A DNA stretch of 64,000 nt from a virus (Duplodnaviria; Caudoviricetes). A program made the translations under genes and the position numbers. The stretch is taken from positions 1 through 64,000 of the IMG/VR virus record IMGVR_UViG_3300023311_001083. One strand, written 5' to 3'. Shown one piece after another: positions 1 to 64,000 of this stretch; the stretch's first letter is position 1, and every line of letters starts with the position of its first letter. The notes under the pieces were generated by a model, which worked only from the letters and a program-made list of their open reading frames with translations, was not told where the DNA came from and searched no databases.

Positions 1-11
1 ATCACTCATAA

Positions 12-314
12 TTATTCTTCAGACGTAGTGGTTGCTTCTGCTTCTGCTTCAGCTTCTGCTTCTGCTTCTGCTTCAGCTTCAGCATTATTTTCATCAAGTG
101 AATCTTTAGCAGCTTTTAAAAAAGTAAATAATTTTTCATATGTTTCACCAATTACTGCCATTTCTTCTGGTTTAAATGCACCACGCGAACTAGCTAAATC
201 AATAATTGCTTGAATAGTACTTAAATCATTAATTGATAATGTTTGTGCTGCTTGTGTTTCTGCTTGTGTTTCTGCTTGTGTTTCTACTTGTGGTTCTACG
301 GTACTATCAGTCAT
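12..314 (-). CDS. hypothetical phage protein, paralog of 307..540, with ETQA and (AE)n low-complexity tracts
   Basis: Likely start at second Met (314) with AGGAG upstream; core LSINDL..IIDLASSRGAFKPEEM matches the neighbouring gene. Confidence 0.7.
   Translation of the reverse strand: MTDSTVEPQVETQAETQAETQAAQTLSINDLSTIQAIIDLASSRGAFKPEEMAVIGETYEKLFTFLKAAKDSLDENNAEAEAEAEAEAEAEAEATTTSEE
34..83. repeat. 6-nt tandem repeat (GCTTCW)n encoding poly-(AE)
   Basis: gcttct/gcttca units read directly. Confidence 0.85.
251..286. repeat. 12-nt tandem repeat x3 (TGTGTTTCTGCT) encoding ETQA
   Basis: Three adjacent copies, last with one mismatch. Confidence 0.85.
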
Positions 315-540
315 TTGCTTTCTCCTCAGCTTTTTTTGATACAAAGTTTAAAAATTGACTTAATTTAGTGTAAGTAACGCCAACTGCTCTCATTTCAAGC
401 GGTTTAAATACACCACGTGAACTAGCTAATTCAATAATAGTTTTAAATGTGGCTAGATCAGTAATTGTTAAATCTGGAATAGATGGTGTTTCTACTTCAG
501 CGGTTTCTACAGTAGTATTTTCTGATACTTCATCAGTCAT
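307..540 (-). CDS. hypothetical phage protein (paralog of 12..314)
   Basis: 77 aa ORF, AGGAG SD, shared LASSRG.FKP.EM motif. Confidence 0.75.
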   Translation of the reverse strand: MTDEVSENTTVETAEVETPSIPDLTITDLATFKTIIELASSRGVFKPLEMRAVGVTYTKLSQFLNFVSKKAEEKAND

Positions 541-577
541 TGTTTTCTCCTTTTTAATGAAAATATAATCATACTTA

Positions 578-862
578 TCATTTTTGTAAATGCGGACATG
601 CCATTATGAAAAAACTTAATTCCTTAGCAGATTCAAAACCTACATTTACTTTATATACAATAGTATTAGTGTTATCTAACGCAATATAATTGCCGATATA
701 ATATCGACTATTTAGTGTGTTAAATATCCAATTGTTAATTTTTTTAACAAACATCAGGCTATTATCTTCCAACACGATATATTCAAAATGTGATGCTGGA
801 AAATTAACTCGGCGTAAATTAAAAAAATTTAATGGATTTGGTGTTCCTCTTTGTAAGGACAT
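578..862 (-). CDS. hypothetical protein
   Basis: 94 aa ORF packed in operon after vWA gene. Confidence 0.65.
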   Translation of the reverse strand: MSLQRGTPNPLNFFNLRRVNFPASHFEYIVLEDNSLMFVKKINNWIFNTLNSRYYIGNYIALDNTNTIVYKVNVGFESAKELSFFIMACPHLQK

Positions 863-863
863 A

Positions 864-2039
864 TTAAGAAAAATCGTACCTACATGTTATTCCATGTGGT
901 GCAACATCGTCAGTGCTATGTGCAATAAAAATAGTTTCACAATAATCATCATCACCAAAATCATTATCCCAAACACCTAAGTCAGTAAACATGATAAATT
1001 TCTTAGGCGATATATCATTTTCTTTCATGAAATCCCAATTACATCTGAAACTAGTTCCACCACCACCAGCTGGTTCATATGAATCAAATTCATCAATATT
1101 ATACGCATCAAACGATTGTTCATTATATACTCTAGTATCAAAACACCATAATTTAATATTAAAATCTTGATATTGTTGCATAATACCTTTAATTTCACCC
1201 AAAAAGTCAGCGGCTTGATCGTTACCAATTGATCCAGACATATCAATAGCAATACAAATATCAATCGTATCTTCAAATGTTGAACCTGGTAATATTGCAT
1301 TTAGATGCCAAGCTTTTCTACTTGGTCTAGAAAATGAATAATTACTTTTAATTGTACTTTGTATTTGTTGACTTAAAAGTTCTCGCCAATTCATTTTTGT
1401 TTCGGTCATATCTTTAATAAGACGTTTAATACCTTCTGGAAGATTTCCAGCAGAAACAGATTGTGCAGCTGCCAAAACTGCCTCACGCATTTCATCACGA
1501 ATTGCTTTTATTTCTTCCTTAGAATATCTTGGTTTGTTATCACCATTACCATCACTAGCCTCCCAATCAATATGCTCATCTAGTAATTTTCCAAGTTTAT
1601 CTAACTCGTCATTATTGTATTTTTCTTTAATTTTATCATATATTTCTTCAGCACTCATGCCGTAATATTGAGTATCGTGAAAAATTTTGATTTCTGGAAT
1701 CTCATCACCAATTTTATCGCGTATTAACTGCCCATTAACACAATAATCGGCCGCAATGTTATAGATTTTAGGATCTCTATGATCACGTCTGGACATATGA
1801 TCAAATACATTATGTAAAATTTCATGAGCGATAACAAACTCAATTTGCCGAACGGTTAATGGTTCAAAGAATTGTCTATTAAAGTAAATATGTCTACCAT
1901 CAGTTGCAGCAGTCATGCACCAATCAGACGCTTCTTTTACAATTAGACGAGTTGCTAAGTTACCAAAAAACGGATGACGTAGTAATAAACCTACGCGTGC
2001 TGTGATAATTTTATCAATGATTGGATCAATATGCGCCAT
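864..2039 (-). CDS. metallopeptidase-like plus vWA domain protein (DUF2201 type)
   Basis: HEILH zinc motif; DMSGS MIDAS motif; GGGGT and FTD vWA motifs. Confidence 0.85.
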   Translation of the reverse strand: MAHIDPIIDKIITARVGLLLRHPFFGNLATRLIVKEASDWCMTAATDGRHIYFNRQFFEPLTVRQIEFVIAHEILHNVFDHMSRRDHRDPKIYNIAADYCVNGQLIRDKIGDEIPEIKIFHDTQYYGMSAEEIYDKIKEKYNNDELDKLGKLLDEHIDWEASDGNGDNKPRYSKEEIKAIRDEMREAVLAAAQSVSAGNLPEGIKRLIKDMTETKMNWRELLSQQIQSTIKSNYSFSRPSRKAWHLNAILPGSTFEDTIDICIAIDMSGSIGNDQAADFLGEIKGIMQQYQDFNIKLWCFDTRVYNEQSFDAYNIDEFDSYEPAGGGGTSFRCNWDFMKENDISPKKFIMFTDLGVWDNDFGDDDYCETIFIAHSTDDVAPHGITCRYDFS

Positions 2040-2112
2040 TTTAAATTCTCTATATAAATTAAGTGTTAAATCTACTACACATTTCTATGTAGTAGAATAA
2101 TTGTATTAAAAA

Positions 2113-3201
2113 TTATTTTCCAGTTGCACTGTTTACGTATTTACCAAATCGTGAGTGAAATTCATCAAAACAATCAATTTCATCTGGATCAAATGGTAAC
2201 TTGTAAGTAGATAATGCTAAACGTGTGGCCATAATCACTAATTCAGTTTCCATGTTATCCATAATAAATCTAAAGAAGTGATTTACTTGTTTTTTCCAAT
2301 CAACCGCTTTGTGATCTGCTGATTCTTTTAATTCATAGCATAAACCAACTGTTAACGAATACATAGCAGATATTTCTTTAGTTTCTAACTTTGTAACTTT
2401 GCCAGCTAAAATATCAGTTGGATTAGGTAATTTACTAGCAATCTTACGATGTGCCATAAATTTAATAGCTAACCCTTCACCAACTGAACCACTAACTAAA
2501 TCACTCAATGTTGAACTATCAACATCATCATCAGTTAATAATTCACTAACAAAGCCCCAACTACGAGGAGTAGCAAATGCACGCGAGTTAGATTTAGGAT
2601 CAAAATCATATAAGTCTTTTTTGCTGTATGACAAATATCCAATTACATCTCGGTGAATTTTGTTCTCAGTAGCCCAATCAAAATAATCATCCCAATCAAT
2701 AGTCATTTCTAAATGCACAAAACGATTAGATAATGGAGCAGGCATTCTATAAGTAACACCTTTGTCAGATTCACGGTTACCAGCAGCTACGATAACTACG
2801 TTATCAGGTAATTCATAAGTACCAACTTTACGATTTAATATCAATTGATATGCCGCTGATTGAACTGATGGTGCAGCACTATTCATTTCATCTAAGAAAA
2901 GAATAACCATTTTATGTTGAGCAGCAAACTCTTTAGTTGGTAATTCACTTGGTGGCGCCCAAGTCATAGTGCCAGTATTGCTATCAAAGTAAGGAATACC
3001 TTTAATGTCAGTCGGTTCCCATAAACTTAAACGAATGTCAATTACTTGTGCATCAAGTTCAACACCTAATTGTTTAATGATATCAGATTTTCCAATGCCT
3101 GGTGCGCCCCATAAAAAGATAGGGCGTTTATTTTTAAATGCTTTACGCAATGATTTTTTAGCAGAATTTGGTCCAACGGTGCGATTAAGAATTTCGCTCA
3201 T
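2113..3201 (-). CDS. MoxR/dynein-related AAA+ ATPase
   Basis: Walker A GAPGIGKS, Walker B LFLDEMN, AAGNR, P(L)SNRF, TPRSW. Confidence 0.88.
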   Translation of the reverse strand: MSEILNRTVGPNSAKKSLRKAFKNKRPIFLWGAPGIGKSDIIKQLGVELDAQVIDIRLSLWEPTDIKGIPYFDSNTGTMTWAPPSELPTKEFAAQHKMVILFLDEMNSAAPSVQSAAYQLILNRKVGTYELPDNVVIVAAGNRESDKGVTYRMPAPLSNRFVHLEMTIDWDDYFDWATENKIHRDVIGYLSYSKKDLYDFDPKSNSRAFATPRSWGFVSELLTDDDVDSSTLSDLVSGSVGEGLAIKFMAHRKIASKLPNPTDILAGKVTKLETKEISAMYSLTVGLCYELKESADHKAVDWKKQVNHFFRFIMDNMETELVIMATRLALSTYKLPFDPDEIDCFDEFHSRFGKYVNSATGK

Positions 3202-3253
3202 TTTTGTTTCCTCAGTTTGATTAAAAAATTGTTTTTGTTAAGTGACAAGACAT

Positions 3254-3281
3254 ATTATACATTAAAATCTTAACAAGTCAA
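3254..3281 (-). promoter_or_regulatory. sigma70-like promoter
   Basis: TTGACT-16nt-TATAAT upstream of AAA gene. Confidence 0.6.
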
Positions 3282-3436
3282 GTTTTATTTTATTGTAATT
3301 TAAAAGTTGTTTTGCTAAGTGTTATGTCGTATTATACTCATAAAATTTAAATATGCAAGGATTAATATTGCTTTGTGTAATACCAGTTGCGTATCTGCTA
3401 AATAAATGTATAATACACTATTTAATAGGAAAGCAC

Positions 3437-4966
3437 ATGAATTATTTAGAACTACGCTCCTTAATGGCAAACCCTGAAGAGTTATCAAACTTGTATGCTA
3501 GAACAATATTTTTAGGATTAGAAAAGAAGATACCGATCCGAAGAAGATTATGGCACGTAGATAATAACATCTTGACTATACCAGTTTGTAAAACATGTAA
3601 AATGGAAGAAGTGTCTTGGTCTGAAAAAACTTCCGAATATAGAAGATTTTGTTCATCAAAATGTGCCCACCAAAGTGATGAAGTAAGGGAAAAAACTGAA
3701 GCCACGTGTGTTGAAAAATACGGACATCGTACAAATTTTTTATCTGAAGAAAATAAAGAAAAACAGCGTGCTACTTGTCTTGAGAAATACGGTGTTGATA
3801 ATTTTGCCAAATCTAAATTATTTACTGTGCGAAATGAAAAAACTTGTATGGACCGTTATGGGGTTAAAAATGTAGCATTATTTCCAGAATTTAAGGATAA
3901 GATGGATGCCACTAATCAAGCACGATATGGAAGAAAACGTAAATCACAAGCACATATACCTGAGCATATAATTGCATTAAAAGATGATGAAGCAATAATG
4001 CGTTCATGGTTTTATGATCTAAAAATGCCAGTTTCAGAAATTGCAGAAATTTTAAATGTTAGTGTATCGCAGTTATGTGTACATTTTAGGAATAACTTAA
4101 ATATTGATATTTCTAGACATAATATATCTACTATTGAAAGAAAAGTAGGGGAATACATAACGTCATTATCTATTGAGTTTGAAAGTTCAAATAGAACTAT
4201 TATAAAACCTAAAGAATTGGATATTTTTGTACCGTCATATAATATTGCTATAGAAATTAATGGCATTGCATGGCACGGTGAACTTCGTGGTAAAAATAAT
4301 ACTTACCACTTAGAAAAAATGAATAAATGCAATGCACAACAAATTAGATTGATACAAATTTTAGATCACGAATGGAATAATAAACAAGACATTGTTAAAT
4401 CAAGACTTAGTGGAATATTTGGAAAAAATACAAGAATTTGGGCTAGAAAGTGTATAATAAAACCAATTAGTGCAGCAGAATCTAGAGCTTTTTTTGAAAA
4501 ATGTCATATTCAAGGATATAGTTCACAATCAGTTGCATATGGATTATTTTATGAAAATATACTAGTATCAGCGATGAGTTTTTGTAAAAGTAGATATAAT
4601 AAAAAATATCAATGGGAATTATTAAGATATGCCAATTGTCTGAATACCAATGTAATCGGTGGTGCTGGCAAATTATTTGCACATTTTAAAAAAATAGAAA
4701 ACCCAATCTCGGTTATTAGCTACTGTGATTTAAGATGGAATACTGGAAATTTATATGAAAAAATTGGGTTTAATAAAATAAAGCAGAGTGGCCCCAACTA
4801 CATGTATACAAAAAATGGAAATCTATACAGTAGAATAAAATTTCAGAAACATAAACTACATCAATTGTTAGAAGATTATGATCCCAATTTAACAGAATGG
4901 GATAATATGCGAAACAATAAATATGATAGGATTTGGGATTGCGGAAATCTAGTATTTGTTTATTAA
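3437..4966 (+). mobile_element. Hef-like free-standing homing endonuclease (Zn-finger/repeat N-terminus, PD-(D/E)xK/Vsr-like nuclease, C-terminal conserved domain)
   Basis: ELDIFVPSYNIAIEINGIAWH motif, CxxC..FCSSKC, KYG repeats; opposite strand to neighbours; start at 3437 has AGGA SD and GCTAAATA at 3397-3404. Confidence 0.75.
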
Positions 4967-5362
4967 TTATTTTTTATCTACGTTTTTGAGTGAATTCATT
5001 GCTTTGATATATCCATATTTTCTTATATCATCAGAAAACATATATAATTCAAAACTTTTCCGTTCAGTAGTGACTATTATTCGGCTAGTAGTTATATGAT
5101 ATGGACAATCAATATACCGTTCTAGAAATAATAATAATTGTGGACAAATTTCAATTTTTTCAAAAAAGGGTATTTCGTGTAATTTAATATTTAGTTCTGA
5201 TGTTAAAAATTCTAAACCCTCATCGCTTAATCTTAATCCACTTTGATTTTGTTTACGATGGTATTGCCACCATAATCTTCCGTAAAATTGACAATTTGCA
5301 TCATCGGTGCTTTTACCCCATTGTTGTAAAAACACCTTAGTATATGTGTCACGAGTGGTCAT
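4967..5362 (-). CDS. hypothetical protein
   Basis: 131 aa ORF in operon. Confidence 0.7.
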   Translation of the reverse strand: MTTRDTYTKVFLQQWGKSTDDANCQFYGRLWWQYHRKQNQSGLRLSDEGLEFLTSELNIKLHEIPFFEKIEICPQLLLFLERYIDCPYHITTSRIIVTTERKSFELYMFSDDIRKYGYIKAMNSLKNVDKK

Positions 5363-5604
5363 TATTCTTCAAAACCGCCACCATCCATAGCTACTGTTAT
5401 AGATGCAGGTTCAGCCGCATGTTGTAGTTTATTAAATAGTGATTCATAATCTTGATTTAATTTATTCATAACTTCCAACAAAGTCAAGTTTAATAGTCTA
5501 GCTTGCTGAATTGGAATTTTTACTTCTCTCTGTTGAGTTAATTCAGCAGTACGAATTAATTGAATAAATTGATTTATAGGATTTGTATTAATTTGATCTA
5601 TCAT
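5362..5604 (-). CDS. hypothetical coiled-coil protein
   Basis: Likely start MIDQINT at 5604. Confidence 0.6.
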   Translation of the reverse strand: MIDQINTNPINQFIQLIRTAELTQQREVKIPIQQARLLNLTLLEVMNKLNQDYESLFNKLQHAAEPASITVAMDGGGFEE

Positions 5605-6067
5605 ATTCACGCGATAATTTAAGTTCAGCTTCAGTTTTAAAAGGTCCAATAGTTGGGTATCGGTCTACTGTAATACGTTTAGGACAAAAAGTTATATTCC
5701 AATAATAATCAAATTTAATTCGGTAATAACCTGCACAGAAAACACTTTTACTTTTTTCTGATTTAGTAAAAACTGGCAGTTTTCTTTTTACATCATACAT
5801 TTGATTATATGGTTTACACCCTGTTGGATATCCATAACACTCATTATTTTCACTAATTGTATTTACTGGTTTTGTATATTTTATAAAGAAGTTACTTCCA
5901 AATTGTGTAGTTAAGTCAGCTTCATTTTTAATTAACACATCGCCATTATTATTACTTATTAAAAAAGTATCATTTTCATCTCGTTGTAGAGTAGCAATCC
6001 GATTGCCATCTTCTTCTATTATCCAAAATGTATTATCTATAAGTGGAGTAGCTATAATTTCTGACAT
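5588..6067 (-). CDS. hypothetical protein
   Basis: Likely start MSEIIATP at 6067, abutting RNase H stop. Confidence 0.65.
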   Translation of the reverse strand: MSEIIATPLIDNTFWIIEEDGNRIATLQRDENDTFLISNNNGDVLIKNEADLTTQFGSNFFIKYTKPVNTISENNECYGYPTGCKPYNQMYDVKRKLPVFTKSEKSKSVFCAGYYRIKFDYYWNITFCPKRITVDRYPTIGPFKTEAELKLSREYDRSN

Positions 6068-6068
6068 T

Positions 6069-7058
6069 TTAAACCTTTGGGTAAATTGCTTGAAAAGGTG
6101 GTGCAAACTGTGTAATATTTTCCATTATACGATTCATTTCATATGATTGACAAAATTTTAACATTCTAATACCCACTTGTGATATTTCTTTAGGTTTTGC
6201 ATTTAATGATACTGTTTCATTTATAATTTCACGTATATGTTCAGGTTGACGAGTGAGATCAATTAATGTTCTATTTCTCTCATAATCATCTACAACACGA
6301 TGTTCGATACCATTATGATCAGTCCATCTTTGTAACATCAGGTTATTAAATGAATACCCTTTTGCATTTCGATCATCGTATGCTTCTAATAACCCAATCT
6401 TATTTTTTGATCCTTTTTTACGTACACCAGGATACGCACTGAATACGTTATCACTGGTGTCTCCACGAATGCATTTTTCAAATAATAACCATTCAGGATC
6501 AACTGCTTCTTTTGGTTCACTGGTTTTTTTATCAATAATCAAACCACCTTTTGCGTCAAAATATCCGTCAATGGTTATATGTTGATCTGAAACACCATTA
6601 TATTGACTAACATTGTTATTAATTAATTGATAAAAATCACTATCAGTGCTAACAATGACATGTTTATCATTTGGGTGTTTTTGTATCCATCCTGCAATAA
6701 GATCGTCTGCTTCTAATTTCGGATGATGTAATACCGTTGAATTAGTTTTTTCAATTAAGAATTTACTAAAATCTTCAAAAGATTCCCAGAACAATTTTTC
6801 TTCTTCTTGTTCTTTAGAATTCATTGCGGACCGAGTGGCTTCTCGATTCTTTTTATATGGTTCATAAAATTCTTTTCTCCAGCTTCTACCCTCAAGGCAA
6901 AATACAAGATGATCACCATTAAAATCCTGCCATGCTTTTTTTACAATATTAAAAGTAATATGAAATGCCATACCAACTTTAAGATCAGCATCACCTTGTA
7001 CAGTATGTCTAGCTCTATAAAAATTATTCGCTAAATCTACGATTATATATGTGTTCAT
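6069..7058 (-). CDS. T4 RNase H-like 5'-3' exonuclease / flap endonuclease
   Basis: IIVDLAN, EADDLIA, STDSDFYQL, GDTSDNV acidic motifs. Confidence 0.9.
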   Translation of the reverse strand: MNTYIIVDLANNFYRARHTVQGDADLKVGMAFHITFNIVKKAWQDFNGDHLVFCLEGRSWRKEFYEPYKKNREATRSAMNSKEQEEEKLFWESFEDFSKFLIEKTNSTVLHHPKLEADDLIAGWIQKHPNDKHVIVSTDSDFYQLINNNVSQYNGVSDQHITIDGYFDAKGGLIIDKKTSEPKEAVDPEWLLFEKCIRGDTSDNVFSAYPGVRKKGSKNKIGLLEAYDDRNAKGYSFNNLMLQRWTDHNGIEHRVVDDYERNRTLIDLTRQPEHIREIINETVSLNAKPKEISQVGIRMLKFCQSYEMNRIMENITQFAPPFQAIYPKV

Positions 7059-7064
7059 ATTTTC

Positions 7065-7496
7065 CTAAAATAAATTACTTACGTTCATTGAACCGATATT
7101 TCTATTGGTATTTTGCCCTTCTGCTGCCAAAGAGTTCATTACTAAATCTCTGAACCATCTATCAACAATTTCTTCTTCTGGATCACCATCAAATCCAAAA
7201 CCTGCTTTTTTTAATTCATCTATAAATATTGTATTCCAATCTAATTCAAAAAAACCATTACGTATATTTTCTTTATTAACATGTGTATTAAGAACATCTA
7301 CCCAAGGCTCACCTTTTGCACTAGCACGATCTTTTGGTGTCATTTTGGCTAATTTTGCTTGTATTTCAGCTTGTTTTGCTTCATTTAATGCAATTTCTGC
7401 TTGTTTTTCAGCCTCTATTTTATTATGCATAGCAATAGCTGCCTCAGCTTCAATTTTGTCTAATCCAGTAAGTTTTTTAAAAAAGTTTTTAATCAT
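7065..7496 (-). CDS. hypothetical protein
   Basis: 143 aa ORF in operon. Confidence 0.7.
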   Translation of the reverse strand: MIKNFFKKLTGLDKIEAEAAIAMHNKIEAEKQAEIALNEAKQAEIQAKLAKMTPKDRASAKGEPWVDVLNTHVNKENIRNGFFELDWNTIFIDELKKAGFGFDGDPEEEIVDRWFRDLVMNSLAAEGQNTNRNIGSMNVSNLF

Positions 7497-7500
7497 TATA

Positions 7501-8283
7501 TTACCTGTTTTTTTCGTTAGACCAGATATACGTATGATTTCTGGTTGCTATTTTGAAACCCATTTGTTGATATTTTTCAACGATTGGTGCTATTTTTAGT
7601 TGATCCTCTCTTGTTTCACCAAGCGGCATTATCCAGTAATCAATATCTGAGATAGAATTATTGAACTTATTATATATTGTATCTAAAATTTCATTTTCAC
7701 ATTCATCAGAATTATCTGCTACAAATTTTATTTGACCATCGTATTTGTTTAGAATATTAATAATATTATCGGCATTAATTGCATCAACTTCGCCGCTAAC
7801 TGATTCTAATTTTGGACTAAATGAAAAGAATGGTTGCACGTTTAAAGTTTCATCTAACCATGAATCAAATTCGTCAGTTAATTCTTGAGTGCCATTAGTT
7901 TCAACAGTAAAATTAACTATATCATTATCTAACGCAAAAATAGAGACCACATCTTTAATTAAAGTTTGATATTTTTTTAATAGTGGTTCTCCACCAGTAA
8001 ACACAAGATGAATGGCATTGCCTGTTAATGGATGGTTTAAATGTCCATATGGATTATGTTTATCAGTAATCAATTCTAATAAATTATAATAAACTTCTTC
8101 AGCAGTATATGATGAGTGAATGTCTTTATACTCTGGATGCCAAGAATATTCAGTGTCACATGGAAATTTAGAACATGTTAAATTACATCCAAATGTACGT
8201 ACCCATAGACTTGGTGTACCAGCAAAATGCCCTTCACCCTGTATTGAAAAAAATTGTTCAGAGAGTCTGTATCGTTTATCCAT
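7501..8283 (-). CDS. queE: 7-carboxy-7-deazaguanine synthase (radical SAM)
   Basis: SIQGEG, RTFGCNLTCSKFPCDT (CX3CX4C variant), TGGEPL, VETNGT, SPKL; next to folE. Confidence 0.85.
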   Translation of the reverse strand: MDKRYRLSEQFFSIQGEGHFAGTPSLWVRTFGCNLTCSKFPCDTEYSWHPEYKDIHSSYTAEEVYYNLLELITDKHNPYGHLNHPLTGNAIHLVFTGGEPLLKKYQTLIKDVVSIFALDNDIVNFTVETNGTQELTDEFDSWLDETLNVQPFFSFSPKLESVSGEVDAINADNIINILNKYDGQIKFVADNSDECENEILDTIYNKFNNSISDIDYWIMPLGETREDQLKIAPIVEKYQQMGFKIATRNHTYIWSNEKNR

Positions 8284-8284
8284 T

Positions 8285-8689
8285 TCAATCCTTAATTTCT
8301 TTTAAAATTGTTTGAGCATAATTATATGCTTGCTGTGGTGTCATTAATAAACTATGCTGGTAGCTGACTCTTCCATTAAACCAAACATCTTTGGTAATTA
8401 GTAAACGATGTGCAACCGCATTAATCCATTTTCTACTGACATAGTTAATTTTAAACCAAAATACTGAATAATTATTAAATGCAGCATCTGGGTCTACTGG
8501 GCCACTCCACCAATCAGTGTATAGCGTTAGATACGTTATAACTGATACTTCGTTATCTTCTTTATCAATTTCCATTGTAATTGTATGTTCTTCATTGCCA
8601 CATTTACATGGAATATCATAAAATTTTGTATCAGGAAATTCACTAGTTTTCATAATGCCTAACGCTGGTTCTTGATATTGAAAACGCAT
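8285..8689 (-). CDS. hypothetical protein
   Basis: 134 aa ORF between queE and folE; CKC..H motif. Confidence 0.65.
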   Translation of the reverse strand: MRFQYQEPALGIMKTSEFPDTKFYDIPCKCGNEEHTITMEIDKEDNEVSVITYLTLYTDWWSGPVDPDAAFNNYSVFWFKINYVSRKWINAVAHRLLITKDVWFNGRVSYQHSLLMTPQQAYNYAQTILKEIKD

Positions 8690-8697
8690 ATTAATCC

Positions 8698-9369
8698 TTA
8701 ATGTGATATATGACTTAAAAATTCAGATCTAGCAGATGGGTCTGATTTAAAAACACCGCCTAATTTTGTTGTTGAAGTGTCAGCAGATGAATCCTCTACA
8801 CCACGTTGTGAAACACACATATGTTCACCAATAATAGTAACAGCAATATCATCTGTGCCTAAAATATATTGCAAAGCATAATAAACTTGCTCAGTCAATC
8901 TTTCTTGTATTTGCGGCCTACGTGAAAAGTATTCAACAATTCTAGGCATTTTACTTAATCCCAAAACTTTATCTTTAGGAATATATGCAATATATGCTTT
9001 GCCTACAATCGGCAAGAAGTGATGTTCACATGCGCTTTTAACAGTGATATTTCGTTCAACAACCATTTCATCATAACCCATTTTATTTTCAACAGTTGTG
9101 CATTTAGGAAATGCTTCTGCTTCAAGCCCCCAATATAATTCCTCGACAAACATTTTAGCAACACGTTTAGGTGTTTCCACCAAGCTATCATCAGAAATAT
9201 CAAGACCCATCACTACCATAATATCGTTAAACTTTGATTGGATAATATCCAGTTTATCTTGTTTAGGTATAAGAGATGGAACCAATGGTGTTTCCACACC
9301 ATTTGCTTTTAAATGTTCATGAATTTGTTGACCTAATACTGGGTCTGTTTTTTGTTTATTATAGCTCAT
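8698..9369 (-). CDS. folE: GTP cyclohydrolase I
   Basis: ETPKRVAKM, CEHHFLP, GLSK..RIV....RRPQIQERLT, HMC..RG. Confidence 0.95.
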   Translation of the reverse strand: MSYNKQKTDPVLGQQIHEHLKANGVETPLVPSLIPKQDKLDIIQSKFNDIMVVMGLDISDDSLVETPKRVAKMFVEELYWGLEAEAFPKCTTVENKMGYDEMVVERNITVKSACEHHFLPIVGKAYIAYIPKDKVLGLSKMPRIVEYFSRRPQIQERLTEQVYYALQYILGTDDIAVTIIGEHMCVSQRGVEDSSADTSTTKLGGVFKSDPSARSEFLSHISH

Positions 9370-9394
9370 AAATTTTTCCTGTAAAATAAACGTA

Positions 9395-9423
9395 ATTATA
9401 AAATAAAATAATTATGTTGTCAA
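9395..9423 (-). promoter_or_regulatory. sigma70-like promoter for folE-queE
   Basis: TTGACA-17nt-TATAAT. Confidence 0.65.
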
Positions 9424-9702
9424 GTGTTTATCTGACATCATAATTATATGTGGATACTCAACTGTTTGGGTTAAACCCACAGTCTGTTCTATTTTAAATC
9501 CAGACCATTTACCATTTTGCACGCCAACAACTCCCCAAAGATACGCACCTTTATATGCAGCGATTAGATTGTCATGTTTTCTAAGAGTTGGTGCAAAGAC
9601 CAATCCATGGTCATCAAAAATCCAAAAATCACTGCATCTATGAACTATATTTTTCCAAGGAATTATATTAGTATCTAATGCTTTTTCAATATCTAGACTC
9701 AT
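9412..9702 (-). CDS. degenerate HIT-fold-like protein
   Basis: GF.I.Q.VG..QTV.YPHI resembles the HIT C-terminus but the HxHxH triad is lost. Confidence 0.45.
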   Translation of the reverse strand: MSLDIEKALDTNIIPWKNIVHRCSDFWIFDDHGLVFAPTLRKHDNLIAAYKGAYLWGVVGVQNGKWSGFKIEQTVGLTQTVEYPHIIMMSDKHLTT

Positions 9703-10193
9703 GGTTTAATCCAAAATGATTCCCATGGAAATTCAATCCAAAGATCAACTATTGATTTATCCAATTCCCATGTAGAATAATCAACTGTTTCTGAACTATT
9801 CACATGGTTTACTAATGTTGCAAATCTAACAGTATCACCCCAAATGGTTGACCATTTTTCATTATTTGGGAATGAAGATGCTTTCCAATCTTCTTTAATC
9901 CATTTAATGGTTGCACCACTATCATTTATATCATCGACTATTAATATATTTTTGCCATAAAATGCATCTTCAGACATCCAAGCATTTGATTCAGTGTTTT
10001 TATGGTCGCGCAAACTTATATTAAGTGAGTACATAGGTGTTCCAAGGTATTGACTTAATAATACTGCTGGTATTACACCACCACGAGAAATACCAGCAAT
10101 GTAATCTGGTTTAAAGTTACTAGAATTGATTTGTTTAGCCAAATCTAAACATGCACCTTCTATTTGTGTCCAGTTATAAAATTTTGTATTCAT
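9699..10193 (-). CDS. type I phosphoribosyltransferase (purine PRTase-like)
   Basis: GISRGGVIPA and ILIVDDINDSGAT PRPP motif, FPWE C-terminus; start MNTKF at 10193. Confidence 0.88.
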   Translation of the reverse strand: MNTKFYNWTQIEGACLDLAKQINSSNFKPDYIAGISRGGVIPAVLLSQYLGTPMYSLNISLRDHKNTESNAWMSEDAFYGKNILIVDDINDSGATIKWIKEDWKASSFPNNEKWSTIWGDTVRFATLVNHVNSSETVDYSTWELDKSIVDLWIEFPWESFWIKP

Positions 10194-10258
10194 AAAATTA
10201 TAGATGTAGGGTGGAGGGGAAATAGCAATATGCTTAATACACATTGCTATTGTTATTA

Positions 10259-10513
10259 TTATTTTTTGTAATGCGGTTTATTATTTTGACGAGTATTGTC
10301 ATATCTCGGTTTATTGCCTTGATATGGTCTTCTAGGTCGAGTGCTTGCTAAGTATGCCCCATAGTTTTTAGAATCTTTACGGTATAAATCAGCTGGATTA
10401 AAGTCCCGCAATTCTATTCTGCAAAAATGAAGATAATTTTCTAAATCTTCAAATACTTTTACTACATCGGGACGGTTAGCAAAATACGAATAAGTTTTGT
10501 AATTTCTGGCCAT
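10259..10513 (-). CDS. hypothetical basic protein
   Basis: 84 aa ORF. Confidence 0.6.
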   Translation of the reverse strand: MARNYKTYSYFANRPDVVKVFEDLENYLHFCRIELRDFNPADLYRKDSKNYGAYLASTRPRRPYQGNKPRYDNTRQNNKPHYKK

Positions 10514-10585
10514 TTCGGCATTCCTGTTATAAGTTAAAAAAATAGTTAATCGAATTATTAACTGATTTTATTTATCAGTATTTTA

Positions 10586-12175
10586 TTATGATATATCAAT
10601 TTTATTAGCTTCCTCTTCATCAAAAGTGTGTTCTAAGATATTTAAATTTTCATCATCTTCTAAAACATCTAACTCTTTAATTTTAGAAGTTGTATCAATT
10701 TCGTCAAACAATTTATAAAAGTGAGTGTCTGAATTGATTATTCTACTGCTATTTCCTTGATTACTAACTATTTCAGTCCAGTATGACGCATACTCTTCAA
10801 TTAATGCATAAGATTTATGTTTATCACTTGTTTCAAAAATTGCATCTACTATTTCTCTAAAATAATTATGTTCAAATTCTCTATATCTTTTTTTATGATA
10901 TTTACTTGCAACTAATAATGCAGGATGAACGCCAGCATCATACATTTTGTTTGCATCTTGAACGGAAACTATATGACGATATACATTATGACCTTGTAAT
11001 ATTGCATATGTAAACCCGTCCCAGCTATTCTTTCCAACTTTATTCAGTTTATTTAAATCACCTGGTGCATATGTACAAATATCCGAAACTGTACAATGCT
11101 CTAAAATCGGGCTGGATTCGATAAAATCAAAATAACCGTCTTGTATTGCTACGTCTTTATATAATCTAGTATCAGTTGAATATTTTTTATCATCAATTGC
11201 TTTTTGTGTTTTATACGACCATGCTTCCATATGATTAATATTTGTATGTGTATAAATATGACCATTTGCGGCTGCTAAAAATGGACTAGCACAGTCAAAA
11301 CTTATTGTAAAATTTTCATTGTGATATTTTCTAACAGCGCGTTGAATATCAGTAAGCAATACACCCCATTCTAATTTTCCAATACCTAAAATATGTAACC
11401 AATCATGCTTACCTTTTTCTAGTAACCCATCATGTCTAATTTCAACCAACCGTCTTAGCAATAATTGAATATCAGTTTTAGTTTGACCACCCATTGCCCA
11501 ACCATTAAATGCTCTATCACCGTAGATTGTTGTGTCACAATAATGTTTCATATGTGAATACCAATCATCTGCTTCAGCATGATTGCCACCTTGAAGAACG
11601 TTTAAAAATTTACAATCACCATTTCGGTTATTAATAAACCAATCATTATTGATTTTGGTTGCATTTACTGAATCAGCATATGTATTAATGCCAGTTGCTG
11701 CTCGTGATTCTGGATTATTAGCTACCCAAGATGGAATATCCAAAACCATACCATAATCCATTAACGCATCCATCCAAGTTAACACTTGTCTACGTTTTTT
11801 ATCAGCTTTTGGACAATTAGGATCTTTCCAGTCAGCAGGCCAAACACCTTTTGCTATTTGATATCCACCACTATCACCCAACACCCAGCTAGTATTTCTA
11901 TCTCGATTACGAAACATATCATCATTTTGACTATTGTCAGTTAAGTCTAATTTAGCATGTCCAGCTGAATAAAGACAATGACTAAAGTAAAATTCACCTT
12001 TAGTTGGGTCTAAATAATTTAGACTTTCAACTCCATGTGCAAATGATTTAGGAATACGGGCTGGATCAGTATAATTTCCATATCGCTGTTTACCAATATA
12101 AGCTGCATAATAGCTACTAGTTGCTGGTAAAAAATACGCATAATCAGATTGCGTAGTGGTTAAATCTTTAATCAT
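10586..12175 (-). CDS. tRNA-guanine transglycosylase-like protein (candidate DpdA-type deazaguanine inserter)
   Basis: LGDSGGYQI, LDIP, LNVLQGG, GWAMGG, HILGIG, SFDCASP: TGT barrel motifs; clustered with folE/queE. Confidence 0.8.
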   Translation of the reverse strand: MIKDLTTTQSDYAYFLPATSSYYAAYIGKQRYGNYTDPARIPKSFAHGVESLNYLDPTKGEFYFSHCLYSAGHAKLDLTDNSQNDDMFRNRDRNTSWVLGDSGGYQIAKGVWPADWKDPNCPKADKKRRQVLTWMDALMDYGMVLDIPSWVANNPESRAATGINTYADSVNATKINNDWFINNRNGDCKFLNVLQGGNHAEADDWYSHMKHYCDTTIYGDRAFNGWAMGGQTKTDIQLLLRRLVEIRHDGLLEKGKHDWLHILGIGKLEWGVLLTDIQRAVRKYHNENFTISFDCASPFLAAANGHIYTHTNINHMEAWSYKTQKAIDDKKYSTDTRLYKDVAIQDGYFDFIESSPILEHCTVSDICTYAPGDLNKLNKVGKNSWDGFTYAILQGHNVYRHIVSVQDANKMYDAGVHPALLVASKYHKKRYREFEHNYFREIVDAIFETSDKHKSYALIEEYASYWTEIVSNQGNSSRIINSDTHFYKLFDEIDTTSKIKELDVLEDDENLNILEHTFDEEEANKIDIS

Positions 12176-13229
12176 TATTTTTCCTGGTTAGATGTGTCAA
12201 CATTATATCAGCAGATAAGTAATCTTTCAAGAGAATTTCATTTTGTATTTTCAACTTAGGAAGATAATAATCATAATTTTCAATTCTATCAGTAATAAAC
12301 TTAATTAATGCGTTCTTATAGATTTGATAATTTTCAAAACTTTCAGTCCATAAACTAGGATATTTAAAGCAATGTAAATACATTTCTGAATAAGATGCAC
12401 GATCTGGCACAATTGGTATTGCACCAGATAAACATCCTTCCATCATACTAATCCCAAGATTTTCATGTAATGAGCAACTAAAAATAATTTTACTTTCTTT
12501 TAATAATTCATAATAATCTGATTTATTTAAATCAAGTTTACTTGTTATTATAACATTACCCAACATTGTGTCGATATCTTCTGCAATTTCTGGCTGTTTA
12601 TCTGAGTTATATCTATGTGGCCAGATAATATTATTGTTTTTTTCAACCGTATCTAAATCTACAGTTATTTGCTTTGTAATACTATTATGTGGTTGTCCAC
12701 TTCTAATTGCTTTTTCAGTGGTGTCATTAATTGACAAGTTACGTAAAAACATATCACGATGAAAGTTAGAAGCATAATAATTATAATCACAACAATTAAA
12801 TATACTTCGTTCAAAATCAGAAACCCAGCTTTTATCTAATTTCATACCAAGAATATCTGTTGGATCATATGCACCAGCATGCCATATACCATGAATTTCA
12901 ACAGGAATATCTAATAATTCACTCATGTACTTAATATTAATTATACCTGGATTCCATGCGTCTGTTATTAGAATTTTATCACCAGAAATTATTTCATTAT
13001 TAGCAAATAACTTACTAAGTGAACTTATTTGAGATGATTTATATATGTTTGTTGCACCAAAATTTAAAAATGCACCAGCTGTGACAGAATCGGTTATTTG
13101 TTCACCATCTATTACTACTATATTAAATTCACTAGATGCATCTTTAATAATTTCAGGTATAATATCATACCATTGTTTAGTATAGCGTTGATCGATTGGT
13201 TCTATTGGTAAAATGTAAATTGTATTCAT
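12168..13229 (-). CDS. GT-B fold glycosyltransferase (GT4-like)
   Basis: IIWPHR..SDKQP and ENLGISMME (EX7E) motif; stop overlaps TGT start by 8 nt. Confidence 0.8.
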   Translation of the reverse strand: MNTIYILPIEPIDQRYTKQWYDIIPEIIKDASSEFNIVVIDGEQITDSVTAGAFLNFGATNIYKSSQISSLSKLFANNEIISGDKILITDAWNPGIINIKYMSELLDIPVEIHGIWHAGAYDPTDILGMKLDKSWVSDFERSIFNCCDYNYYASNFHRDMFLRNLSINDTTEKAIRSGQPHNSITKQITVDLDTVEKNNNIIWPHRYNSDKQPEIAEDIDTMLGNVIITSKLDLNKSDYYELLKESKIIFSCSLHENLGISMMEGCLSGAIPIVPDRASYSEMYLHCFKYPSLWTESFENYQIYKNALIKFITDRIENYDYYLPKLKIQNEILLKDYLSADIMLTHLTRKNND

Positions 13230-13564
13230 TATATTGATCCAGTAATGTAAGATGATGTACCAATTGGCCCAATTGCTGTCCCCATGCCATATCCAATGCT
13301 ATATCCGATACCTGCCCCTCCTATATTTTGATCATACTTATTAGTTTCATTTAACCTAGATATTTCATAATACATTTCTAATTTAGAAATACGCTTGTCT
13401 TGCTCATTTAACAAAGCGCGTATAGGACCAACAGATACGTTACTATTTTCTGTAATGCTAGTTACTAACAATAAATTCTTCAATAACTTAGTTACTGCTG
13501 GTGCATCAGACGTTATTGCTTTATCAAATATGTCAATTAGAGTTGATATTTCAGTTTCAGTCAT
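13229..13564 (-). CDS. hypothetical protein
   Basis: 111 aa ORF, Gly-rich C-terminus. Confidence 0.6.
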   Translation of the reverse strand: MTETEISTLIDIFDKAITSDAPAVTKLLKNLLLVTSITENSNVSVGPIRALLNEQDKRISKLEMYYEISRLNETNKYDQNIGGAGIGYSIGYGMGTAIGPIGTSSYITGSI

Positions 13565-13565
13565 A

Positions 13566-14312
13566 TTATTTTACTTGAGCTGGTAATATGTAATTATATT
13601 CAGCAATACCACTATCAACTGTAACTTGCAGAGCACCTGCATTTGATATACGAATAGTCATATCACCAGAAAGATTTAAGATGCTACGAAATTGAGATAT
13701 TGGCCATGAAAATGGTCTAATTAATTTTCCATTGACATTAGTTTCAAATATAAAACTTCCAGCATGTGTACTTGCATCACCAAACGTAAATATTAAGTCA
13801 TTATTCGCATCAGTTGACACTTGAAAAACAGTTTCTTCGTTGTTTGCAGTTTGTTGATATTTAAATTTTTCAATACTTGTCAACGATGGGACGAATGTGA
13901 TATCCCAATTTGCACCTTTAAATTTAACTGATTTTAATTTCTCATTAATGATTTCTTGTTTCATAAATCGATAATCATTTTGAAAATCACCAGCTTTATT
14001 TTTAAAATGCAAACCTTTACAAATTACTTCACCATCTTTTGTATCAGTTACAACATTAATATTTGCATCATCTTTATACTCTGGACATTTTAAATGTATG
14101 TCTAATTTGTTAAGATTTGGCATACCAAATGTCCCTTCAAGATTTGAAACTGGAACATGTGTGGTGGCATTAACAATAACTGACCTATCTTCAGCAATAG
14201 ATTCGATTAGTGTTTCTGTACTAGATGATGATATTTTAACCAATGGTAAAAAACTTAACGCGTGGGTATGTGAAACTAAATCCTTTAAAAAATCTTTCAT
14301 GTAATTCTCCAT
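13566..14312 (-). CDS. DNA polymerase sliding clamp (gp45-like)
   Basis: 248 aa, FGMPNL and Y.YILPAQ motifs, directly downstream of polymerase. Confidence 0.7.
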   Translation of the reverse strand: MENYMKDFLKDLVSHTHALSFLPLVKISSSSTETLIESIAEDRSVIVNATTHVPVSNLEGTFGMPNLNKLDIHLKCPEYKDDANINVVTDTKDGEVICKGLHFKNKAGDFQNDYRFMKQEIINEKLKSVKFKGANWDITFVPSLTSIEKFKYQQTANNEETVFQVSTDANNDLIFTFGDASTHAGSFIFETNVNGKLIRPFSWPISQFRSILNLSGDMTIRISNAGALQVTVDSGIAEYNYILPAQVK

Positions 14313-14321
14313 TAAAATTAT

Positions 14322-14350
14322 ATTATATATTATTTGTATATTTTTGTCAA
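14322..14350 (-). promoter_or_regulatory. sigma70-like promoter
   Basis: TTGACA-17nt-TATAAT. Confidence 0.65.
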
Positions 14351-15442
14351 TTAAAACTCAAACAAACTTTCAAACATGTTAGTTCGTTCAGTACTTCTTA
14401 AATCCCAATGTAATACGCCAATTAAATTCTCCAGTTTCTTATTAATAATAATTGTTTCCATAGCGTCATGATCAAATGGTAATTCCTTAAACCATTGCGG
14501 TAATCTTAATTCATCAACAGGATATGCAACTGATGTTATACCTAATGGATTGTTTTTAAGCTTACAAACAATAACTTTCATACCATCTACTATACTCATA
14601 GAGTATTTGTCACTATTCATACGTTGTAACGTATTCCAATTGATACTCGCTCTAACATGACCTGGTAATCTAGCTTTACCTTCGTCGTTTTCTTTAGCTT
14701 GATAGTACGTGATTTTATTTGCTCGTTTGGGAGAACCTTTCTCCCAACCTGGACGTTCTTTGAAAATAATCCTAAAATTAACTATATGTTCCAAAACTTT
14801 TTCTTGTGTAGCATCAGTTAGCACCATTTCAAGTAATTCACTTAGAAATTTCTGAATAAAAACAGGTGTATCACTACGTCTGAGATCGAGACCCATTGCT
14901 TTTATCTTTCCTTCTTTACCTTTGATGTCTTGACGTTTTCCATCTTTATCATAAACTAAAACTGCATACCGCTTCTTAGTTATGAATAATCCAGTAGTAC
15001 CAACAATTTCTCTTCCAGCTTTTATAACTTCACCACGTGATTTTGGACAATGAAATGCATCATACATAAATTGCGGGAATGTTTCATTAACCATATCTGC
15101 CATTTCATCATATAATTCAATGATTGAATCTTTATTCCAGTCAATCCGCTTAGCATCAATATCTTTTTTAAATGTTTCATATGCTGAGAAATATACTGAA
15201 TTATGCAATAGAATATTATTACCAAACAACCAAGGCTTCTTTTCGTTTTTCATTCCAATATCATATACATACTCGTTGTTAGCTTGTCTTACCTTTTTAA
15301 CTGATTTAACTGGTGCACGATGCAGTGAGATCGTTGTTGGTTTTATTTTTGAAATATTTTTTCGAATATCAGATAATACCTGAACTTGTTCTTCAGTATT
15401 TGTTGAATGAATTAATGTTTTAAATAATGTAGTTAAAGTCAT
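14351..15442 (-). CDS. family B DNA polymerase, fragment 3 (C-intein plus C-terminal polymerase part)
   Basis: YVYDI..NNILLHN|SVYF splice junction, then KKRYA and KAMGLDLRRSDTP PolB motifs. Confidence 0.9.
   Translation of the reverse strand: MTLTTLFKTLIHSTNTEEQVQVLSDIRKNISKIKPTTISLHRAPVKSVKKVRQANNEYVYDIGMKNEKKPWLFGNNILLHNSVYFSAYETFKKDIDAKRIDWNKDSIIELYDEMADMVNETFPQFMYDAFHCPKSRGEVIKAGREIVGTTGLFITKKRYAVLVYDKDGKRQDIKGKEGKIKAMGLDLRRSDTPVFIQKFLSELLEMVLTDATQEKVLEHIVNFRIIFKERPGWEKGSPKRANKITYYQAKENDEGKARLPGHVRASINWNTLQRMNSDKYSMSIVDGMKVIVCKLKNNPLGITSVAYPVDELRLPQWFKELPFDHDAMETIIINKKLENLIGVLHWDLRSTERTNMFESLFEF
15200..15442 (-). other. C-terminal half of naturally split intein (81 aa)
   Basis: Block F VYDI, block G LLHN, +1 Ser. 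Confidence 0.88.
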
Positions 15443-17181
15443 GGTGTTGTTTTCTCGTTATTGGTTAATTGCATTTCAAAAACTATTTGTCCACAATCCC
15501 AAATTCTTCGATATTTGTTAAAATACATATTCTCTATTTCAGTAAGATTGTGGTTGTAATTTATTAATAAGTTAGCAAGGTTTCTTTTTTGAAAAAAAGA
15601 ACGATGCCAGATCTTCTTACAATCAGTATAATAATAACACGGATCAGTAACATGTGTCAATGTAAAATTACATTGTTTATATACATTTCCGTTGCTCCAT
15701 CTGCGATTTGCATATGAAATCAACATTCCGGTATGTGTTTTTTTAAATTCATTAATAATTTTACTAAATCCACCAATCACTGACGTGTTTATTACTGATG
15801 CAAAACGTATTAATTCGAAATAGTTATCAACTTTTTTTCTAAATCTAGATTTTCCAAATGTTGCAAGTGATACAATTTCTTGGTTATAAACTAAACCGAT
15901 ATGAATTGATCCAGATGCATACCCTTGTAAGTGATTTTGTTCAAAGAATGCTTTACTGTCTTTACCAGATAATAAAATAATTTTACAATGTCTAGCAAAT
16001 ATTCTACGAGATGCTTTTTTTAAATGATGTCGTATTGTAGATTTCCATATTTCTTGTTTTATAACGTCTTTCCATTCTAAATCTAGAATATGTAATAATT
16101 GTATTCCGTTTTCTTCGCATACAGTTGTTTTATTTAGGTGTTGTTTTGATTTAGCAAAATCAGTTTCTTTTGAAGCTGACGAATGCCAATAAATGCCGTT
16201 ATATTCTATTGCTAAATTAAACTTTGGTAAATATATATCAATTTCAAACCCTAAATCTCTCCACGAATGATTTATTTCATCAACACCAATTTCTGTTAAA
16301 AAATTAATAATTTCATATTCCGCAGCTGATTTATTTGTAGTAAATTGGATCCCACATTGTTTACATCCATTACCTGCTAAATGATAATATGCAACTTGTG
16401 AGAATTTTCCGTGTTTTTGACATATAATATCAACGATCTCACGAGCCGAGTTGTATATAGTTTGACTATAATCATATTTTAACCCGTGAATGTTTTGTGC
16501 TTTTAAAATGAATTCAGGGGTTGTTAACAGTATTTTTTTGGCATTTTGATCAAGACCACATTTCTTACATCCATGCCCACGCATGTGTACGCCTGCTACT
16601 TGTAAAAAAGACCCATGTATTGGACACACAATTTCTATTGAACTATTAATATCAATAAACTTGCGTTTGTCATATATATAGAAATTATTGTGTTCTTTCA
16701 TGCTTCTAGCAATCCAGTCTTCAACAGTAATACGTGGAATAATTGTATCACCATAACATTTTTGACACCGCATGCCTTTGATAAAATTTCTTGCTATTTG
16801 AAAAAATACTCCGTGTTTTTGGCAGTTTAATTCAATATACTGTATACTGCTTAGAAATTTTGGAACATTTATTAATTCATAATTATGAATGTTATGTTTT
16901 TTTAATGTTTCTAAAGAAATAATATTATTTGTATTAACGTGTAGGTTACACCGATATTTTGCATTTTCAAAATTTCTAAATTTTGAAATTATTGTTAATT
17001 GGGCATTACATATTTCACAAACTGGACTATCTTGGTTGTCTAAAAATAAGCATATGGCGGCCTGTACATCAAATATGTTTTGCCGACCGCCATATTTTAC
17101 GAGTATCTTATTAAATAATCTTGGATATTTTTTTTTAAACGAGGATACCGTTAAACCTCGAGTTATAAGCGAATTTGTCAT
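15439..17181 (-). mobile_element. Hef-like homing endonuclease gene between the split intein halves
   Basis: Three CxxHG.F.Q...H..G.GCxxC repeats, EIDIYLPKFNLAIEYNGIYWH nuclease motif; stop overlaps next ATG (ATGA). Confidence 0.82.
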
Positions 17182-17193
17182 ATTATATTTATA

Positions 17194-19176
17194 TTAATCT
17201 TTTTGACTAATTGAAATTAATATATCTGTTTCTTGAATATCAGCCGGCTTTACTTCTAGCAGGATTCCGGCTCGTTCAATCATTACTGAGTGGTCTTGAG
17301 TTACTGTTACAATATTACCTAACGCATCTTCGATTTCGTACAAATCTTTAGAAACTTTATGCCGATAGATATAATTAATGTGCCCTAAGTATGGCTCGTT
17401 CCTATCTGGGTCAAAACTCATAACGATTAACTCTGGATTATATGCATACTCTTTATCCCCGTCATTCCAAAATTGCGAGCACGAACTGAATAACTCTTCA
17501 ACTGTTTTCTCACCAAAATTAGTTTGATGCAATGTTGTGCCTATCCAACTATCAGTATCACCATATATAAGACTAGCGCCAAGATGGTCATATTTACCAG
17601 TGATAAATTCATTAGTTTTAGCACTCATGTGCTTAACAATTTGTCTGCCAGTTAATGTTGTTGATTGTCCAATTCGTTTATCTGAGAAACGGCATCCTTC
17701 ATTTAATAACGCGCCATATAATGCATTTAAATTAATTTTCTTAACTAATTGTCGTTTGTCCCAGTATTCTTCAGCAATTTTATCATTTTCATCTTTTGCT
17801 ATTGCTAATTTTGCCTGCAATTCTTGACGTTCTGCATACCATCGTTTTAATAATCCAGGAATGATACCTTCTTTTTCATAAGTAAAAATAGTACCATTTG
17901 CACTTAGCATCCAAGGTTGATTGCTTTTGAATATTAATTTATAAACTTCGGCAGCACTTAATATGTCACTTTCACCATTAACCCAATCAATTGTTATTTC
18001 AGTTCCTAATTCTTGATTCATAACTGACGTATATTCTAAACTTCCGAATATTCCTTCCCATGCTTGTGCTGCAGTTTTACCTTTTTTACCAGAAACTGAT
18101 TTAGCCATCAGTTTAGCAATGTGCGCCTCAGTTGCTGTCTGTCTTAACTGACCTACAATTGTTTCAGGGCTCATATTTACTGCGCGAATAGCACTGGGAT
18201 ATAGTGAGTTTATATCGAAAGAACCTATCCACCGATGAAAACCTTTCTTAGGATATGCTACATATGCACCAGCGGCACCTGATTCAGATTTAGTTAATTT
18301 TGATCTATTCGGAACTTGTAATCCCCTACTATGCGCTTCATTGATGATAGCTTGTTCAGTCATTGCAACTGTGCCTAAAGTTGTGGGCAATAGAACTGTG
18401 TTTTCATGTGCTAGTAAATTAGTTTGATATATGAATTTTAATTTAGCATCCAATTTAGCTAGGAGGTCTGTATCCTGTCTATTATATTGAATAAATGTTT
18501 TAAAATCATTATTATATAATTGATCTAAGGTGCCATCATACTCTGTTTTCTTTTCACCAAGTTCATACTCTGCAATTGCATCTAACGAATAACTATGACG
18601 TTCTTCATAAGTATACTTTTTATATAAATCTAGACTATCAATATTTACTCGTCCAATAAAATCATATGTAATTGATGTTTTTCCATATTTTTCATATTCA
18701 CGTTTTTTTGGTAGCTGATCAAATAAACAAAATCGTCTAGTATCATTTTTACTTAGAACTTTAGCAACTCTATGCACGGTATATGGGACATCATACGCTT
18801 GACAATTCCACCCTGATAATACGTCCGCATCTTGAATTAAATCCAAGAATGTATCCAATAATTCTTTTTCAGTTTTGAAAAGCAATGTATTAGGAAATTC
18901 TTTGACTTCTTCAATTGCCTGGTCCATTGTCAAAGATTTTGGTGGCACTGATAAACATATAGTTGTGTTTAACCATTGCAGATGAACTGCTATTGCAGTA
19001 ATTGGCATGAATGCGTCATCAGTTGAACTATAACCAGGACCAGGTTTTAAGTATCTGCAACCATCAATGTTAACCCACTGTTTTTTAATAGAATCCCATA
19101 CTTCATATTCATGTTTATTAGGTAGTTGGTTTAATTCAAAGACCGTTATTTCTTTTTCTTCCTGCACTTTTATCAT
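17194..19176 (-). CDS. family B DNA polymerase, fragment 2 (rest of exonuclease, palm up to YGDTD, N-intein)
   Basis: GWNCQAYD ExoII, YNRQD ExoIII, DINSLYPS region II, KINLNALYG region III, YGDTD followed by intein. Confidence 0.92.
   Translation of the reverse strand: MIKVQEEKEITVFELNQLPNKHEYEVWDSIKKQWVNIDGCRYLKPGPGYSSTDDAFMPITAIAVHLQWLNTTICLSVPPKSLTMDQAIEEVKEFPNTLLFKTEKELLDTFLDLIQDADVLSGWNCQAYDVPYTVHRVAKVLSKNDTRRFCLFDQLPKKREYEKYGKTSITYDFIGRVNIDSLDLYKKYTYEERHSYSLDAIAEYELGEKKTEYDGTLDQLYNNDFKTFIQYNRQDTDLLAKLDAKLKFIYQTNLLAHENTVLLPTTLGTVAMTEQAIINEAHSRGLQVPNRSKLTKSESGAAGAYVAYPKKGFHRWIGSFDINSLYPSAIRAVNMSPETIVGQLRQTATEAHIAKLMAKSVSGKKGKTAAQAWEGIFGSLEYTSVMNQELGTEITIDWVNGESDILSAAEVYKLIFKSNQPWMLSANGTIFTYEKEGIIPGLLKRWYAERQELQAKLAIAKDENDKIAEEYWDKRQLVKKINLNALYGALLNEGCRFSDKRIGQSTTLTGRQIVKHMSAKTNEFITGKYDHLGASLIYGDTDSWIGTTLHQTNFGEKTVEELFSSCSQFWNDGDKEYAYNPELIVMSFDPDRNEPYLGHINYIYRHKVSKDLYEIEDALGNIVTVTQDHSVMIERAGILLEVKPADIQETDILISISQKD
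17197..17550 (-). other. N-terminal half of naturally split intein (118 aa)
   Basis: Begins S-WIGTT after YGDTD, KTVEELF, block B TQDH, then stop codon. Confidence 0.88.
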
Positions 19177-19870
19177 TCCCAGTATATTTTGTTACATATT
19201 TGACAACTGACCCATCATTTAATTGCCCATTGCATTTTTTTATTTTATATTTTATATGGTCGTATGTATACCCTGTTATGAACATTACTTGTTCATATGA
19301 CCAAAATTTAATAATTGACCCATCCATTTTTGTTAGTTGCATTTGTGAGCCTTTTCCTTTTCTTATCATGTTACCACGTGTTTTTTGATCACACTGTCCA
19401 ACTGACGCTTTCATTCGAACATGCATTTCTTCTTTAGATAGTTTGCTCAACGTATTTTTTAATGTATTACTCACTTTATTATAATCATACTGATATTTTC
19501 CTAATTTATGATTTTCACTAAATCGGCGTTTTCTTTCTTCACATTTGTTTGGATTCTCATCAATATATCTTTTCCTTGCTTCAGCATACGCATGACTAGT
19601 TACTACGTAACTATTATATCCGGATCGTGTTTTTGCCATCCACCATAATGCATATATCATTTTCTTTCTAAATGTCGGGTTATTTTTATACATTTTTACT
19701 AATAAAAGATGGCAAATAAAATGTTCACGAGTAGTTAAGTATACGAGGTTAAATTCATCATTTGTACCACCACAACTTTTTGGAAGAATATGGTGTTTTT
19801 CTAATCCAATATCTTTTGTTTTAAATTTAGAATTTTCAATTATACTAAAATATATTTTTTCATAGTTCAT
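19136..19870 (-). mobile_element. HNH homing endonuclease gene inserted in polymerase exonuclease region
   Basis: EKHHILPKSCGGTN..FNLVYLTTREHFICH HNH motif; own GTTAAATA motif at 19887-19894; 3' end overlaps fragment 2 start. Confidence 0.88.
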
Positions 19871-19916
19871 AAGTTTCTCTTATAACTATTTAACTTGAGC
19901 TCCTCCATACCAATAA

Positions 19917-20309
19917 TTATTTTAGTTTTTTTCTAATTTTTACTATTTGTTGGCTTGGAACAGCAAATGGTTGCATATCAACTTCAATGTCCCAGAAAGC
20001 GACATTTAAATTTGGTGATTCTTGATGCATATAGTGTTCAGCTAATGCAACAAATACTGGATTGGTATCAGATTCAAATAATACTTTACCGCTATTAATT
20101 GCTTGTTCTTTTCTAAAATCATTTGTAGATTTACATACAATACGATTTAGTTTATCCCCATAAATACTTTCATATTTACCTTTTGTATCTTTGTAATAAA
20201 AAGTATACTTAACTGGTATATTTCGAAATATACGTTCACCAGATTTAGATCGTTCTACTATTTTAATTTGATCTGCGTTTCTATCAAAGAAACCATCCAC
20301 ATATGACAT
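19917..20309 (-). CDS. family B DNA polymerase, fragment 1 (N-terminal domain through ExoI DIEVD)
   Basis: MSYVD, LFESDTNPVF..L..HY, AFWDIEVD ExoI, then a 19 aa non-polymerase tail. Confidence 0.85.
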   Translation of the reverse strand: MSYVDGFFDRNADQIKIVERSKSGERIFRNIPVKYTFYYKDTKGKYESIYGDKLNRIVCKSTNDFRKEQAINSGKVLFESDTNPVFVALAEHYMHQESPNLNVAFWDIEVDMQPFAVPSQQIVKIRKKLK

Positions 20310-20362
20310 TTAATCTCCTTGTTATTGTGACTGCTAAATTAATAGCAGCCACTATCTTTCTT

Positions 20363-20620
20363 TTAGATTTTTTTAGTTATATCTAAAATAGCTTCAACTT
20401 CTTCCCAATCTTCATTGTAATCTTGCCAGTTTCCTTTATGTGCAATTTTTATTGCTTTATTAATAACACTAGGTTTTACACTTAGTTCTTCTGCAACCGC
20501 TTTCACAGTTTCTTTAAGTCCTTCTTGTAAAGCTTCAATTTCATGTAATACTGTACTTCCTTCATTAATTAGCCGTTCTAATTTTGATTTTTCTTCTGGG
20601 CCGTAGCTTCTATCTGCCAT
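20363..20620 (-). CDS. small DNA-binding protein (DsbA/GapR-like)
   Basis: EIEALQEGLKETVKAVAEEL.VKPSVINKAIKIAH helical pattern; start MADRSY at 20620. Confidence 0.5.
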   Translation of the reverse strand: MADRSYGPEEKSKLERLINEGSTVLHEIEALQEGLKETVKAVAEELSVKPSVINKAIKIAHKGNWQDYNEDWEEVEAILDITKKI

Positions 20621-20648
20621 TTTGTTCTCCGTGGTTATTAAAATAAAC

Positions 20649-20677
20649 ATTATACATTAAATAGTTATGTATGTCAA
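20649..20677 (-). promoter_or_regulatory. sigma70-like promoter for the polymerase operon
   Basis: TTGACA-17nt-TATAAT. Confidence 0.7.
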
Positions 20678-20685
20678 TTATAAGA

Positions 20686-20714
20686 CAAAAAAAAGGCAGA
20701 TATAAATCTGCCTT
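20686..20714 (-). terminator. intrinsic terminator
   Basis: AAGGCAGA-loop-TCTGCCTT followed by U-tract on minus strand. Confidence 0.7.
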
Positions 20715-20762
20715 AGTGTAGTGACCATAGTTCAGTGATTTTTACACACCGAGTTATTATAG

Positions 20763-22403
20763 TTATAGTTTAGAAATTTCAGCCCATTTAGTTTTTAATG
20801 CATCTAATTGTGGTTTAAGAGGAGCATCTGGAGTAGCAGTTTTTAAACGACTTTCAATTCTTGCTCTTAATTGGTCTAGTTCCATATCGCTTCTAAATTT
20901 AGCATTTTGAACTTCGCTATTTGCAAATGGATTAGTTGTTGTATTATGATCATAAGGCCCGATTATCGGTTCTATATCGCCACCTTGATTAAATACATGA
21001 TCTAATGCAGCACCAGCTGCCATACCGCCACCAATTTTAGCAGCATTTCCTAATTTACTAGATGATGGTTTTGCATTTTTCTTAAATAAATTTTGTATTG
21101 GTTGAGGTTGTGTTGGTGGTGTGGGTTTTTTAGCAAATAAACCTTTAACCCAACCCGCATCTTTTTTAGCACCGCCCCACGCAGCTTTACCAGCAAATTT
21201 TCCTGCTCCTATAGCAGCTCCTAATGCACCTTCAGCTACTGCACTATCAATTGGTGTAAGAGTATTAGGATCAACTGGGTTGTCGTTTTCATCAAATAAC
21301 CCTTCTGGAGTCATTGCATATTTTTTACCATCTTTACCTTGAATTAAAATTGGCTCTTCTTCAACAGTAACACCTTCATTAATCATATCTAATTTAGCTT
21401 GTAGCAATCTTATAGATTCTGCAAGTGATGGTTGATTAGTATTAACTTTATTTTGAATTAACTGAAATTCTGGTGGTGGAGTTGCACCTTGTTGTGCTAA
21501 TATTGCATAAGTTTTTTCACCAATTAGTCCATCTGGTGTCAGACCATTTGCAGTTTGAAATGATACTATTTCATCACGCGTTGATGGCCAACTTACTGGT
21601 TGTGTTGGTTGTTCTTCTGGTATTTCACCTTCTAAATCTCTAGTTGCATTATATACGTCCAACCCTGTTCCTACTGCCCACCCAATACCAGGAATAAAAT
21701 ATGAGGCACCAGCTAGTGCGGCAATTCCAGCACCTTCTATATCTCCTTTTTTAAGACGATCATATGCATCTTTGGCACTAATAGCAGATCCTACAAACGG
21801 AACTGCTTTTGCTAATGATCTTCCACCTACGCTTGATGCAATTTTACCAGCAGTTGATGTAGTAGCATCTTCAGAAGTATACCTAAAGCTTTCTAATAAC
21901 TGATCTGAAATTTTAATAGATTCCATTGCTGGTTTAGGTTCTGGTTTTTTTGTTTTAGCAATATAATCTTTCAATGCTTTATATTGATCAATCATACTTG
22001 AAATATCTTGTAACGCTGCTTGTTGAGTTGATGCTCTATCTGATGCTTGGTTTGCAAGATCACTTTTGTATTTTGTTGCTGCGTCATACACATGATCATT
22101 TCCAAACATATGAGATGAAGTTTTTGCATTGGCTGGTATTAAACCCAGTCTTGATAATTCACGATCAGTATTATCATCTGAACTAGATTCAGAACCAGTA
22201 TTATCAACAAAACTCCCAGACACTGGATCATATAAACCAGGTAAATTATTAGTTTTTGCAAACTGTCCTAATGATGCAAATCTACCAGCTGGGTTTTGTT
22301 CTTGACCTAGTATAGCAGCAGAAACATCTTTTAAAGTTATACTTTCCAATAAAGAAGAATTTTCAATATCAGATAATTTTTGCATTAATGATTTTAAATC
22401 CAT
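20763..22403 (-). CDS. putative virion/internal head protein with peptidoglycan-binding domain
   Basis: FQTANGLTPDGLIGEKT PGBD motif, Ala/Gly-rich segments, multiple LxE sites. Confidence 0.6.
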   Translation of the reverse strand: MDLKSLMQKLSDIENSSLLESITLKDVSAAILGQEQNPAGRFASLGQFAKTNNLPGLYDPVSGSFVDNTGSESSSDDNTDRELSRLGLIPANAKTSSHMFGNDHVYDAATKYKSDLANQASDRASTQQAALQDISSMIDQYKALKDYIAKTKKPEPKPAMESIKISDQLLESFRYTSEDATTSTAGKIASSVGGRSLAKAVPFVGSAISAKDAYDRLKKGDIEGAGIAALAGASYFIPGIGWAVGTGLDVYNATRDLEGEIPEEQPTQPVSWPSTRDEIVSFQTANGLTPDGLIGEKTYAILAQQGATPPPEFQLIQNKVNTNQPSLAESIRLLQAKLDMINEGVTVEEEPILIQGKDGKKYAMTPEGLFDENDNPVDPNTLTPIDSAVAEGALGAAIGAGKFAGKAAWGGAKKDAGWVKGLFAKKPTPPTQPQPIQNLFKKNAKPSSSKLGNAAKIGGGMAAGAALDHVFNQGGDIEPIIGPYDHNTTTNPFANSEVQNAKFRSDMELDQLRARIESRLKTATPDAPLKPQLDALKTKWAEISKL

Positions 22404-22405
22404 TT

Positions 22406-22918
22406 TTAGTTATCCTTAGTTAATAATTTTTGTTCACCTACTATTGCATCATAATGATCCATAGTTAGTACGTTTCCTGCAGCACTAAATTCAATTAATT
22501 TTTCAGAAACATTATGTAAATCCATATCTGTTTCAGCATCTTCCCTAGCATATTCTAATAGTCTAATTAATAAAGGAACATCTAGTTTAATAACATCTGG
22601 TTTATTTTTTTCAGTACCTGTACTAATTATATCTGAATAAGATTCTTTTAATCTTACTTTTTCAGCTATAACACGTGCATACTGATTAATCAATTGACGT
22701 TTTTCAGTTTGTTTTTGTATTTTATCTTCTTCAGCTTCTTTGAAATATGTTTTCAATAACGATGGTTTCTTTACTGTGTCAGATAATGGTTTAGCATAAT
22801 GCTGCATTGTTATTTGTTCAGCCATAGATAATCTATTATTACTTTCAGTTATTATCTTTGTGGCTTCTACAGGCGTAGAAGCATTATCAATCGCCTGTAG
22901 AATTTTTTTCATATCCAT
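22406..22918 (-). CDS. putative head-associated protein
   Basis: MDMKKILQAID N-terminus; DVPLLIRLLEYARED motif. Confidence 0.55.
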   Translation of the reverse strand: MDMKKILQAIDNASTPVEATKIITESNNRLSMAEQITMQHYAKPLSDTVKKPSLLKTYFKEAEEDKIQKQTEKRQLINQYARVIAEKVRLKESYSDIISTGTEKNKPDVIKLDVPLLIRLLEYAREDAETDMDLHNVSEKLIEFSAAGNVLTMDHYDAIVGEQKLLTKDN

Positions 22919-24540
22919 TATTTTAAACCACTCAGCATTTTGATTGCATCTAATTCAACAGATTCATTTAAATCTCTTTCATATCTATCATCTCTTGCTG
23001 CATCTCTACGAAAGACTGCTTCTGCATCAGCTTGATTTTCTAAGCTATCTGTAGTTTCATGTTCATCAGCATCGTATTCTGCTTCAAAATTAGCTATTTT
23101 AACTATTTGGTCAATTACGTAATGTGGTAAAATATCACTAAATTCATCTGATAATTTATCAACAAGCCTGCCTATTTCGTGTTCTTGTACTGGTAATTCA
23201 ACACCTAAATCTTTTATTGCGCTTACAACATCGTCATACCATGATTCTTTAACAGCTGAATTATGTTCTTCAGGATCAGTTTCCCACTCAGAAATATTTT
23301 CTGATTGTTCTTTAAAGAATTTAACTTTTTTAGCCCAATTTTTAGCAGCTATTTTATCACCTTTTTCTTTACCTTCTTTAGAAACTTGTTTAAAAGGTTT
23401 GCTTTTTCGGTTCAATGATTCTTCTAAGTTATCAACTGCTTTTTCTATACCTTTTTTACGTTTTTGAATTTTGCTATTTAATTCACCAAATTTATCTATC
23501 GAACCAGGCACATCTGCCATTTTTCCCAATCGATATGCTTTATTATCAATATCTCTTGTTGCACGTTTAGTATAAGATTTCAACGTATCTTTTGATAGCC
23601 CAGTTTCAGCTATTTCGCGTTCTTTCTTTTTATTAATTATTGTATGTGGAAAACTTTTTGAAGAATGGTCGATTAACGATCCTCTTGGGATTGTTTCACC
23701 TTCTTCGTGTTCATCAGAATGTGGTGTGAACCAATGTTTTTTACCATCCCATCTTCCTAAAACATTACCTTTTCTATCTATTACGTTTGTAGCTTCATCA
23801 ATACCCATATCCATACCAACTTCGTGTTTAGCATGAGCAATAGCTTCTTTTTTATCGTCAAAACGTGATACATTTTTTGGTCCTAAATGTTTACCATCTT
23901 TGTAGATGTGTACTGTAAAGCCATTACCAGGCCCTTCAGCGCGAACTTCTGCAGTACCACCAGAATTATCATCAAACGATGCAATTTTTCTAGAACCTTT
24001 TGTAAGGGTTGATTCACCTAAGTCATAATTAGTTTTTTTGTGTTTTTCGTCACCGCGTTTAGCTGCTTGTTTTTTATCTTTATGAGCACCTGCACCAGCT
24101 GTTGGGGCATTTTTAGCAACAAAATTATTAATTTTAGGAGCATCGTCTGATTTATTTTTTTTAGCTTCTGTAATTTTTAATTCTTTAATTTTAGCTTTTG
24201 CTTCCATTAATTTATTTTTTAACGCTGCTTTTTGACTCTCGGAGTAAATGTCACTATTTTCTAAATGATCACCATATTCACTGAATTTTTTCTCATATTC
24301 AATGTAATGATATACTGATGCAATATAATCAGCAGCTTTAGTAATTTTGGCTTGTACCCAAGATTCTAATTGGTCATTATCTTCTAATTTTTTAAATAAT
24401 TTAAAACTATAAGTAGCTAATTTGTATAAATCAGCTTTTGCCATTGCACCCTCATTATCATCTTCTGTATGACCTAAGCCGATAACATTATCTTCTTCTT
24501 GCGGTGCTAAAATAGCGAATTCATTTAATTTACGTTCCAT
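22918..24540 (-). CDS. putative internal head/scaffold-like modular protein
   Basis: 540 aa, charged, about ten (L/I/V)xE sites separating short modules; GATAAATA upstream. Confidence 0.55.
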   Translation of the reverse strand: MERKLNEFAILAPQEEDNVIGLGHTEDDNEGAMAKADLYKLATYSFKLFKKLEDNDQLESWVQAKITKAADYIASVYHYIEYEKKFSEYGDHLENSDIYSESQKAALKNKLMEAKAKIKELKITEAKKNKSDDAPKINNFVAKNAPTAGAGAHKDKKQAAKRGDEKHKKTNYDLGESTLTKGSRKIASFDDNSGGTAEVRAEGPGNGFTVHIYKDGKHLGPKNVSRFDDKKEAIAHAKHEVGMDMGIDEATNVIDRKGNVLGRWDGKKHWFTPHSDEHEEGETIPRGSLIDHSSKSFPHTIINKKKEREIAETGLSKDTLKSYTKRATRDIDNKAYRLGKMADVPGSIDKFGELNSKIQKRKKGIEKAVDNLEESLNRKSKPFKQVSKEGKEKGDKIAAKNWAKKVKFFKEQSENISEWETDPEEHNSAVKESWYDDVVSAIKDLGVELPVQEHEIGRLVDKLSDEFSDILPHYVIDQIVKIANFEAEYDADEHETTDSLENQADAEAVFRRDAARDDRYERDLNESVELDAIKMLSGLK

Positions 24541-24565
24541 GACGATCTCCGTTGTATTAGTATAT

Positions 24566-24949
24566 TTATCTTTTTATTGTTGCTGACGGCCCGCCAAATA
24601 AGTTATTACTATCTAACCCATTCTTAGCAGTACCGTCTGAATTTTTTGGTTGTTTAACTATAGGAGGTTTAGGCGCTTTAGTACCTGATTTCCCTGGTGT
24701 GCCAGTATATGATTTTTTACCAATGGCTTTACCTATAGCAATATGTGGATTAACTACAGTTGCAATATTTGCAGCACTAGTTGCACCTGCTGTTGCATCT
24801 TCACTCACTTTAACACAGTTATTAACACGCGTATCACCTTTCATCTTAGTGCCTTGTTTTTTATAACCTTTCCAGCATTTAGAATCTAGGCGAGTATCTT
24901 CTTTGGTATATTCTTCTGGATCTTCAGCTAAAATTTCATATATTTTCAT
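24566..24949 (-). CDS. putative capsid-targeted small protein
   Basis: MKIYEILAE N-terminus; CWKGY..G.K.K...V.NCV motif. Confidence 0.6.
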   Translation of the reverse strand: MKIYEILAEDPEEYTKEDTRLDSKCWKGYKKQGTKMKGDTRVNNCVKVSEDATAGATSAANIATVVNPHIAIGKAIGKKSYTGTPGKSGTKAPKPPIVKQPKNSDGTAKNGLDSNNLFGGPSATIKR

Positions 24950-25188
24950 TTTTTATTTCCTTGGTACATAAAAGGTGGGATTTTATCTTGATTAATTTTA
25001 CTAATTCGATTGTTACTAACATGCATTGGATTATTATTCATGCGATATTCTGCGAGTCTTTCTTTTGCTCCTAACCCATCTAGATAACTTTGAATTTTTA
25101 ACTCATGAATAATATCATCTGGTGCTAGATAACAATCATCATCGTCATTCATTGAAATATTTCCAGTTGTGATTCTATATTGTTTCAT
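24946..25188 (-). CDS. hypothetical protein
   Basis: 80 aa ORF overlapping neighbours. Confidence 0.6.
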   Translation of the reverse strand: MKQYRITTGNISMNDDDDCYLAPDDIIHELKIQSYLDGLGAKERLAEYRMNNNPMHVSNNRISKINQDKIPPFMYQGNKK

Positions 25189-26333
25189 TATATACCTGCC
25201 TTACTTTTTTTAAATGTTGGTAATGAACTTTTTACATTAGTTCCATCAGTTTCTTTACTACCTTTAGTAGTAACATCAGTTCCTTTTGAACCCATAAACT
25301 TCTCAGTAGCTTTAATAATTTCAGCATCAGCATCAGTATATGCGATAGTAACTAATTTTTGTCCAGTAGGCCCTGTTTTATCCATGTTAAATTCAGGAGA
25401 TCCTGCCATAGCAATACCAAATCTCCATGGAGCATATGGACTGCTATTATCCAATCCATCATGTTTTCTCATATTAGGAACTGCATTAGTTTCTGTTTTT
25501 CTAAATTTACTTTCGGACATCATTTCATCCATATCAATCATTGCAGCTTCTAGTTCTAACAATCGTGAATCCATGTGCTTAACATTTACTGAATGATTTA
25601 AAATATTCTCGCTTAGTCTAATACTAGTTGTTATTTCATCCATTGCTTTTACTATATCAAATAAAACTGTTTCATGTAAGTTAATTTTTCTATTAGATAA
25701 TTCACGTTGTAATGCTTGTAATTTGTCATCTTTTCTAGCAATTGCATGTCTAATTTCACCAGCCACTTTAACTGGTAGACGTTTTAAAACACTGCTAATA
25801 ATTTCTTCAACTTGAGAATTTTGTTGTCCAGTAATTCTATCATTTATTGATTTTTCACTGCTTCTTTCTTGCTCTAAATCTTGATTTAATTTAGATTCTT
25901 CTTCTTTTAAGTTTTCAATATGTGTTTTATACAAATTGCGTTCTTGTGCCCATCGTATTGCATTTCTTTTAATGCTTGGTGTTTTTATTTTATCACTTAG
26001 TTCAATTAAAATTTCTGGTAATGAATCAGATACTTCTTTAAATGATGATGGGTATGTAGATAAGAATTCATGCAAATATACTGCATTTTTTGGTGAATAT
26101 TTAACTAAGTCATATAAATCGCTTTGTAATTTATTTTCATAAAACGTTTGAAACCATCTACTTCCAGTACTTCCTGATACCATACCAAAATTTCTAATTT
26201 TATGATGTTTTTCAAAATACTGAGATGACATTGAGGTAAGAGTATGATACAGCTGTGTTATTGGAGTTCCAATTCTAGCAGTTATAGAATTTACAGTTGT
26301 TTCAAAACTGATTCCTTCATTTAGTTTTTGCAT
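25188..26333 (-). CDS. putative head-associated protein
   Basis: 381 aa, LNEG and other LxE sites. Confidence 0.6.
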   Translation of the reverse strand: MQKLNEGISFETTVNSITARIGTPITQLYHTLTSMSSQYFEKHHKIRNFGMVSGSTGSRWFQTFYENKLQSDLYDLVKYSPKNAVYLHEFLSTYPSSFKEVSDSLPEILIELSDKIKTPSIKRNAIRWAQERNLYKTHIENLKEEESKLNQDLEQERSSEKSINDRITGQQNSQVEEIISSVLKRLPVKVAGEIRHAIARKDDKLQALQRELSNRKINLHETVLFDIVKAMDEITTSIRLSENILNHSVNVKHMDSRLLELEAAMIDMDEMMSESKFRKTETNAVPNMRKHDGLDNSSPYAPWRFGIAMAGSPEFNMDKTGPTGQKLVTIAYTDADAEIIKATEKFMGSKGTDVTTKGSKETDGTNVKSSLPTFKKSKAGI

Positions 26334-26336
26334 TTT

Positions 26337-26708
26337 TTAATCCTCATATTTTCCAGATGAAATATGTTTGCATACGTCATCATGAATTTTTTTACATATA
26401 TCACTAACCATAGATGATTCCAACTCATCTGGTAATTCACGGATAGGAAATTTTTTAATATATGCATGGTAACTATTTTTCACTGCTGGTTCAAAAAACG
26501 AATGATTTGTCTTACGATTGGCACTAATTAGATCTATACACTTAGTAATTATTGGATGTAGTTGTTTTCTATAAGTATCATCATCGTCATGCATGAAAAA
26601 AATTAAGTCTTCAGGAATATCAAAATCTATTTCTCTACCATCAGCTGTGTGTTTAATAAAAGCTAGATCATTAAAATCATTACTTTCTAAAAGTTCAGTT
26701 ATACGCAT
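26337..26708 (-). CDS. putative capsid-targeted small protein
   Basis: MRITELLES N-terminus; GCTAAATA at 26738-26745. Confidence 0.6.
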   Translation of the reverse strand: MRITELLESNDFNDLAFIKHTADGREIDFDIPEDLIFFMHDDDDTYRKQLHPIITKCIDLISANRKTNHSFFEPAVKNSYHAYIKKFPIRELPDELESSMVSDICKKIHDDVCKHISSGKYED

Positions 26709-26769
26709 ATTCTACTCTCAAGTTAGGGGTTATTACGTATTTAGCGATTTTTACTATTTTAATAACCAT

Positions 26770-26806
26770 AAAAAAACCGCATGTTATAAATAACATACGG
26801 TTTTTA
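26770..26806 (-). terminator. intrinsic terminator after clpA
   Basis: AAAAACCG.ATGTTA-loop-TAACAT.CGGTTTTT hairpin with A/T tracts. Confidence 0.6.
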
Positions 26807-26822
26807 TTAGCATAACTAACTT

Positions 26823-29090
26823 TTATATTTCAACTGTGTCAGCTATTTTAAATTTCTTTGCAACTGGTTGTAATTGCAATTTATCATTTTTAACGGTAAT
26901 GGATAATACTCCACCAGATTGCAAGTCACCAAATAACATTAATTTAGCAAGATCACGTTTAATTTCTTTATCAATAATTCTGTTCAAAGGTCTTGCACCC
27001 ATTTTGCTATCAAATCCATTAGTAATTAACCAATTTATAGCATCTTTATTAATTTTAATACGAATAGATTTTTGTTTAACTTGATTACGCAATTCATCAA
27101 TAAATTTATTAACTACGTTCACCATATCATCTTTACTTAATTTATTAAACGTAATAATACCATCAAGTCTATTACGGAATTCAGGTGTAAAGAATTTTTT
27201 CAATTCAGCATCATCATAAATTTTTTCTTGATTTCCAAACCCAATTTGATTTTTCTCAGCACTTGCAGCACCGGCATTAGTAGTTAAAATTAATACAATA
27301 TTTCTGCAATCTGCCTGTTTACCATTACTACCAGTAATAAAACCATTATCCATTAGTTGTAATAAAACTGTTAACACGTCTGGATGTGATTTTTCAACTT
27401 CATCAAATAATAAAACTGCATTTGGATTTTCTTGAATCTGTGTTATTAGTTGACCAGCGTTATCATCAAAACCAACGTAACCTGGCGGGCTACCAATTAA
27501 TTTACTGATACTGTGTTTCTCTTGATATTCACTCATATCAAATCTTAACAATTTAACACCAAGATGTTTAGCTAATGAAATTGCTGTTGCTGTTTTACCA
27601 CATCCACTATGACCCATAAACACAAAACTACCAATTGGTTTATTTTCATTTTTTAATCCAGCATGTGCAACCACAATCTTATCAACAATCTCAGTGATTG
27701 CACCATTTTGACCATAAACTTCTGCTTCAATATTACTTTGTAAAGTGGATAGATTAGAACTTTCAGTTTCCATTATTTTTTCTAATGGCATATTAATCAT
27801 TTTAGCTAATTCAAATTGAATTTCAGTATCTGTAATAGTTCTATTTTTAGTTTTAACTAAATTAAGTCTAGAACATGCACAATCAAGTAAATCAATTGCT
27901 TTATCTGGTAATTTTTTATCTGCTTGATATTTCACACTTAGCTCAATTGCAGAATTTAGCGCAGTATCTTTAATTTTTACATCATGGTGTGATTCATAAT
28001 ATTTTTTAATACCTTTTAATATTTTAAATGCCATATCAGGTGTGGGTTCGTCAACCACGATACGTTGAAACCGTCTTACTAATGCACGATCTTTTTCAAA
28101 ATGTTTGCGATATTCTTCCCAAGTAGTAGAAGCAATTACTTTTACATCACCTTTACTTAATGCAGGTTTCATCATATTAGCTAAATCATTAGCAGAGTTG
28201 TTTCCAGATCCAGCACCATTAATCATGTGTGCTTCATCTATAAATAAAACACATTTACCGTTATCCTGTAATGCAGAAAGAACTAATTTAAATCGTTCTT
28301 CAAAATCACCACGATATTTACTGCCTGCAAGCATTCCACTAATATCAAGATCGTAGATAGTATAATCTTTTAAAAATTCTGGAACATTACCATTAACAAT
28401 ATTATATGCCAATCCTTCAGCTATTGCAGATTTACCAACCCCAGGGTCGCCAACTAGAATAACGTTATTTTTACTACGTCTTCCTAAAGACAATGCAATA
28501 TTTTCTAGCTCCGTGGCACGCCCAATCACTGGATCGATTTTTTTATCTAAAACTTTTTTATTTAAATTAGTAGTAAATGATTGAAGTGCTTTTGCACTTC
28601 TACTATTATCATCAGATGGTTTTAGTTCGTCACTATCTGTTGTTTCTTCAGTGTGTTGTATATAATCAATGTATTTTTCTTTACTGATTTCTGCATTACT
28701 AATGTAATAAAACGCCCAACTGCGTTTTTCACCCATAATTGCAACAAATATATCAGATGGTTCAATTGCTGGTCTACCGCTGAATAAAACTTGCGTAAAT
28801 GCTCTATTTAAGATTCTATCAACTGCTTGTGTTTTTTTAGGTTTAACACCGTCTTCATCAGTTATAATACTTTCGCATTTATTATTTAAGAATTCATAAA
28901 CTTGGTTTTTAAGTTTTTTAGAATTTGCACCAATTTCATCTAAACCTTTATTAAATTCTTTTTCCATAAGTAACGCATATAGAATATGTTCAATTGTTAC
29001 ATACTCATGTTTTAATGCTATCGCAGCCGCAGATGCATTTTCAAAAACGTTATGTAAATTTTCACTTGGCTCAACCATTTTATTATCCAT
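26823..29090 (-). CDS. clpA: ATP-dependent Clp protease ATP-binding subunit ClpA
   Basis: Clp N-domain HEYVTIEH, GDPGVGKS, FIDEAH, GHSGCGKT, RFDMSEYQEKH, IGF loop, GARPL. Confidence 0.92.
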   Translation of the reverse strand: MDNKMVEPSENLHNVFENASAAAIALKHEYVTIEHILYALLMEKEFNKGLDEIGANSKKLKNQVYEFLNNKCESIITDEDGVKPKKTQAVDRILNRAFTQVLFSGRPAIEPSDIFVAIMGEKRSWAFYYISNAEISKEKYIDYIQHTEETTDSDELKPSDDNSRSAKALQSFTTNLNKKVLDKKIDPVIGRATELENIALSLGRRSKNNVILVGDPGVGKSAIAEGLAYNIVNGNVPEFLKDYTIYDLDISGMLAGSKYRGDFEERFKLVLSALQDNGKCVLFIDEAHMINGAGSGNNSANDLANMMKPALSKGDVKVIASTTWEEYRKHFEKDRALVRRFQRIVVDEPTPDMAFKILKGIKKYYESHHDVKIKDTALNSAIELSVKYQADKKLPDKAIDLLDCACSRLNLVKTKNRTITDTEIQFELAKMINMPLEKIMETESSNLSTLQSNIEAEVYGQNGAITEIVDKIVVAHAGLKNENKPIGSFVFMGHSGCGKTATAISLAKHLGVKLLRFDMSEYQEKHSISKLIGSPPGYVGFDDNAGQLITQIQENPNAVLLFDEVEKSHPDVLTVLLQLMDNGFITGSNGKQADCRNIVLILTTNAGAASAEKNQIGFGNQEKIYDDAELKKFFTPEFRNRLDGIITFNKLSKDDMVNVVNKFIDELRNQVKQKSIRIKINKDAINWLITNGFDSKMGARPLNRIIDKEIKRDLAKLMLFGDLQSGGVLSITVKNDKLQLQPVAKKFKIADTVEI

Positions 29091-29092
29091 TC

Positions 29093-29923
29093 TTAATTTT
29101 TCTCGTTAATTTCAATATCTAGTTGTTTTAATTTTGCAACTAATTCTGGGTCTTTTACAATTGTTGGTTTAATATCAACCACAGTAACAAACCGTCCTTT
29201 TCTAGTAGTATTCACATTAGTAAATCCCAACCCATGTCTGGCATATTCAGTACCAGAAAGTATTCCTGGTCTAATCTCTATAAGCATTTCTTCACCAGTG
29301 ATTGCTTCTACTTTTTTAGAACATCCAATCATTGCTTCGATTGATGATACATAAATTGTTTTATATATATCATCCCCGACTCTTTTAAATAATTCATCAG
29401 GGTCTACTTTAATAGTGACATTTAAATCACCACGTGGAGCGTTAGGAATTGAGTCATCTCCCATACCAGCATAACGTATTGTCATACCATTGTCAATACC
29501 TGGTGGTACATTAATTGCAATTGTTTCTTTTTTACCGCTTGGTAAAGTAAAATTTGCTTCAATTTGCTTTCCATAGTATGAATCAATAAATGAAATAGTA
29601 TATTGTATATTTAAATCTCTATTTCTATATACTCGTTGATGAGTTTGTCTGAACATCTGTTCAAATGGATGCCCACCGCCTCCAAAAAAATCATTAAAGT
29701 TAAATTGCCCGAATGGATTATTTTGCATTTGTTGTTGCTGATCGTATTGTGATCGGTTTGCAACATCACCAAGTGTATCATAGGCAACTGATATATTTTT
29801 AAATGTATCTTGATCGCCTCCTTTGTCAGGATGGTGTTGATTAGCTAATTTTCGGTATGCTTTTTTAATCTCATCTGCTGATGCTGAAGGGTCTATGCCC
29901 AATGTTTGATAATATTCATTCAT
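29093..29923 (-). CDS. dnaJ: J-domain chaperone (DnaJ/CbpA type, no Zn finger)
   Basis: HPD motif in J-domain, G/F region, DnaJ C-terminal domain. Confidence 0.88.
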   Translation of the reverse strand: MNEYYQTLGIDPSASADEIKKAYRKLANQHHPDKGGDQDTFKNISVAYDTLGDVANRSQYDQQQQMQNNPFGQFNFNDFFGGGGHPFEQMFRQTHQRVYRNRDLNIQYTISFIDSYYGKQIEANFTLPSGKKETIAINVPPGIDNGMTIRYAGMGDDSIPNAPRGDLNVTIKVDPDELFKRVGDDIYKTIYVSSIEAMIGCSKKVEAITGEEMLIEIRPGILSGTEYARHGLGFTNVNTTRKGRFVTVVDIKPTIVKDPELVAKLKQLDIEINEKN

Positions 29924-29969
29924 AGTCTCAATTTATTAATAGTTAAAAAGATTATTTAGTGTATAAGTA

Positions 29970-29998
29970 ATTGTACTACGAATAATTGTAAATGTCAA
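29970..29998 (-). promoter_or_regulatory. sigma70-like promoter for dnaJ-clpA
   Basis: TTGACA-17nt-TACAAT. Confidence 0.55.
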
Positions 29999-30007
29999 GA
30001 AGAAGTA

Positions 30008-30280
30008 TTACTTGATAGATGAATATATTTCCGTTTGTTCTTTATACCATTTTTGCCATGCTAAAAGTTTTTCTCTACTTTCATAATAAGTACCATAATT
30101 TGCATTTGCATTTGATAAAATATCACTTAATTGAGTTTGTTTTCCATTTAATGATTTTAATAATGGGACGGGTTCTAATAATATACTCGGTGCTTCAGGA
30201 AATTTTGGTTTTATTGGAACTGTAGAAGTCCAACATGCGGTCAAAAATAATGACATTGTAATTATTAATAATTTATTCAT
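30008..30280 (-). CDS. o-spanin (Rz1-like lipoprotein)
   Basis: Lipobox LTAC, Pro-rich periplasmic part, overlaps upstream i-spanin. Confidence 0.75.
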   Translation of the reverse strand: MNKLLIITMSLFLTACWTSTVPIKPKFPEAPSILLEPVPLLKSLNGKQTQLSDILSNANANYGTYYESREKLLAWQKWYKEQTEIYSSIK

Positions 30281-30740
30281 GATGATGTATTATGGAGTCA
30301 TTATAAATTTTTAATGCAACTTCGGGAATTTTGCACTCAGAATTGATTGATTTTTCGTTAGTTTTAATTAACTCATATGTTTCAGCTACTTGTTCTTTAA
30401 TAACTTTAACTTGTTTCACAACTTCAGTTTTAATTATAGTGTTTACAACAGCAGATTTTTGTTCTGCTACGATAACTTTTTGTTCAAGTTCGAAAATTTT
30501 ATCTTTCCATTGTTTATCTGAAAAAAAGAAACCTTCAAAAAATACACCAGTTATTAACAATACCAACGATATATTTTTTATGATATGTTGATAATTGTTT
30601 ATTATAGGTACAAATTTTACGATTAATCCAACAAAATTGCCTGTGATACCAATAAAAATAGCAAGATGAACTATCCATATAATAAAATTATCAGGCATAA
30701 AGTGAAGTATGAACATCATTTTCTTAAAGCCACTGCCCAT
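30273..30740 (-). CDS. i-spanin (Rz-like)
   Basis: N-terminal TM helices then coiled coil ending C.IP. Confidence 0.7.
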   Translation of the reverse strand: MGSGFKKMMFILHFMPDNFIIWIVHLAIFIGITGNFVGLIVKFVPIINNYQHIIKNISLVLLITGVFFEGFFFSDKQWKDKIFELEQKVIVAEQKSAVVNTIIKTEVVKQVKVIKEQVAETYELIKTNEKSINSECKIPEVALKIYNDSIIHHHE

Positions 30741-31447
30741 CCGTTATTTTCAAAAATAAACACATTATTTATTTTAGTAATATTGTAATTTCCTATATAT
30801 TTTGTATAAAATATAACTTCGGAAATATCTTTACTTTCAAGCATTATCGGGCCTTTGATAGAATTATAAACATAATCTTTAGGCCCACTTGTAATAATAT
30901 TAAATTTTACTGCTTGTGCATATTCACGTTTAAATTCTATCGATTCATCAATAACATTTAAATCATTGGCATAACTATTAGAAAAGAAGTTACTAAAGTT
31001 ATTTAAACTATTTTGTTTTGTAGATAAAAAGTATGAATTTTTATCAGCTGGAACTTCAGATTTTAAGTTTTCAATTGATGCAGGTTGGCTTTTAAAACTT
31101 TTATAATATCTAAATCTCAGTTCTTCTAAACCTGATAATTTTTTAATACCTTCTAAAATTTCATATATCTGTTCTGCAACTTTTCTGCCACGTTCTAATT
31201 CAACAAAAACAATATATGTACCATTTTCAGTTTCACCTGGGCTAGTATCAGCATCTAATACAAAATCATATCCCATTTCTATGAAATTTTCCAAGTCCTT
31301 AGCTGCATCCTCATGATCAACTGTGAAACTAAGTACAACAACGTCTTGGTCATCATCTATTTTACTTTTATAAGAATCGATTTCAAAAACTTTTTTAACT
31401 AAGTTTTTAAGATCATTCGCCATTAAATTTTCATTTATAATATTCAT
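30716..31447 (-). CDS. conserved hypothetical phage protein
   Basis: 243 aa ORF. Confidence 0.7.
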   Translation of the reverse strand: MNIINENLMANDLKNLVKKVFEIDSYKSKIDDDQDVVVLSFTVDHEDAAKDLENFIEMGYDFVLDADTSPGETENGTYIVFVELERGRKVAEQIYEILEGIKKLSGLEELRFRYYKSFKSQPASIENLKSEVPADKNSYFLSTKQNSLNNFSNFFSNSYANDLNVIDESIEFKREYAQAVKFNIITSGPKDYVYNSIKGPIMLESKDISEVIFYTKYIGNYNITKINNVFIFENNGWAVALRK

Positions 31448-31452
31448 GATGT

Positions 31453-32022
31453 TTACATCGCTGGTGCTGTTTGTGGTGCAGCAGGTGGCATTCCACTTGG
31501 TGCAGATGGTGGGACGGCGCCTGGTACAGTAGGGGCTGGTGCTCCGTTGACAGGAGTAGTCTCTTTTAATTTATCAGAGTGTTCTTCATCATTTTTCATT
31601 TTATTCATATAACCTTTATACATATCAAATGCAACTTTTTTGGGCATTTGAAATTCTACAATCCATATAGGCCTTCTGTCTAATTTACCTTTTTTACTAT
31701 TGGGTCGAATATCTTCTGGTGTTTTTATTGGTCTAGGTTCAATTAAATGAGATTTTTGATAAACTACCTTACATCCGATATCCACTAATCTTTTACCACC
31801 AATTGGATCTGGCATTTTATCTCTTGGCCACATGAAGCCCACTGTTATCCAATGTCTTCCTACAACAGGCCCGTACGCCAATTCACCATCAATCCAATTA
31901 TCATAAACATATAAATCCATTTCATCAAGAACTCGCTCAAAATCTTTTAATATGCCTAAACTAGAGTTATTCTCATATAAGTCTTGAATATTTTTTATTA
32001 CATCTAATATATCAGTAACCAT
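31453..32022 (-). CDS. hypothetical phage protein with Pro/Ala-rich tail
   Basis: 189 aa ORF; GCTAAATA at 32047-32054. Confidence 0.7.
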   Translation of the reverse strand: MVTDILDVIKNIQDLYENNSSLGILKDFERVLDEMDLYVYDNWIDGELAYGPVVGRHWITVGFMWPRDKMPDPIGGKRLVDIGCKVVYQKSHLIEPRPIKTPEDIRPNSKKGKLDRRPIWIVEFQMPKKVAFDMYKGYMNKMKNDEEHSDKLKETTPVNGAPAPTVPGAVPPSAPSGMPPAAPQTAPAM

Positions 32023-32152
32023 TTTTTCTTCCCAAAGTTGTTCTAGTATTTAGCATTTTATGACTTATGTATAAACATGAATGTATTGTTATATAAATAA
32101 ATGTAATGGATAAGGAATATTCATTAATTTAAAATATCGTCGGAGATAACAA

Positions 32153-32875
32153 ATGGCTTTAAAACGTGAAAAGAAAGTTGAATCAGATAAAATAATTAAA
32201 CCTAAGTTTGCAGTTGCAAGACAGGAAAACATAACACCGTTAGTTCCATTAAATCCGCTTCAAGCAACTTATATTAATCATATTTTAACTAAAAAAATAA
32301 TAATTTCAACTGGATATCCAGGAACTTCAAAAACATATATTCCTACAGTAATGGCATGTGATATGTGGCGAAAAGGTGAAATTAATAGAATATATTTGAC
32401 CAGACCAAATGTTTCAAATTCCAAAAGCTTAGGTTATTTCAGCGGTTCTCTTATTGAAAAAATGACTAATTGGTTATTGCCTATTTTAGATATAATGAAT
32501 AAACGTTTAGGAAAATCTGTAGTTGAAATCGCTATTAAAACTGGCGATATTTCTTTTATACCGTTAGAAACTATTAAAGGTATGAGTTTTGGACCAGATA
32601 CATTTGTAATATGTGATGAAGCAGAAGATTTAACCGTTAAAGAAGCAATTTCTATTGTTACTCGTATGGGCGGTTGTAGAATGGTGTTAGCTGGAGATTT
32701 AGAGCAATCAGCATTAGATGAAAAAAGTGGACTGTTATATTTAAAACAAATGGTAGAAACATCACCAAATTTAGAAGAATATACTGGATTTGTTGATTTT
32801 AATAGACCATCTGATATTGTTAGATCACCAGAATGTAAAGCATGGATACTCGCGATTAAAAATAGTAAAAAATAA
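32153..32875 (+). CDS. phoH: PhoH-family ATPase
   Basis: GYPGTSKT P-loop, LTRP, LGYFSGSL.EK, P(L)ET.KG, ICDEAED, GDLEQS, DIVRS. Confidence 0.88.
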   Translation: MALKREKKVESDKIIKPKFAVARQENITPLVPLNPLQATYINHILTKKIIISTGYPGTSKTYIPTVMACDMWRKGEINRIYLTRPNVSNSKSLGYFSGSLIEKMTNWLLPILDIMNKRLGKSVVEIAIKTGDISFIPLETIKGMSFGPDTFVICDEAEDLTVKEAISIVTRMGGCRMVLAGDLEQSALDEKSGLLYLKQMVETSPNLEEYTGFVDFNRPSDIVRSPECKAWILAIKNSKK

Positions 32876-32884
32876 TAAATTATA

Positions 32885-32912
32885 TAAGTGGGTTGGATTA
32901 ACAACCCACTTA
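32885..32912. terminator. hairpin terminator between convergent genes
   Basis: TAAGTGGGTTG / CAACCCACTTA 11-bp stem. Confidence 0.65.
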
Positions 32913-32921
32913 TTCTTCGTC

Positions 32922-33839
32922 TTACAATTTAGACAATCTAATCATAACTGCAGCCAAATTAATCTCAGTATCACTCATTGCAACTTGATCAACAATTCCT
33001 TTTTGAATAATTAAAATTGCTTTGTCTTGCTTTTCTTCATCACCAAAAATTTCAATATTATCATACATCCATCTATAGATTGAATCATGCTCTTCTGGTC
33101 TTGCTTGACTACATACTAATTTGCGAGCTTCTCTAATTTTGCCTGCTTTGAATAAATTTACCATTTCTAGTCTATAATCAGCACTACCAGATGAATCGGA
33201 TTGTGGTGTTTGCAACACTCCATCTAAACTATTCATTTGAATATTATTAATACATTTGCGTAAATCAGGATATGATGCTTTTACATATGTATCTAACGTA
33301 TCTAAGTCAAACTTAACATTTTCATTCATTAAGATAGTAGCAACACGCGCAGTATATTCAGTATGATCAATTGTTTCAATTGGAAAGCTTTGACATCTCG
33401 AATGTATCGCTGGAATTATTTTATTACTGTAATTACCAGTGAGTATAAATCTTGCAGTTTCGTGATATTCTTCCATGACCCCACGTAATGCTGCTTGTGC
33501 CTGTAATGAAAAGAAATCAAACTCATCCAATAATACCACTTTAAAAGATCCGAAGGGTATCATTTGAACAAAATTTGTAATTTTTTCACGAACATCATCA
33601 ATTGAGTTTGATCTACTTGCATTTAATTCTAAAATATCAAATGGATTTATCTCTAATTCATTAAATAATATTTTAGCTAATGTTGTCTTTCCACGTCCAG
33701 CCCCACCTAATATAAGTAAATTACCGATTGATTTATCTTTAATCCATCGTTCAACTTGCTGTCGTTGTTGATCGTTATTAAATACATACCCATCAAGTGT
33801 TTTAGGTCGGTAACGTTCAGTCCATAGTTCTGTTGCCAT
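32922..33839 (-). CDS. clamp loader ATPase subunit (gp44/RFC-like)
   Basis: LWTERYRPK, GGAGRGKTT, LNAS, LLDEFD, SRC, PDLRKCIN. Confidence 0.92.
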   Translation of the reverse strand: MATELWTERYRPKTLDGYVFNNDQQRQQVERWIKDKSIGNLLILGGAGRGKTTLAKILFNELEINPFDILELNASRSNSIDDVREKITNFVQMIPFGSFKVVLLDEFDFFSLQAQAALRGVMEEYHETARFILTGNYSNKIIPAIHSRCQSFPIETIDHTEYTARVATILMNENVKFDLDTLDTYVKASYPDLRKCINNIQMNSLDGVLQTPQSDSSGSADYRLEMVNLFKAGKIREARKLVCSQARPEEHDSIYRWMYDNIEIFGDEEKQDKAILIIQKGIVDQVAMSDTEINLAAVMIRLSKL

Positions 33840-33905
33840 TTTATTCTCGGATTTTTGTTAAGAAAAAGAAAGATAGTAGCACAGTATTAAATGTGCTACT
33901 AATAT

Positions 33906-34289
33906 TTAAAACATTGGTTGTGAGAAATCAAACTCTTGGGTTGTTGACGCGTTTGATTTGCCGATATTAATATCAGATGGTAAAAAGTTAGAAACTGCTA
34001 TAATTGCATTAGTATCGACTCGTAAAATTTTAATTTTAGAGCCATCATGATCTATGACTTCAAAGCTACGAGTCCATCTTCCATGTTCTACTAAAATCCA
34101 ATCACCAACGTTTACGTCGCTTTGTTCTTTGCCTATTGCCCATACTCTTGCCCATCGAGGTCTAATACCTTCAGATTTGCCATTATCACTATTAACAATA
34201 ATGCCACTTGCAGTTTTTTGCTCATCAAAATTCATATCAGTAACAATGACATGATCATGAATTGGTTTAACTACTGGTGAAATACTCAT
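33906..34289 (-). CDS. groES: co-chaperonin GroES
   Basis: KPIHDHVIV, TASGII, V.VGDWIL pattern. Confidence 0.8.
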   Translation of the reverse strand: MSISPVVKPIHDHVIVTDMNFDEQKTASGIIVNSDNGKSEGIRPRWARVWAIGKEQSDVNVGDWILVEHGRWTRSFEVIDHDGSKIKILRVDTNAIIAVSNFLPSDINIGKSNASTTQEFDFSQPMF

Positions 34290-34621
34290 TTATTACCTTT
34301 TGAAATATTATTGGGTTTAACTTCTACCACTGGTGGTTGTTCAACAGCTGGCACAGGGTTTGGAATTGTCACAGTGCTTTCTTGTGTAACTGGTTTTTCT
34401 GCTTGTGCAACTGGTCTTGTATAATCGGGTACTATTTGTGAGGATGATATTTCTTTAATAACATCTTCATGTTTTCTAATAATTTTACCGCCTGGTCCTA
34501 ACTCATCACCGCGTGCATTTACTCTAACATTACCAACAGCAACAGTCATTTCATGTTGGTTAATTAATTGTTCCATATTTACTTCTTTACCTAAAATAGA
34601 TTTATACATTGATCCGGTCAT
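34286..34621 (-). CDS. hypothetical protein
   Basis: AVGNVRVNARGDELGPGGKI motif; GATAAGTA upstream. Confidence 0.7.
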   Translation of the reverse strand: MTGSMYKSILGKEVNMEQLINQHEMTVAVGNVRVNARGDELGPGGKIIRKHEDVIKEISSSQIVPDYTRPVAQAEKPVTQESTVTIPNPVPAVEQPPVVEVKPNNISKGNK

Positions 34622-34659
34622 AATGCCTCCTTATAGAATAGTACTTATCATTTTATTGT

Positions 34660-35169
34660 TTATCTAAAAAATTCTTTATAATCTATGTTATATTTAATTG
34701 AGTTTATTTTATGCACACCTAATAAAAATAGCACATAACTAGCGACAGAACTTCCACGTCCAACACCCCACAAAACATTGTTTTCCAAACAAGTATCTAC
34801 AAAATATTTTAACCATTGTAGCAATCTAATTAAGTTTCTATTTTTAAACTCAGATAATTCAATTTCTACTCTTTCTTTTTCTACATTAGAAACGCATTTT
34901 GTTAAACAGAATTCACTTACATCAAATGTATAGTATTTTTCTGGCATGAACCATTTATCTTGAAGAGCTGTATCAAATTCATTGATGTTAAGTGTTTGGA
35001 TTGTGCTATTATATTTTGTAAAATTTATATTAGAAATTTCAATAAATTGGTCAATATCAATATTATCCGAAACCATTAACTCGTTAAGTTTATCAATATG
35101 ACCTAAATATATTGCATTAAATATATCAGTTTCGTTAAAAACAGGATTTTTAAATTTATCTATTTGCAT
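34660..35169 (-). CDS. short DnaE (Pol III alpha)-like fragment protein
   Basis: WGVGRGSSVASYVLFLLGVHKINSIKY resembles DnaE GxGRGSaagSlv.y.LgIt.idP. Confidence 0.6.
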   Translation of the reverse strand: MQIDKFKNPVFNETDIFNAIYLGHIDKLNELMVSDNIDIDQFIEISNINFTKYNSTIQTLNINEFDTALQDKWFMPEKYYTFDVSEFCLTKCVSNVEKERVEIELSEFKNRNLIRLLQWLKYFVDTCLENNVLWGVGRGSSVASYVLFLLGVHKINSIKYNIDYKEFFR

Positions 35170-35179
35170 AGATAATATT

Positions 35180-35410
35180 TTAATTTACTTTGATTAGTTT
35201 GTCAAGATTTTTATTTGGTGTTTCTAATGTTTTTTGCCATGCAAGTACTTTTCTACGTTCTATTTCAGCGTTATACGTATCTAAATATAAAATTATCTCT
35301 GCTTTTATATCTGGATTTCGGGTATTAAAATACTTATTTGTCAAATCATATATTTTTGCTTCTATATCAGCATCTTTCATCTCACTTATATCACCAACTA
35401 ATGGATGCAT
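35180..35410 (-). CDS. hypothetical protein
   Basis: 76 aa ORF in structural operon. Confidence 0.6.
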   Translation of the reverse strand: MHPLVGDISEMKDADIEAKIYDLTNKYFNTRNPDIKAEIILYLDTYNAEIERRKVLAWQKTLETPNKNLDKLIKVN

Positions 35411-36522
35411 TAAAATTCTCCGATTAAATCAATATACACATTATCTCCACCATCAGTACTCCATGCTTGGAGAACTTTTTTATTTATAATCTCCCCTAAC
35501 ACAACAGTTGCTTCTGCTGGAGTTGAATTTGCTGATATAATTTCAACAGTTGGTGCTTCTGTAAAACCTTGGCCTGGATCAGTGACTGTTATTTTGTCAA
35601 TACCAAAGTATATCTGAATTATTGCGCCAGAGCCATTTGCTGAATTAGAAAATAAATTTCTTGTCGGATTGGTGAATGAAGTTGGTGTATCATAAATCCC
35701 ACTTGATATTAAATCTAGTGCAGTTATCATTCCAGAATTGCCAATACTTGTTACTTTTAATTTTGTTTGTGGATTAGTAATATCATAAAAAATATCATCA
35801 ACAACATATCCTGATCCATCATTCCCAAAAATAAAATTTACTACTTTATATGTAGCAGTTGCAGTAGGTAGTCTATAATTGGTTATTGTATTCGCCGTAG
35901 TAAAAGTAAAGGTCGCTGGTACTGTGTATGATGAGCCAGGGCTAGTAACGTTAATTTGACTTACTGATTTACCACCCAATGAAACTTTATTAGCGGTTAA
36001 TGATTGAGTTGGAAAATATTCAAGCAGTTTTTTACTATAATGAATATTTCCTGGGGTTGTTGTTTCAAAACCAACATCCCAAACTCCACTTTGTTGACTA
36101 TTATCTAAAATTATGGTAGCATGTGAATATGTTCCAGCAACACCCCAATTAGTAAATCTTAATGAAGCACTATATGTGAGAGATAATTCATATGTGGGTG
36201 CTACATTTAAATTTATTTCGTTAGAATTTGTAACACCACTTAAAACAACATCAGTATGAACTATACTATTAAATTGTTTGAATTTGCCATTGCTTATTGT
36301 ACTTTGGCCGATATCATTGACTACACTAGACGTATTTCCTGAAGAGTTAGTTGCCAATGATGCTTTTAAAACTGATCTATTTTCCAAAGTTGTAATTGCT
36401 GTATTTGCCGCAAGCAATCCTTCACGAATATATGTAAAATTATCCCTAAAACCTTGACTACTATTATCCACACCAGCTACTGGAAATGTTACATCTATTG
36501 CATCGTAATTAATATTACTCAT
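35410..36522 (-). CDS. putative baseplate/tail structural protein
   Basis: FPVAGVDN.SQGFRDNF N-terminus; ITVT.PG.GY/F.AP beta repeats. Confidence 0.6.
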   Translation of the reverse strand: MSNINYDAIDVTFPVAGVDNSSQGFRDNFTYIREGLLAANTAITTLENRSVLKASLATNSSGNTSSVVNDIGQSTISNGKFKQFNSIVHTDVVLSGVTNSNEINLNVAPTYELSLTYSASLRFTNWGVAGTYSHATIILDNSQQSGVWDVGFETTTPGNIHYSKKLLEYFPTQSLTANKVSLGGKSVSQINVTSPGSSYTVPATFTFTTANTITNYRLPTATATYKVVNFIFGNDGSGYVVDDIFYDITNPQTKLKVTSIGNSGMITALDLISSGIYDTPTSFTNPTRNLFSNSANGSGAIIQIYFGIDKITVTDPGQGFTEAPTVEIISANSTPAEATVVLGEIINKKVLQAWSTDGGDNVYIDLIGEF

Positions 36523-38798
36523 ATTGTCATCCTATCATTGTTAAATTCTAAATATTTATCATTTGGGTATCCGGTAACAGCATCTATTATGTAACGATCT
36601 ATGTAATAATCTATTTGTTTAAAATCAAAATTACTACGTTTTATATTTGATATAATACCAGCAGCTTTTCCTACTTTACAGAAACATAATGGAATAACTA
36701 AACGTAAACCAACGTCAGTAGAGTTAGTTAAATCTATTGATTGCATCCACAAAGGTATATAGTTTCCATTAGTTATTAATGTTGAATTATGTGTTGTTTT
36801 AATGCGTTGTTCCCAATTATTAACACTACTTGGGTAATAAACATTATCATTGATTGACTTTTCTAACGAAGCTGATTTACCATTAATCTCAGCTGAATCA
36901 ATCATTTGCAAGTATATAACTTCATAGAGACCATTTCTTGTGCCAGGAGAAACTGCAGTTGAATATGATATATTTCCAAATTGAAACCTCTTGTTTTTAT
37001 GGTTATGATTCATGCTACTAACAAACATGCTTGCAGTATCGCGCTGAATACCAGCATAAATTAACATGGATAATTCATCTTGAATTCCGTAATTTTCATC
37101 TCCTACTCTATAAAGACTACTTGGTGTAAAAATAGTAGGGTCATTTATAAAATCACTCCATAATTTGCGTTGTTCAATCTTTAACAATGGTTTTACTTTA
37201 ATATTACTATAACTAAGTGTATCAGAAATATCAATTGACATTGTAAACGTTCTATCAGCTGTCCCATTTAAATCAGATGCCCTTATAGTAAATTGGCTAG
37301 GTGTTGTATTGGTTATATAAGGTGTACCAACTATATTTCCATCTGGATCTAACTCTAAACCTGATGGCAATGTACCATCTATTAATTCATATATTAACTG
37401 AGCACCTTGATGTGAACTCACTGCTTTTAATGCTACGTTAGAAATAATATTAGCGGGTAGAGTATCTAAATTATTATTTGTAATCCAAGTAATTTTAGTA
37501 GCCAATTCATTAATTAATGTCATGCTAAAAGTTCTCGATGAACTTTCATGATGTCCTAGATCATCGTATACTGTAGCAGTAATTGTAAATATATAGTCAC
37601 GATGTCTAGCTATTTGTTCAGGTACATATCCAAAAATACTTCCAGTAACTGGATCAAACTGCATTCCTGATGGTAAATTTGAAATACTATCAATAGAAAA
37701 AATTGTTGATGCTGGTGAATAAACCGCCATAACAACAGCTATATAATTTCCAGTTCTAAATAATCCTAACTGTGCTGGTGTTACCCATTTTGGAGGAATG
37801 ATATGTGTTGCATCAATAGTAAAATTAGTTGAATCGATAGTGTATTGATTATTATCAGCATTTAAAAACTCGTTACCAACTGCAAATATAGTAAATTGAC
37901 GCTTAATTGAAGAAAAACCATCTGAAACTGTGACTATAAAATCATAAACTCTACTTAATTCTATCGCTTCTAAATCTTCAAAGCTAGTGTCATAAAAATC
38001 AGTATCATACGCTAATGCTTCATATCCTTTTATTACTCCACGTTTATTTGGAGCAGTAACTGGTATAATTTCAGTATCAAATAAAGGTCCATCAAATGCA
38101 AAACTATCATACCCTCTAATTTTTGATGGATCGATAAATGGTGTTTTGGTTAATAAAGAATCATATACGTATGATTCAAAACCTTTTGTATCATAAATCA
38201 ATTCTACTATGATTGGATCTTCTATAAGTGCATCTGAGTCATACAAATTATTTTCATATCTTGATTTTTCATACCCAACTTGATCATTATATAATTTTGT
38301 TAGCGGTGTTACTTTTCCACTAATTACACCATCAAGTGATAATGACAACCCATCTGGTAAAACACCGTCATTACTTGAAATAAAATATGTTAATGTCCTG
38401 CTTGCAGCAGTATCATTATCATGGGCAGCAATTTTAAATTCTACATATGTGTCTTCTAATGCATAATATTGACCGTGGTACCCTATTTGCAATAATCCGC
38501 TATTTGTGTCAATAACTGTTGGATCTGCACCAGTAATAGTCATTGTAAATGTTCTATCTGATGTTTGATTGCCGCTGGTTGCACGAATACAAAATATAAA
38601 ATCTGTAATATCCCCAACTTCAGCAGGTATACCTTCTATTCTATCATTTTGTATAATTAATCCAGGTGGAAGTTGGCCTGAAATTACTTTATAAGATGCT
38701 ATTTGATAAGGCAGTATAGGAAGCGATTCACTAATAGCTGTATTTTCGTCAAAAACACCGAACGAGTACCCAGATTTTTCTGACCATATATTAAGCAT
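36519..38798 (-). CDS. putative baseplate wedge protein with Ig-like (He_PIG) repeats
   Basis: Repeated G.LP.GL.L...G.I.G.P and RTF.MTI units. Confidence 0.65.
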   Translation of the reverse strand: MLNIWSEKSGYSFGVFDENTAISESLPILPYQIASYKVISGQLPPGLIIQNDRIEGIPAEVGDITDFIFCIRATSGNQTSDRTFTMTITGADPTVIDTNSGLLQIGYHGQYYALEDTYVEFKIAAHDNDTAASRTLTYFISSNDGVLPDGLSLSLDGVISGKVTPLTKLYNDQVGYEKSRYENNLYDSDALIEDPIIVELIYDTKGFESYVYDSLLTKTPFIDPSKIRGYDSFAFDGPLFDTEIIPVTAPNKRGVIKGYEALAYDTDFYDTSFEDLEAIELSRVYDFIVTVSDGFSSIKRQFTIFAVGNEFLNADNNQYTIDSTNFTIDATHIIPPKWVTPAQLGLFRTGNYIAVVMAVYSPASTIFSIDSISNLPSGMQFDPVTGSIFGYVPEQIARHRDYIFTITATVYDDLGHHESSSRTFSMTLINELATKITWITNNNLDTLPANIISNVALKAVSSHQGAQLIYELIDGTLPSGLELDPDGNIVGTPYITNTTPSQFTIRASDLNGTADRTFTMSIDISDTLSYSNIKVKPLLKIEQRKLWSDFINDPTIFTPSSLYRVGDENYGIQDELSMLIYAGIQRDTASMFVSSMNHNHKNKRFQFGNISYSTAVSPGTRNGLYEVIYLQMIDSAEINGKSASLEKSINDNVYYPSSVNNWEQRIKTTHNSTLITNGNYIPLWMQSIDLTNSTDVGLRLVIPLCFCKVGKAAGIISNIKRSNFDFKQIDYYIDRYIIDAVTGYPNDKYLEFNNDRMTI

Positions 38799-38811
38799 TA
38801 TATTTCACCTA

Positions 38812-39363
38812 TTAATAATAAAGTTTAACACTTATCGTTCCGTTTATCATAAAACGTATAAAAATAGTATCTTCAGCAGTATAGCTATGAATTTCGTCAA
38901 CAACATTACTTAACGTATATATAAATGCATCTTGTTTTATAACATCATGAATATTTCGAGTACTGATATATATTGACCCACTTCCAGTTAGCCCTAAACG
39001 ATATGAACTTGGTATTGGGATCCAATTGTTTTCGGCAACATCGTATGAAAGTTCAGATGTTACTGCGATAACTCTCCCATAAGTATCTACTATAATATTT
39101 GGATGAAAATATTTTCCAGGTGTTATTCCGGTAGATGAAAGCTTTATAGTCGCTTGTTGAATTTTAGAATTATAACTAGCAATAAGAGTACCTGATGCGT
39201 CAAGTGTTTCTAAACCGTCACCAGGCACTAACGGATACGTTGGTGCGTTAATACCAGCATAAACTTCACTAAAATTAAAATTAACTTTTTCAAATGCTTG
39301 TCTGATACCATCACCAGTACCATCATTTCCTGAATTTCCGATATTAATTACTTGATTTGCCAT
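38812..39363 (-). CDS. baseplate wedge/tail fibre connector-like protein (gp9/gp10-type N-terminus)
   Basis: INIG..GNDGTGD.IR.AF.K.N.NF.E.Y. Confidence 0.7.
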   Translation of the reverse strand: MANQVINIGNSGNDGTGDGIRQAFEKVNFNFSEVYAGINAPTYPLVPGDGLETLDASGTLIASYNSKIQQATIKLSSTGITPGKYFHPNIIVDTYGRVIAVTSELSYDVAENNWIPIPSSYRLGLTGSGSIYISTRNIHDVIKQDAFIYTLSNVVDEIHSYTAEDTIFIRFMINGTISVKLYY

Positions 39364-39389
39364 ATAAAAATTACCCTTTAATTATATAG

Positions 39390-39411
39390 TATTTATCCGT
39401 AATGATAAATA
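39390..39411. promoter_or_regulatory. back-to-back late-promoter-like GATAAATA motifs
   Basis: TATTTATC at 39390-39397 (minus) and GATAAATA at 39404-39411 (plus), each ahead of a gene start. Confidence 0.6.
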
Positions 39412-39429
39412 TAACATTGGGAGATTAAT

Positions 39430-39651
39430 ATGATTAATACAATAAAAAAAATATTTGGATTACTAAAAACTAAAGAGAATGAAAAAATTGAAGAGATTAT
39501 TGCACCAGTTTTAGAAACTGTTGAAATAGTAGAAAAGGTTATTACTAAAAAAGATAAAAAACCAAAAACTAAAAAACCGTCAGCAGTGGTTGAAAATACA
39601 CCAGATCCACAAGTAAAACCAAAAAGAAAATATAATAAAACTAAAAAATAA
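39430..39651 (+). CDS. small Lys-rich protein
   Basis: 73 aa, GGGAG SD, own motif upstream and terminator downstream. Confidence 0.6.
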   Translation: MINTIKKIFGLLKTKENEKIEEIIAPVLETVEIVEKVITKKDKKPKTKKPSAVVENTPDPQVKPKRKYNKTKK

Positions 39652-39658
39652 GTTAAAT

Positions 39659-39687
39659 AAAAAAAGGGCGGAATCGCCCTTTTTTTT
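39659..39687. terminator. bidirectional intrinsic terminator
   Basis: A-tract GGGCG-gaat-CGCCC T-tract. Confidence 0.8.
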
Positions 39688-40243
39688 ATCCTATATATTT
39701 ACAATGACTTTTTTTTGTTTCCCATAACTCAAGGGCAACTACTTTTGCAACATCATCGATCATACTTTGTGCATAAATTTTAAGATATTTGCAAATGTTC
39801 TCAGAGGTAGGAACAAAATTAACTAAAACAAAACTTTGATAATGTAATTGAATATTTGGATCAGCACTATCTACATAATCTATAAGAAAATCAAAATTTT
39901 CTGCTTTTTCAACTACTTTAGGATTTACTCCAGTGATGATTTCAAAATTTGGATCATTTATATCTATCATAAACTTATGATCTAATACATCATCAACAAA
40001 TTGTTTCATAAAATTTAAATTTTTAAAATCAGTAACCATTGAACTATCATCTAATCTATCAGCACCTAAAAATACTTTAATAGTATAGCTATGACCATGT
40101 AAATGTTTACATGCACAATCAGTACTAATACTTAAATCTGGTCTATCTAATTTCTGAGCCCATACTCTGTGTCCGCCTTCCCATGAAAATTCTTTATCTA
40201 TAACCCATTTATAACTCATATTAATTCCTATTAATTTATGCAA
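39686..40243 (-). CDS. queD: 6-carboxy-5,6,7,8-tetrahydropterin synthase
   Basis: GHRV, CKHLHGHSY, LDHKF, PTSENI, LWET. Confidence 0.9.
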   Translation of the reverse strand: MHKLIGINMSYKWVIDKEFSWEGGHRVWAQKLDRPDLSISTDCACKHLHGHSYTIKVFLGADRLDDSSMVTDFKNLNFMKQFVDDVLDHKFMIDINDPNFEIITGVNPKVVEKAENFDFLIDYVDSADPNIQLHYQSFVLVNFVPTSENICKYLKIYAQSMIDDVAKVVALELWETKKSHCKYIG

Positions 40244-41456
40244 CTTTCAATAGTATTTGATTTTGATTAATCCTACCAGTTGCCTTGATGTCTATTGTTT
40301 TGATTGTATCCATAAATGTTCTTAATGATACTTTACCACATTTATTAAATTCTGCTAATTGTTCCATTGGTTTTCTTAGTGTTTTACCAATTGAAAGACT
40401 CTCATTAAAACCAGTAACAGATGTGCCGTTTACTGCTAACTCATCGAACTCAGATGCAACGTATTTAAACAATTTTTTAGTTTTAGTATCAAAACACCAT
40501 AATTCTTTTGCACCAATTATACTTGTAGGATTTATTGATACTAATTTTAACGGTTCAAATGTTTTTAAATATTTTAATTTAGATACCAGTTTATCTTTCG
40601 GCACTGATTTTTTAGCGCGAACTTTTCTTTCTGCTTTAGCTTCTTGTATAAGCATATCACACGCTGATTGAATCTCCTTTAAGAACAATAGCATGTTTTT
40701 TGTTTGTTTTTTAGTTCTATGTGAATAACCTTCTTTTAGTTGTTCATCAACTTCTAATCCATGTAATTCTTCAAACTCATTTAATATTTTACCATAATAT
40801 TCACGAATAAATCTAGCATGTGCTGCTTTTACTTCTTTTCCTTTTAGCAAATTTACTATTTTTAATTTTTTAGGATCAAAATTATCTGGATCAGTTTGCC
40901 AAACTTCAATAGCGTCTTCAATTTCATCAGTCATTAATAAGGATGCATCATAAACCCGATCTTGAATGGTAACTACAGGTGCCACAAGTTTTGTTACTGG
41001 TGTTTCATCATCTTCATCATCACTAATTGATTCAGATGTTGTGGTTAGTATATATATGATTTTATTACGTAACCATTCTTCCATACTAGCACCATTGTTT
41101 ATTTCTTTATGACTTGATGGCATTCCTCTTAATAAGCATAAGGCTATACCACCAGTTGTAGAATTGCAGTGCCAATCTTTAGTAGATTTAAATTGTGTTA
41201 TAACGTCTTTATCATAATTGACAGTCTGCATCCATTTTAATACAGCTGGCTTATAATCTTTTTTAGAAAGATTTATATTATAATGTTTCATGGCGTCATG
41301 AAAAGTTCTTAAAAACGCGCCCTCAGGCCATGTTTCATATCCATCCCATAAAGGACTTAAATCCTTTCCTCTATTTTCTCGTATTGAAACTGAAGTTATA
41401 CGTGTTTTTTTAGCTTTAGATTTTGAAGCACCGGCAATTTTTACATTTTTAGCCAT
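40236..41456 (-). CDS. conserved hypothetical phage protein
   Basis: 406 aa ORF. Confidence 0.7.
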   Translation of the reverse strand: MAKNVKIAGASKSKAKKTRITSVSIRENRGKDLSPLWDGYETWPEGAFLRTFHDAMKHYNINLSKKDYKPAVLKWMQTVNYDKDVITQFKSTKDWHCNSTTGGIALCLLRGMPSSHKEINNGASMEEWLRNKIIYILTTTSESISDDEDDETPVTKLVAPVVTIQDRVYDASLLMTDEIEDAIEVWQTDPDNFDPKKLKIVNLLKGKEVKAAHARFIREYYGKILNEFEELHGLEVDEQLKEGYSHRTKKQTKNMLLFLKEIQSACDMLIQEAKAERKVRAKKSVPKDKLVSKLKYLKTFEPLKLVSINPTSIIGAKELWCFDTKTKKLFKYVASEFDELAVNGTSVTGFNESLSIGKTLRKPMEQLAEFNKCGKVSLRTFMDTIKTIDIKATGRINQNQILLKVA

Positions 41457-41492
41457 TGTTGTTTCCAGTTAAATTAGAAGAATATTTTTTAT

Positions 41493-41864
41493 TCACTGCT
41501 TTGTTATAAATGGGTTTAAATTTGGTGGAGAATATGAAGCTGGTTTCATTACTTTTCCATCTTCACGTTTAATTACTTTGCCAGTTGTAACATCTACTTT
41601 ACTCATATTGGAACGAATAACCTCATCCCATGCACCTTGTGCATCAACACCAGCTGAATGTAACGCACCAACAGTTACTACTAAGATGTCAATTAATGCG
41701 TCTAATTGTTCAACTACATCGTTATTTTCAATAGCATCTGCTAATTCATTAACTTCTTCTGTAATTAAATTTATGTACAAATTATACTGTTCTGCGTTGT
41801 ATTTGTCAACTGATTGGTCTGATGCAACCATAAATCTTTCTTGATCTTTAAATATATTACTCAT
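41493..41864 (-). CDS. MazG-like/all-alpha NTP pyrophosphohydrolase
   Basis: LITEEVNEL, DALIDILVV.VG, EV.RSNMSK, DGKVMKP. Confidence 0.8.
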   Translation of the reverse strand: MSNIFKDQERFMVASDQSVDKYNAEQYNLYINLITEEVNELADAIENNDVVEQLDALIDILVVTVGALHSAGVDAQGAWDEVIRSNMSKVDVTTGKVIKREDGKVMKPASYSPPNLNPFITKQ

Positions 41865-41906
41865 TTTATTCCTTGTTGTTTATTTAATTGTGGTATTAAG
41901 TTAAAA

Positions 41907-42080
41907 TCATCGTTGATATTGTATTAATGGTTTTTGTTTTGGTTTTAGAAACCAATCATATTCTGCAAAGCAATCAACACACGCCTTCATATTAAGTGAT
42001 GTGAATAACAGCATGGCTGCCCCGCATTTTGGACAATTTCTAGAGGGAGCTTCTTTTATTAAGTTTTTTTCTTCTGCCAT
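41907..42080 (-). CDS. small zinc-ribbon protein (57 aa, below ORF track cutoff)
   Basis: Manual translation MAEEKNLIKEAPSRNCPKCG...KACVDCFAEY. Confidence 0.6.
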   Translation of the reverse strand: MAEEKNLIKEAPSRNCPKCGAAMLLFTSLNMKACVDCFAEYDWFLKPKQKPLIQYQR

Positions 42081-42112
42081 GTTTTATTATATCTATACTA
42101 TCAACAAGATTT

Positions 42113-43492
42113 TTATAGTTTTTCACCAGGTTCAAATCCTCGAAATCTGCGAAATCTAGGGAATCGTAAACTAAATGTTCCATCTCGATTTTGTGATATT
42201 GAATCAGCACGTATCTCAATGATTCTACCAATTAGATCAGACCCGTCTGGATACTCAGTTTCGGTAATAAGTTCTTTATTTTTCACATGTGTCCATTGCA
42301 CTGGTTTTTTTGTATAATTTGCCCAAATTTGTGCTCGTAATTTAAGGGAATAACCACCACCAACATTTACTGTTATTTGTTTTTCATCATCAATACCAGA
42401 ACATGTTAATGCACCTAGCGTTCCAATTAAATCTTTTTCACCTTCTTCTACTCCAGTAATATCCAATGAAACCTCGATGAATGGTTTTAATTTCATCCAA
42501 GAATATGAACGCTTCAATTCATACAATGCATATGGATCTTTAATCATTATGCCTTCAAATCCACCATCTATTGCAGATTTATTTATTTCTTTAAATCTGC
42601 AATTACCTTCTAGTGTGTCTAAATCAACCAATTCTTGACCAATCACATCGATGCTTTTAAATGAATGTTGTGATACCCAATCACGAAGATACATTGACCG
42701 TTCACTCTGATTTAAGGTTGATGATCCATTTTCAAATTCAGATAATGGTAATATATCAAATAATTGAAGTTTTGCATCACTAGTTTCAACGTCGTCTTTT
42801 CGATACAACTGTTTCATCAAATCTTGAAACGATGAACTAACAACTTCTCCATCAAATACCATAGGTTCCGATAACGTGTTAGAAACAATAGAGAATTCAT
42901 TTTTTATGTGAGGGTAATTTATTATTTCCTTTCCGTTACGACTGAATTGATCAACCCTTCCAGTTGGATACACAATAGAAATTAACCGAACTCCATCTAA
43001 TTTAACATCAATTAATTTCTTTCCAACTAAACGATGTTCTTCACCAACAATATCTTTGGCTAATTGGACTGTAAACACTGGGACGGAATATTGTGGACAA
43101 AGTTTTTTTACAGCATTATTAACCGTTTTTTCACTTACACCACAACGTAAATCTTTTATTAGTATCCTTCTATACCAATTGTTCCATTCAGCGCGAGTAG
43201 CTGTTTTTAGACACAATTCAATGGCATTTCTAGCATCGTTTCCAGTTAGTTCACGGTTTTGCAATTGTTCAACCAGTTTGAAAAAAACTGCTGAGGGCAA
43301 TCCTTGACCATCTGGACCACCGTGAACTGGGACTTGTTTAACCCCGAATGAAATTAACGAATCTAATGCTAGTTTAACACCTTGAAAGAAATCATCATTT
43401 TTTGATCCAGCTTCTTGCTTTATCAATGTCTCTTTGGCTATTCTACTATTGTCAGATTCTAACGCTGTTATTACATCCCATGGTTTTCTCAT
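42113..43492 (-). CDS. ATP-dependent DNA ligase
   Basis: DVKLDGVR motif I, FDGE, LFDIL, EGIMIK, W.KLKP, SLRFPRF. Confidence 0.92.
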   Translation of the reverse strand: MRKPWDVITALESDNSRIAKETLIKQEAGSKNDDFFQGVKLALDSLISFGVKQVPVHGGPDGQGLPSAVFFKLVEQLQNRELTGNDARNAIELCLKTATRAEWNNWYRRILIKDLRCGVSEKTVNNAVKKLCPQYSVPVFTVQLAKDIVGEEHRLVGKKLIDVKLDGVRLISIVYPTGRVDQFSRNGKEIINYPHIKNEFSIVSNTLSEPMVFDGEVVSSSFQDLMKQLYRKDDVETSDAKLQLFDILPLSEFENGSSTLNQSERSMYLRDWVSQHSFKSIDVIGQELVDLDTLEGNCRFKEINKSAIDGGFEGIMIKDPYALYELKRSYSWMKLKPFIEVSLDITGVEEGEKDLIGTLGALTCSGIDDEKQITVNVGGGYSLKLRAQIWANYTKKPVQWTHVKNKELITETEYPDGSDLIGRIIEIRADSISQNRDGTFSLRFPRFRRFRGFEPGEKL

Positions 43493-43500
43493 TTGTTACC

Positions 43501-44085
43501 CTATTTTCGCTTTGTAATTATCTCATCAGCTAATCCGAAATCAATAGACTCTTGTGCATTTAAGAAACAATCACGAGTCATTGCTTGTTTAAATTCTTCA
43601 AAAGTTTTTCCTTTAGTATTATGCTTGACGTACATCTCTGTTAATGTGTTATTCAAACGAATCATTTCTTCCATTTGAATTTCAGCATCCCAAACTGTGC
43701 CTCTATGGCCACCGGAAACTGAATGAATCATATGTCGGCTTGTAGGCAGCATGAATCGTTTTCCAGGTGTTCCAGCATTTGCTAAAAAGCTACCCATGCT
43801 ACATGCTTGTCCCATAACAATGGTCGAAACATCTGGTTTTATAAATTGTATAGTATCATAAATTGCTAATCCAGCAGTTACTTCTCCACCAGGTGAATTA
43901 ATATATAGGTAAATATCTTTATTGGTATCTTCTGATTCTAAGTATAGTAATTGTGCCACTACTACATGTGACATTTCAGTACTAACTCCACCATTCAAAA
44001 AAATTACTCTATCGTTAAGCATTCTTGAAAAGATGTCAAACGCCCTATCTCCTTTTGGAGTTTGTTCTACAACCATTGGTATCAT
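43501..44085 (-). CDS. clpP: Clp protease proteolytic subunit
   Basis: [28 protein letters not shown] (Ser), MIHS (His), RDCFL.A.E. Confidence 0.95.
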
Positions 44086-44111
44086 GTGTATTTATTCCTA
44101 TGTTATTAAAA

Positions 44112-44444
44112 TTACGGATGTCCTGCCCATTTACCAGCAAAACAATGTCTTACTTCATGACCCATTGTATGATAATTTACCGTATGCTTAGTGTAAATTA
44201 TACATGAATGACCAAATAATGATCTATTCCAAAATGAACATGCACGCATTTTATATTTAAAATTAGGCATGCCACGTTTACTAGCTTCAAAAGTACATGT
44301 TTTTTCTATATCATCAACTTGTATCCAAGTGACTGATGTAGAGTTAGTCATATTATGTTCTGCATTAAATGTATCTGTAGGAGATTCATCATATGCAAAC
44401 GCAAGACTCGATGTTAACAGTAAAAGTGCAAATATATATTTCAT
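44112..44444 (-). CDS. small exported protein with HExxH motif
   Basis: Signal peptide ending AFA; GHEVRHC. Confidence 0.55.
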   Translation of the reverse strand: MKYIFALLLLTSSLAFAYDESPTDTFNAEHNMTNSTSVTWIQVDDIEKTCTFEASKRGMPNFKYKMRACSFWNRSLFGHSCIIYTKHTVNYHTMGHEVRHCFAGKWAGHP

Positions 44445-44474
44445 AAGTTTTTCTCAGTTGTTAAATTAATGTGT

Positions 44475-44503
44475 ATTATAAGTTATTTCTTTATATCTGT
44501 CAA
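44475..44503 (-). promoter_or_regulatory. sigma70-like promoter
   Basis: TTGACA-17nt-TATAAT. Confidence 0.65.
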
Positions 44504-45036
44504 TAATGCATCATTGGTTCAATTAATAGTAATTCTTCAATGATATCGTCTAGCAGTGATACTATTTTTCCAGTAGCATCATAACCTACATCTTTTATAC
44601 GGCCAGTTATTCCTGTTGGATTACCGTGACGGTGACCATGAAGCATTAATGCACCACGTTCACAATTTTTGTGATCAAATATAGGATAATGACACATTAC
44701 TATTTTTTGATCATTATATTTTACATCTAGCAACTGATGTATAGATTCAAAACAATCTCTAAAAGTTTGTTTTCTTAACAATCCACTATCATGATTACCA
44801 AATACTAAAATTTTTTTACCATTAAGTTGTGATATAACTTCTACTGCATTATTTGGGCTAGAAAAAGAAATATCACCAAGGATATATGTTAAATCGTCAG
44901 GATTTACAATATCGTTCCATTGTTTAATCATTTCTAAGTTCATATGAACAATATCTGTATATGGTCGTGTTTCTGGACAAAATCTAATTATTGATTTATG
45001 TGAAAAATGTAAATCTGAAGTTATGTATGTGTTCAT
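44500..45036 (-). CDS. calcineurin-like metallophosphoesterase
   Basis: SDLHF.H, LGD, GNHD, HYP, HGHRH. Confidence 0.9.
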   Translation of the reverse strand: MNTYITSDLHFSHKSIIRFCPETRPYTDIVHMNLEMIKQWNDIVNPDDLTYILGDISFSSPNNAVEVISQLNGKKILVFGNHDSGLLRKQTFRDCFESIHQLLDVKYNDQKIVMCHYPIFDHKNCERGALMLHGHRHGNPTGITGRIKDVGYDATGKIVSLLDDIIEELLLIEPMMHY

Positions 45037-45065
45037 AAAAATGCTCCATCGTTAATATTCAACAT

Positions 45066-45093
45066 ATTATACAGATATTTTATAAAATGTCAA
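45066..45093 (-). promoter_or_regulatory. sigma70-like promoter
   Basis: TTGACA-16nt-TATAAT. Confidence 0.6.
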
Positions 45094-45103
45094 TAAATAT
45101 AAT

Positions 45104-45424
45104 ATGGATTATTATTTAAAACCACCTGACCCTAAGATAATTTATAATAGATTAAAACAATCTGCTAAGAAACGTGGCATAGAATTTGATTTATCAGTAC
45201 ATGACATATGGTTGTTAGATATTCCAATAACATGTCCTATTTTAGGAATTCCGTTGAAATGGCACAGGGGTAGTCCACAAGATGATAGTGCAAGTTTTGA
45301 TAGAAAAGATTCATCAAAAGGTTATTCAATTGATAATTTAGAAATTATATCTTTCAAGGCAAATCGAGCAAAGAATAATTTAACGGAAGAAGAATTGAAG
45401 AAATTCAGTCAATATTTTGGATAA
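45104..45424 (+). CDS. small HNH-like endonuclease
   Basis: CPILG..., S.DRKDSSKGY..DN..IIS.KANRAKN beta-beta-alpha-Me pattern; opposite strand to neighbours. Confidence 0.7.
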   Translation: MDYYLKPPDPKIIYNRLKQSAKKRGIEFDLSVHDIWLLDIPITCPILGIPLKWHRGSPQDDSASFDRKDSSKGYSIDNLEIISFKANRAKNNLTEEELKKFSQYFG

Positions 45425-45435
45425 TTATACTTTTT

Positions 45436-45530
45436 CGGGTGACAGGAAAAGTATTAAACCCCGTGAGAGCAGCCCATTCTGACATTTCGCTTCAGCCGAT
45501 GCGGGATAGCAGATGCTGTCAGACCCGCCA
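45436..45530 (+). ncRNA. unassigned GC-rich structured element
   Basis: CGGGTGACAG/CTGTCAGACCCG closing stem; internal GCGGG..CCCGC and GATAGC/GCTGTC hairpins; ends CCA. Confidence 0.4.
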
Positions 45531-45537
45531 AACATAT

Positions 45538-45807
45538 TTAACCAATGCGTTGAATCAAATGATATCCAAATTGTGTTTGAACTGGTTCACTAACTTTTCC
45601 AATTTCCAATGCAAATGCTGCATCTTCAAATGGTTTTACCATTTGACCTCTTCCAAAAGGACCTAAATCCCCACCATTTGCACCACTTGGGCATTTACTA
45701 TGTGATTTAGCTAGTTGAGTGAATAATGATCCTTCATCTAACTGTGATTTAATTTTTTGAATTTCTTCAAACGTTTCTACTAAAATATGTCTTGCGTTTA
45801 CTTGCAT
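45538..45807 (-). CDS. ppiC: parvulin-type peptidyl-prolyl isomerase
   Basis: ARHILV, F..LAK.HS.CPS...GGDLG.FGRGQMVKPFEDAAF, TQFGYHLI. Confidence 0.93.
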   Translation of the reverse strand: MQVNARHILVETFEEIQKIKSQLDEGSLFTQLAKSHSKCPSGANGGDLGPFGRGQMVKPFEDAAFALEIGKVSEPVQTQFGYHLIQRIG

Positions 45808-46055
45808 TATTTTTCTCCTTTCTCTTTTATAAAATCTCTATATGCCCATTTCAATGGTAATATTACCATATACCCTATAACGTTTATACCACACAATCCT
45901 AAAAACAAACCAATAAAAAATAATGCCACATGTTTAAATGTTTCAAGATCAAGAATTAAATAAGATACTTCTAGTATTAAAAGACTGACAATTATTACAG
46001 ATCCAATTAAATTTTTCTTTATTAACCAAATAATAAATTCTAAAATATTTCTCAT
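45807..46055 (-). CDS. small membrane protein
   Basis: Two hydrophobic segments. Confidence 0.55.
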   Translation of the reverse strand: MRNILEFIIWLIKKNLIGSVIIVSLLILEVSYLILDLETFKHVALFFIGLFLGLCGINVIGYMVILPLKWAYRDFIKEKGEK

Positions 46056-46615
46056 AAAATTTTCTCATTAACCAATGTTTCAACAATATTCTCTGGAAGT
46101 TCGATAGTGATTTTAATATTTAATTCCAACAATTGATCTTTAATGGTTTGTTTTTTTCTTTTCATTAATTGGACATTATCTGAAAACACACCTATATCAT
46201 CTTTTGAATATATACCAGATTCAATATAATCTTTATGATAATAGTTGCCTTCTTGGTCTTTTAATTTCTTTAAAGTTCCAGTTAATACTTCATCAGGTAA
46301 TTTTACTGGACTTGACGCTAATGAAGAATATTGAAGCATCATTTTTTCTAATGATGCAGATTTAGCTAATAACTCATTTATCCCAGCTGTATGATTAGCA
46401 TTTCCAATAGATATACGAATGTATTCCAACGCATAAAATAAATTTTTTATACGCTCGCTATTTTTTAGATTTTCTTTTTTGATTTCATCAAATAGTGTTT
46501 CAGTATTTTGAAAAATATTAACATTAGTAGATGTAATAATTGGAATTGATTTTAACAATTCGTTGATTGCTATTTGAATAGCTGCAGATTTTCGGAGTGA
46601 AATTGTTAGGCTCAT
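46052..46615 (-). CDS. hypothetical coiled-coil protein
   Basis: 187 aa ORF behind a long leader. Confidence 0.7.
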   Translation of the reverse strand: MSLTISLRKSAAIQIAINELLKSIPIITSTNVNIFQNTETLFDEIKKENLKNSERIKNLFYALEYIRISIGNANHTAGINELLAKSASLEKMMLQYSSLASSPVKLPDEVLTGTLKKLKDQEGNYYHKDYIESGIYSKDDIGVFSDNVQLMKRKKQTIKDQLLELNIKITIELPENIVETLVNEKIL

Positions 46616-46671
46616 AATATTCTCTTTGTTAAATTAAACAGTAGGTAAAAAGATCGAGTAATATACTCAGA

Positions 46672-46740
46672 CAAATTACAATATACAAAACACAATATAC
46701 AAAACACAATGAACGCATATTCCCAAAAAACAAATTACAA
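46672..46740. repeat. tandem CAATATACAAAACA x2 flanked by two CAAATTACAA
   Basis: Units at 46679-46692 and 46693-46706; CAAATTACAA at 46672 and 46731. Confidence 0.75.
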
Positions 46741-46865
46741 AGTCAATTAATTTGGATCACGCGTTATATCGCCATGCCACTGCCGTTACACAGCAGTATT
46801 TTGTAGTATATCCTCTTTTATCTTTTTACTTTACCGGGTGCTTTAATTTAAAGCACCAAAACCTT

Positions 46866-46893
46866 ATTATACACGATTAATAAATTAAGTCAA
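46866..46893 (-). promoter_or_regulatory. sigma70-like promoter
   Basis: TTGACT-16nt-TATAAT. Confidence 0.6.
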
Positions 46894-47293
46894 GTATTTT
46901 TTCATACCATTTATCAAAATTATGATCAATTATTCTAATATCATATTTTTTTGGTGGAGTAAATAAAATATTAGTATCTGGATATCTACCACTACTAATA
47001 GTATCAACCCATATCAATACATCTGGGTTGATTATTTCTCTAAATTCTTCTAATGGTGCAACCATATCAATTATGGTATGTACTGATTCAGAAGAATCTG
47101 CGAGATTTTTCATACGATGTGCTTGTCTAAATCGCCCTTCATATGAAAAATCCCAATCATCTAAATGTTCTCTTACTTTATCAGCATTATACCAATTTAC
47201 AGTAACATTGCTACTCATTAATAATGATGCTAGTTTTTCAGCAAGATTTGTTTTTCCTGAGCCAGGAAGCCCCATTATTAAAATTGTGCTCAT
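46877..47293 (-). CDS. P-loop kinase (APS-kinase-like)
   Basis: IMGLPGSGKT, WYNAD.VR, DWDFS..GR. Confidence 0.7.
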   Translation of the reverse strand: MSTILIMGLPGSGKTNLAEKLASLLMSSNVTVNWYNADKVREHLDDWDFSYEGRFRQAHRMKNLADSSESVHTIIDMVAPLEEFREIINPDVLIWVDTISSGRYPDTNILFTPPKKYDIRIIDHNFDKWYEKILDLIY

Positions 47294-47481
47294 GCTACTT
47301 TACGTTCTCTTTTTTCTAAAACTAAAATTCTAGATCTAACCCTGGCCTTTGCTTTCTTTGATGATGCTTTTTCAAACATATCTCTCAACTGGGTTAAATT
47401 AAAAGATTTTAATCTAATTTTACCATTTCTAGTTAACGCTGGCGTGCAGCGTGGTCTATTTGCTTTACTAATTGTTGCCAT
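47290..47481 (-). CDS. small basic protein
   Basis: 63 aa, overlaps neighbours. Confidence 0.55.
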   Translation of the reverse strand: MATISKANRPRCTPALTRNGKIRLKSFNLTQLRDMFEKASSKKAKARVRSRILVLEKRERKVA

Positions 47482-47921
47482 TATTCACCTATTTCGTCAG
47501 TTGTTGTGATGGGTTGAGTATTTAAGAATTCTTCTTCTTCAGCTGCATTAAAAAACCACCGTCCGTACTTTTCAATTTGTTCTCTTCTTACATCAATAGA
47601 TGGGCCTGGTGAAATTGCCATCAACTCTAAATCAGGATATTGATTCTTTGCTTGATCCAATGCTTCATCTGCGGTGCAATCCGAGTAATATCCATAAATG
47701 CGTTTATTAGCATCATGTTTATCCACAAACATTGCCATATACTCACGTACTAACCCATCATAATTTTTATTTTCCATATCTGTATCCATTATGCTAATAT
47801 CGTCAACAGTCTCTTGTTGATCGGTTTCTTCTTTCTTTTTACTAAAAATTGCATCCCAATTAGCGGCAAATTTTTCACTTGATACGCTTTTAGGTCTTGC
47901 TCTACTTCCTTTTCCTGCCAT
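47481..47921 (-). CDS. hypothetical protein
   Basis: AGGAG SD; MAGKGS..RP....F..NWD.IF N-terminus. Confidence 0.65.
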   Translation of the reverse strand: MAGKGSRARPKSVSSEKFAANWDAIFSKKKEETDQQETVDDISIMDTDMENKNYDGLVREYMAMFVDKHDANKRIYGYYSDCTADEALDQAKNQYPDLELMAISPGPSIDVRREQIEKYGRWFFNAAEEEEFLNTQPITTTDEIGE

Positions 47922-47930
47922 ATTTTCTCC

Positions 47931-47999
47931 TTATTTTTGTCTTCTACGTAATGCTCTTCTAGCTGCTGCTTGTGTTGATGTTTTTGCACGATATGCCAT
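47931..47999 (-). CDS. 22 aa Arg/Ala-rich micropeptide MAYRAKTSTQAAARRALRRRQK
   Basis: First ORF after promoter, AGAGAG SD, stop runs into TAAGGAG SD of next gene. Confidence 0.55.
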   Translation of the reverse strand: MAYRAKTSTQAAARRALRRRQK

Positions 48000-48032
48000 G
48001 ATATTTCTCTCTGTTAGTTAATGTAAGATATT

Positions 48033-48061
48033 AGTATATATTAAAAGACATATAATGTCAA
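48033..48061 (-). promoter_or_regulatory. sigma70-like promoter
   Basis: TTGACA-17nt-TATACT. Confidence 0.65.
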
Positions 48062-48078
48062 ATATTTATATGCACTAA

Positions 48079-48459
48079 TTAATCGGTAAAATAATCTATT
48101 GAACAACCACATTCTCCATCTTCACTTATATCAATATTAATATAACGGTTAGGATATTTTAAATTAATCTGTTCGTATAGATCATTAGCAATCATTTCGC
48201 ATGATTTATAATTTAAATCAAGTATTCCAGTATAAAGTGATTCAAGCCAATTTAAAAATTGATGAAATTCAATTTCTCTATCATCATGAAATACTTCAAT
48301 TGTTACTTTAAATTTAAAAAGATGACGATGTGTATTACTTAAATAACTCACATCACTATATTGAGTGCCAGGTAACGCATCTGGAAATTTGTGAGTCCCA
48401 GATTTATTGAATGTTACCCATATTTTATTAAACTGTTTTATGGTATTTAATTTATTCAT
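48079..48459 (-). CDS. second QueD-like T-fold protein (possible CDG decarboxylase DpdL-like)
   Basis: HKFP, HRHLF (HxH), SCEMIA and SEDGE echo QueD H, HGH, TxE and WE motifs. Confidence 0.55.
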   Translation of the reverse strand: MNKLNTIKQFNKIWVTFNKSGTHKFPDALPGTQYSDVSYLSNTHRHLFKFKVTIEVFHDDREIEFHQFLNWLESLYTGILDLNYKSCEMIANDLYEQINLKYPNRYINIDISEDGECGCSIDYFTD

Positions 48460-48516
48460 ATTATACCTCGTTAAAAAGTATATTATATATGAATTGTCAA
48501 ATTAAATCAAGTATTT

Positions 48517-48648
48517 TTACAAATACCACCATGTTGTTTCTATAAAAAAACCACAAAACATAAGCCAAATTAATCCAATATATAATAACAAACTTAAACT
48601 ATATATTAATGTACTCGGTTTTATTTTTTCTTTAATTTTTTCTAACAT
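48517..48648 (-). CDS. 43 aa membrane peptide
   Basis: Manual translation MLEKIKEKIKPSTLIYSLSLLLYIGLIWLMFCGFFIETTWWYL; GGAG SD. Confidence 0.4.
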   Translation of the reverse strand: MLEKIKEKIKPSTLIYSLSLLLYIGLIWLMFCGFFIETTWWYL

Positions 48649-48811
48649 ATTTTCCTCCAGGTTATATAGTATATAGTTTTATTATACAGATAGTATAGTT
48701 AAAAAACAAGAACTTATAAGTAAAAATACTATCAACAAATAATAAACAATAAAGATTTATTTTTAAATTTATGTCATTAATTTGTAACAATAGAAAATGA
48801 TAAATATTACT

Positions 48812-49729
48812 ATGAAAATGAATGAATTATTACTTGAAAGAATTTCAGTATCATCTAATACACAACAGTTGCAGACTGAAATATTATCGATTGTTGCTGA
48901 AATTAACAATAGAACATATAAACAGTTTAACTTACCTGAAGAAAGTAAACAGTATGGTTTTAAACTTCTTGTATTACTTGATGCAAAAATTACAAAGTTT
49001 TTAACTGATAAAATAAAAGAAATAGCAGATACTCATGTTAAAATTGAATTTTTAGATATGGATAACGAATCTGGATCTGGTGGTTATGTATTTGAAGAAA
49101 ATAAATTAAAATTACATAAAAAGTTATTGACTAATATAGCAAATTGGGCAGCTCATATAAGAACTCAGGCTGCGATGGGTAAAACATCGAACCAACAAAT
49201 TACAATAAATATGTTAAAAACGGCAATTGCATCATTAGTTAAGATATTTTTACATGAAATAACACATGTAATACAAATAAAATCAGCTGGTAAACCTTAT
49301 GAAAAAAGCAAGATTTATAATAAACAGCAAGTTGATGATTATTTGTCTTCATTAAATTTGAAAACGAGAAAACAACAACAAAATTATAAAGGTGATAAAG
49401 AAGATTTAAATAAGAATAGATTAAATGTTTTCTTAGCTAGAAAAGATTTGAATGATCCTAAAAATGTTGATGTATATTTAGCACAGCCAGAAGAAATAAC
49501 TGCTTATGCACAAGAATTAGTTAGTGATTTTGCTTCTAAATTAGTAAATAAATCAAAAACTCAACAGTTAATATCGATAAACAATTTTACAAATCAATTA
49601 AAAACTAATCAAATACAGCATCCATATTCATTTATGGCAAATAGTGAAGATACAAAATATAAAAATGTATATAGAAGATTTTTAAAGAGTGTTATGCAAG
49701 AATTAGTTGCATTTAAGGAACAACTATAA
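48812..49729 (+). CDS. putative capsid-targeted protein with HExxH metallopeptidase-like motif
   Basis: Start MKMNELLLE at 48812 after GATAAATA (48799-48806); FLHEITHVIQ; Y...PEEI.AYA. Confidence 0.6.
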   Translation: MKMNELLLERISVSSNTQQLQTEILSIVAEINNRTYKQFNLPEESKQYGFKLLVLLDAKITKFLTDKIKEIADTHVKIEFLDMDNESGSGGYVFEENKLKLHKKLLTNIANWAAHIRTQAAMGKTSNQQITINMLKTAIASLVKIFLHEITHVIQIKSAGKPYEKSKIYNKQQVDDYLSSLNLKTRKQQQNYKGDKEDLNKNRLNVFLARKDLNDPKNVDVYLAQPEEITAYAQELVSDFASKLVNKSKTQQLISINNFTNQLKTNQIQHPYSFMANSEDTKYKNVYRRFLKSVMQELVAFKEQL

Positions 49730-50174
49730 TTTTATCAAACCCTTCAGCTTCTGTTGGCATTTCTAAATTAGATTTCATTTGATCTAAAACATGTGTTGGT
49801 ATAGATTTACCAGGACGATTTAATCTTCTTTTATGTTCTTCTTCATCTGGAGTTGTAAACACGACAGCCACTTTATAGTAATTTAGAAAATGCTTTAATT
49901 TATTAATTCTAGTTTTTGAAGTAATATTAGTTTGATCCCATATCACATCATCTCCAGATGCAACTGCATCAGCCACTTCATCATTCATCATTTTTGTAGC
50001 GTGTGGTATAAATTCAGAAAACACTTCATTATATGTTTTTCCAACTCGTTTAGCATACTCTTCAATGTAATGATCACTGCTAATATAACGACAATCATTT
50101 GTCCATTGTTGTGATTTAACCCAAGTTGATTTTCCTGAACCTGGTACTCCGATTAAAAAGTAAACAGTACTCAT
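49713..50174 (-). CDS. P-loop kinase (AAA_33/polynucleotide kinase-like)
   Basis: LIGVPGSGKST, ISSD, IWDQTN. Confidence 0.8.
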   Translation of the reverse strand: MSTVYFLIGVPGSGKSTWVKSQQWTNDCRYISSDHYIEEYAKRVGKTYNEVFSEFIPHATKMMNDEVADAVASGDDVIWDQTNITSKTRINKLKHFLNYYKVAVVFTTPDEEEHKRRLNRPGKSIPTHVLDQMKSNLEMPTEAEGFDKIIVVP

Positions 50175-50368
50175 TGTTTTATTTTTTCCTTGAAATTTTT
50201 AATGGCCACATATCTTTTTAAATATTTTGTAAATGGATGAACATTTTTTATAGGTGCCATACTTGCAAAACTTGATTCTTGAAATCTTGAATACCATAAT
50301 TCGTAATGTTCTGGTTTAATTTCCAAATATTTCATTAAATCTTTTTGTTCTTCGGTAAAAGTATGCAT
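50171..50368 (-). CDS. hypothetical protein
   Basis: 65 aa ORF. Confidence 0.5.
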   Translation of the reverse strand: MHTFTEEQKDLMKYLEIKPEHYELWYSRFQESSFASMAPIKNVHPFTKYLKRYVAIKNFKEKIKQ

Positions 50369-50386
50369 ATAAATTCCTGTTAAAGA

Positions 50387-50414
50387 TACCGGGTAATAAT
50401 ATAATTACCCGGTG
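50387..50414 (-). terminator. hairpin terminator after lipoprotein gene
   Basis: CCGGGTAAT / ATTACCCGG stem. Confidence 0.55.
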
Positions 50415-50420
50415 TATAAA

Positions 50421-50687
50421 TTATTTAAGTTGTGATGATAAAAATAATTTATCTAACTTATCATTAATATCTTTTAGACTAGCTAACGCTTTTTCAGAAT
50501 GTGATAATGCAGCATTAGCTTGAGCATTTGATGTTGCCAATGATAATTTTGTATTAGATAAATCTGCAGTAATGCTAGACTGAGTTTTAGATATTGTATC
50601 TAGTTGTGTTTGCAATCCTTCGATATCAGAATTTGTAGCACATGCAGTTAACATTAATACAGCAGTAAAAATCATAATTTTCTTCAT
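50421..50687 (-). CDS. Lpp/OprI-like alanine-zipper lipoprotein
   Basis: Lipobox LTAC, heptad coiled coil, C-terminal KLDKLF...K. Confidence 0.7.
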   Translation of the reverse strand: MKKIMIFTAVLMLTACATNSDIEGLQTQLDTISKTQSSITADLSNTKLSLATSNAQANAALSHSEKALASLKDINDKLDKLFLSSQLK

Positions 50688-51002
50688 TTATTGTTTTCCT
50701 ATAAGTTAAAGTTTAAAAAATACATCAATAAAGAACTCTTAGAGTTTGGTTTATTTCCATGGCTGCCCAGAGTTACAGCTCTGCTCTATAGTCCAGCCTT
50801 AACATGGTACATATTTGTTCATCAATTTTTAAATATATGCTGTAATCATATATCTAAGATTATTAACATGGTGCATGGTCTATGACCAAGAATTATAATA
50901 AACTTCCGATCTATTATAATTATGTTAACACCACAAATATGTGTGAGTTCTTTAGTGATAGATTTATTTATCATTCAATAAAATTATGATTAAGAATTAT
51001 AT

Positions 51003-51611
51003 GAGGGGGCTTACGCCGCCCTTCCATTTCATGTTCATTTCAATTTCGCTTCGCTCAATTTCATAAACATTCATGGATATTATTTTCAATTATAATGGTT
51101 AATAATTATGGATCCCATTCACTAGATTGTAAGCCATTATTACCCAGTTGCCCAGGCAAAAAAATAGTATATTCACTGAGTCGGCTGGTTAGGCATACCA
51201 TTAGCGTTAACGCATTACAGAGGCGGTCATCCGGTACCTCGAGCGCAGTTATTATTATGACGGTGGCTTGTAAACATACGCTAACATGCTTACAAACGTG
51301 TAGGTTCTCCCTACTCTTTTAGCCTCGGTTTTATTATTGTAATAAGTAAATCAAATCGGTTTGGTGCGGGCATATCCGATCAACGTCCTGTAAAGGATAG
51401 TGATTTACATCTCTGCTGCTACGTCAGAAATTCACTTCATTGTGACCCTAGAATGGTCCAACTTTAAGTCCACCAATTACAGTCGCCGGTGGGAGCTTTA
51501 TATTAGCAGTTATGTGCCTGAGTTAAGTTATTCATAATGTGCCTGAGTTTGTTATTGAGATAATACTTTCGTATTAACAGAGTGCCTGAGTTTGTTATTG
51601 TAATAGTGTGT
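51003..51611 (-). ncRNA. unassigned large structured non-coding region
   Basis: No credible ORF, GC-richer than flanks, many hairpins, strong promoter at 51612-51640, terminal hairpin near 51003-51023. Confidence 0.5.
51514..51600. repeat. three direct repeats GTGCCTGAGTT(TGTTATTG)
   Basis: Copies at 51514, 51539, 51582; last two identical over 19 nt. Confidence 0.85.
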
Positions 51612-51640
51612 ATTGTATATTAAAATTACTATATTGTCAA
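51612..51640 (-). promoter_or_regulatory. sigma70-like promoter facing the non-coding region
   Basis: TTGACA-17nt-TACAAT. Confidence 0.7.
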
Positions 51641-51653
51641 CACTTTTTTTGAA

Positions 51654-51681
51654 AAAACGCAGTATTTTTAATACTGCGTTT
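51654..51681 (-). terminator. terminator after cspA
   Basis: AAACGCAGTATT / AATACTGCGTTT stem with U-tract on minus strand. Confidence 0.65.
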
Positions 51682-51690
51682 GAATGAAAT

Positions 51691-51897
51691 TTATAAAGTC
51701 TCTATATTAGATGCTTGTAAACCTTTTTGACCTTGTGTTAAATCATATCTTACTGGTTGGTTTTCCGTTAATGTTCTAAAACCACCATTTGATTGAATAG
51801 CAGTGAAATGTGCAAATACATCGTCACCACCATTATCTGGAGTAATAAAACCAAAACCTTTTTCATTTGAAAACCACTTAATTTTTCCTGTTGCCAT
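51691..51897 (-). CDS. cspA: cold shock protein
   Basis: GKIKWF..EKGFGFI (RNP1), DVFAHFT (RNP2), GQKGLQA. Confidence 0.95.
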
Positions 51898-51927
51898 TAC
51901 TTAATATTTCCTATTGTTAAAAATTAT

Positions 51928-51960
51928 ATTATACTATCTATTGACAACCTTGTCAATAGA
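51928..51960 (-). promoter_or_regulatory. sigma70-like cspA promoter with palindrome over -35
   Basis: TTGACA-17nt-TATAAT; TCTATTGACA-ACCT-TGTCAATAGA at 51937-51960. Confidence 0.65.
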
Positions 51961-52015
51961 TTAGCGAAGATATTTATCTATAAAAATACTAAATATAATA
52001 AAACTAGGAGATATT

Positions 52016-52168
52016 ATGTTTACTACTATGAATTTTATAAAAACAATTGGTTTTATAATAGCAACAATATTATCTGCTGGTTTGTTTATAACAATATTAA
52101 TAATGATAATAGTGACAATTTTAATATTAGTCACTGGTATAATATATTTAAAACGAGTAAAATCATGA
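52016..52168 (+). CDS. 50 aa hydrophobic membrane peptide
   Basis: AGGAG SD, ACTAAATA upstream, stop overlaps next ATG. Confidence 0.55.
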   Translation: MFTTMNFIKTIGFIIATILSAGLFITILIMIIVTILILVTGIIYLKRVKS

Positions 52169-52416
52169 AATTTTTATATCAAGATTCACATACTGGAAAG
52201 GCAAGTACTTCAAAAATATGGACGCATATTGCATATGGTGTTGCTACATATGTTGTTATTAAAACAGCAGATAATGAAAGTTGGGAAACACTGTTAATAT
52301 ATATGGCAGTTGTTGGTGGATCAGAAATTGCTAAAAAGATTTTGACATTAAAATTTACAGGAAGTGATCATTCATCAATGATAGATGAATCAACTACTGA
52401 AACACATAAAAAATAA
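52165..52416 (+). CDS. small membrane protein (holin-like topology)
   Basis: GK.STSKIW..IA..VAT two-TM pattern. Confidence 0.45.
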   Translation: MKFLYQDSHTGKASTSKIWTHIAYGVATYVVIKTADNESWETLLIYMAVVGGSEIAKKILTLKFTGSDHSSMIDESTTETHKK

Positions 52417-52418
52417 CA

Positions 52419-52796
52419 ATGAGAATAAAAGAACTATTAGAAGAAATAACCCCCTCGAATTTATTAGAAATTGAACGTTTTGCAAACGGTTTATGGCAAA
52501 AATTAGGCATTGATGTTGAATTTTCATCACATTTTTTAACACAAGCTAATCATGAACGTAATGGCGAACCAGTAACTAAAAACGAATTAATAAGTATGTT
52601 TAAAAAACAATATAAATATAATGGAAAAGACATTTCCAAATTAGGCAATATTGAAGCAGTAATGAAAGATTTATTGACAGATATTAATTTACCATTTGTT
52701 ATTAGAGATACTGATCATGGTAAGACATTATTTGCAAAAACAGTGATGAGAAAGAAAGATTTCTTCTCACCTGACGAAATGTTTAAAGTTAATTAA
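52419..52796 (+). CDS. putative capsid-targeted protein
   Basis: MRIKELLEE N-terminus; KT.MRKKDF C-terminus. Confidence 0.6.
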   Translation: MRIKELLEEITPSNLLEIERFANGLWQKLGIDVEFSSHFLTQANHERNGEPVTKNELISMFKKQYKYNGKDISKLGNIEAVMKDLLTDINLPFVIRDTDHGKTLFAKTVMRKKDFFSPDEMFKVN

Positions 52797-52844
52797 TTGC
52801 CTTAAGGCTGTACGAAGAACAAAGAAATGGGAGCGGATCATTAA

Positions 52845-53138
52845 ATGAGAGCACGCGAATTTATCAATGAAGATTGGCAAAAAGTAAACAAAAAAGATAA
52901 AACTGATGGGATGAGTAAGAAAGCTGTAAATACTTACCGTAAAGAACATCCTGGAAGTAAGCTAAAAACTGCTGTTACAAAAAAACCGAGTGAATTAAAA
53001 AAAGGTAGTAAAGACGCTAATAGACGCAAAAGTTTCTGTGCAAGATCAAATGGCCAGAAGAAAATGCATAATATTGACTGTTCAAAAACACCAGATAAAC
53101 CAATCTGTAAAGCACGTAGCCGATGGAACTGTGAATGA
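52845..53138 (+). CDS. basic Cys-containing putative capsid-targeted protein
   Basis: MRAREFINE; RRKSFCAR...KAR.RWNC. Confidence 0.6.
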   Translation: MRAREFINEDWQKVNKKDKTDGMSKKAVNTYRKEHPGSKLKTAVTKKPSELKKGSKDANRRKSFCARSNGQKKMHNIDCSKTPDKPICKARSRWNCE

Positions 53139-53605
53139 AAGTTAAAGAAATTTTAGAAGTAACTATGAATAGTAAAACAGGCGCTGGTGCTGTAAGCAAT
53201 AATGATGAAGTAGATTACTTTGGTATTCGTGTAAAAATGAAACCATCAACATTTTTAAAGTTAGCAGAAGAAATGCCAATAGATTCAGAAGTAAAACAAC
53301 GAATTTTAAAATTAGCACAGTATATAAAAGATGGCGGGGAAATTGGTCAACCATTTTTTGGTATACATATTCCAGAAAAATGGAATTCTGGAGACTTTAC
53401 AGAATCTGCTGAAATTACAAATCATGAAGGACGCCATCGCATGGAAGCAATTATATTAGCGGAAGGTGATAACCCAGTTGAAGTGCATTTATTTCCTCAA
53501 TATTATAGAAATAGACATATAACATCTGAATGGATTAAACGACTTAATAAAAGTATTATTAGCGAGACTGGCCAATTGATTTCTGGCCCATTGTTTACAA
53601 TTTAA
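53135..53605 (+). CDS. ParB/Srx-like domain protein, putative capsid-targeted
   Basis: MKVKEILE; HEGRHRMEA motif. Confidence 0.55.
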   Translation: MKVKEILEVTMNSKTGAGAVSNNDEVDYFGIRVKMKPSTFLKLAEEMPIDSEVKQRILKLAQYIKDGGEIGQPFFGIHIPEKWNSGDFTESAEITNHEGRHRMEAIILAEGDNPVEVHLFPQYYRNRHITSEWIKRLNKSIISETGQLISGPLFTI

Positions 53606-53607
53606 GA

Positions 53608-53697
53608 ATTGCCCTTAGGACCGCAATACGTTGCGAGGCAATAGGTGACTACCACCTTTAGAACGTTGATTCGCTACCAACGTTCTATAAAGGGTAG
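53608..53697 (+). ncRNA. unassigned structured element between convergent genes
   Basis: ATTGCC/GGCAAT enclosing CGCAA-TACG-TTGCG; perfect TAGAACGTTG/CAACGTTCTA stem. Confidence 0.4.
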
Positions 53698-53703
53698 TAT
53701 TAA

Positions 53704-53934
53704 TTATGCGTAAGAATCTGTATCAGATGGTCTAATGTAATCTGGAACTGTACCAGGTTGACTCATTTGTTTTGAATGAACTAGTTCATCATCTACATTA
53801 TAAATTTTTACAGTATGTGAAAATTCTTTTTCTGCAAATTTTAATGCTTCTTCAAATGATTCAAAAAAATTATCGTATGTTGTTAATTTACCGTCATTCC
53901 AAAAATGTCTCTTTACTTTATGTTTATTACTCAT
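53704..53934 (-). CDS. hypothetical protein
   Basis: 76 aa, GGAG SD. Confidence 0.6.
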   Translation of the reverse strand: MSNKHKVKRHFWNDGKLTTYDNFFESFEEALKFAEKEFSHTVKIYNVDDELVHSKQMSQPGTVPDYIRPSDTDSYA

Positions 53935-54996
53935 TTAAATCTCCTTTTTAAAATAATTATTCCATATTTCTGATGTTTTATTAGTATACTTTGAAAGTGA
54001 CTCTTGGTGCTCTAAAACATTCAAATCATACTCATTATAAGTAATATGTAATTTTTTAACTATGTCTGTGCTGTCAACAGGGTTAGCACAATACTTTTCT
54101 ATGGACCAAGGAACCTCTGAAAATGTAGTTACTAATGGTATTCCTTGACTCAGTAAGTCCGCTGACACAATATTAAATGTTTCAGAGAAACTTACTTGTA
54201 ATCCAATATCCATTCCACTGCATAAATCTAAAAATTCTTCTCGTGGTCTCCATTGATGGCCAATTAATTGATGATTTGAATCAGAAATCTGTTCAAATAA
54301 TCTATATAAATTATTCATTACTGCATCACCTTTCATTTCAACACGGCCAGCATTAATGTGGAATCTTAACTTTTTACCAATTTGATTGGCAAAATCAATA
54401 GCTGCAAATGCTTGTAATATATGATTTTTCAAAGGTCTAATGGCACCGAAACATGAAATATCAATATATTCTTTATTCTTATCTAGTACTTTAGTTTTAT
54501 AATCTTGTGGATAATAATTCGGTAGATATAAAAGTTTTTTAGAAACTTGTTCATTTGACCAATTATTACGCGTTTTTAAAAATACTGAAATTTCATGAAG
54601 CATTCTAGGTGCATTTATCCCTATAATAATATTTTTAAAATTAGAATAGTCACCGATCCAATCTAATGCAGAACCTTCACCAGCTAAAAATGGCATTTCA
54701 GAATGAAGTCTTATAATCCAAATTACATTTGGATGTAATTTTTGTAAAATGACAAATTTTTGTGGCACAACCCATAATGCTTCAATTATAACATGTGTTG
54801 GATTATAATCAGATACTAATTTATCAATGCAATTGTTATCTATTGCAACTTTTAAATCACTTTCAATACCTAGATTATTTAACATGTGATTCATAAAACT
54901 TGCTGAGTTAAATAAACCTGTACTAAGACCTAATTTATTATGGACAGAAGCATTAAAATCTTCTCGTCTTTTTAAAATAAATAGTATTTTTGACAT
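53935..54996 (-). CDS. GT-B fold glycosyltransferase-like protein
   Basis: FGAIRPLKNH and SFSETFNIVSAD (EX7D variant) GIPLV; start MSKILF at 54996. Confidence 0.65.
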   Translation of the reverse strand: MSKILFILKRREDFNASVHNKLGLSTGLFNSASFMNHMLNNLGIESDLKVAIDNNCIDKLVSDYNPTHVIIEALWVVPQKFVILQKLHPNVIWIIRLHSEMPFLAGEGSALDWIGDYSNFKNIIIGINAPRMLHEISVFLKTRNNWSNEQVSKKLLYLPNYYPQDYKTKVLDKNKEYIDISCFGAIRPLKNHILQAFAAIDFANQIGKKLRFHINAGRVEMKGDAVMNNLYRLFEQISDSNHQLIGHQWRPREEFLDLCSGMDIGLQVSFSETFNIVSADLLSQGIPLVTTFSEVPWSIEKYCANPVDSTDIVKKLHITYNEYDLNVLEHQESLSKYTNKTSEIWNNYFKKEI

Positions 54997-55016
54997 ACTG
55001 TCCTTTTTATTTAAAG

Positions 55017-55688
55017 TTAAAATGGGAATAAACATGAATTGATGTACGCATGTGCATCATCTTCAGATAACCCAAGCGTTGATAAAATTCTAGGATTATG
55101 TGGATTTAAACGTTGATTTTCTATATAACATTTATGTTTAATAGAGATATCATCTATTGTATTGTTTGTGTCTTTTAATGAAGAAAGATATATATGAAGT
55201 GTATTAGAAATTGTCTTTGAAATTTGTGCTAACTCATCATTTGTTTGAATGTTACCAGCTGCTATAATATCATTTGAAAATATACGTTTTGCCCATTCAG
55301 GCAACTCGCGCTTTTTATTCCAACTTAATTTAGAAGATTCATCAGAGAACCAGGCTGATAACGAATGATTATCTATTACTGGACTAAAATCATGAAAACA
55401 TCCAGTAATTTTATTTTTACCTGCAAATACGTCAAAACCAAATATAGGGGCAGTATTGTGGTAATGTGGATAAATGCAGCAATGCATCATCCACAAACCT
55501 TTTGAGTCCATAGCATCAATAATATTGATATGTGCTTTTCTATATAACTCAGATTCCCAGGTTGTATTATACCAACCTGGTTTATTAAATTGGTCAGCTT
55601 CTGGTATATAAATTTCCTCACCAGTCTGCTTAAAGTTATAGTTAAATAGCTTACTTATATCAATAAGAGACAATTGGATGTTATTCAT
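55017..55688 (-). CDS. pcyX: ferredoxin-dependent bilin reductase (PcyA/PcyX clade)
   Basis: MHCCIYP..PIFGFDVFAG..ITGCFHDFSP, His-Asp spacing of 17 as in PcyA, RELPEWA..IFS, NPHNPR. Confidence 0.75.
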   Translation of the reverse strand: MNNIQLSLIDISKLFNYNFKQTGEEIYIPEADQFNKPGWYNTTWESELYRKAHINIIDAMDSKGLWMMHCCIYPHYHNTAPIFGFDVFAGKNKITGCFHDFSPVIDNHSLSAWFSDESSKLSWNKKRELPEWAKRIFSNDIIAAGNIQTNDELAQISKTISNTLHIYLSSLKDTNNTIDDISIKHKCYIENQRLNPHNPRILSTLGLSEDDAHAYINSCLFPF

Positions 55689-55995
55689 CTACTGGTAACC
55701 ATGCCCACGATTTTATTAATCTATTGATATTAGGTCTTCGTCTGAATAACCATATTCTACGATGTGGACCTGTATTTACAGTAAAATCATGTGGATCCAT
55801 CTGTGTAACAACTTTAGAAAATGGTAATTCTATTCTAATATACCAGCCATCATCTTGAATGCCAATTACTTCTGATGAATACACATGTTTACACTGAAGT
55901 TTGTATTCATGTCTTAAATTTTTACCAAATGCTAAAAAAACATTTGAAACATAAGGTTCGCCTGCAGTATGTGTTTTTATCTTAATAAGTTTCAT
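55681..55995 (-). CDS. hypothetical protein between heme oxygenase and bilin reductase
   Basis: 104 aa, overlaps both neighbours. Confidence 0.55.
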   Translation of the reverse strand: MKLIKIKTHTAGEPYVSNVFLAFGKNLRHEYKLQCKHVYSSEVIGIQDDGWYIRIELPFSKVVTQMDPHDFTVNTGPHRRIWLFRRRPNINRLIKSWAWLPVDE

Positions 55996-56524
55996 CCAAA
56001 CCTCTCATAATTTTTATAGCCCATTCAAATGCTACTCTAGCTTCATCGCCTAAATCATCAGTTAATTCTGCTCTAATTGCATTTCTAAGTCCTTCGACAT
56101 CATCGAATTGATAAAATTTACCAGATCCAGGGACTGTTTTAGCAATATATTGACCACCGTAGAGATCTCCCATGTGCCTAACATATAGGTGTGCTTTTAC
56201 TAAGTGTTTACGTTCTGGATCATTGATTAAATCTAAAACATAACGGTTATAATCTAATGTTTCTGGTAACCACGCATAATGGGTATCTTTATCAGCTAAT
56301 TCAGCAAAATCTTGATAAATGCCCGGCATTCTTTCAACACCAGGTAAATTATCAAAGAAACCTTGAATCCTACATCCAAATTCAACTGGACCATAACATG
56401 CAATCATTTGATATAAGTAACTTGTATATAGTTCTTTAGATATTTTACTAGTTAGTAAAAGTTTAGCAAAGTTAGTTTTCTCTGCTTCTGTGTGTAAATC
56501 TTTAGTAATTTCTTTTAAACTCAT
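55982..56524 (-). CDS. hemO: heme oxygenase
   Basis: LKEITKDLHTEAE, HLYVRHMGDLYGGQ, EARVAFE. Confidence 0.9.
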   Translation of the reverse strand: MSLKEITKDLHTEAEKTNFAKLLLTSKISKELYTSYLYQMIACYGPVEFGCRIQGFFDNLPGVERMPGIYQDFAELADKDTHYAWLPETLDYNRYVLDLINDPERKHLVKAHLYVRHMGDLYGGQYIAKTVPGSGKFYQFDDVEGLRNAIRAELTDDLGDEARVAFEWAIKIMRGLDETY

Positions 56525-56829
56525 TTTAAGTCCTCTTCAAGTTTAATTTGTAATGGAAAGTTGTTTTTTCTAGCATAACTTGTTGCTTCTACTGCCTTAG
56601 CTTCAGCAATTTCAAATGTATACGTACCAGCTAACCCTGAACCAGTATTATGAACAAGCATAGTTATATCAATTGCAGATTCCATACTATGTTTAAATAT
56701 GTCAACCAATATATCCTCAACAAAGTCAACTGGAGTAACATCATCATTTAATAATACAACTTTCCACAAGGATGGTTCAGCAATTTTAGTTTTAATTTTT
56801 TCTTTTAATTCAATTTCTGAATTTGACAT
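56521..56829 (-). CDS. clpS: Clp protease adaptor ClpS
   Basis: WKVVLLNDDVTPVDFV..IL..IF, VHNTGSG.AG.Y..EIAE.K, FPLQ. Confidence 0.92.
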   Translation of the reverse strand: MSNSEIELKEKIKTKIAEPSLWKVVLLNDDVTPVDFVEDILVDIFKHSMESAIDITMLVHNTGSGLAGTYTFEIAEAKAVEATSYARKNNFPLQIKLEEDLK

Positions 56830-56840
56830 GATATAATTCT

Positions 56841-57299
56841 CTATTTAGGTAATGATGTTTGTGTATCACTTAATGTAGTAATATTTATTTTTTTAGAATT
56901 TGATTCATCTGGAATAAGTTTTTCTAATCTAACAACTAGTATTCCGTCTTTAATAGTTGCGCTTCTAACATCTACATTTGCTGCAAGTGTAAAAGTTCTA
57001 TTAAACGTTCTAGTTGATATACCTTTATGTAAATATAAAATCGGTAAATCTTCTTTTGATTGTTCTCCATCGATAATTAATTTACCATCTTTGAACTCAA
57101 TCCCTATATTATCTGCATTAAAACCAGCAACTGCTAATTCCACTGCATAATGCATCTCATCCAACTTTACTATATTATATGGAGGGTATGCACTTTCTGC
57201 TCTTGTTGTATTAAAATATAATTCGTTAAAAATTTGATCAAACCCAATTGAATATCGATGCAAGGTGGGTATGCTAAAACTAGTTGTGATATTAGACAT
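56841..57299 (-). CDS. small heat shock protein (IbpA-like)
   Basis: IGFD, YPPYNI, ELAVAGF, LHKGI..R.F.R.F.LA, GIL.V.L. Confidence 0.92.
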   Translation of the reverse strand: MSNITTSFSIPTLHRYSIGFDQIFNELYFNTTRAESAYPPYNIVKLDEMHYAVELAVAGFNADNIGIEFKDGKLIIDGEQSKEDLPILYLHKGISTRTFNRTFTLAANVDVRSATIKDGILVVRLEKLIPDESNSKKINITTLSDTQTSLPK

Positions 57300-57317
57300 T
57301 TAAAAATCCTCATGAAA

Positions 57318-57349
57318 ATGCGCGGGTGGAAAACTAACCACCCGCATTG
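57318..57349 (-). terminator. hairpin between dnaK and sHSP
   Basis: GCGGGTGG / CCACCCGC stem. Confidence 0.5.
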
Positions 57350-57356
57350 CAGTTAA

Positions 57357-59249
57357 TTATTCAACTTCAGTAAATTCAGCATCAATAGTTTCACCTTTTT
57401 GTGCAGTTTCAGTTGCTTTTGCCTGCTCTGCTTCTTGTTTTTTAGTGAAAATTGGACTTGCTGCTTCAAAAAGTTTTTGAACTGCATCTGTGATTTTTTC
57501 TACATCATCACTGCTAATTGTTTCATCTATAACTGAAATTGCTGTTTCAAATGCCGTTACTTCTTCAGAAGATAACTTATCTTTATATTCTTCAAAGTCT
57601 TTTTGAAGAGTATGACGTTGTGATTCAGCTGTGTTTTTAGCTTCGATTAATGCTCTAGCTGCTTTATCAGATTCAGCATTTTCTTCAGCTTCTTTAATCA
57701 TACGTTGAATTTCTTCATCTGTCAAACCGCTATCTGCTTTAATGGTGATATTATTTTCTTTGCCAGTATTTTTATCTTTGGCACTAACATTTAAAATACC
57801 GTTGGCGTCAACATCTAATGTGACTTCAATTTGTGGTACACCACGTGCAGCTGGTGCAATACCTTCTAAATTAAATTCACCAAGTAATTTATTATATTTA
57901 AATAAATCACGCTCACCTTGTGCCACTTTAATAGTTACAGCTGGTTGATTATCTTCTGCAGTAGAAAATGTTTGGCTATGTTTAGTTGGGATAGTTGTAT
58001 TTTTACTAATTAAATTAGTAAACACACCACCCATTGTTTCAATACCTAAACTTAATGGAATAACATCTAATAACAATACATCATTTTTTTCACCAGATAA
58101 AACTGCGCCTTGAATTGCAGCACCAGCAGCAACTGCTTCGTCTGGATTTACATCTTTTCGTGGTGCTTGTTTAAAGAACTCTTCCACTACTTCTTGAATT
58201 TTAGGGATACGTGTTGAACCACCAACAAAAATAACGTCATCAATATCAGTAATTTTTAATTTAGCATCTTTCAACGCTACTTTACATGGTTCAATAATTC
58301 TTGATAATAAACCATCAATTAAAGATTCAAATTTACTACGAGAAATAGTTACATTTAGATGTTTAGGACCAGACGCATCTGCAGTAATATATGGTAAATT
58401 AATTACAGTTTGTGTAGCACTTGAAAGTTCAATTTTTGCTTTTTCAGCTGCATCCTTAATACGTTGAAGTGCCATAACATCTTTAGTTAAATCAACACCA
58501 GTTTCTTTGATAAATTCTTGATTTGCGTATTCAATAATGGCATGATCGAAATCAGCACCACCTAATAATGAATCACCTGATGTAGATAACACCTCAAATT
58601 GATGTTCACCTTCAACATTTGCAATTTCAATAACTGAAACATCATGTGTACCACCGCCACAGTCTACAATTACAACTTTTCGGTCTGATTTAGATTGTTT
58701 ATCTAAACCAAATGCCAAAGAACTTGCTGTTGGTTCATTGATAATTCTATCAACAGTTAATCCAGCAATTTTACCAGCATCTTTAGTTGCTTGTCTTTGT
58801 GAATCATTAAAATAAGCAGGTACTGTGATTACAGCATTGGTAACTTCATACCCTAAATAATCCTCTGCAGTTTTTTTCATTTTTCTTAGAATTTCAGCAG
58901 AAACTTGTTGTGGTGATAATTGTTTACCATCAATTTCTACCCATGCATCACCATTTTCAGCTTCGATTATTTTATATGGAAGAGTTTTAATGCTTTTTTG
59001 TACATCAGCATCTTTAAATTTACGACCAATTAATCGTTTTACTTCAAAGACTGTGTGTTCGGGATTTGTTACTGCTTGACGTTTAGCGGCAGAACCAACT
59101 AAAATCTCGTTACCAGTGTATGTAACCATACTAGGAGTTGTGCGTGCACCTTCAGAATTTTCAATTACTTTATAAGTGCCGTTTTCATATACCGCAACAC
59201 AAGAGTTTACGGTGCCCAAGTCTATACCAATAGTAGTTTTTTTACTCAT
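57357..59249 (-). CDS. dnaK: Hsp70 chaperone DnaK
   Basis: [48 protein letters not shown]. Confidence 0.97.
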
Positions 59250-59327
59250 TTTATTTTCTCCTTTTAATTAAGCAAGTATTGTGGACAACATGTCCTTATA
59301 TCAAACCCGTTCGGCATTTAATATATT

Positions 59328-59606
59328 TTATTTATCATTTTTATTAAAAACAGTGGACCATTTTTGCAATTTTACTATTTTAGCAGCAGCAGCTTCATTA
59401 ACTTTATTTTTGTCAATGACGTTGTTTTCTTCTAGTAATAGTATAAGTGCTTTAAGGTCACCAATTTCTTCTTCAAGATGTTCCCTATTAGTTTCACCTT
59501 GCCAAGAAGTATCAATGCCAAATCTGAATATTTTACTGATGGCTTGAATTATTTCAGAGCATTCCTCAATTGTAATACTCAAAATCTCGTGGATCTGTCT
59601 ATCCAT
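59328..59606 (-). CDS. MazG-like nucleotide pyrophosphohydrolase
   Basis: EECSE..QA.SK..RFG, LEEEIGD. Confidence 0.75.
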   Translation of the reverse strand: MDRQIHEILSITIEECSEIIQAISKIFRFGIDTSWQGETNREHLEEEIGDLKALILLLEENNVIDKNKVNEAAAAKIVKLQKWSTVFNKNDK

Positions 59607-59614
59607 GTTTATTC

Positions 59615-60190
59615 CTATCGTTTTGAAAAAGGTGTTATTCTATCACCGTTATCTGTGATTGAATATCTAAGTGTATTGCATACTTGTTGAACACCTATTG
59701 CTTGTGCAATAGCATCTTCTAATGCATCATGCGCTGTAACTTTTGGAAGATTAGGAGATATACCAAGATCATAAATTGTTCGACAATCTCTAACTTGCCA
59801 GTACTTCCATGGTGGAAGTTTATTTAATCTCTTAAAAACAGTTTCACATATTACTATATCGAACCCAGAACCGTTAGACCAAACTTGTTTAGCACCCCAG
59901 CAGAATTTATATAGTTGATCAAATGCATCAGCAATATCGATGCGATTTTCTTCACTAAATGCTTCGTCTTGTGCTTCTTGAGATTGTTTAGCCCACCATT
60001 CAAGGGTACTATCGCTTATAGATAAATTTAAATCATTTTCTAGCGATATTCTAGCATAAAATTTATCCATTTGTGGATTTGTTAATTCATCTTCAAATGG
60101 GTCAAATTTTACTGCACCTATTGATAAAATAGCCGCATCTGTATCTGTGGATAAAGTTTCGAGATCGATCATTATCGCTGTTTTTGCCAT
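59615..60190 (-). CDS. DEDDh 3'-5' exonuclease
   Basis: MIDLETL, WSNG..FD, RDCRT, HDALEDA. Confidence 0.85.
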   Translation of the reverse strand: MAKTAIMIDLETLSTDTDAAILSIGAVKFDPFEDELTNPQMDKFYARISLENDLNLSISDSTLEWWAKQSQEAQDEAFSEENRIDIADAFDQLYKFCWGAKQVWSNGSGFDIVICETVFKRLNKLPPWKYWQVRDCRTIYDLGISPNLPKVTAHDALEDAIAQAIGVQQVCNTLRYSITDNGDRITPFSKR

Positions 60191-60216
60191 AGTTGTATAC
60201 TCTAATTAAAAATTAA

Positions 60217-60245
60217 AGTATACAACTATATGAAGCAAATGTCAA
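60217..60245 (-). promoter_or_regulatory. sigma70-like promoter
   Basis: TTGACA-17nt-TATACT. Confidence 0.6.
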
Positions 60246-60460
60246 CGTTTTTTTGGTGGGAGAGAGTCTTTTTCTACTCTCTTACGATTTCGTGACTTAG
60301 CAGCACCAGCTGCTTGTTTACGTTTAGTGGTAGGCTTAGTATAAAAAAGACCATCCTTGAAGTCTTCTAATTTTCCAGATTCACCAGTTACTTTTTTAAA
60401 TCGTCTAAGTAATTGATTTATATTTTCATCTGGTTTAGCATATACTCCAGTTCTAATCAT
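60242..60460 (-). CDS. rpsU: ribosomal protein bS21 homolog
   Basis: ENINQLLRRFKK....G.L......FY.KP...RK....AA..R. Confidence 0.8.
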   Translation of the reverse strand: MIRTGVYAKPDENINQLLRRFKKVTGESGKLEDFKDGLFYTKPTTKRKQAAGAAKSRNRKRVEKDSLPPKKR

Positions 60461-60875
60461 CCTCATCTAAATCCTCATCTATATCTAAATTATTATCAGC
60501 ACGTATCTGTTCAGCCAGCCAATCTAAATTATAAATTCTATTTTTAGAAATTAAATCAAATGGAGTAGATTCATCAGATGTGATGTAATATGAATTAGGT
60601 TGTGCTAATATAAACGATATAAATTGTCTTGTGACTATATCACAATTATCAACATCAATTATAATAACATCTACTTGGAAAGCCGTACTTAGTACCCAAC
60701 TTATATCATATTCATCATTTTCATAAATGAAGACGTTAATACTTTCAAATCCATTACTTAAAATAGTTTGAAATTGTTGTTTAACATGCATTGACGGTGC
60801 AATTAATAGATAACTAACATTCATATTAAATAATCTATCAGGTGGTGATACTAGTGTAATCTTTCCTAAATTCAT
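60453..60875 (-). CDS. hypothetical protein, acidic C-terminus
   Basis: 140 aa, ends in TAG overlapping bS21 start. Confidence 0.65.
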   Translation of the reverse strand: MNLGKITLVSPPDRLFNMNVSYLLIAPSMHVKQQFQTILSNGFESINVFIYENDEYDISWVLSTAFQVDVIIIDVDNCDIVTRQFISFILAQPNSYYITSDESTPFDLISKNRIYNLDWLAEQIRADNNLDIDEDLDEDD

Positions 60876-60887
60876 AAACCCTTCTTG

Positions 60888-61346
60888 TTAAATTATTGTT
60901 AGTGAAACTTTTTGTATTCCACTAATACCTATTTTGGCTGCTGCTGATTTAGATAAATCAATTAATCTATGCTTAGCATATGGGCCTCTATCATTAATAA
61001 CTACCTCAACTGACTTCTTATTTTTCAAATTAGTTACTAATACCTTAGTCCCAAATGGTAAACTACGGTGTGCAGCAGTTAATTTATGTGGACTAAAAAT
61101 TTCACCATTAGCAGTTTTTGGTTTTCTTTTATAACGAGGGCCTGATTCATACCCGTACCAACTAGCAATTCCTATATTATTTATCTTCTTGGGCTTACTT
61201 TCATTAGATGATTTATTGAAATGTGTAGAACTCGCTACACGACTGATTTTAATTGTATATTTCTGCGCTGAAAATACCGTGTTAGGCGTTATTAAAAAAA
61301 CGCTAAAAGCGGTACACAACGCAATTTTTTTAAATTGCGATAACAT
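60888..61346 (-). CDS. rlpA: RlpA-like lytic transglycosylase (DPBB)
   Basis: [38 protein letters not shown]. Confidence 0.92.
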
Positions 61347-61588
61347 ATTGTATCTCCTTTCACTTGGTGTAGTTTATACCGCAAACTACATTACATTATG
61401 GAGAGAAGTAACACGAGGCTCATGGAACCCTTATTTTCGTGATTTCTCATCCTCCAGTGGCAGCAAATGTGTAACTGCACTTTTGGCGAGATGGCTCCCT
61501 ATTTTCCGGTTTCTTATTGCCATTCTCGCAGGAATATCGTAATGAGTAAAACCGATATCCCTAACCTAGATTCTTTCGAATCATTAAG
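61347..61588 (-). promoter_or_regulatory. long multi-hairpin 5' leader of rlpA
   Basis: Six consecutive stem-loops between ACTAAATA motif (61589-61596) and AGGAG SD. Confidence 0.55.
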
Positions 61589-61620
61589 TATTTAGTAAAA
61601 ACATTACTAATAATAGCAAT

Positions 61621-61648
61621 ATTATACTAAAAATAATAGTTTTTGTCA
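61621..61648 (-). promoter_or_regulatory. sigma70-like promoter
   Basis: TTGACA-16nt-TATAAT. Confidence 0.55.
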
Positions 61649-61649
61649 A

Positions 61650-61970
61650 CTAATTTGCAAAAACTTTACTTGCACCTTTAGTTATTTTAGCACCGCATTC
61701 ATAAGTATCATCCACTCTACCAATTTTTTTACCATTGGCAAACACATTACCTGAAAATTTATTTAGTTTAGGTGTATGTGTAACACAGGCTATACCATCA
61801 TTATGCGCAGTAACTGTATCATCTTCCCTAACTACTGCTTTATTTTCTGCAAATACATTAGGTGATGCAGTGTCAGTGGTGGTGGAAGTTTTTGAATCGT
61901 TACACTTATCACCACCTATAGCACCGTGTACAGTATCCACAGCATCACCATGTCTAGCTACAGCAGGCAT
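61650..61970 (-). CDS. PAAR-domain tail spike tip protein
   Basis: MPAVARHGD, SPNVFAEN, H..., NVFANGKKIGRVDD..CG..I..G...VF. Confidence 0.85.
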   Translation of the reverse strand: MPAVARHGDAVDTVHGAIGGDKCNDSKTSTTTDTASPNVFAENKAVVREDDTVTAHNDGIACVTHTPKLNKFSGNVFANGKKIGRVDDTYECGAKITKGASKVFAN

Positions 61971-62257
61971 TATAGTATCAACCCAGTAGTTGATCTTGTG
62001 TATTGCGTGGCTGATTCTTTATCAGATGGTTCTAATACAACAATAGTTGCTCTCATAATTTTAACATCACGATCTGGATCAACGGTAAACAAATAAGGCA
62101 CCATGCCTATTCCATTATTTGCTGCAGTTAATACTCTTGGTTTATTAACTTTTAAAAAATCGTCACGTTCTTCAACTAAGGAAGCAATTAATTCTTCTCC
62201 TGATGTTAGTTTTATTGTAACTACATCACCGGGACTTACGCCTTTATCTATTAACAT
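61970..62257 (-). CDS. hypothetical protein (possible Sm-like fold)
   Basis: GDVVTIKLTSGEELIA beta pattern. Confidence 0.6.
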   Translation of the reverse strand: MLIDKGVSPGDVVTIKLTSGEELIASLVEERDDFLKVNKPRVLTAANNGIGMVPYLFTVDPDRDVKIMRATIVVLEPSDKESATQYTRSTTGLIL

Positions 62258-62700
62258 TATTTTACCTCGTCTGTATTGTATGTTTGAAAGAATATATCTT
62301 TTTGCACTGGGCCATATTCATCAGTACCATGCCTTACAATGTAATGCTCACCTTTCGAGTAAGTTAAGTCACCCCAGTTAGAATGTATTACACCATCATG
62401 ATCTGCTAATTTGGCATATTTAATTATTTTTTTAGGTGTAGCAGTACCGTCACCATTATCATCATACTTATCATAGAATGACTCTGGTGGTACAGGGTAC
62501 TGTTCACCTTGTGGGCCAGTTATAATTTTATGACCACGTTCATAATCTCTAGGACCTTCTAAAGTTTCAATAGTGCCTGGTTTATGTGCAGTTTCAAAGC
62601 TAATAGGATTGCCCAATTTGAACGTTTTGAAACTACCGTGTTTGAACCATTTATCATTAATTCCTTCAAATGACTCTACTAAATCAATAAAATCTCTCAT
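62257..62700 (-). CDS. PGDYG-like domain protein, putative capsid-targeted
   Basis: MRDFIDLVES; I.TLEG.......G..I..G..GE.YP repeated twice. Confidence 0.55.
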   Translation of the reverse strand: MRDFIDLVESFEGINDKWFKHGSFKTFKLGNPISFETAHKPGTIETLEGPRDYERGHKIITGPQGEQYPVPPESFYDKYDDNGDGTATPKKIIKYAKLADHDGVIHSNWGDLTYSKGEHYIVRHGTDEYGPVQKDIFFQTYNTDEVK

Positions 62701-62864
62701 TATGCTACTTGAATCTCAACTAATGCACCTGCACCTGATAATTCTTGAATAACTGCTTCTATACTTGCTAAACTATCGTCAGTTACTAATACTTCTGGTT
62801 CATCACCATCTTTTAATAATTTACTAATTTTTACTACTAAAACTTCTTCATGTAATTTTGCCAT
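62700..62864 (-). CDS. 54 aa hypothetical protein
   Basis: Manual translation MAKLHEEVLVVKISKLLKDGDEPE...; GAGGAG SD. Confidence 0.65.
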   Translation of the reverse strand: MAKLHEEVLVVKISKLLKDGDEPEVLVTDDSLASIEAVIQELSGAGALVEIQVA

Positions 62865-62950
62865 TTTATTTCTCCTCATATTAATTGATAAATAGATATA
62901 GATCGCGGAATCCTACTTCCCATCTATTCTAATCGTATAAGGATGATATT

Positions 62951-63196
62951 ATGATCAGCAAACATATTTATTCAATATTAAATTCTAAAAAAAATAATAT
63001 GCATTTCGGAAAATTTTCCAACTCAACTAGCGAAATATTAAAAACGTTAGGAACACCATCGAGTATCATAAAATGGTGCAAAAACTGTGATATAGTGATC
63101 AATCATATCCATGTTAACAAAACTGTGTAGTTAACACGTGATATGATTGGAAAAACTTTTAGGGAATTAGGATTTTATTTTGAACCGTTTGTTTAA
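62951..63196 (+). pseudogene. decayed homing endonuclease cassette with in-frame TAG
   Basis: GATAAATA, leader hairpin and AAGGA SD; ORF MISKHIYSILNSK...WCKN...TV*LTRDMIGKTFRELGFYFEPFV*. Confidence 0.5.
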
Positions 63197-64000
63197 GACC
63201 AAACGTCGCCCCAATTTCCTTGTAATGCACCTTTTGCATAATCTGTAATAGTAGTTTCGAAAAAATTCCCATGAATTGGTGCATTTATCATTTCATCAAC
63301 CCAAGTCAAAGGATTTTTCTTTATTTTGTAAATACCTTTTAATCCCATAGAAATTAGCCGTCTATCACAAATATATCTAATATATAATTTAACATCTTCT
63401 GCGGTCAAATTTTCCATTTCACCAATACTGAATGACAAATCGATAAATTTATCTTCTAATTCAACCATCTTTTCAGCAATGCAGTATAATTCAGATTTCA
63501 ACTCATCTTTCCATATATGGCGATTTTCTTCAATGTGTGTTCTAAATAATTTTATCATTCCTTCAGTATGTGCAGATTCGTCAATTAAACTCCAAGATAC
63601 AATTTGTCCCATGCCTTTCATCTTACCGTGCCTTGGGAAATTTAATAACATAACAAACGATGAAAATAATTGTAATCCTTCAGTAAATGCAGAAAACGCA
63701 GCAATTTGCTGTGCAATATTTGTTTTATCCATATTATGGAATTCTTCAAAATACTCATGCTTTTCTTTCATTTCTTTATATTCACTAAATTCTGAATATA
63801 TTTGTTCTGGCATACCAAGCGTTTCAATTAAGTGAGAATATGCTGCAACATGGATAGCTTCTCTTGCAGCAAAACCACACAGCATCATTCTAATTTCTGG
63901 CTGAGGGAAATATGGTAAATAATTTTTTACATAGCCACCAGCAACATCTAAGTCTCCTTGGGTAAAAAATCTAAATATGTTGGTTAGAAAATATCTTTCA
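63193..64000 (-). CDS. nrdB: ribonucleotide reductase class Ia beta subunit (5' truncated by window edge)
   Basis: FFTQGDLDV, EAIH..AY, EGLQLFSSF, DES.H, NFFE. Confidence 0.93.
   Translation of the reverse strand, partial: ERYFLTNIFRFFTQGDLDVAGGYVKNYLPYFPQPEIRMMLCGFAAREAIHVAAYSHLIETLGMPEQIYSEFSEYKEMKEKHEYFEEFHNMDKTNIAQQIAAFSAFTEGLQLFSSFVMLLNFPRHGKMKGMGQIVSWSLIDESAHTEGMIKLFRTHIEENRHIWKDELKSELYCIAEKMVELEDKFIDLSFSIGEMENLTAEDVKLYIRYICDRRLISMGLKGIYKIKKNPLTWVDEMINAPIHGNFFETTITDYAKGALQGNWGDVWS

Follow-up and report, generated by a model that had tools for sequence, protein, structure and literature searches.

The window analysed here, i.e., the 64,000 nt at positions 1 to 64,000 of IMG/VR record IMGVR_UViG_3300023311_001083, belongs to an uncultured jumbo phage whose replicative DNA polymerase (PolB) is encoded as three genes. 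The polymerase is spread in order over three minus-strand ORFs, at 19917-20309, 17194-19176 and 14351-15442, and a homing-endonuclease gene sits in each of the two gaps between them. The features of the locus are listed below in coding order.

20693-20714: terminator-like hairpin
20649..20677, minus strand: candidate sigma-70 promoter-like site, perfect consensus TTGACA-17-TATAAT (consensus match only)
19917..20309, minus strand: PolB piece 1, 130 aa, the first part of the N-terminal domain and the first exonuclease strand
19920..19976, minus strand: basic C-terminal tail of piece 1, cassette-derived (residues 112-130, MQPFAVPSQQIVKIRKKLK), absent in unsplit relatives
19136..19870, minus strand: Mob-like HNH free-standing homing endonuclease, 244 aa, the final 41 nt overlapping the start of piece 2
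19036..19176, minus strand: N-terminal head of piece 2, cassette-derived, ~44-47 aa with an acidic start (MIKVQEEKEITVFEL...GCRYLK)
17551..19035, minus strand: PolB piece 2 extein, the remaining exonuclease domain (ExoII, ExoIII), palm, and fingers to YGDTD
17197..17550, minus strand: N-intein, 118 aa, Ser1, blocks A, N2, B (TQDH) and N4, and the RH of motif NX
15439..17181, minus strand: free-standing homing endonuclease, putatively of the Vsr-like / I-Bth0305I family, 580 aa
15200..15442, minus strand: C-intein, 81 aa, blocks F and G, ending in ...NNILLHN
14351..15199, minus strand: PolB piece 3 extein, Ser+1 followed by VYFS..., KKRYA and the thumb
14322..14350, minus strand: next perfect consensus promoter-like site, directly after the piece 3 stop (consensus match only)

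Piece 1 carries ExoI as FWDIEVD (residues 105-111, with DIE at residues 107-109) and matches PHROG 262, DNA polymerase (4e-12). In the 660-aa piece 2, we find ExoII (GWNCQAYDVPY), ExoIII (YNRQDTDLL), motif A (DINSLYPS), motif B (KINLNALYG) and YGDTD, along with Pfam matches to DNA_pol_B (4.9e-28) and DNA_pol_B_exo1 (4.6e-13), while the 363-aa piece 3 bears KKRYA and has a DNA_pol_B match of its own (4.4e-6). In an alignment with the polymerases of phages PA5oct and SCTP-2, which are contiguous, the three pieces line up collinearly and without overlap. The double fracture of one gene, which a preliminary description of the window had proposed from ordered motifs and an endonuclease gene in each gap, is thus borne out, with its coordinates exact. 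No match to the locus was found among cultured phages with megablast. The candidate promoter at 20649..20677 lies upstream of a 95-aa ORF and the polymerase genes, and the site at 14322..14350 marks the boundary of a five-ORF unit; the three PolB pieces and two endonuclease genes appear to form one operon.

The preliminary description had named misassembly, or an intact PolB elsewhere with these ORFs decaying, as what would overturn its reading. The split is not an assembly accident, since the identical piece 1 occurs on 13 contigs and the order piece-1/HNH/piece-2 is common to four independent IMG/VR contigs (L086, L087, L092, L132). Decay of the ORFs is unlikely because all the pieces are conserved across lineages. 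No second PolB was found in the 107-158 kb of three related contigs; one may exist elsewhere in the genome, as the contig represents only ~22% of it. The break after ExoI could then be plain damage, leaving piece 1 unused and the polymerase either exonuclease-deficient or replaced by another, and the related phage SCTP-2 does have a Pol I-like gene near its PolB. We consider this quite unlikely: piece 1 keeps every invariant residue, DIE included, and persists as an intact ORF of 129-132 aa in many diverged lineages (pN/pS 0.31), and, according to the complex model described below, it holds half of the N-terminal domain that the rest of the enzyme would need to fold.

Judged by its sequence, the break between pieces 2 and 3 (break 2), at the polymerase active site, is a canonical Ser1/Ser+1 class 1 split intein in a fractured gene, for which trans-splicing is predicted, in agreement with what had been anticipated for this site. 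The nucleophiles and the terminal His-Asn are present (YGDTD|SWIGTT... and ...NNILLHN|SVYFS), and the joined exteins read YGDTDSVYFS, collinear with intein-less relatives. The N-intein scores 24.4 bits with TIGR01445, just below the cut-off of 24.5, and the break-2 intein scores 22.3 with Pfam Intein_splicing, below the cut-off of 35.8. Its blocks align one by one with those of the inteins of MIJ3/PA5oct (MIJ3 blocks from PMC6892783) and SCTP-2; the SCTP-2 homologue is a contiguous mini-intein, and PA5oct has the split form with an endonuclease of the same family between the halves. In the window, the 580-aa endonuclease gene starts 12 nt past the piece 2 stop and shares an ATGA overlap with piece 3. 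Its product matches PHROG 559/3339 (E 2e-113 and 5e-102; labelled “HNH/homing endonuclease”), among solved structures it comes closest to the I-Bth0305I catalytic domain (3r3p; phmmer E 9.4e-4, residues 291-385), and the PA5oct orthologue is annotated as “Hef-like homing endonuclease”.

Beyond the preliminary description, break 2 is already known in the literature, because the same arrangement, a split PolB intein, has been published for the Pseudomonas jumbo phages MIJ3 and PA5oct (Imam et al. 2019, PMC6892783). They share with the present phage the insertion point YGDTD|S, homologous intein blocks, Ser1/Ser+1 chemistry, the canonical split position and a same-family endonuclease gene between the intein halves, an arrangement of the “fractured genes” type (Dassa et al. 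2009, PMC2677866). In MIJ3/PA5oct, however, the N-terminal part is unbroken (803 aa in PA5oct); compared with them, the ExoI break is an addition in this phage, whose identity to PA5oct is only ~52%. We infer that a Vsr-like homing-endonuclease gene fractured a canonical intein at YGDTD|S, and that the two intein halves would associate and trans-splice, forming a peptide bond between pieces 2 and 3 and restoring YGDTDSVYFS.

The break between pieces 1 and 2 (break 1) is of a different nature. Its HNH gene matches PHROG 655 “homing endonuclease” (E 5.7e-35) and scores 17.7 bits with Pfam HNH, below the cut-off of 21.4; the closest homologues in cultured phages (tblastn) are “homing endonuclease” genes of T4-like Klebsiella phages, at 33.5% identity. 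By the PHROG and tblastn matches, the product fits the Mob-type free-standing HNH family of T4-like phages. Orthologues are intact in L086, L087, L092 and L132 (57-68% identity), and the pN/pS of the gene is 0.31. It sits within an insertion of ~62 residues (61-68 aa in total) that is absent in unsplit relatives: more than 140 related loci are contiguous at the ExoI point, and five, the window included, carry the HNH gene. When a split gene is compared with its plain neighbour, the two are homologous as DNA up to DIE and again from near EDAFMP, just past GYxxP. RNA hairpins over the HNH start codon are no better than those of shuffled sequences (z -1.5 to +0.4), so there is no sign of a mobE-like translational block.

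The insertion leaves coding sequence on either side of the HNH gene. Five residues in the tail of piece 1 are basic and none is acidic, the head of piece 2 begins QEEKEITVFEL, and both are missing from the plain relatives, as the comparison with unsplit orthologues suggested earlier now makes clear. The tail (pN/pS 0.27) and the head (0.28) evolve under purifying selection (cores 0.19-0.31). Some 25 stand-alone piece-1 homologues of 129-132 aa, on contigs of up to 249 kb, share the tail DMQPFAVxSQxxVKIRKK, and head-bearing piece-2 homologues measure 816-820 aa without and 651-660 aa with the intein. Tail and head recur across many metagenomic phages, scattered on the polymerase tree and on distant PolB lineages: seven insert-bearing polymerases require seven changes on the core tree, and heads are 45-51% identical on PolB cores just 27-37% identical. 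Three relatives have no HNH gene and an in-frame fusion of tail and head, namely L118, where the two form part of a single 948-aa ORF, L007 and P0099. No head was found in cultured phages (tblastn matches begin at residue 45 or later), nor were head-bearing IMG/VR loci related to P0104 or P0105. MAFFT and BLAST placements of the head as a duplicate of a segment upstream of ExoI are, in view of the fused forms, best regarded as an alignment artefact.

HNH genes occur in phage group I introns, polymerase genes included, and the polymerase gene of L007 does contain a true group I intron at another place. The ExoI gap could accordingly be a self-splicing intron with an HNH ORF, where RNA splicing would restore the frame and keep tail and head out of the mature protein. 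We regard this as exceedingly improbable. An Rfam search of positions 13500-21000 gave no group I or group II intron match at E<=1, whereas the L007 intron, a positive control, scored 95.4 bits in the same search; only ~140 nt of the gap lie outside the HNH ORF; and tail and head are open, conserved as protein and translated in frame within the single ORFs of L118, L007 and P0099.

The insert likewise lacks the residues of a working intein: there is no nucleophile at residue 1 (Gln/Pro), no TxxH and no terminal His-Asn, the +1 residue is Gly, and blocks B, F and G are absent. Tail and head might still join covalently, or excise themselves in the fused forms, as a minimised or non-canonical protein-splicing element; the head Cys (GCxYL) and the tail Ser/Gln are conserved, and the insert resembles the N-terminal part of atypically split inteins, with the break at their S1 split site (see below). 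Against these resemblances stand the missing catalytic positions, the total size of 62-66 aa, i.e., about half of the smallest known working intein, and the replacement of the conserved Cys by Ser in two distant heads (P0103, P0104), all of which make covalent joining very improbable. Given the conserved complementary tail and head peptides and the lack of both an intron signal and intein catalytic residues, non-covalent assembly, as already put forward for the proofreading site, is the best reading of the ExoI break.

Structure prediction joins tail and head in a single small β-β-α-β-β domain whose first hairpin holds the gene break. In an AF2 model of the fused relative L118, the insert shows this pattern with pLDDT 85-93; only the insert was used, the model of L118 residues 1-457 being poor overall (mean pLDDT 60.5), and the alignments behind the AF2 models are shallow (12-26 rows). 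The complex of piece 1 with residues 1-330 of piece 2 scored 0.91, against 0.00 for the best of three controls; 58 of 80 solved complexes attain this score mark, as do 2 of 110 mismatched pairs. At least 90% of the contacts agree between runs, partner pLDDT is at least 85, and tail residues 118-129 are predicted to contact head residues 5-13, 15-16 and 23-27. Such a score is to be expected when the two chains are halves of a fold already solved as a single chain, and the pass may owe much to the model's memory of single-chain gp43 structures.

We envisage that the first strand of the insertion became the basic tail of piece 1 and the remainder the head, with its acidic start, of piece 2, and that tail and head would re-form the small domain. 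Together with a large native interface, this domain would hold piece 1 on piece 2 with no covalent bond, while the ExoI strand of piece 1 would slot between strands of piece 2; as piece 1 supplies this strand, the exonuclease site would be composite. The conserved peptides thus probably clip the two pieces together without splicing. They could also be accidental leftovers of the insertion, e.g., from read-through into foreign DNA, with no role in an assembly driven by the native interface alone. That interface is large in the complex model, and the comparable tails of Aeh1 NrdA are not needed for heterodimer formation itself. We nonetheless find the leftover explanation unlikely, as the head is more conserved than the surrounding polymerase core, both peptides are under purifying selection, and the insert, folded with high confidence in the model, is kept even where the HNH gene is gone.

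Where might such a domain come from? Inteins or Hint domains make up 13 of the 50 listed structural neighbours and five of the six top Foldseek rows, although each match is insignificant by itself (Z 2.1-4.3; Foldseek E >=0.46, probability up to 0.80). The second-best PDB sequence match of the insert profile is the VidaL intein (residues 4-41; HMM E 0.22, insignificant), and the break between tail and head aligns with the natural split site of VidaL after residue 16. VidaL and PolB16 OarG are atypically split (S1-site) inteins (PMC13014065, PMC10189870) with a short N fragment of 15-16 aa ending after strand β2; the tail/head boundary falls at that split site, and inteins of this type are the best, albeit weakly matching, sequence and fold neighbours of the mini-domain. 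Taken together, this suggests that the mini-domain is a catalytically dead remnant of an S1-type intein. Unlike VidaL/PolB16, it has none of the catalytic residues and is short of some two thirds of the Hint fold (a complete Hint domain has ~125 aa or more), so that it cannot be a working S1 intein, and PolB16 occupies GDTD|S, i.e., the site of the canonical intein here and not ExoI. The insert shows no similarity to the gene's own intein family with hhalign (probability 0.15%), yields only chance-level rows with Pfam at E<=10 and has no usable match in the ESM Atlas. A profile search of 1.84 billion representative proteins found no full-length intein ancestor at the ExoI site; it returned only further PolB heads and one more fused form.

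The closest precedent for break 1, likewise not part of the preliminary description, is the NrdA-a/mobE/NrdA-b locus of phage Aeh1 (Friedrich 2007; Crona et al. 2011), where the oppositely charged tails are essential and the HNH gene overlaps the downstream fragment (PMC3045599), and where the tails are dispensable for heterodimer formation itself (Crona et al. 2011, PMC3045599). In both systems, an essential replication-related enzyme is interrupted, within the fold of its active site, by a free-standing Mob-type HNH gene that overlaps the start of the downstream piece; a basic tail ends the upstream piece and an acidic one starts the downstream piece, neither occurs in unsplit orthologues, and there is no RNA or protein splicing (here predicted). 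The target here is instead the PolB proofreading site. Furthermore, in contrast to the single phage Aeh1, tail and head here belong to a conserved cassette, widespread and mobile, that is present on divergent PolB lineages and in numerous uncultured phages; the prediction is that they fold into a single small domain; and re-fused forms lacking the HNH gene occur naturally. For Aeh1, descent from an intein was only a speculation, whereas here it has weak structural and sequence support.

A split PolB as such is also known from Aeromonas phages 25 and 44RR, where gene 43 is divided into 43A/43B (Petrov et al. 2010, reviewed in PMC2988022). As far as the review describes them, these are T4-type polymerases in two cistrons, with a seg homing-endonuclease gene, of a family different from the Mob-like HNH here, between them in one case and an untranslated spacer in its place in 44RR, and the split pieces of phage 25 gp43 co-purify and polymerise DNA. 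That account of split gene 43 mentions no conserved clasp domain. Unlike in the present case, the gene contains no intein.

We consider it likely that two unrelated selfish elements invaded the one PolB gene of this phage and that two distinct routes, both acting on protein, put the enzyme back together. Tail, HNH gene and head would constitute one mobile cassette carrying its own remedy for the damage it causes. More tentatively, and with less than even confidence, we infer that the mini-domain is a domesticated intein stump that lost its chemistry and kept fragment recognition: a portable, HNH-borne “clasp” that breaks divergent PolBs at the proofreading site and holds them together, and that becomes an in-frame domain after loss of the HNH gene.

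One essential gene would combine two different protein-level repairs of damage by selfish elements, to which relatives add a third, the group I intron. The ExoI cassette widens the tails described in the single phage Aeh1 to a widespread, conserved and mobile module, of which natural intermediates are extant, some split and bearing the HNH gene, others re-fused and devoid of it. For annotation, “hypothetical proteins” of 130 aa encoded upstream of an HNH gene in contigs of jumbo phages should be taken for the PolB portion with ExoI. The 19-residue tail and 44-residue head, predicted to reconstitute a fold, are a possible small natural split tag; if the clasp-cassette reading is true, they would be a natural short heterodimerisation tag. 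If the intein ancestry is true, the mini-domain would trace a path from an intein via a non-splicing assembly domain to an ordinary protein insertion, and the cassette, should it act as a clasp, would add to RNA splicing and protein splicing a third means, a heritable one, by which an element neutralises its own insertion.

The window takes in the first 64 kb of an IMG/VR viral contig that is 75.9 kb long and estimated to be about 22% complete; the G+C content of the window is about 31%. Three pieces of a PolB polymerase, numbered here from the N- to the C-terminal end, and two endonuclease genes make up five tightly packed minus-strand ORFs. Perfect matches to TTGACA-17-TATAAT flank this unit, and no terminator-like site was found inside it (20677-14322).

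20677-20649: perfect match to TTGACA-17-TATAAT, flanking the unit (consensus match only)
19917-20309, minus: PolB piece 1, 130 aa
19136-19870, minus: HNH gene (Mob-like homing endonuclease), 244 aa, 41-nt overlap with piece 2
17194-19176, minus: PolB piece 2, 660 aa
15439-17181, minus: second endonuclease gene (Vsr-like), 580 aa, starting 12 nt past the piece-2 stop, ATGA overlap with piece 3
14351-15442, minus: PolB piece 3, 363 aa
14350-14322: perfect match to TTGACA-17-TATAAT, flanking the unit (consensus match only)

Pfam detects pieces 2 and 3, and PHROGs detects piece 1; in alignment, the three are collinear with the contiguous polymerase of Salicola phage SCTP-2 and with the PA5oct genes. 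This confirms the preliminary description, in which PolB motifs were spread over three ORFs, and the motifs lie at the positions claimed there. The PolBs nearest to the window polymerase (at most 52% identity) are those of the jumbo phages PA5oct/MIJ3, SCTP-2, Atu_ph07 and the Rak2-like group, and the window DNA had no match among cultured phages. A 95-aa ORF (20363-20650) separates the consensus promoter from piece 1; it has matches to PHROG 12534 (unknown) and to PHROG 639 (transcriptional regulator, 5.8e-12) and looks co-transcribed with the polymerase pieces.

The second break, YGDTD|S, carries the halves of a split intein. The extein of piece 2 stops at YGDTD and is followed by SWIGTT..., TVEELF, ...VTQDHSVMI and LLEVKPADIQETDILI; piece 3 opens with 81 residues up to VYDIGMKNEKKPWLFGNNILLHN, then SVYFS. 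Intein blocks A, N2, B, N4, F and G are present, as are Ser1, TxxH, His-Asn and Ser+1, and the split intein of MIJ3 matches them block for block (PMC6892783). In PA5oct the genes are likewise arranged as three: pol-N (803 aa), a "Hef-like homing endonuclease" (560 aa) and pol-C (379 aa). The 580-aa protein of the window belongs to the endonuclease family of the PA5oct one (PHROG 559/3339). Its sole solved relative is the catalytic domain of I-Bth0305I (E 9e-4), which would place it in the Vsr-like family, originally described from "fractured genes" (PMC2677866). The SCTP-2 homologue is a contiguous mini-intein. The split intein of the window is probably functional, and we infer trans-splicing at YGDTD|S; as a kind, the break is known, and it adds a new member to an arrangement already published.

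The insertion points of these homologous inteins differ by two codons: YGD|S...KN|TDS with Thr+1 in SCTP-2 (L002:3668-6934), and YGDTD|S...HN|S with Ser+1 in the window (17197-17550 and 15200-15442) and PA5oct, an offset which suggests that the insertion point has shifted within motif C. In the related locus L118, a free-standing homologue of the Vsr-like endonuclease (L118:12800-14308; PHROG 3339, E 4e-123) lies outside any intein, about 1 kb downstream of a re-fused, intein-less polymerase gene. In another, L086, the ORF after the N-intein (L086:6229-7140), inside which the contig ends, belongs to PHROG 22677 (unknown function) and is not a Vsr-like endonuclease.

At the ExoI break, the gene of most related loci is plain and contiguous, with the sequence DIEVDFDPERGY...PFMPI. 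Piece 1 of the window ends DIEVDMQPFAVPSQQIVKIRKKLK-stop, and piece 2 opens with a 44-residue head, MIKVQEEKEITVFELNQLPNKHEYEVWDSIKKQWVNIDGCRYLK, the family sequence resuming at PGPGYSSTDDAFMPI; by comparison with the plain relatives, the tail (residues 112-130 of piece 1) and the head are thus extra sequence. The tail is basic, with five Lys/Arg and zero acidic residues, and the head starts with an acidic strand. About 25 stand-alone proteins of 129-132 aa, from contigs of up to 249 kb, have nearly the same tail, and head-bearing homologues of piece 2 measure 651-660 aa with the intein and 816-820 aa without it. In four IMG/VR loci (L086, L087, L092 and L132), the window's gene order and overlap recur: piece 1, then an HNH orthologue (57-68% identity), then piece 2; L086 also carries the N-intein, so that the double fracture recurs.

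Could the ExoI gap be an intron? An Rfam search of 13500-21000 returned none, even at E<=1, and the same search found a group I intron (95 bits) in the polymerase gene of the relative L007, which indicates that the method works in this lineage. In addition, only about 140 nt of the gap are non-HNH sequence. An intron at ExoI is nearly excluded. A working intein was rejected: nucleophile, TxxH and His-Asn are absent, and the extra sequence amounts to only about 62-66 residues. Residual covalent joining by tail and head is very unlikely, as the needed catalytic residues are missing. The earlier proposal of two different rejoining mechanisms is supported, with intein blocks at YGDTD|S and no intron or intein hallmarks at ExoI. 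That the break merely reflects decay of piece 1 is given some room by the incompleteness of the window genome, but it is unlikely, piece 1 being conserved and no second PolB occurring in 107-158 kb of three related contigs.

In L118, tail and head are joined in-frame without an HNH gene, in one polymerase ORF of 948 aa, and the same fusion occurs in L007 and in the database protein P0099. The extra sequence is therefore translated and tolerated as an internal insert; from base composition, the chance that a 57-codon stretch of such composition stays open is estimated at about 1%.

The PolB gene of L007 (L007:7983-12056; IMG/VR contig 3300022839_000007) contains three different intervening elements: the fused tail/head insert after ExoI, the YGDTD|S split intein, whose halves lie only about 110 nt from each other and flank no endonuclease gene, and the group I intron near motif B (L007:10079-10293; Rfam 95.4 bits). 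The tail end IVKIRKK (window 19920-19950) and the head start MIKVQEE (19150-19176) both align with a single stretch, KVKIRKK, of the insert in the fused L007 gene; a short duplication on either side of the HNH gene is possible.

A complex of piece 1 with residues 1-330 of piece 2, modelled with a separate alignment for each, scored 0.91 (best control, 0.00), a mark reached by 58 of 80 solved complexes and by 2 of 110 mismatched pairs. Across runs, at least 90% of contacts agree, and partner pLDDT is at least 85. In the model, piece-2 residues 57-68 and 114-123 enclose the ExoI strand (piece-1 residues 101-109) in the way seen in single-chain gp43; to this extent the score may simply come from the model having learned solved RB69 and T4 structures. 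Tail residues 118-129 are confidently predicted to contact head residues 5-13, 15-16 and 23-27, a modelled contact that the solved structures cannot explain. AlphaFold2 modelled the fused L118 protein poorly overall (mean pLDDT 60.5), with the insert at 85-93 as strand, strand, short helix, strand, strand; modelled alone, the insert adopts the same pattern (core pLDDT 81-85). The two genes part in the first modelled hairpin, within its loop. Tail and head together would act as a clasp between the two pieces; this clasp is conserved, mobile and apparently folded, and has natural fused intermediates.

Tail and head might instead be leftovers without function; against this, they are conserved more than the host gene. 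Over six loci, pN/pS was 0.27 for the tail, 0.28 for the head, 0.31 and 0.19 for the polymerase cores and 0.31 for the HNH gene, pS being near saturation in this comparison.

A polymerase-core tree (72 rows, quick search) requires seven state changes to account for the seven insert-bearing genes, and L007 falls in the other major clade, adjoining a plain gene with 98% support. Split L086 and its plain neighbour L089 share flanking DNA as far as the DIE codons, and share it once more from the EDAFMP codons, just after GYxxP, onwards; in between, 961 nt of L086 replace 33 nt of L089. A search of 1.84 billion representatives with the insert profile found the head on much more distant PolBs, where it is 45-51% identical and the adjoining cores are only 27-37% identical. 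By these comparisons, tail, HNH gene and head behave as one cassette moving among polymerase genes, always at the ExoI site. The HNH protein itself is a member of the free-standing homing endonuclease family known from T4-like phages. Terminal branches are long in all seven insert-bearers (the window, L007, L118, L092, L087, L132 and L086), at 0.12-0.40 versus a median of 0.059, which could stem from sparse sampling, from split enzymes evolving faster or from mosaicism left by co-conversion.

Fold searches with a 78-residue model of the insert gave weak matches only (best Z 4.3; best Foldseek E 0.46). Inteins and Hint domains account for 13 of the 50 matches listed from 48,161 representative chains (Prp8, PolII, KlbA, Neq Pol, VidaL, NrdJ-1, PolB16 OarG, Npu DnaE, Cat, Hedgehog, PI-PfuI, MchDnaB and AceL) and for five of the top six Foldseek matches. 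Against all PDB sequences, the VidaL intein was second-best for the insert profile (E 0.22), positions 9-44 aligning to VidaL residues 4-41; each of these intein-like matches is individually insignificant. VidaL and PolB16 are naturally "atypically" split inteins, whose N fragment of 15-16 residues ends just after β2 (PMC13014065, PMC10189870), and the HNH gene of the window sits where that fragment ends. An hhalign comparison with the gene's own intein found nothing, nor did the profile search of 1.84 billion representatives find a complete intein ancestor. The chances that the clasp is by origin a dead intein stand about even; the proposed assembly mechanism is independent of that origin.

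In Aeromonas phage 25, the pieces of split gp43 are known to co-purify and polymerise DNA (PMC2988022). In phage Aeh1, nrdA is split by mobE, and activity requires two tails, a basic one on NrdA-a and an acidic one on NrdA-b; such tails, its authors proposed, may be a general antidote brought by the element (PMC3045599). The ExoI break of the window likewise has a basic tail on the upstream piece and an acidic head on the downstream piece, and it adds a new variant to the Aeh1-type "genes in pieces with tails".

Follow-up and report, generated by a model that had tools for sequence, protein, structure and literature searches.

What is encoded by about 600 nt of gene-free, promoter-driven DNA in an uncultured phage, and what might its product do? 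The locus lies on the minus strand of a 64-kb stretch of viral DNA (hereafter, the window), which is part of a 75.9-kb contig from IMG/VR. CheckV rates this contig as 22% complete; thus, only part of a very large phage genome is represented. The original prediction took the locus for a large, highly structured non-coding RNA with no recognizable family, or for an RNA-primed origin of replication. As described below, the locus is almost certainly an RNA gene and a member of a known family, Polynucleobacter-1 (Rfam accession RF01718).

The locus and its transcription unit

The consensus promoter proposed for this locus is of the sigma-70 type and matches the consensus at 11 of 12 positions (TTGACA-17-TACAAT), with transcription predicted to start near 51604-51607 on the minus strand. 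It is located directly downstream of the terminator hairpin of a gene for a cold-shock-domain protein (csp). The csp gene has a promoter of its own at 51928-51956 with a perfect 12/12 sigma-70 consensus (TTGACA-17-TATAAT); a phage-encoded, CspA-like RNA chaperone gene directly upstream of the large structured RNA was seen in this genome only. The approximately 600 nt that follow the promoter of the RNA contain no open reading frame (ORF) with a Pfam match and end in a hairpin, already noted in the original prediction, that proved to be the conserved 3' hairpin of the RNA family. With its promoter, gene-free interior, and terminal hairpin, the span from 51003 to 51640 thus appears to bracket a single transcription unit almost exactly. 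Because the terminal hairpin is not followed by a U-tract, and there is no canonical terminator at this site, we can only infer that the RNA has its 3' end there.

The locus had also been described as richer in GC than coding DNA, and it is: the approximately 600-nt unit has a GC content of 38.4% versus a window mean of 31.0 +/- 2.8% (99.5th percentile), and the RNA core, at 43.8%, is the GC-richest 299-nt stretch of the window. The thermodynamic stability is unremarkable (z = -1.36 for 611 nt), and such z-scores are uninformative for this AU-rich RNA; the evidence for RNA structure is comparative, not thermodynamic. Coordinates of all features are given in Table 1. Beyond the RNA, a second ORF-poor stretch (50690-51000, minus) has no Rfam match. 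A 42-aa ORF (50974-50846, minus) starts there inside GATAAATAAAT, a motif resembling a T4 late promoter, and an imperfect hairpin around 50757-50800 (minus) is not unusually stable (z = -0.44).

Table 1. Features of the RNA locus and its immediate surroundings, in the order of transcription
Feature	Position	Strand	Description
Cold-shock-domain gene (csp)	51897-51694	minus	68 aa; PF00313, 2.9e-26
csp terminator hairpin	about 51681-51655	minus	-13.7 kcal/mol, z = -6.97
Sigma-70-type promoter	51640-51612	minus	TTGACA 51640-51635, 17-nt spacer, TACAAT 51617-51612
5' leader	51592-51514	minus	Three exact AACUCAGGCAC repeats: 51592-51582, 51549-51539, 51524-51514
5' domain (Rfam motif)	51497-51344	minus	RF01718, 84.4 bits; P1, P2, P3, P4
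P1	51492-51486 / 51476-51470	minus	Covariation
P4	51408-51401 / 51353-51346	minus	Covariation
Uncatalogued central domain	51323-51199	minus	R1 model, 108.9 bits
H4, GUAGG/CCUAC	51314-51310 / 51304-51300	minus	Covariation
H5	51296-51286 / 51277-51268	minus	Covariation
PK1, UAGCGU/ACGCUA	51283-51278 with 51207-51202	minus	H5 loop with downstream strand
PK2, GUCAU/AUGAC	51261-51257 with 51230-51226	minus	Upstream strand with H6 loop
S6, GCGC/GCGU	51246-51243 / 51213-51210	minus	Compensatory changes
H6, GAGGU/GCCUC	51240-51236 / 51224-51220	minus	Covariation
Box-1 hairpin	51201-51164	minus	Predicted stem AUGGUAU/AUACUAU; fold, equivalent pairings in relatives
Box 1, AGUGAAU	51177-51171	minus	3' side of hairpin loop, after constant ACUC
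H7 hairpin, UUGCCUGG-GCAA-CUGGGUAA	51159-51140	minus	GNRA loop; between boxes
Box 2, AGUGAAU	51123-51117	minus	Identical to box 1, after constant AUCU
AU-rich insert	51116-51061	minus	Window-specific, ~55 nt, after box 2
Stem AAUU/AAUU with GAGCGAAGCGA loop	51060-51042, loop 51056-51046	minus	GAGCG..GCGA motif of relatives
3'-terminal hairpin, GGGC-GGC GUAA GCC-CCC	51021-51005	minus	One bulged C
GATAAATAAAT	50972-50962	minus	Beyond the terminal hairpin

Polynucleobacter-1 RNA and its relatives

The claim that the locus belongs to no recognizable family does not hold. The comparison with Rfam suggested in the original prediction gave a match to the covariance model of RF01718 with a score of 84.4 bits (gathering score 37; E = 1.8e-16 over the whole window). 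The match is full-length: it covers model positions 1-141 of 141, is not truncated, and includes the 3' half. No other Rfam family approached this match, even at E values up to 10. The absence of group I intron, RNase P, and tmRNA signatures, as originally stated, was confirmed: none of these has a covariance-model match in Rfam at E up to 10, ARAGORN found neither tRNA nor tmRNA, and no split host gene surrounds the RNA locus. The proposal of a large structured phage RNA with its own promoter is supported, although the RNA is not novel in the sense of lacking a family.

Polynucleobacter-1 was described as an orphan motif (Weinberg et al. 2010, Genome Biol 11:R31; PMC2864571). According to the supplement of that paper, the motif came from Polynucleobacter and environmental samples and was found in no sequenced purified phage (PMC2864571). 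It was located mostly downstream of genes of the GOS11034 family, with possible homology to gene 218 of cyanophage P-SSM2, and was tentatively classed as cis-regulatory; the authors also remarked that its 3' half is not always present (PMC2864571).

Relatives of the locus were collected by scanning IMG/VR with a pattern of the invariant core (CACTATCC..GGACG..GATCG), which yielded at least 120 loci, many of them on contigs of 130-345 kb. The RF01718 model gave a single match per genome in two that are 99% complete (343 and 345 kb), and likewise a single match on each of three further large contigs. When the window was compared with the listed loci by blastn, similarity ran from about 51405 down to about 51200; it overshoots the Rfam model by approximately 145 nt on the 3' side, and identity reaches up to 87% at 51299-51200. 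Across more than 100 phage contigs of IMG/VR, the conserved RNA proved to be about 3.5 times the length of the Rfam model, its body reaching from about 51524 or 51497 to 51005 (~490-520 nt). The search across deposited phage genomes that had been recommended was also carried out: when the window locus and a typical member were searched for with blastn in 50,697 such genomes, no match appeared, and therefore the 2010 remark on purified phages still holds at that sensitivity. The core pattern also matched contigs of bacterial genomes (at least 120 matches); those listed lack the conserved downstream motifs and are chance matches in GC-rich genomes, and they do not imply that the RNA is absent from bacteria.

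The window RNA resembles other members of the family in having P1 to P4 and the invariant CACUAUCC..GGACG segment. On the other hand, the Rfam model represents only the 5' 30% of the conserved RNA, and the central domain with its two pseudoknots, the twin boxes described below, the H7 hairpin, and the 3' hairpins are uncatalogued in Rfam. The window copy is further set apart by a promoter of its own, a 5' box in three copies, a P4b loop of greater length, and the lack of a GIY-YIG neighbor. Among other large RNAs, GOLLD, ROOL, HEARO, OLE, and raiA are comparable: they too are orphans of several hundred nucleotides with ornate, pseudoknotted folds and strong covariation, carried by phages or mobile elements. 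However, the window RNA matches none of them in Rfam at E up to 10, and none of them is known to carry two covarying identical boxes.

The genes next to the RNA follow a strong pattern to which the window is an exception. In 111 of the 120 loci listed, a 142-aa ORF on the same strand ends approximately 10 nt before the RNA. We identified it as a SegE-type GIY-YIG protein that consists of the catalytic domain only (PF19835, SegE_GIY-YIG; 1.2e-32), and it is this gene that corresponds to the GOS11034 or P-SSM2 218-like gene upstream of most relatives. Among the loci listed, this ORF is usually flanked by a gp46-like gene and by genes of T4-like phages that resemble those of the baseplate hub. 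At the window locus, the typical upstream gene is replaced by the cold-shock gene, and no SegE_GIY-YIG homolog is present at this locus or anywhere on the 76-kb contig (~22% of the genome). The RNA stands alone here; therefore, it does not need a GIY-YIG neighbor. The Pfam-annotated neighbors of the window RNA are the cold-shock protein, an alanine-zipper protein, and an AAA_33 kinase, with no nuclease or recombinase among them, and none of the flanking proteins of the window recurs beside the RNA at the other loci listed.

Two small P-loop kinases are encoded near the RNA on the minus strand, at 49716-50174 (AAA_33, 1.2e-19) and 46880-47293 (APS-kinase/KTI12-like, 5.6e-09), and between them is a 310-aa plus-strand protein (48797-49726) that has no Pfam or PHROG family. 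Elsewhere in the window, a 537-aa homing endonuclease with an HNH region (3353-4963, plus; phrog_3339, 1.5e-119; phrog_559, 1.7e-88) interrupts an otherwise minus-strand gene block.

Covariation, fold, and twin boxes

The covariation analysis that had been suggested was performed on two alignments. The first, A1, was made with MAFFT without regard to structure and contains 73 representatives that share less than 93% identity; nine helices (46 pairs) were read from it by columns. Standard pairs are formed in 97.0% of its cells, versus 33-42% when the partner strand was slid by 1-3 columns; both-sided changes occur in 27 of 46 pairs, and none of 500 shuffles reached any of these measures. The row of the window in this alignment is shifted in P1, P4, and H6, and column counts and the covariance-model alignment were used instead. 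The second alignment contains 59 sequences and belongs to R1, a covariance model of the central domain that was built without pseudoknots and that detects this domain in the window (Table 1). Here, 95.5% of cells are paired versus 27-51% in the slid controls, and both-sided changes are found in 32 of 37 pairs. Both pseudoknots, which the R1 model leaves out, are strongly supported: PK1 is 98% paired with all six pairs covarying, and PK2 is 99% paired, with UA changed to CG in 19 sequences and GC changed to AU in 17. Alignment A1 gives the same result for the central domain. In the 5' domain, both-sided changes affect four of five pairs in P1 and four of six in P4 (98-99% paired in A1).

Most of the stems that had been proposed from the single sequence can be assigned to these helices. 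CCACCGG/UUGGUGG is P1, GUAAAUCA/UGAUUUAC is P4, GUAGG/CCUAC is H4, and UUGUAAGCAU/AUGUUUACAA is H5, and each of them covaries in relatives. The support is weaker for GACC/GGUC, which is P2 of the Rfam model and is paired in 84-90% of the MAFFT rows, and for UCCU/AGGA and AUCGG/CCGAU, whose positions are paired in the Rfam model but show hardly any variation across the family. GAGG(U)/(G)CCUC is the covarying helix H6; however, the CGG-AUGA-CCG hairpin proposed inside it overlaps PK2 (GUCAU/AUGAC) and was dismissed. The GCGU/ACGC hairpin was mistaken: GCGU has its partner in the upstream GCGC (S6), and ACGCUA forms PK1 with UAGCGU in the H5 loop, with compensatory changes in both cases.

The leader and the 5' domain show features of a subclass. 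The three AACUCAGGCAC repeats are found nowhere else in the window. The third repeat aligns with a single YAGGCA box, located approximately 25 nt before P1, in about 56% of the relatives listed, and 2-3 copies of the leader box are present in members that share the long P4b loop with the window (L118, L015, and L016). A scan of viral contigs for the leader repeat (CTCAGGCAC twice) returned 119 unrelated loci, none of which has the RNA. By eye, the 5' AGGCA box could plausibly pair with UGCC in the P4b loop, but the box is missing in many members and nothing covaries. P4 encloses the invariant CACUAUCC-UUUACA-GGACG segment and an extended P4b hairpin. A further AGUGAAU word, the sequence of the boxes described below, occurs at the P2/P3 junction (51430-51436, minus); relatives have no equivalent, and it may be a coincidence.

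The central domain is variable in two respects. In 13 of 72 representatives, among them L004, L037, L043, L120, L011, and L035, 40-70 nt are inserted between H6 and the 3' strand of S6 (A1 columns 405-467), often as short repeats containing TATAG; the RNA seems to tolerate expansion at this site. One locus (L085:11167-11582) is a natural deletion variant in which H5 is joined directly to the second of the two modules described below: it has lost PK2, S6, H6, the 3' strand of PK1, box 1, and H7, and keeps only box 2.

Downstream of PK1, the RNA contains two similar modules, each ending in a constant tetranucleotide (ACUC in the first, AUCU in the second) that is followed by a 7-nt box. In the window, both boxes read AGUGAAU, a word unique to it among the loci sampled. 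At least 10 forms were seen among the loci listed (AGAUAAU, GGAUGAA, GGAUAAU, GGAUGAU, AGAUGAG, GAAUAAU, GCAUAAU, AGAUGAU, AGAUGAA, and AGUGAAU), and within a locus the two boxes are the same: among the matches listed, they are identical at 7/7 positions in 93 of 108 loci, and of the rest, two have one mismatch each, and about a dozen are loci at which the calling of the motif failed. The mutual information between box columns is correspondingly high (0.89/0.99, 0.36/0.37, 1.0/1.0, and 1.11/1.20 bits), and no third alignment column has comparable mutual information with them. The distance from one box to the other differs by tens of nucleotides among loci. Divergence per site ranges from 0.024 to 0.30 in the boxes versus 0.079 to 0.355 in the rest of the RNA, which it tracks at a slightly lower level. 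The boxes evolve in concert and no faster than the rest of the RNA; therefore, an address code shaped by an arms race is not indicated.

The first box is probably displayed in a hairpin loop, with a stem formed by the linker of the first module and the segment after the box, to judge from the predicted fold and equivalent pairings in relatives. H7, between the boxes, is a helix of the whole family (89% paired in A1, with both-sided changes in four pairs); in the window, it includes three G-U pairs that are possible only on the minus-strand RNA, so that H7 forms only on this strand. In relatives, box 2 is followed by a small NGCUUCGCN hairpin and often by an ATAAATAA motif. In 76 of the 103 relatives listed, a stem with a GAGCG-N3-GCGAA loop is found at the same place as in the window, and in 75 of these 76 it is followed by a stable terminal hairpin.

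Searches for a partner of the boxes gave no candidate. None was found inside the RNA by mutual information across alignment columns, no reverse complement of the boxes occurs at a fixed position within +/-3 kb of the loci, and neither the boxes of a given phage nor their complements are enriched in 804 kb of flanking phage DNA. In the window, AGTGAAT is not in excess (20 copies vs. 14.6 +/- 4 expected). Known motifs were also considered: the boxes as complements of anticodon loops, as a k-turn, as box C/D, as a hammerhead core, as take-off and landing sites of the gene 60 type, or as complements of CACUAUCC. Each of these fails on some variants, including that of the window.

Possible functions of the RNA

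The conserved RNA of approximately 490 nt, with its two pseudoknots, is predicted to be part of a primary transcript of about 600 nt. The reading that we consider probable is that the locus, present in a single copy and transcribed on its own, encodes the full-length Polynucleobacter-1 RNA of uncultured large phages and that this RNA is a trans-acting scaffold for the twin boxes. Its consensus sigma-70 promoter would be used early, by the host RNA polymerase. The product would act in trans, its rigid, knotted core displaying two single-stranded AGUGAAU boxes, and these might be read by Watson-Crick pairing with a short sequence that is present twice or on two molecules. We put this pairing mechanism forward only tentatively. 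On the one hand, if each box pairs with a sequence that is encountered twice, the joint change of the boxes would be accounted for, as would the independent change of the other parts of the RNA, and base pairing is favored because nearly every position of the box can change while the copies stay identical. On the other hand, pairing is disfavored because no partner was found in the RNA, within +/-3 kb, in the 804 kb of flanks, or in the window.

The simplest alternatives concern the DNA or a protein product. That the locus encodes a small conserved protein is scarcely credible. One frame or another does remain free of stops for a median of 68 codons, and 56 of the loci listed have a recurrent antisense ORF; however, the three codon positions are equally variable (entropies of 1.36, 1.42, and 1.49 bits), the ORFs are in different frames, those of 75, 42, and 64 aa have no Pfam match, and substitutions follow base-pair partners. 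The original description of the locus as non-coding thus holds. The alternative offered with it, an RNA-primed origin, is not supported. At T4 origins of the oriF/oriG type, a promoter transcript persists as an R-loop at a DNA-unwinding element, and the polarity of replication switches there. The window has a promoter followed by repeats (three 11-mers and the twin 7-mers, which could be iterons) in a non-coding stretch. However, the compensatory changes and strand-specific G-U pairs reflect selection on an RNA fold, the spacing of the boxes varies by tens of nucleotides, and the cumulative GC skew, a measure suggested in the original prediction, falls steadily through the locus without a turning point; where it deviates slightly, at 48-56 kb, it tracks the plus-strand genes of that region. 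We therefore regard an origin as highly improbable. A cis-regulatory role, as the 3' untranslated region of the upstream gene or the leader of the downstream gene, is very unlikely as well, even though the 2010 paper marked the motif as possibly cis-regulatory and the upstream gene family is recurrent (PMC2864571). In the window, a strong terminator and a consensus promoter separate the RNA from csp; the upstream gene differs (cold-shock versus GIY-YIG), and downstream genes differ in identity and strand among loci. Moreover, known leaders are far smaller than an RNA of approximately 490 nt that has two pseudoknots.

The remaining alternatives keep the RNA as an active molecule and give the boxes another reader. 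One is that the RNA is the guide or partner of the adjoining minimal GIY-YIG nuclease, with the twin boxes specifying two identical target sites. Site-specific recombination requires identical crossover cores, which the twin 7-mers resemble, and the SegE-type gene immediately precedes the RNA at nearly all of the loci listed. However, the contig (~22% of the genome) has the self-promoted RNA and no homolog of the nuclease, the neighbors of the RNA in the window include no nuclease or recombinase, and no complement of the boxes is found near the loci (+/-3 kb and flanks); we consider such a partnership improbable. Instead, the GIY-YIG gene of most relatives would be a homing endonuclease settled beside a conserved gene rather than a partner of the RNA. 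In T4, the free-standing homing endonuclease gene segB sits in the tRNA cluster, beside conserved RNA genes. Similarly, a Seg-type GIY-YIG gene, known here from genes alone, adjoins a conserved non-coding RNA gene in T4-like genomes, and nuclease-free alleles, such as that of the window, also exist. Another possibility, unlikely but deserving more weight, is that the RNA is a decoy or a protein-binding scaffold, the boxes being sites for a dimeric or repeated host or phage protein or mimics of host sequences. It would agree with the failure to find a complementary nucleic-acid partner in the RNA, within +/-3 kb, in the 804 kb of flanks, and in the window, with boxes that are not fast-evolving, and with carriage by phages, a typical setting for defense and counter-defense cargo. 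However, nearly all seven positions vary while the copies stay identical (AGAUAAU, GGAUGAA, GCAUAAU, and AGUGAAU), a joint change that is easier via base pairing than by repeated retuning of protein specificity, and no candidate protein travels with the RNA in the window.

Returning to the twin-box scaffold, its most far-reaching version is that the boxes are programmable 7-nt guides of a stand-alone phage RNA, protein-independent or assisted by a protein in trans, that recognizes two identical nucleic-acid sites. We see this as a long shot. The likeness is to the IS110 bridge RNA and the omega RNAs of TnpB and IscB, which are also structured RNAs on mobile DNA with short, variable, pairing-like segments. 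The window RNA differs from these in that it has no linked effector gene in the window or on the contig (~22% of the genome), no target complementarity was found, and its two segments are identical rather than matched to two different sites.

What is new at this locus is a stand-alone, self-promoted copy of the RNA, a multiplied 5' box in one subclass, and boxes that evolve no faster than the core. For the family, this means that Polynucleobacter-1, an orphan entry of 141 nt since 2010, is the head of an approximately 490-nt RNA with two proven pseudoknots, which is found once per genome in 340-kb phages and yet in none of the deposited phage genomes searched. The window is a natural control: it has all parts of the RNA and a strong promoter of its own without the GIY-YIG gene, and it separates the function of the RNA from that of the nuclease. 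It also offers a clean unit, from promoter to terminal hairpin, that is open to direct expression and probing. Two short boxes held identical across at least 10 sequence states are a rare signature that points to a reader. If the boxes were indeed programmable guides, the RNA might, for example, connect two molecules or two copies of one site and would represent a new class of programmable RNA of mobile elements.
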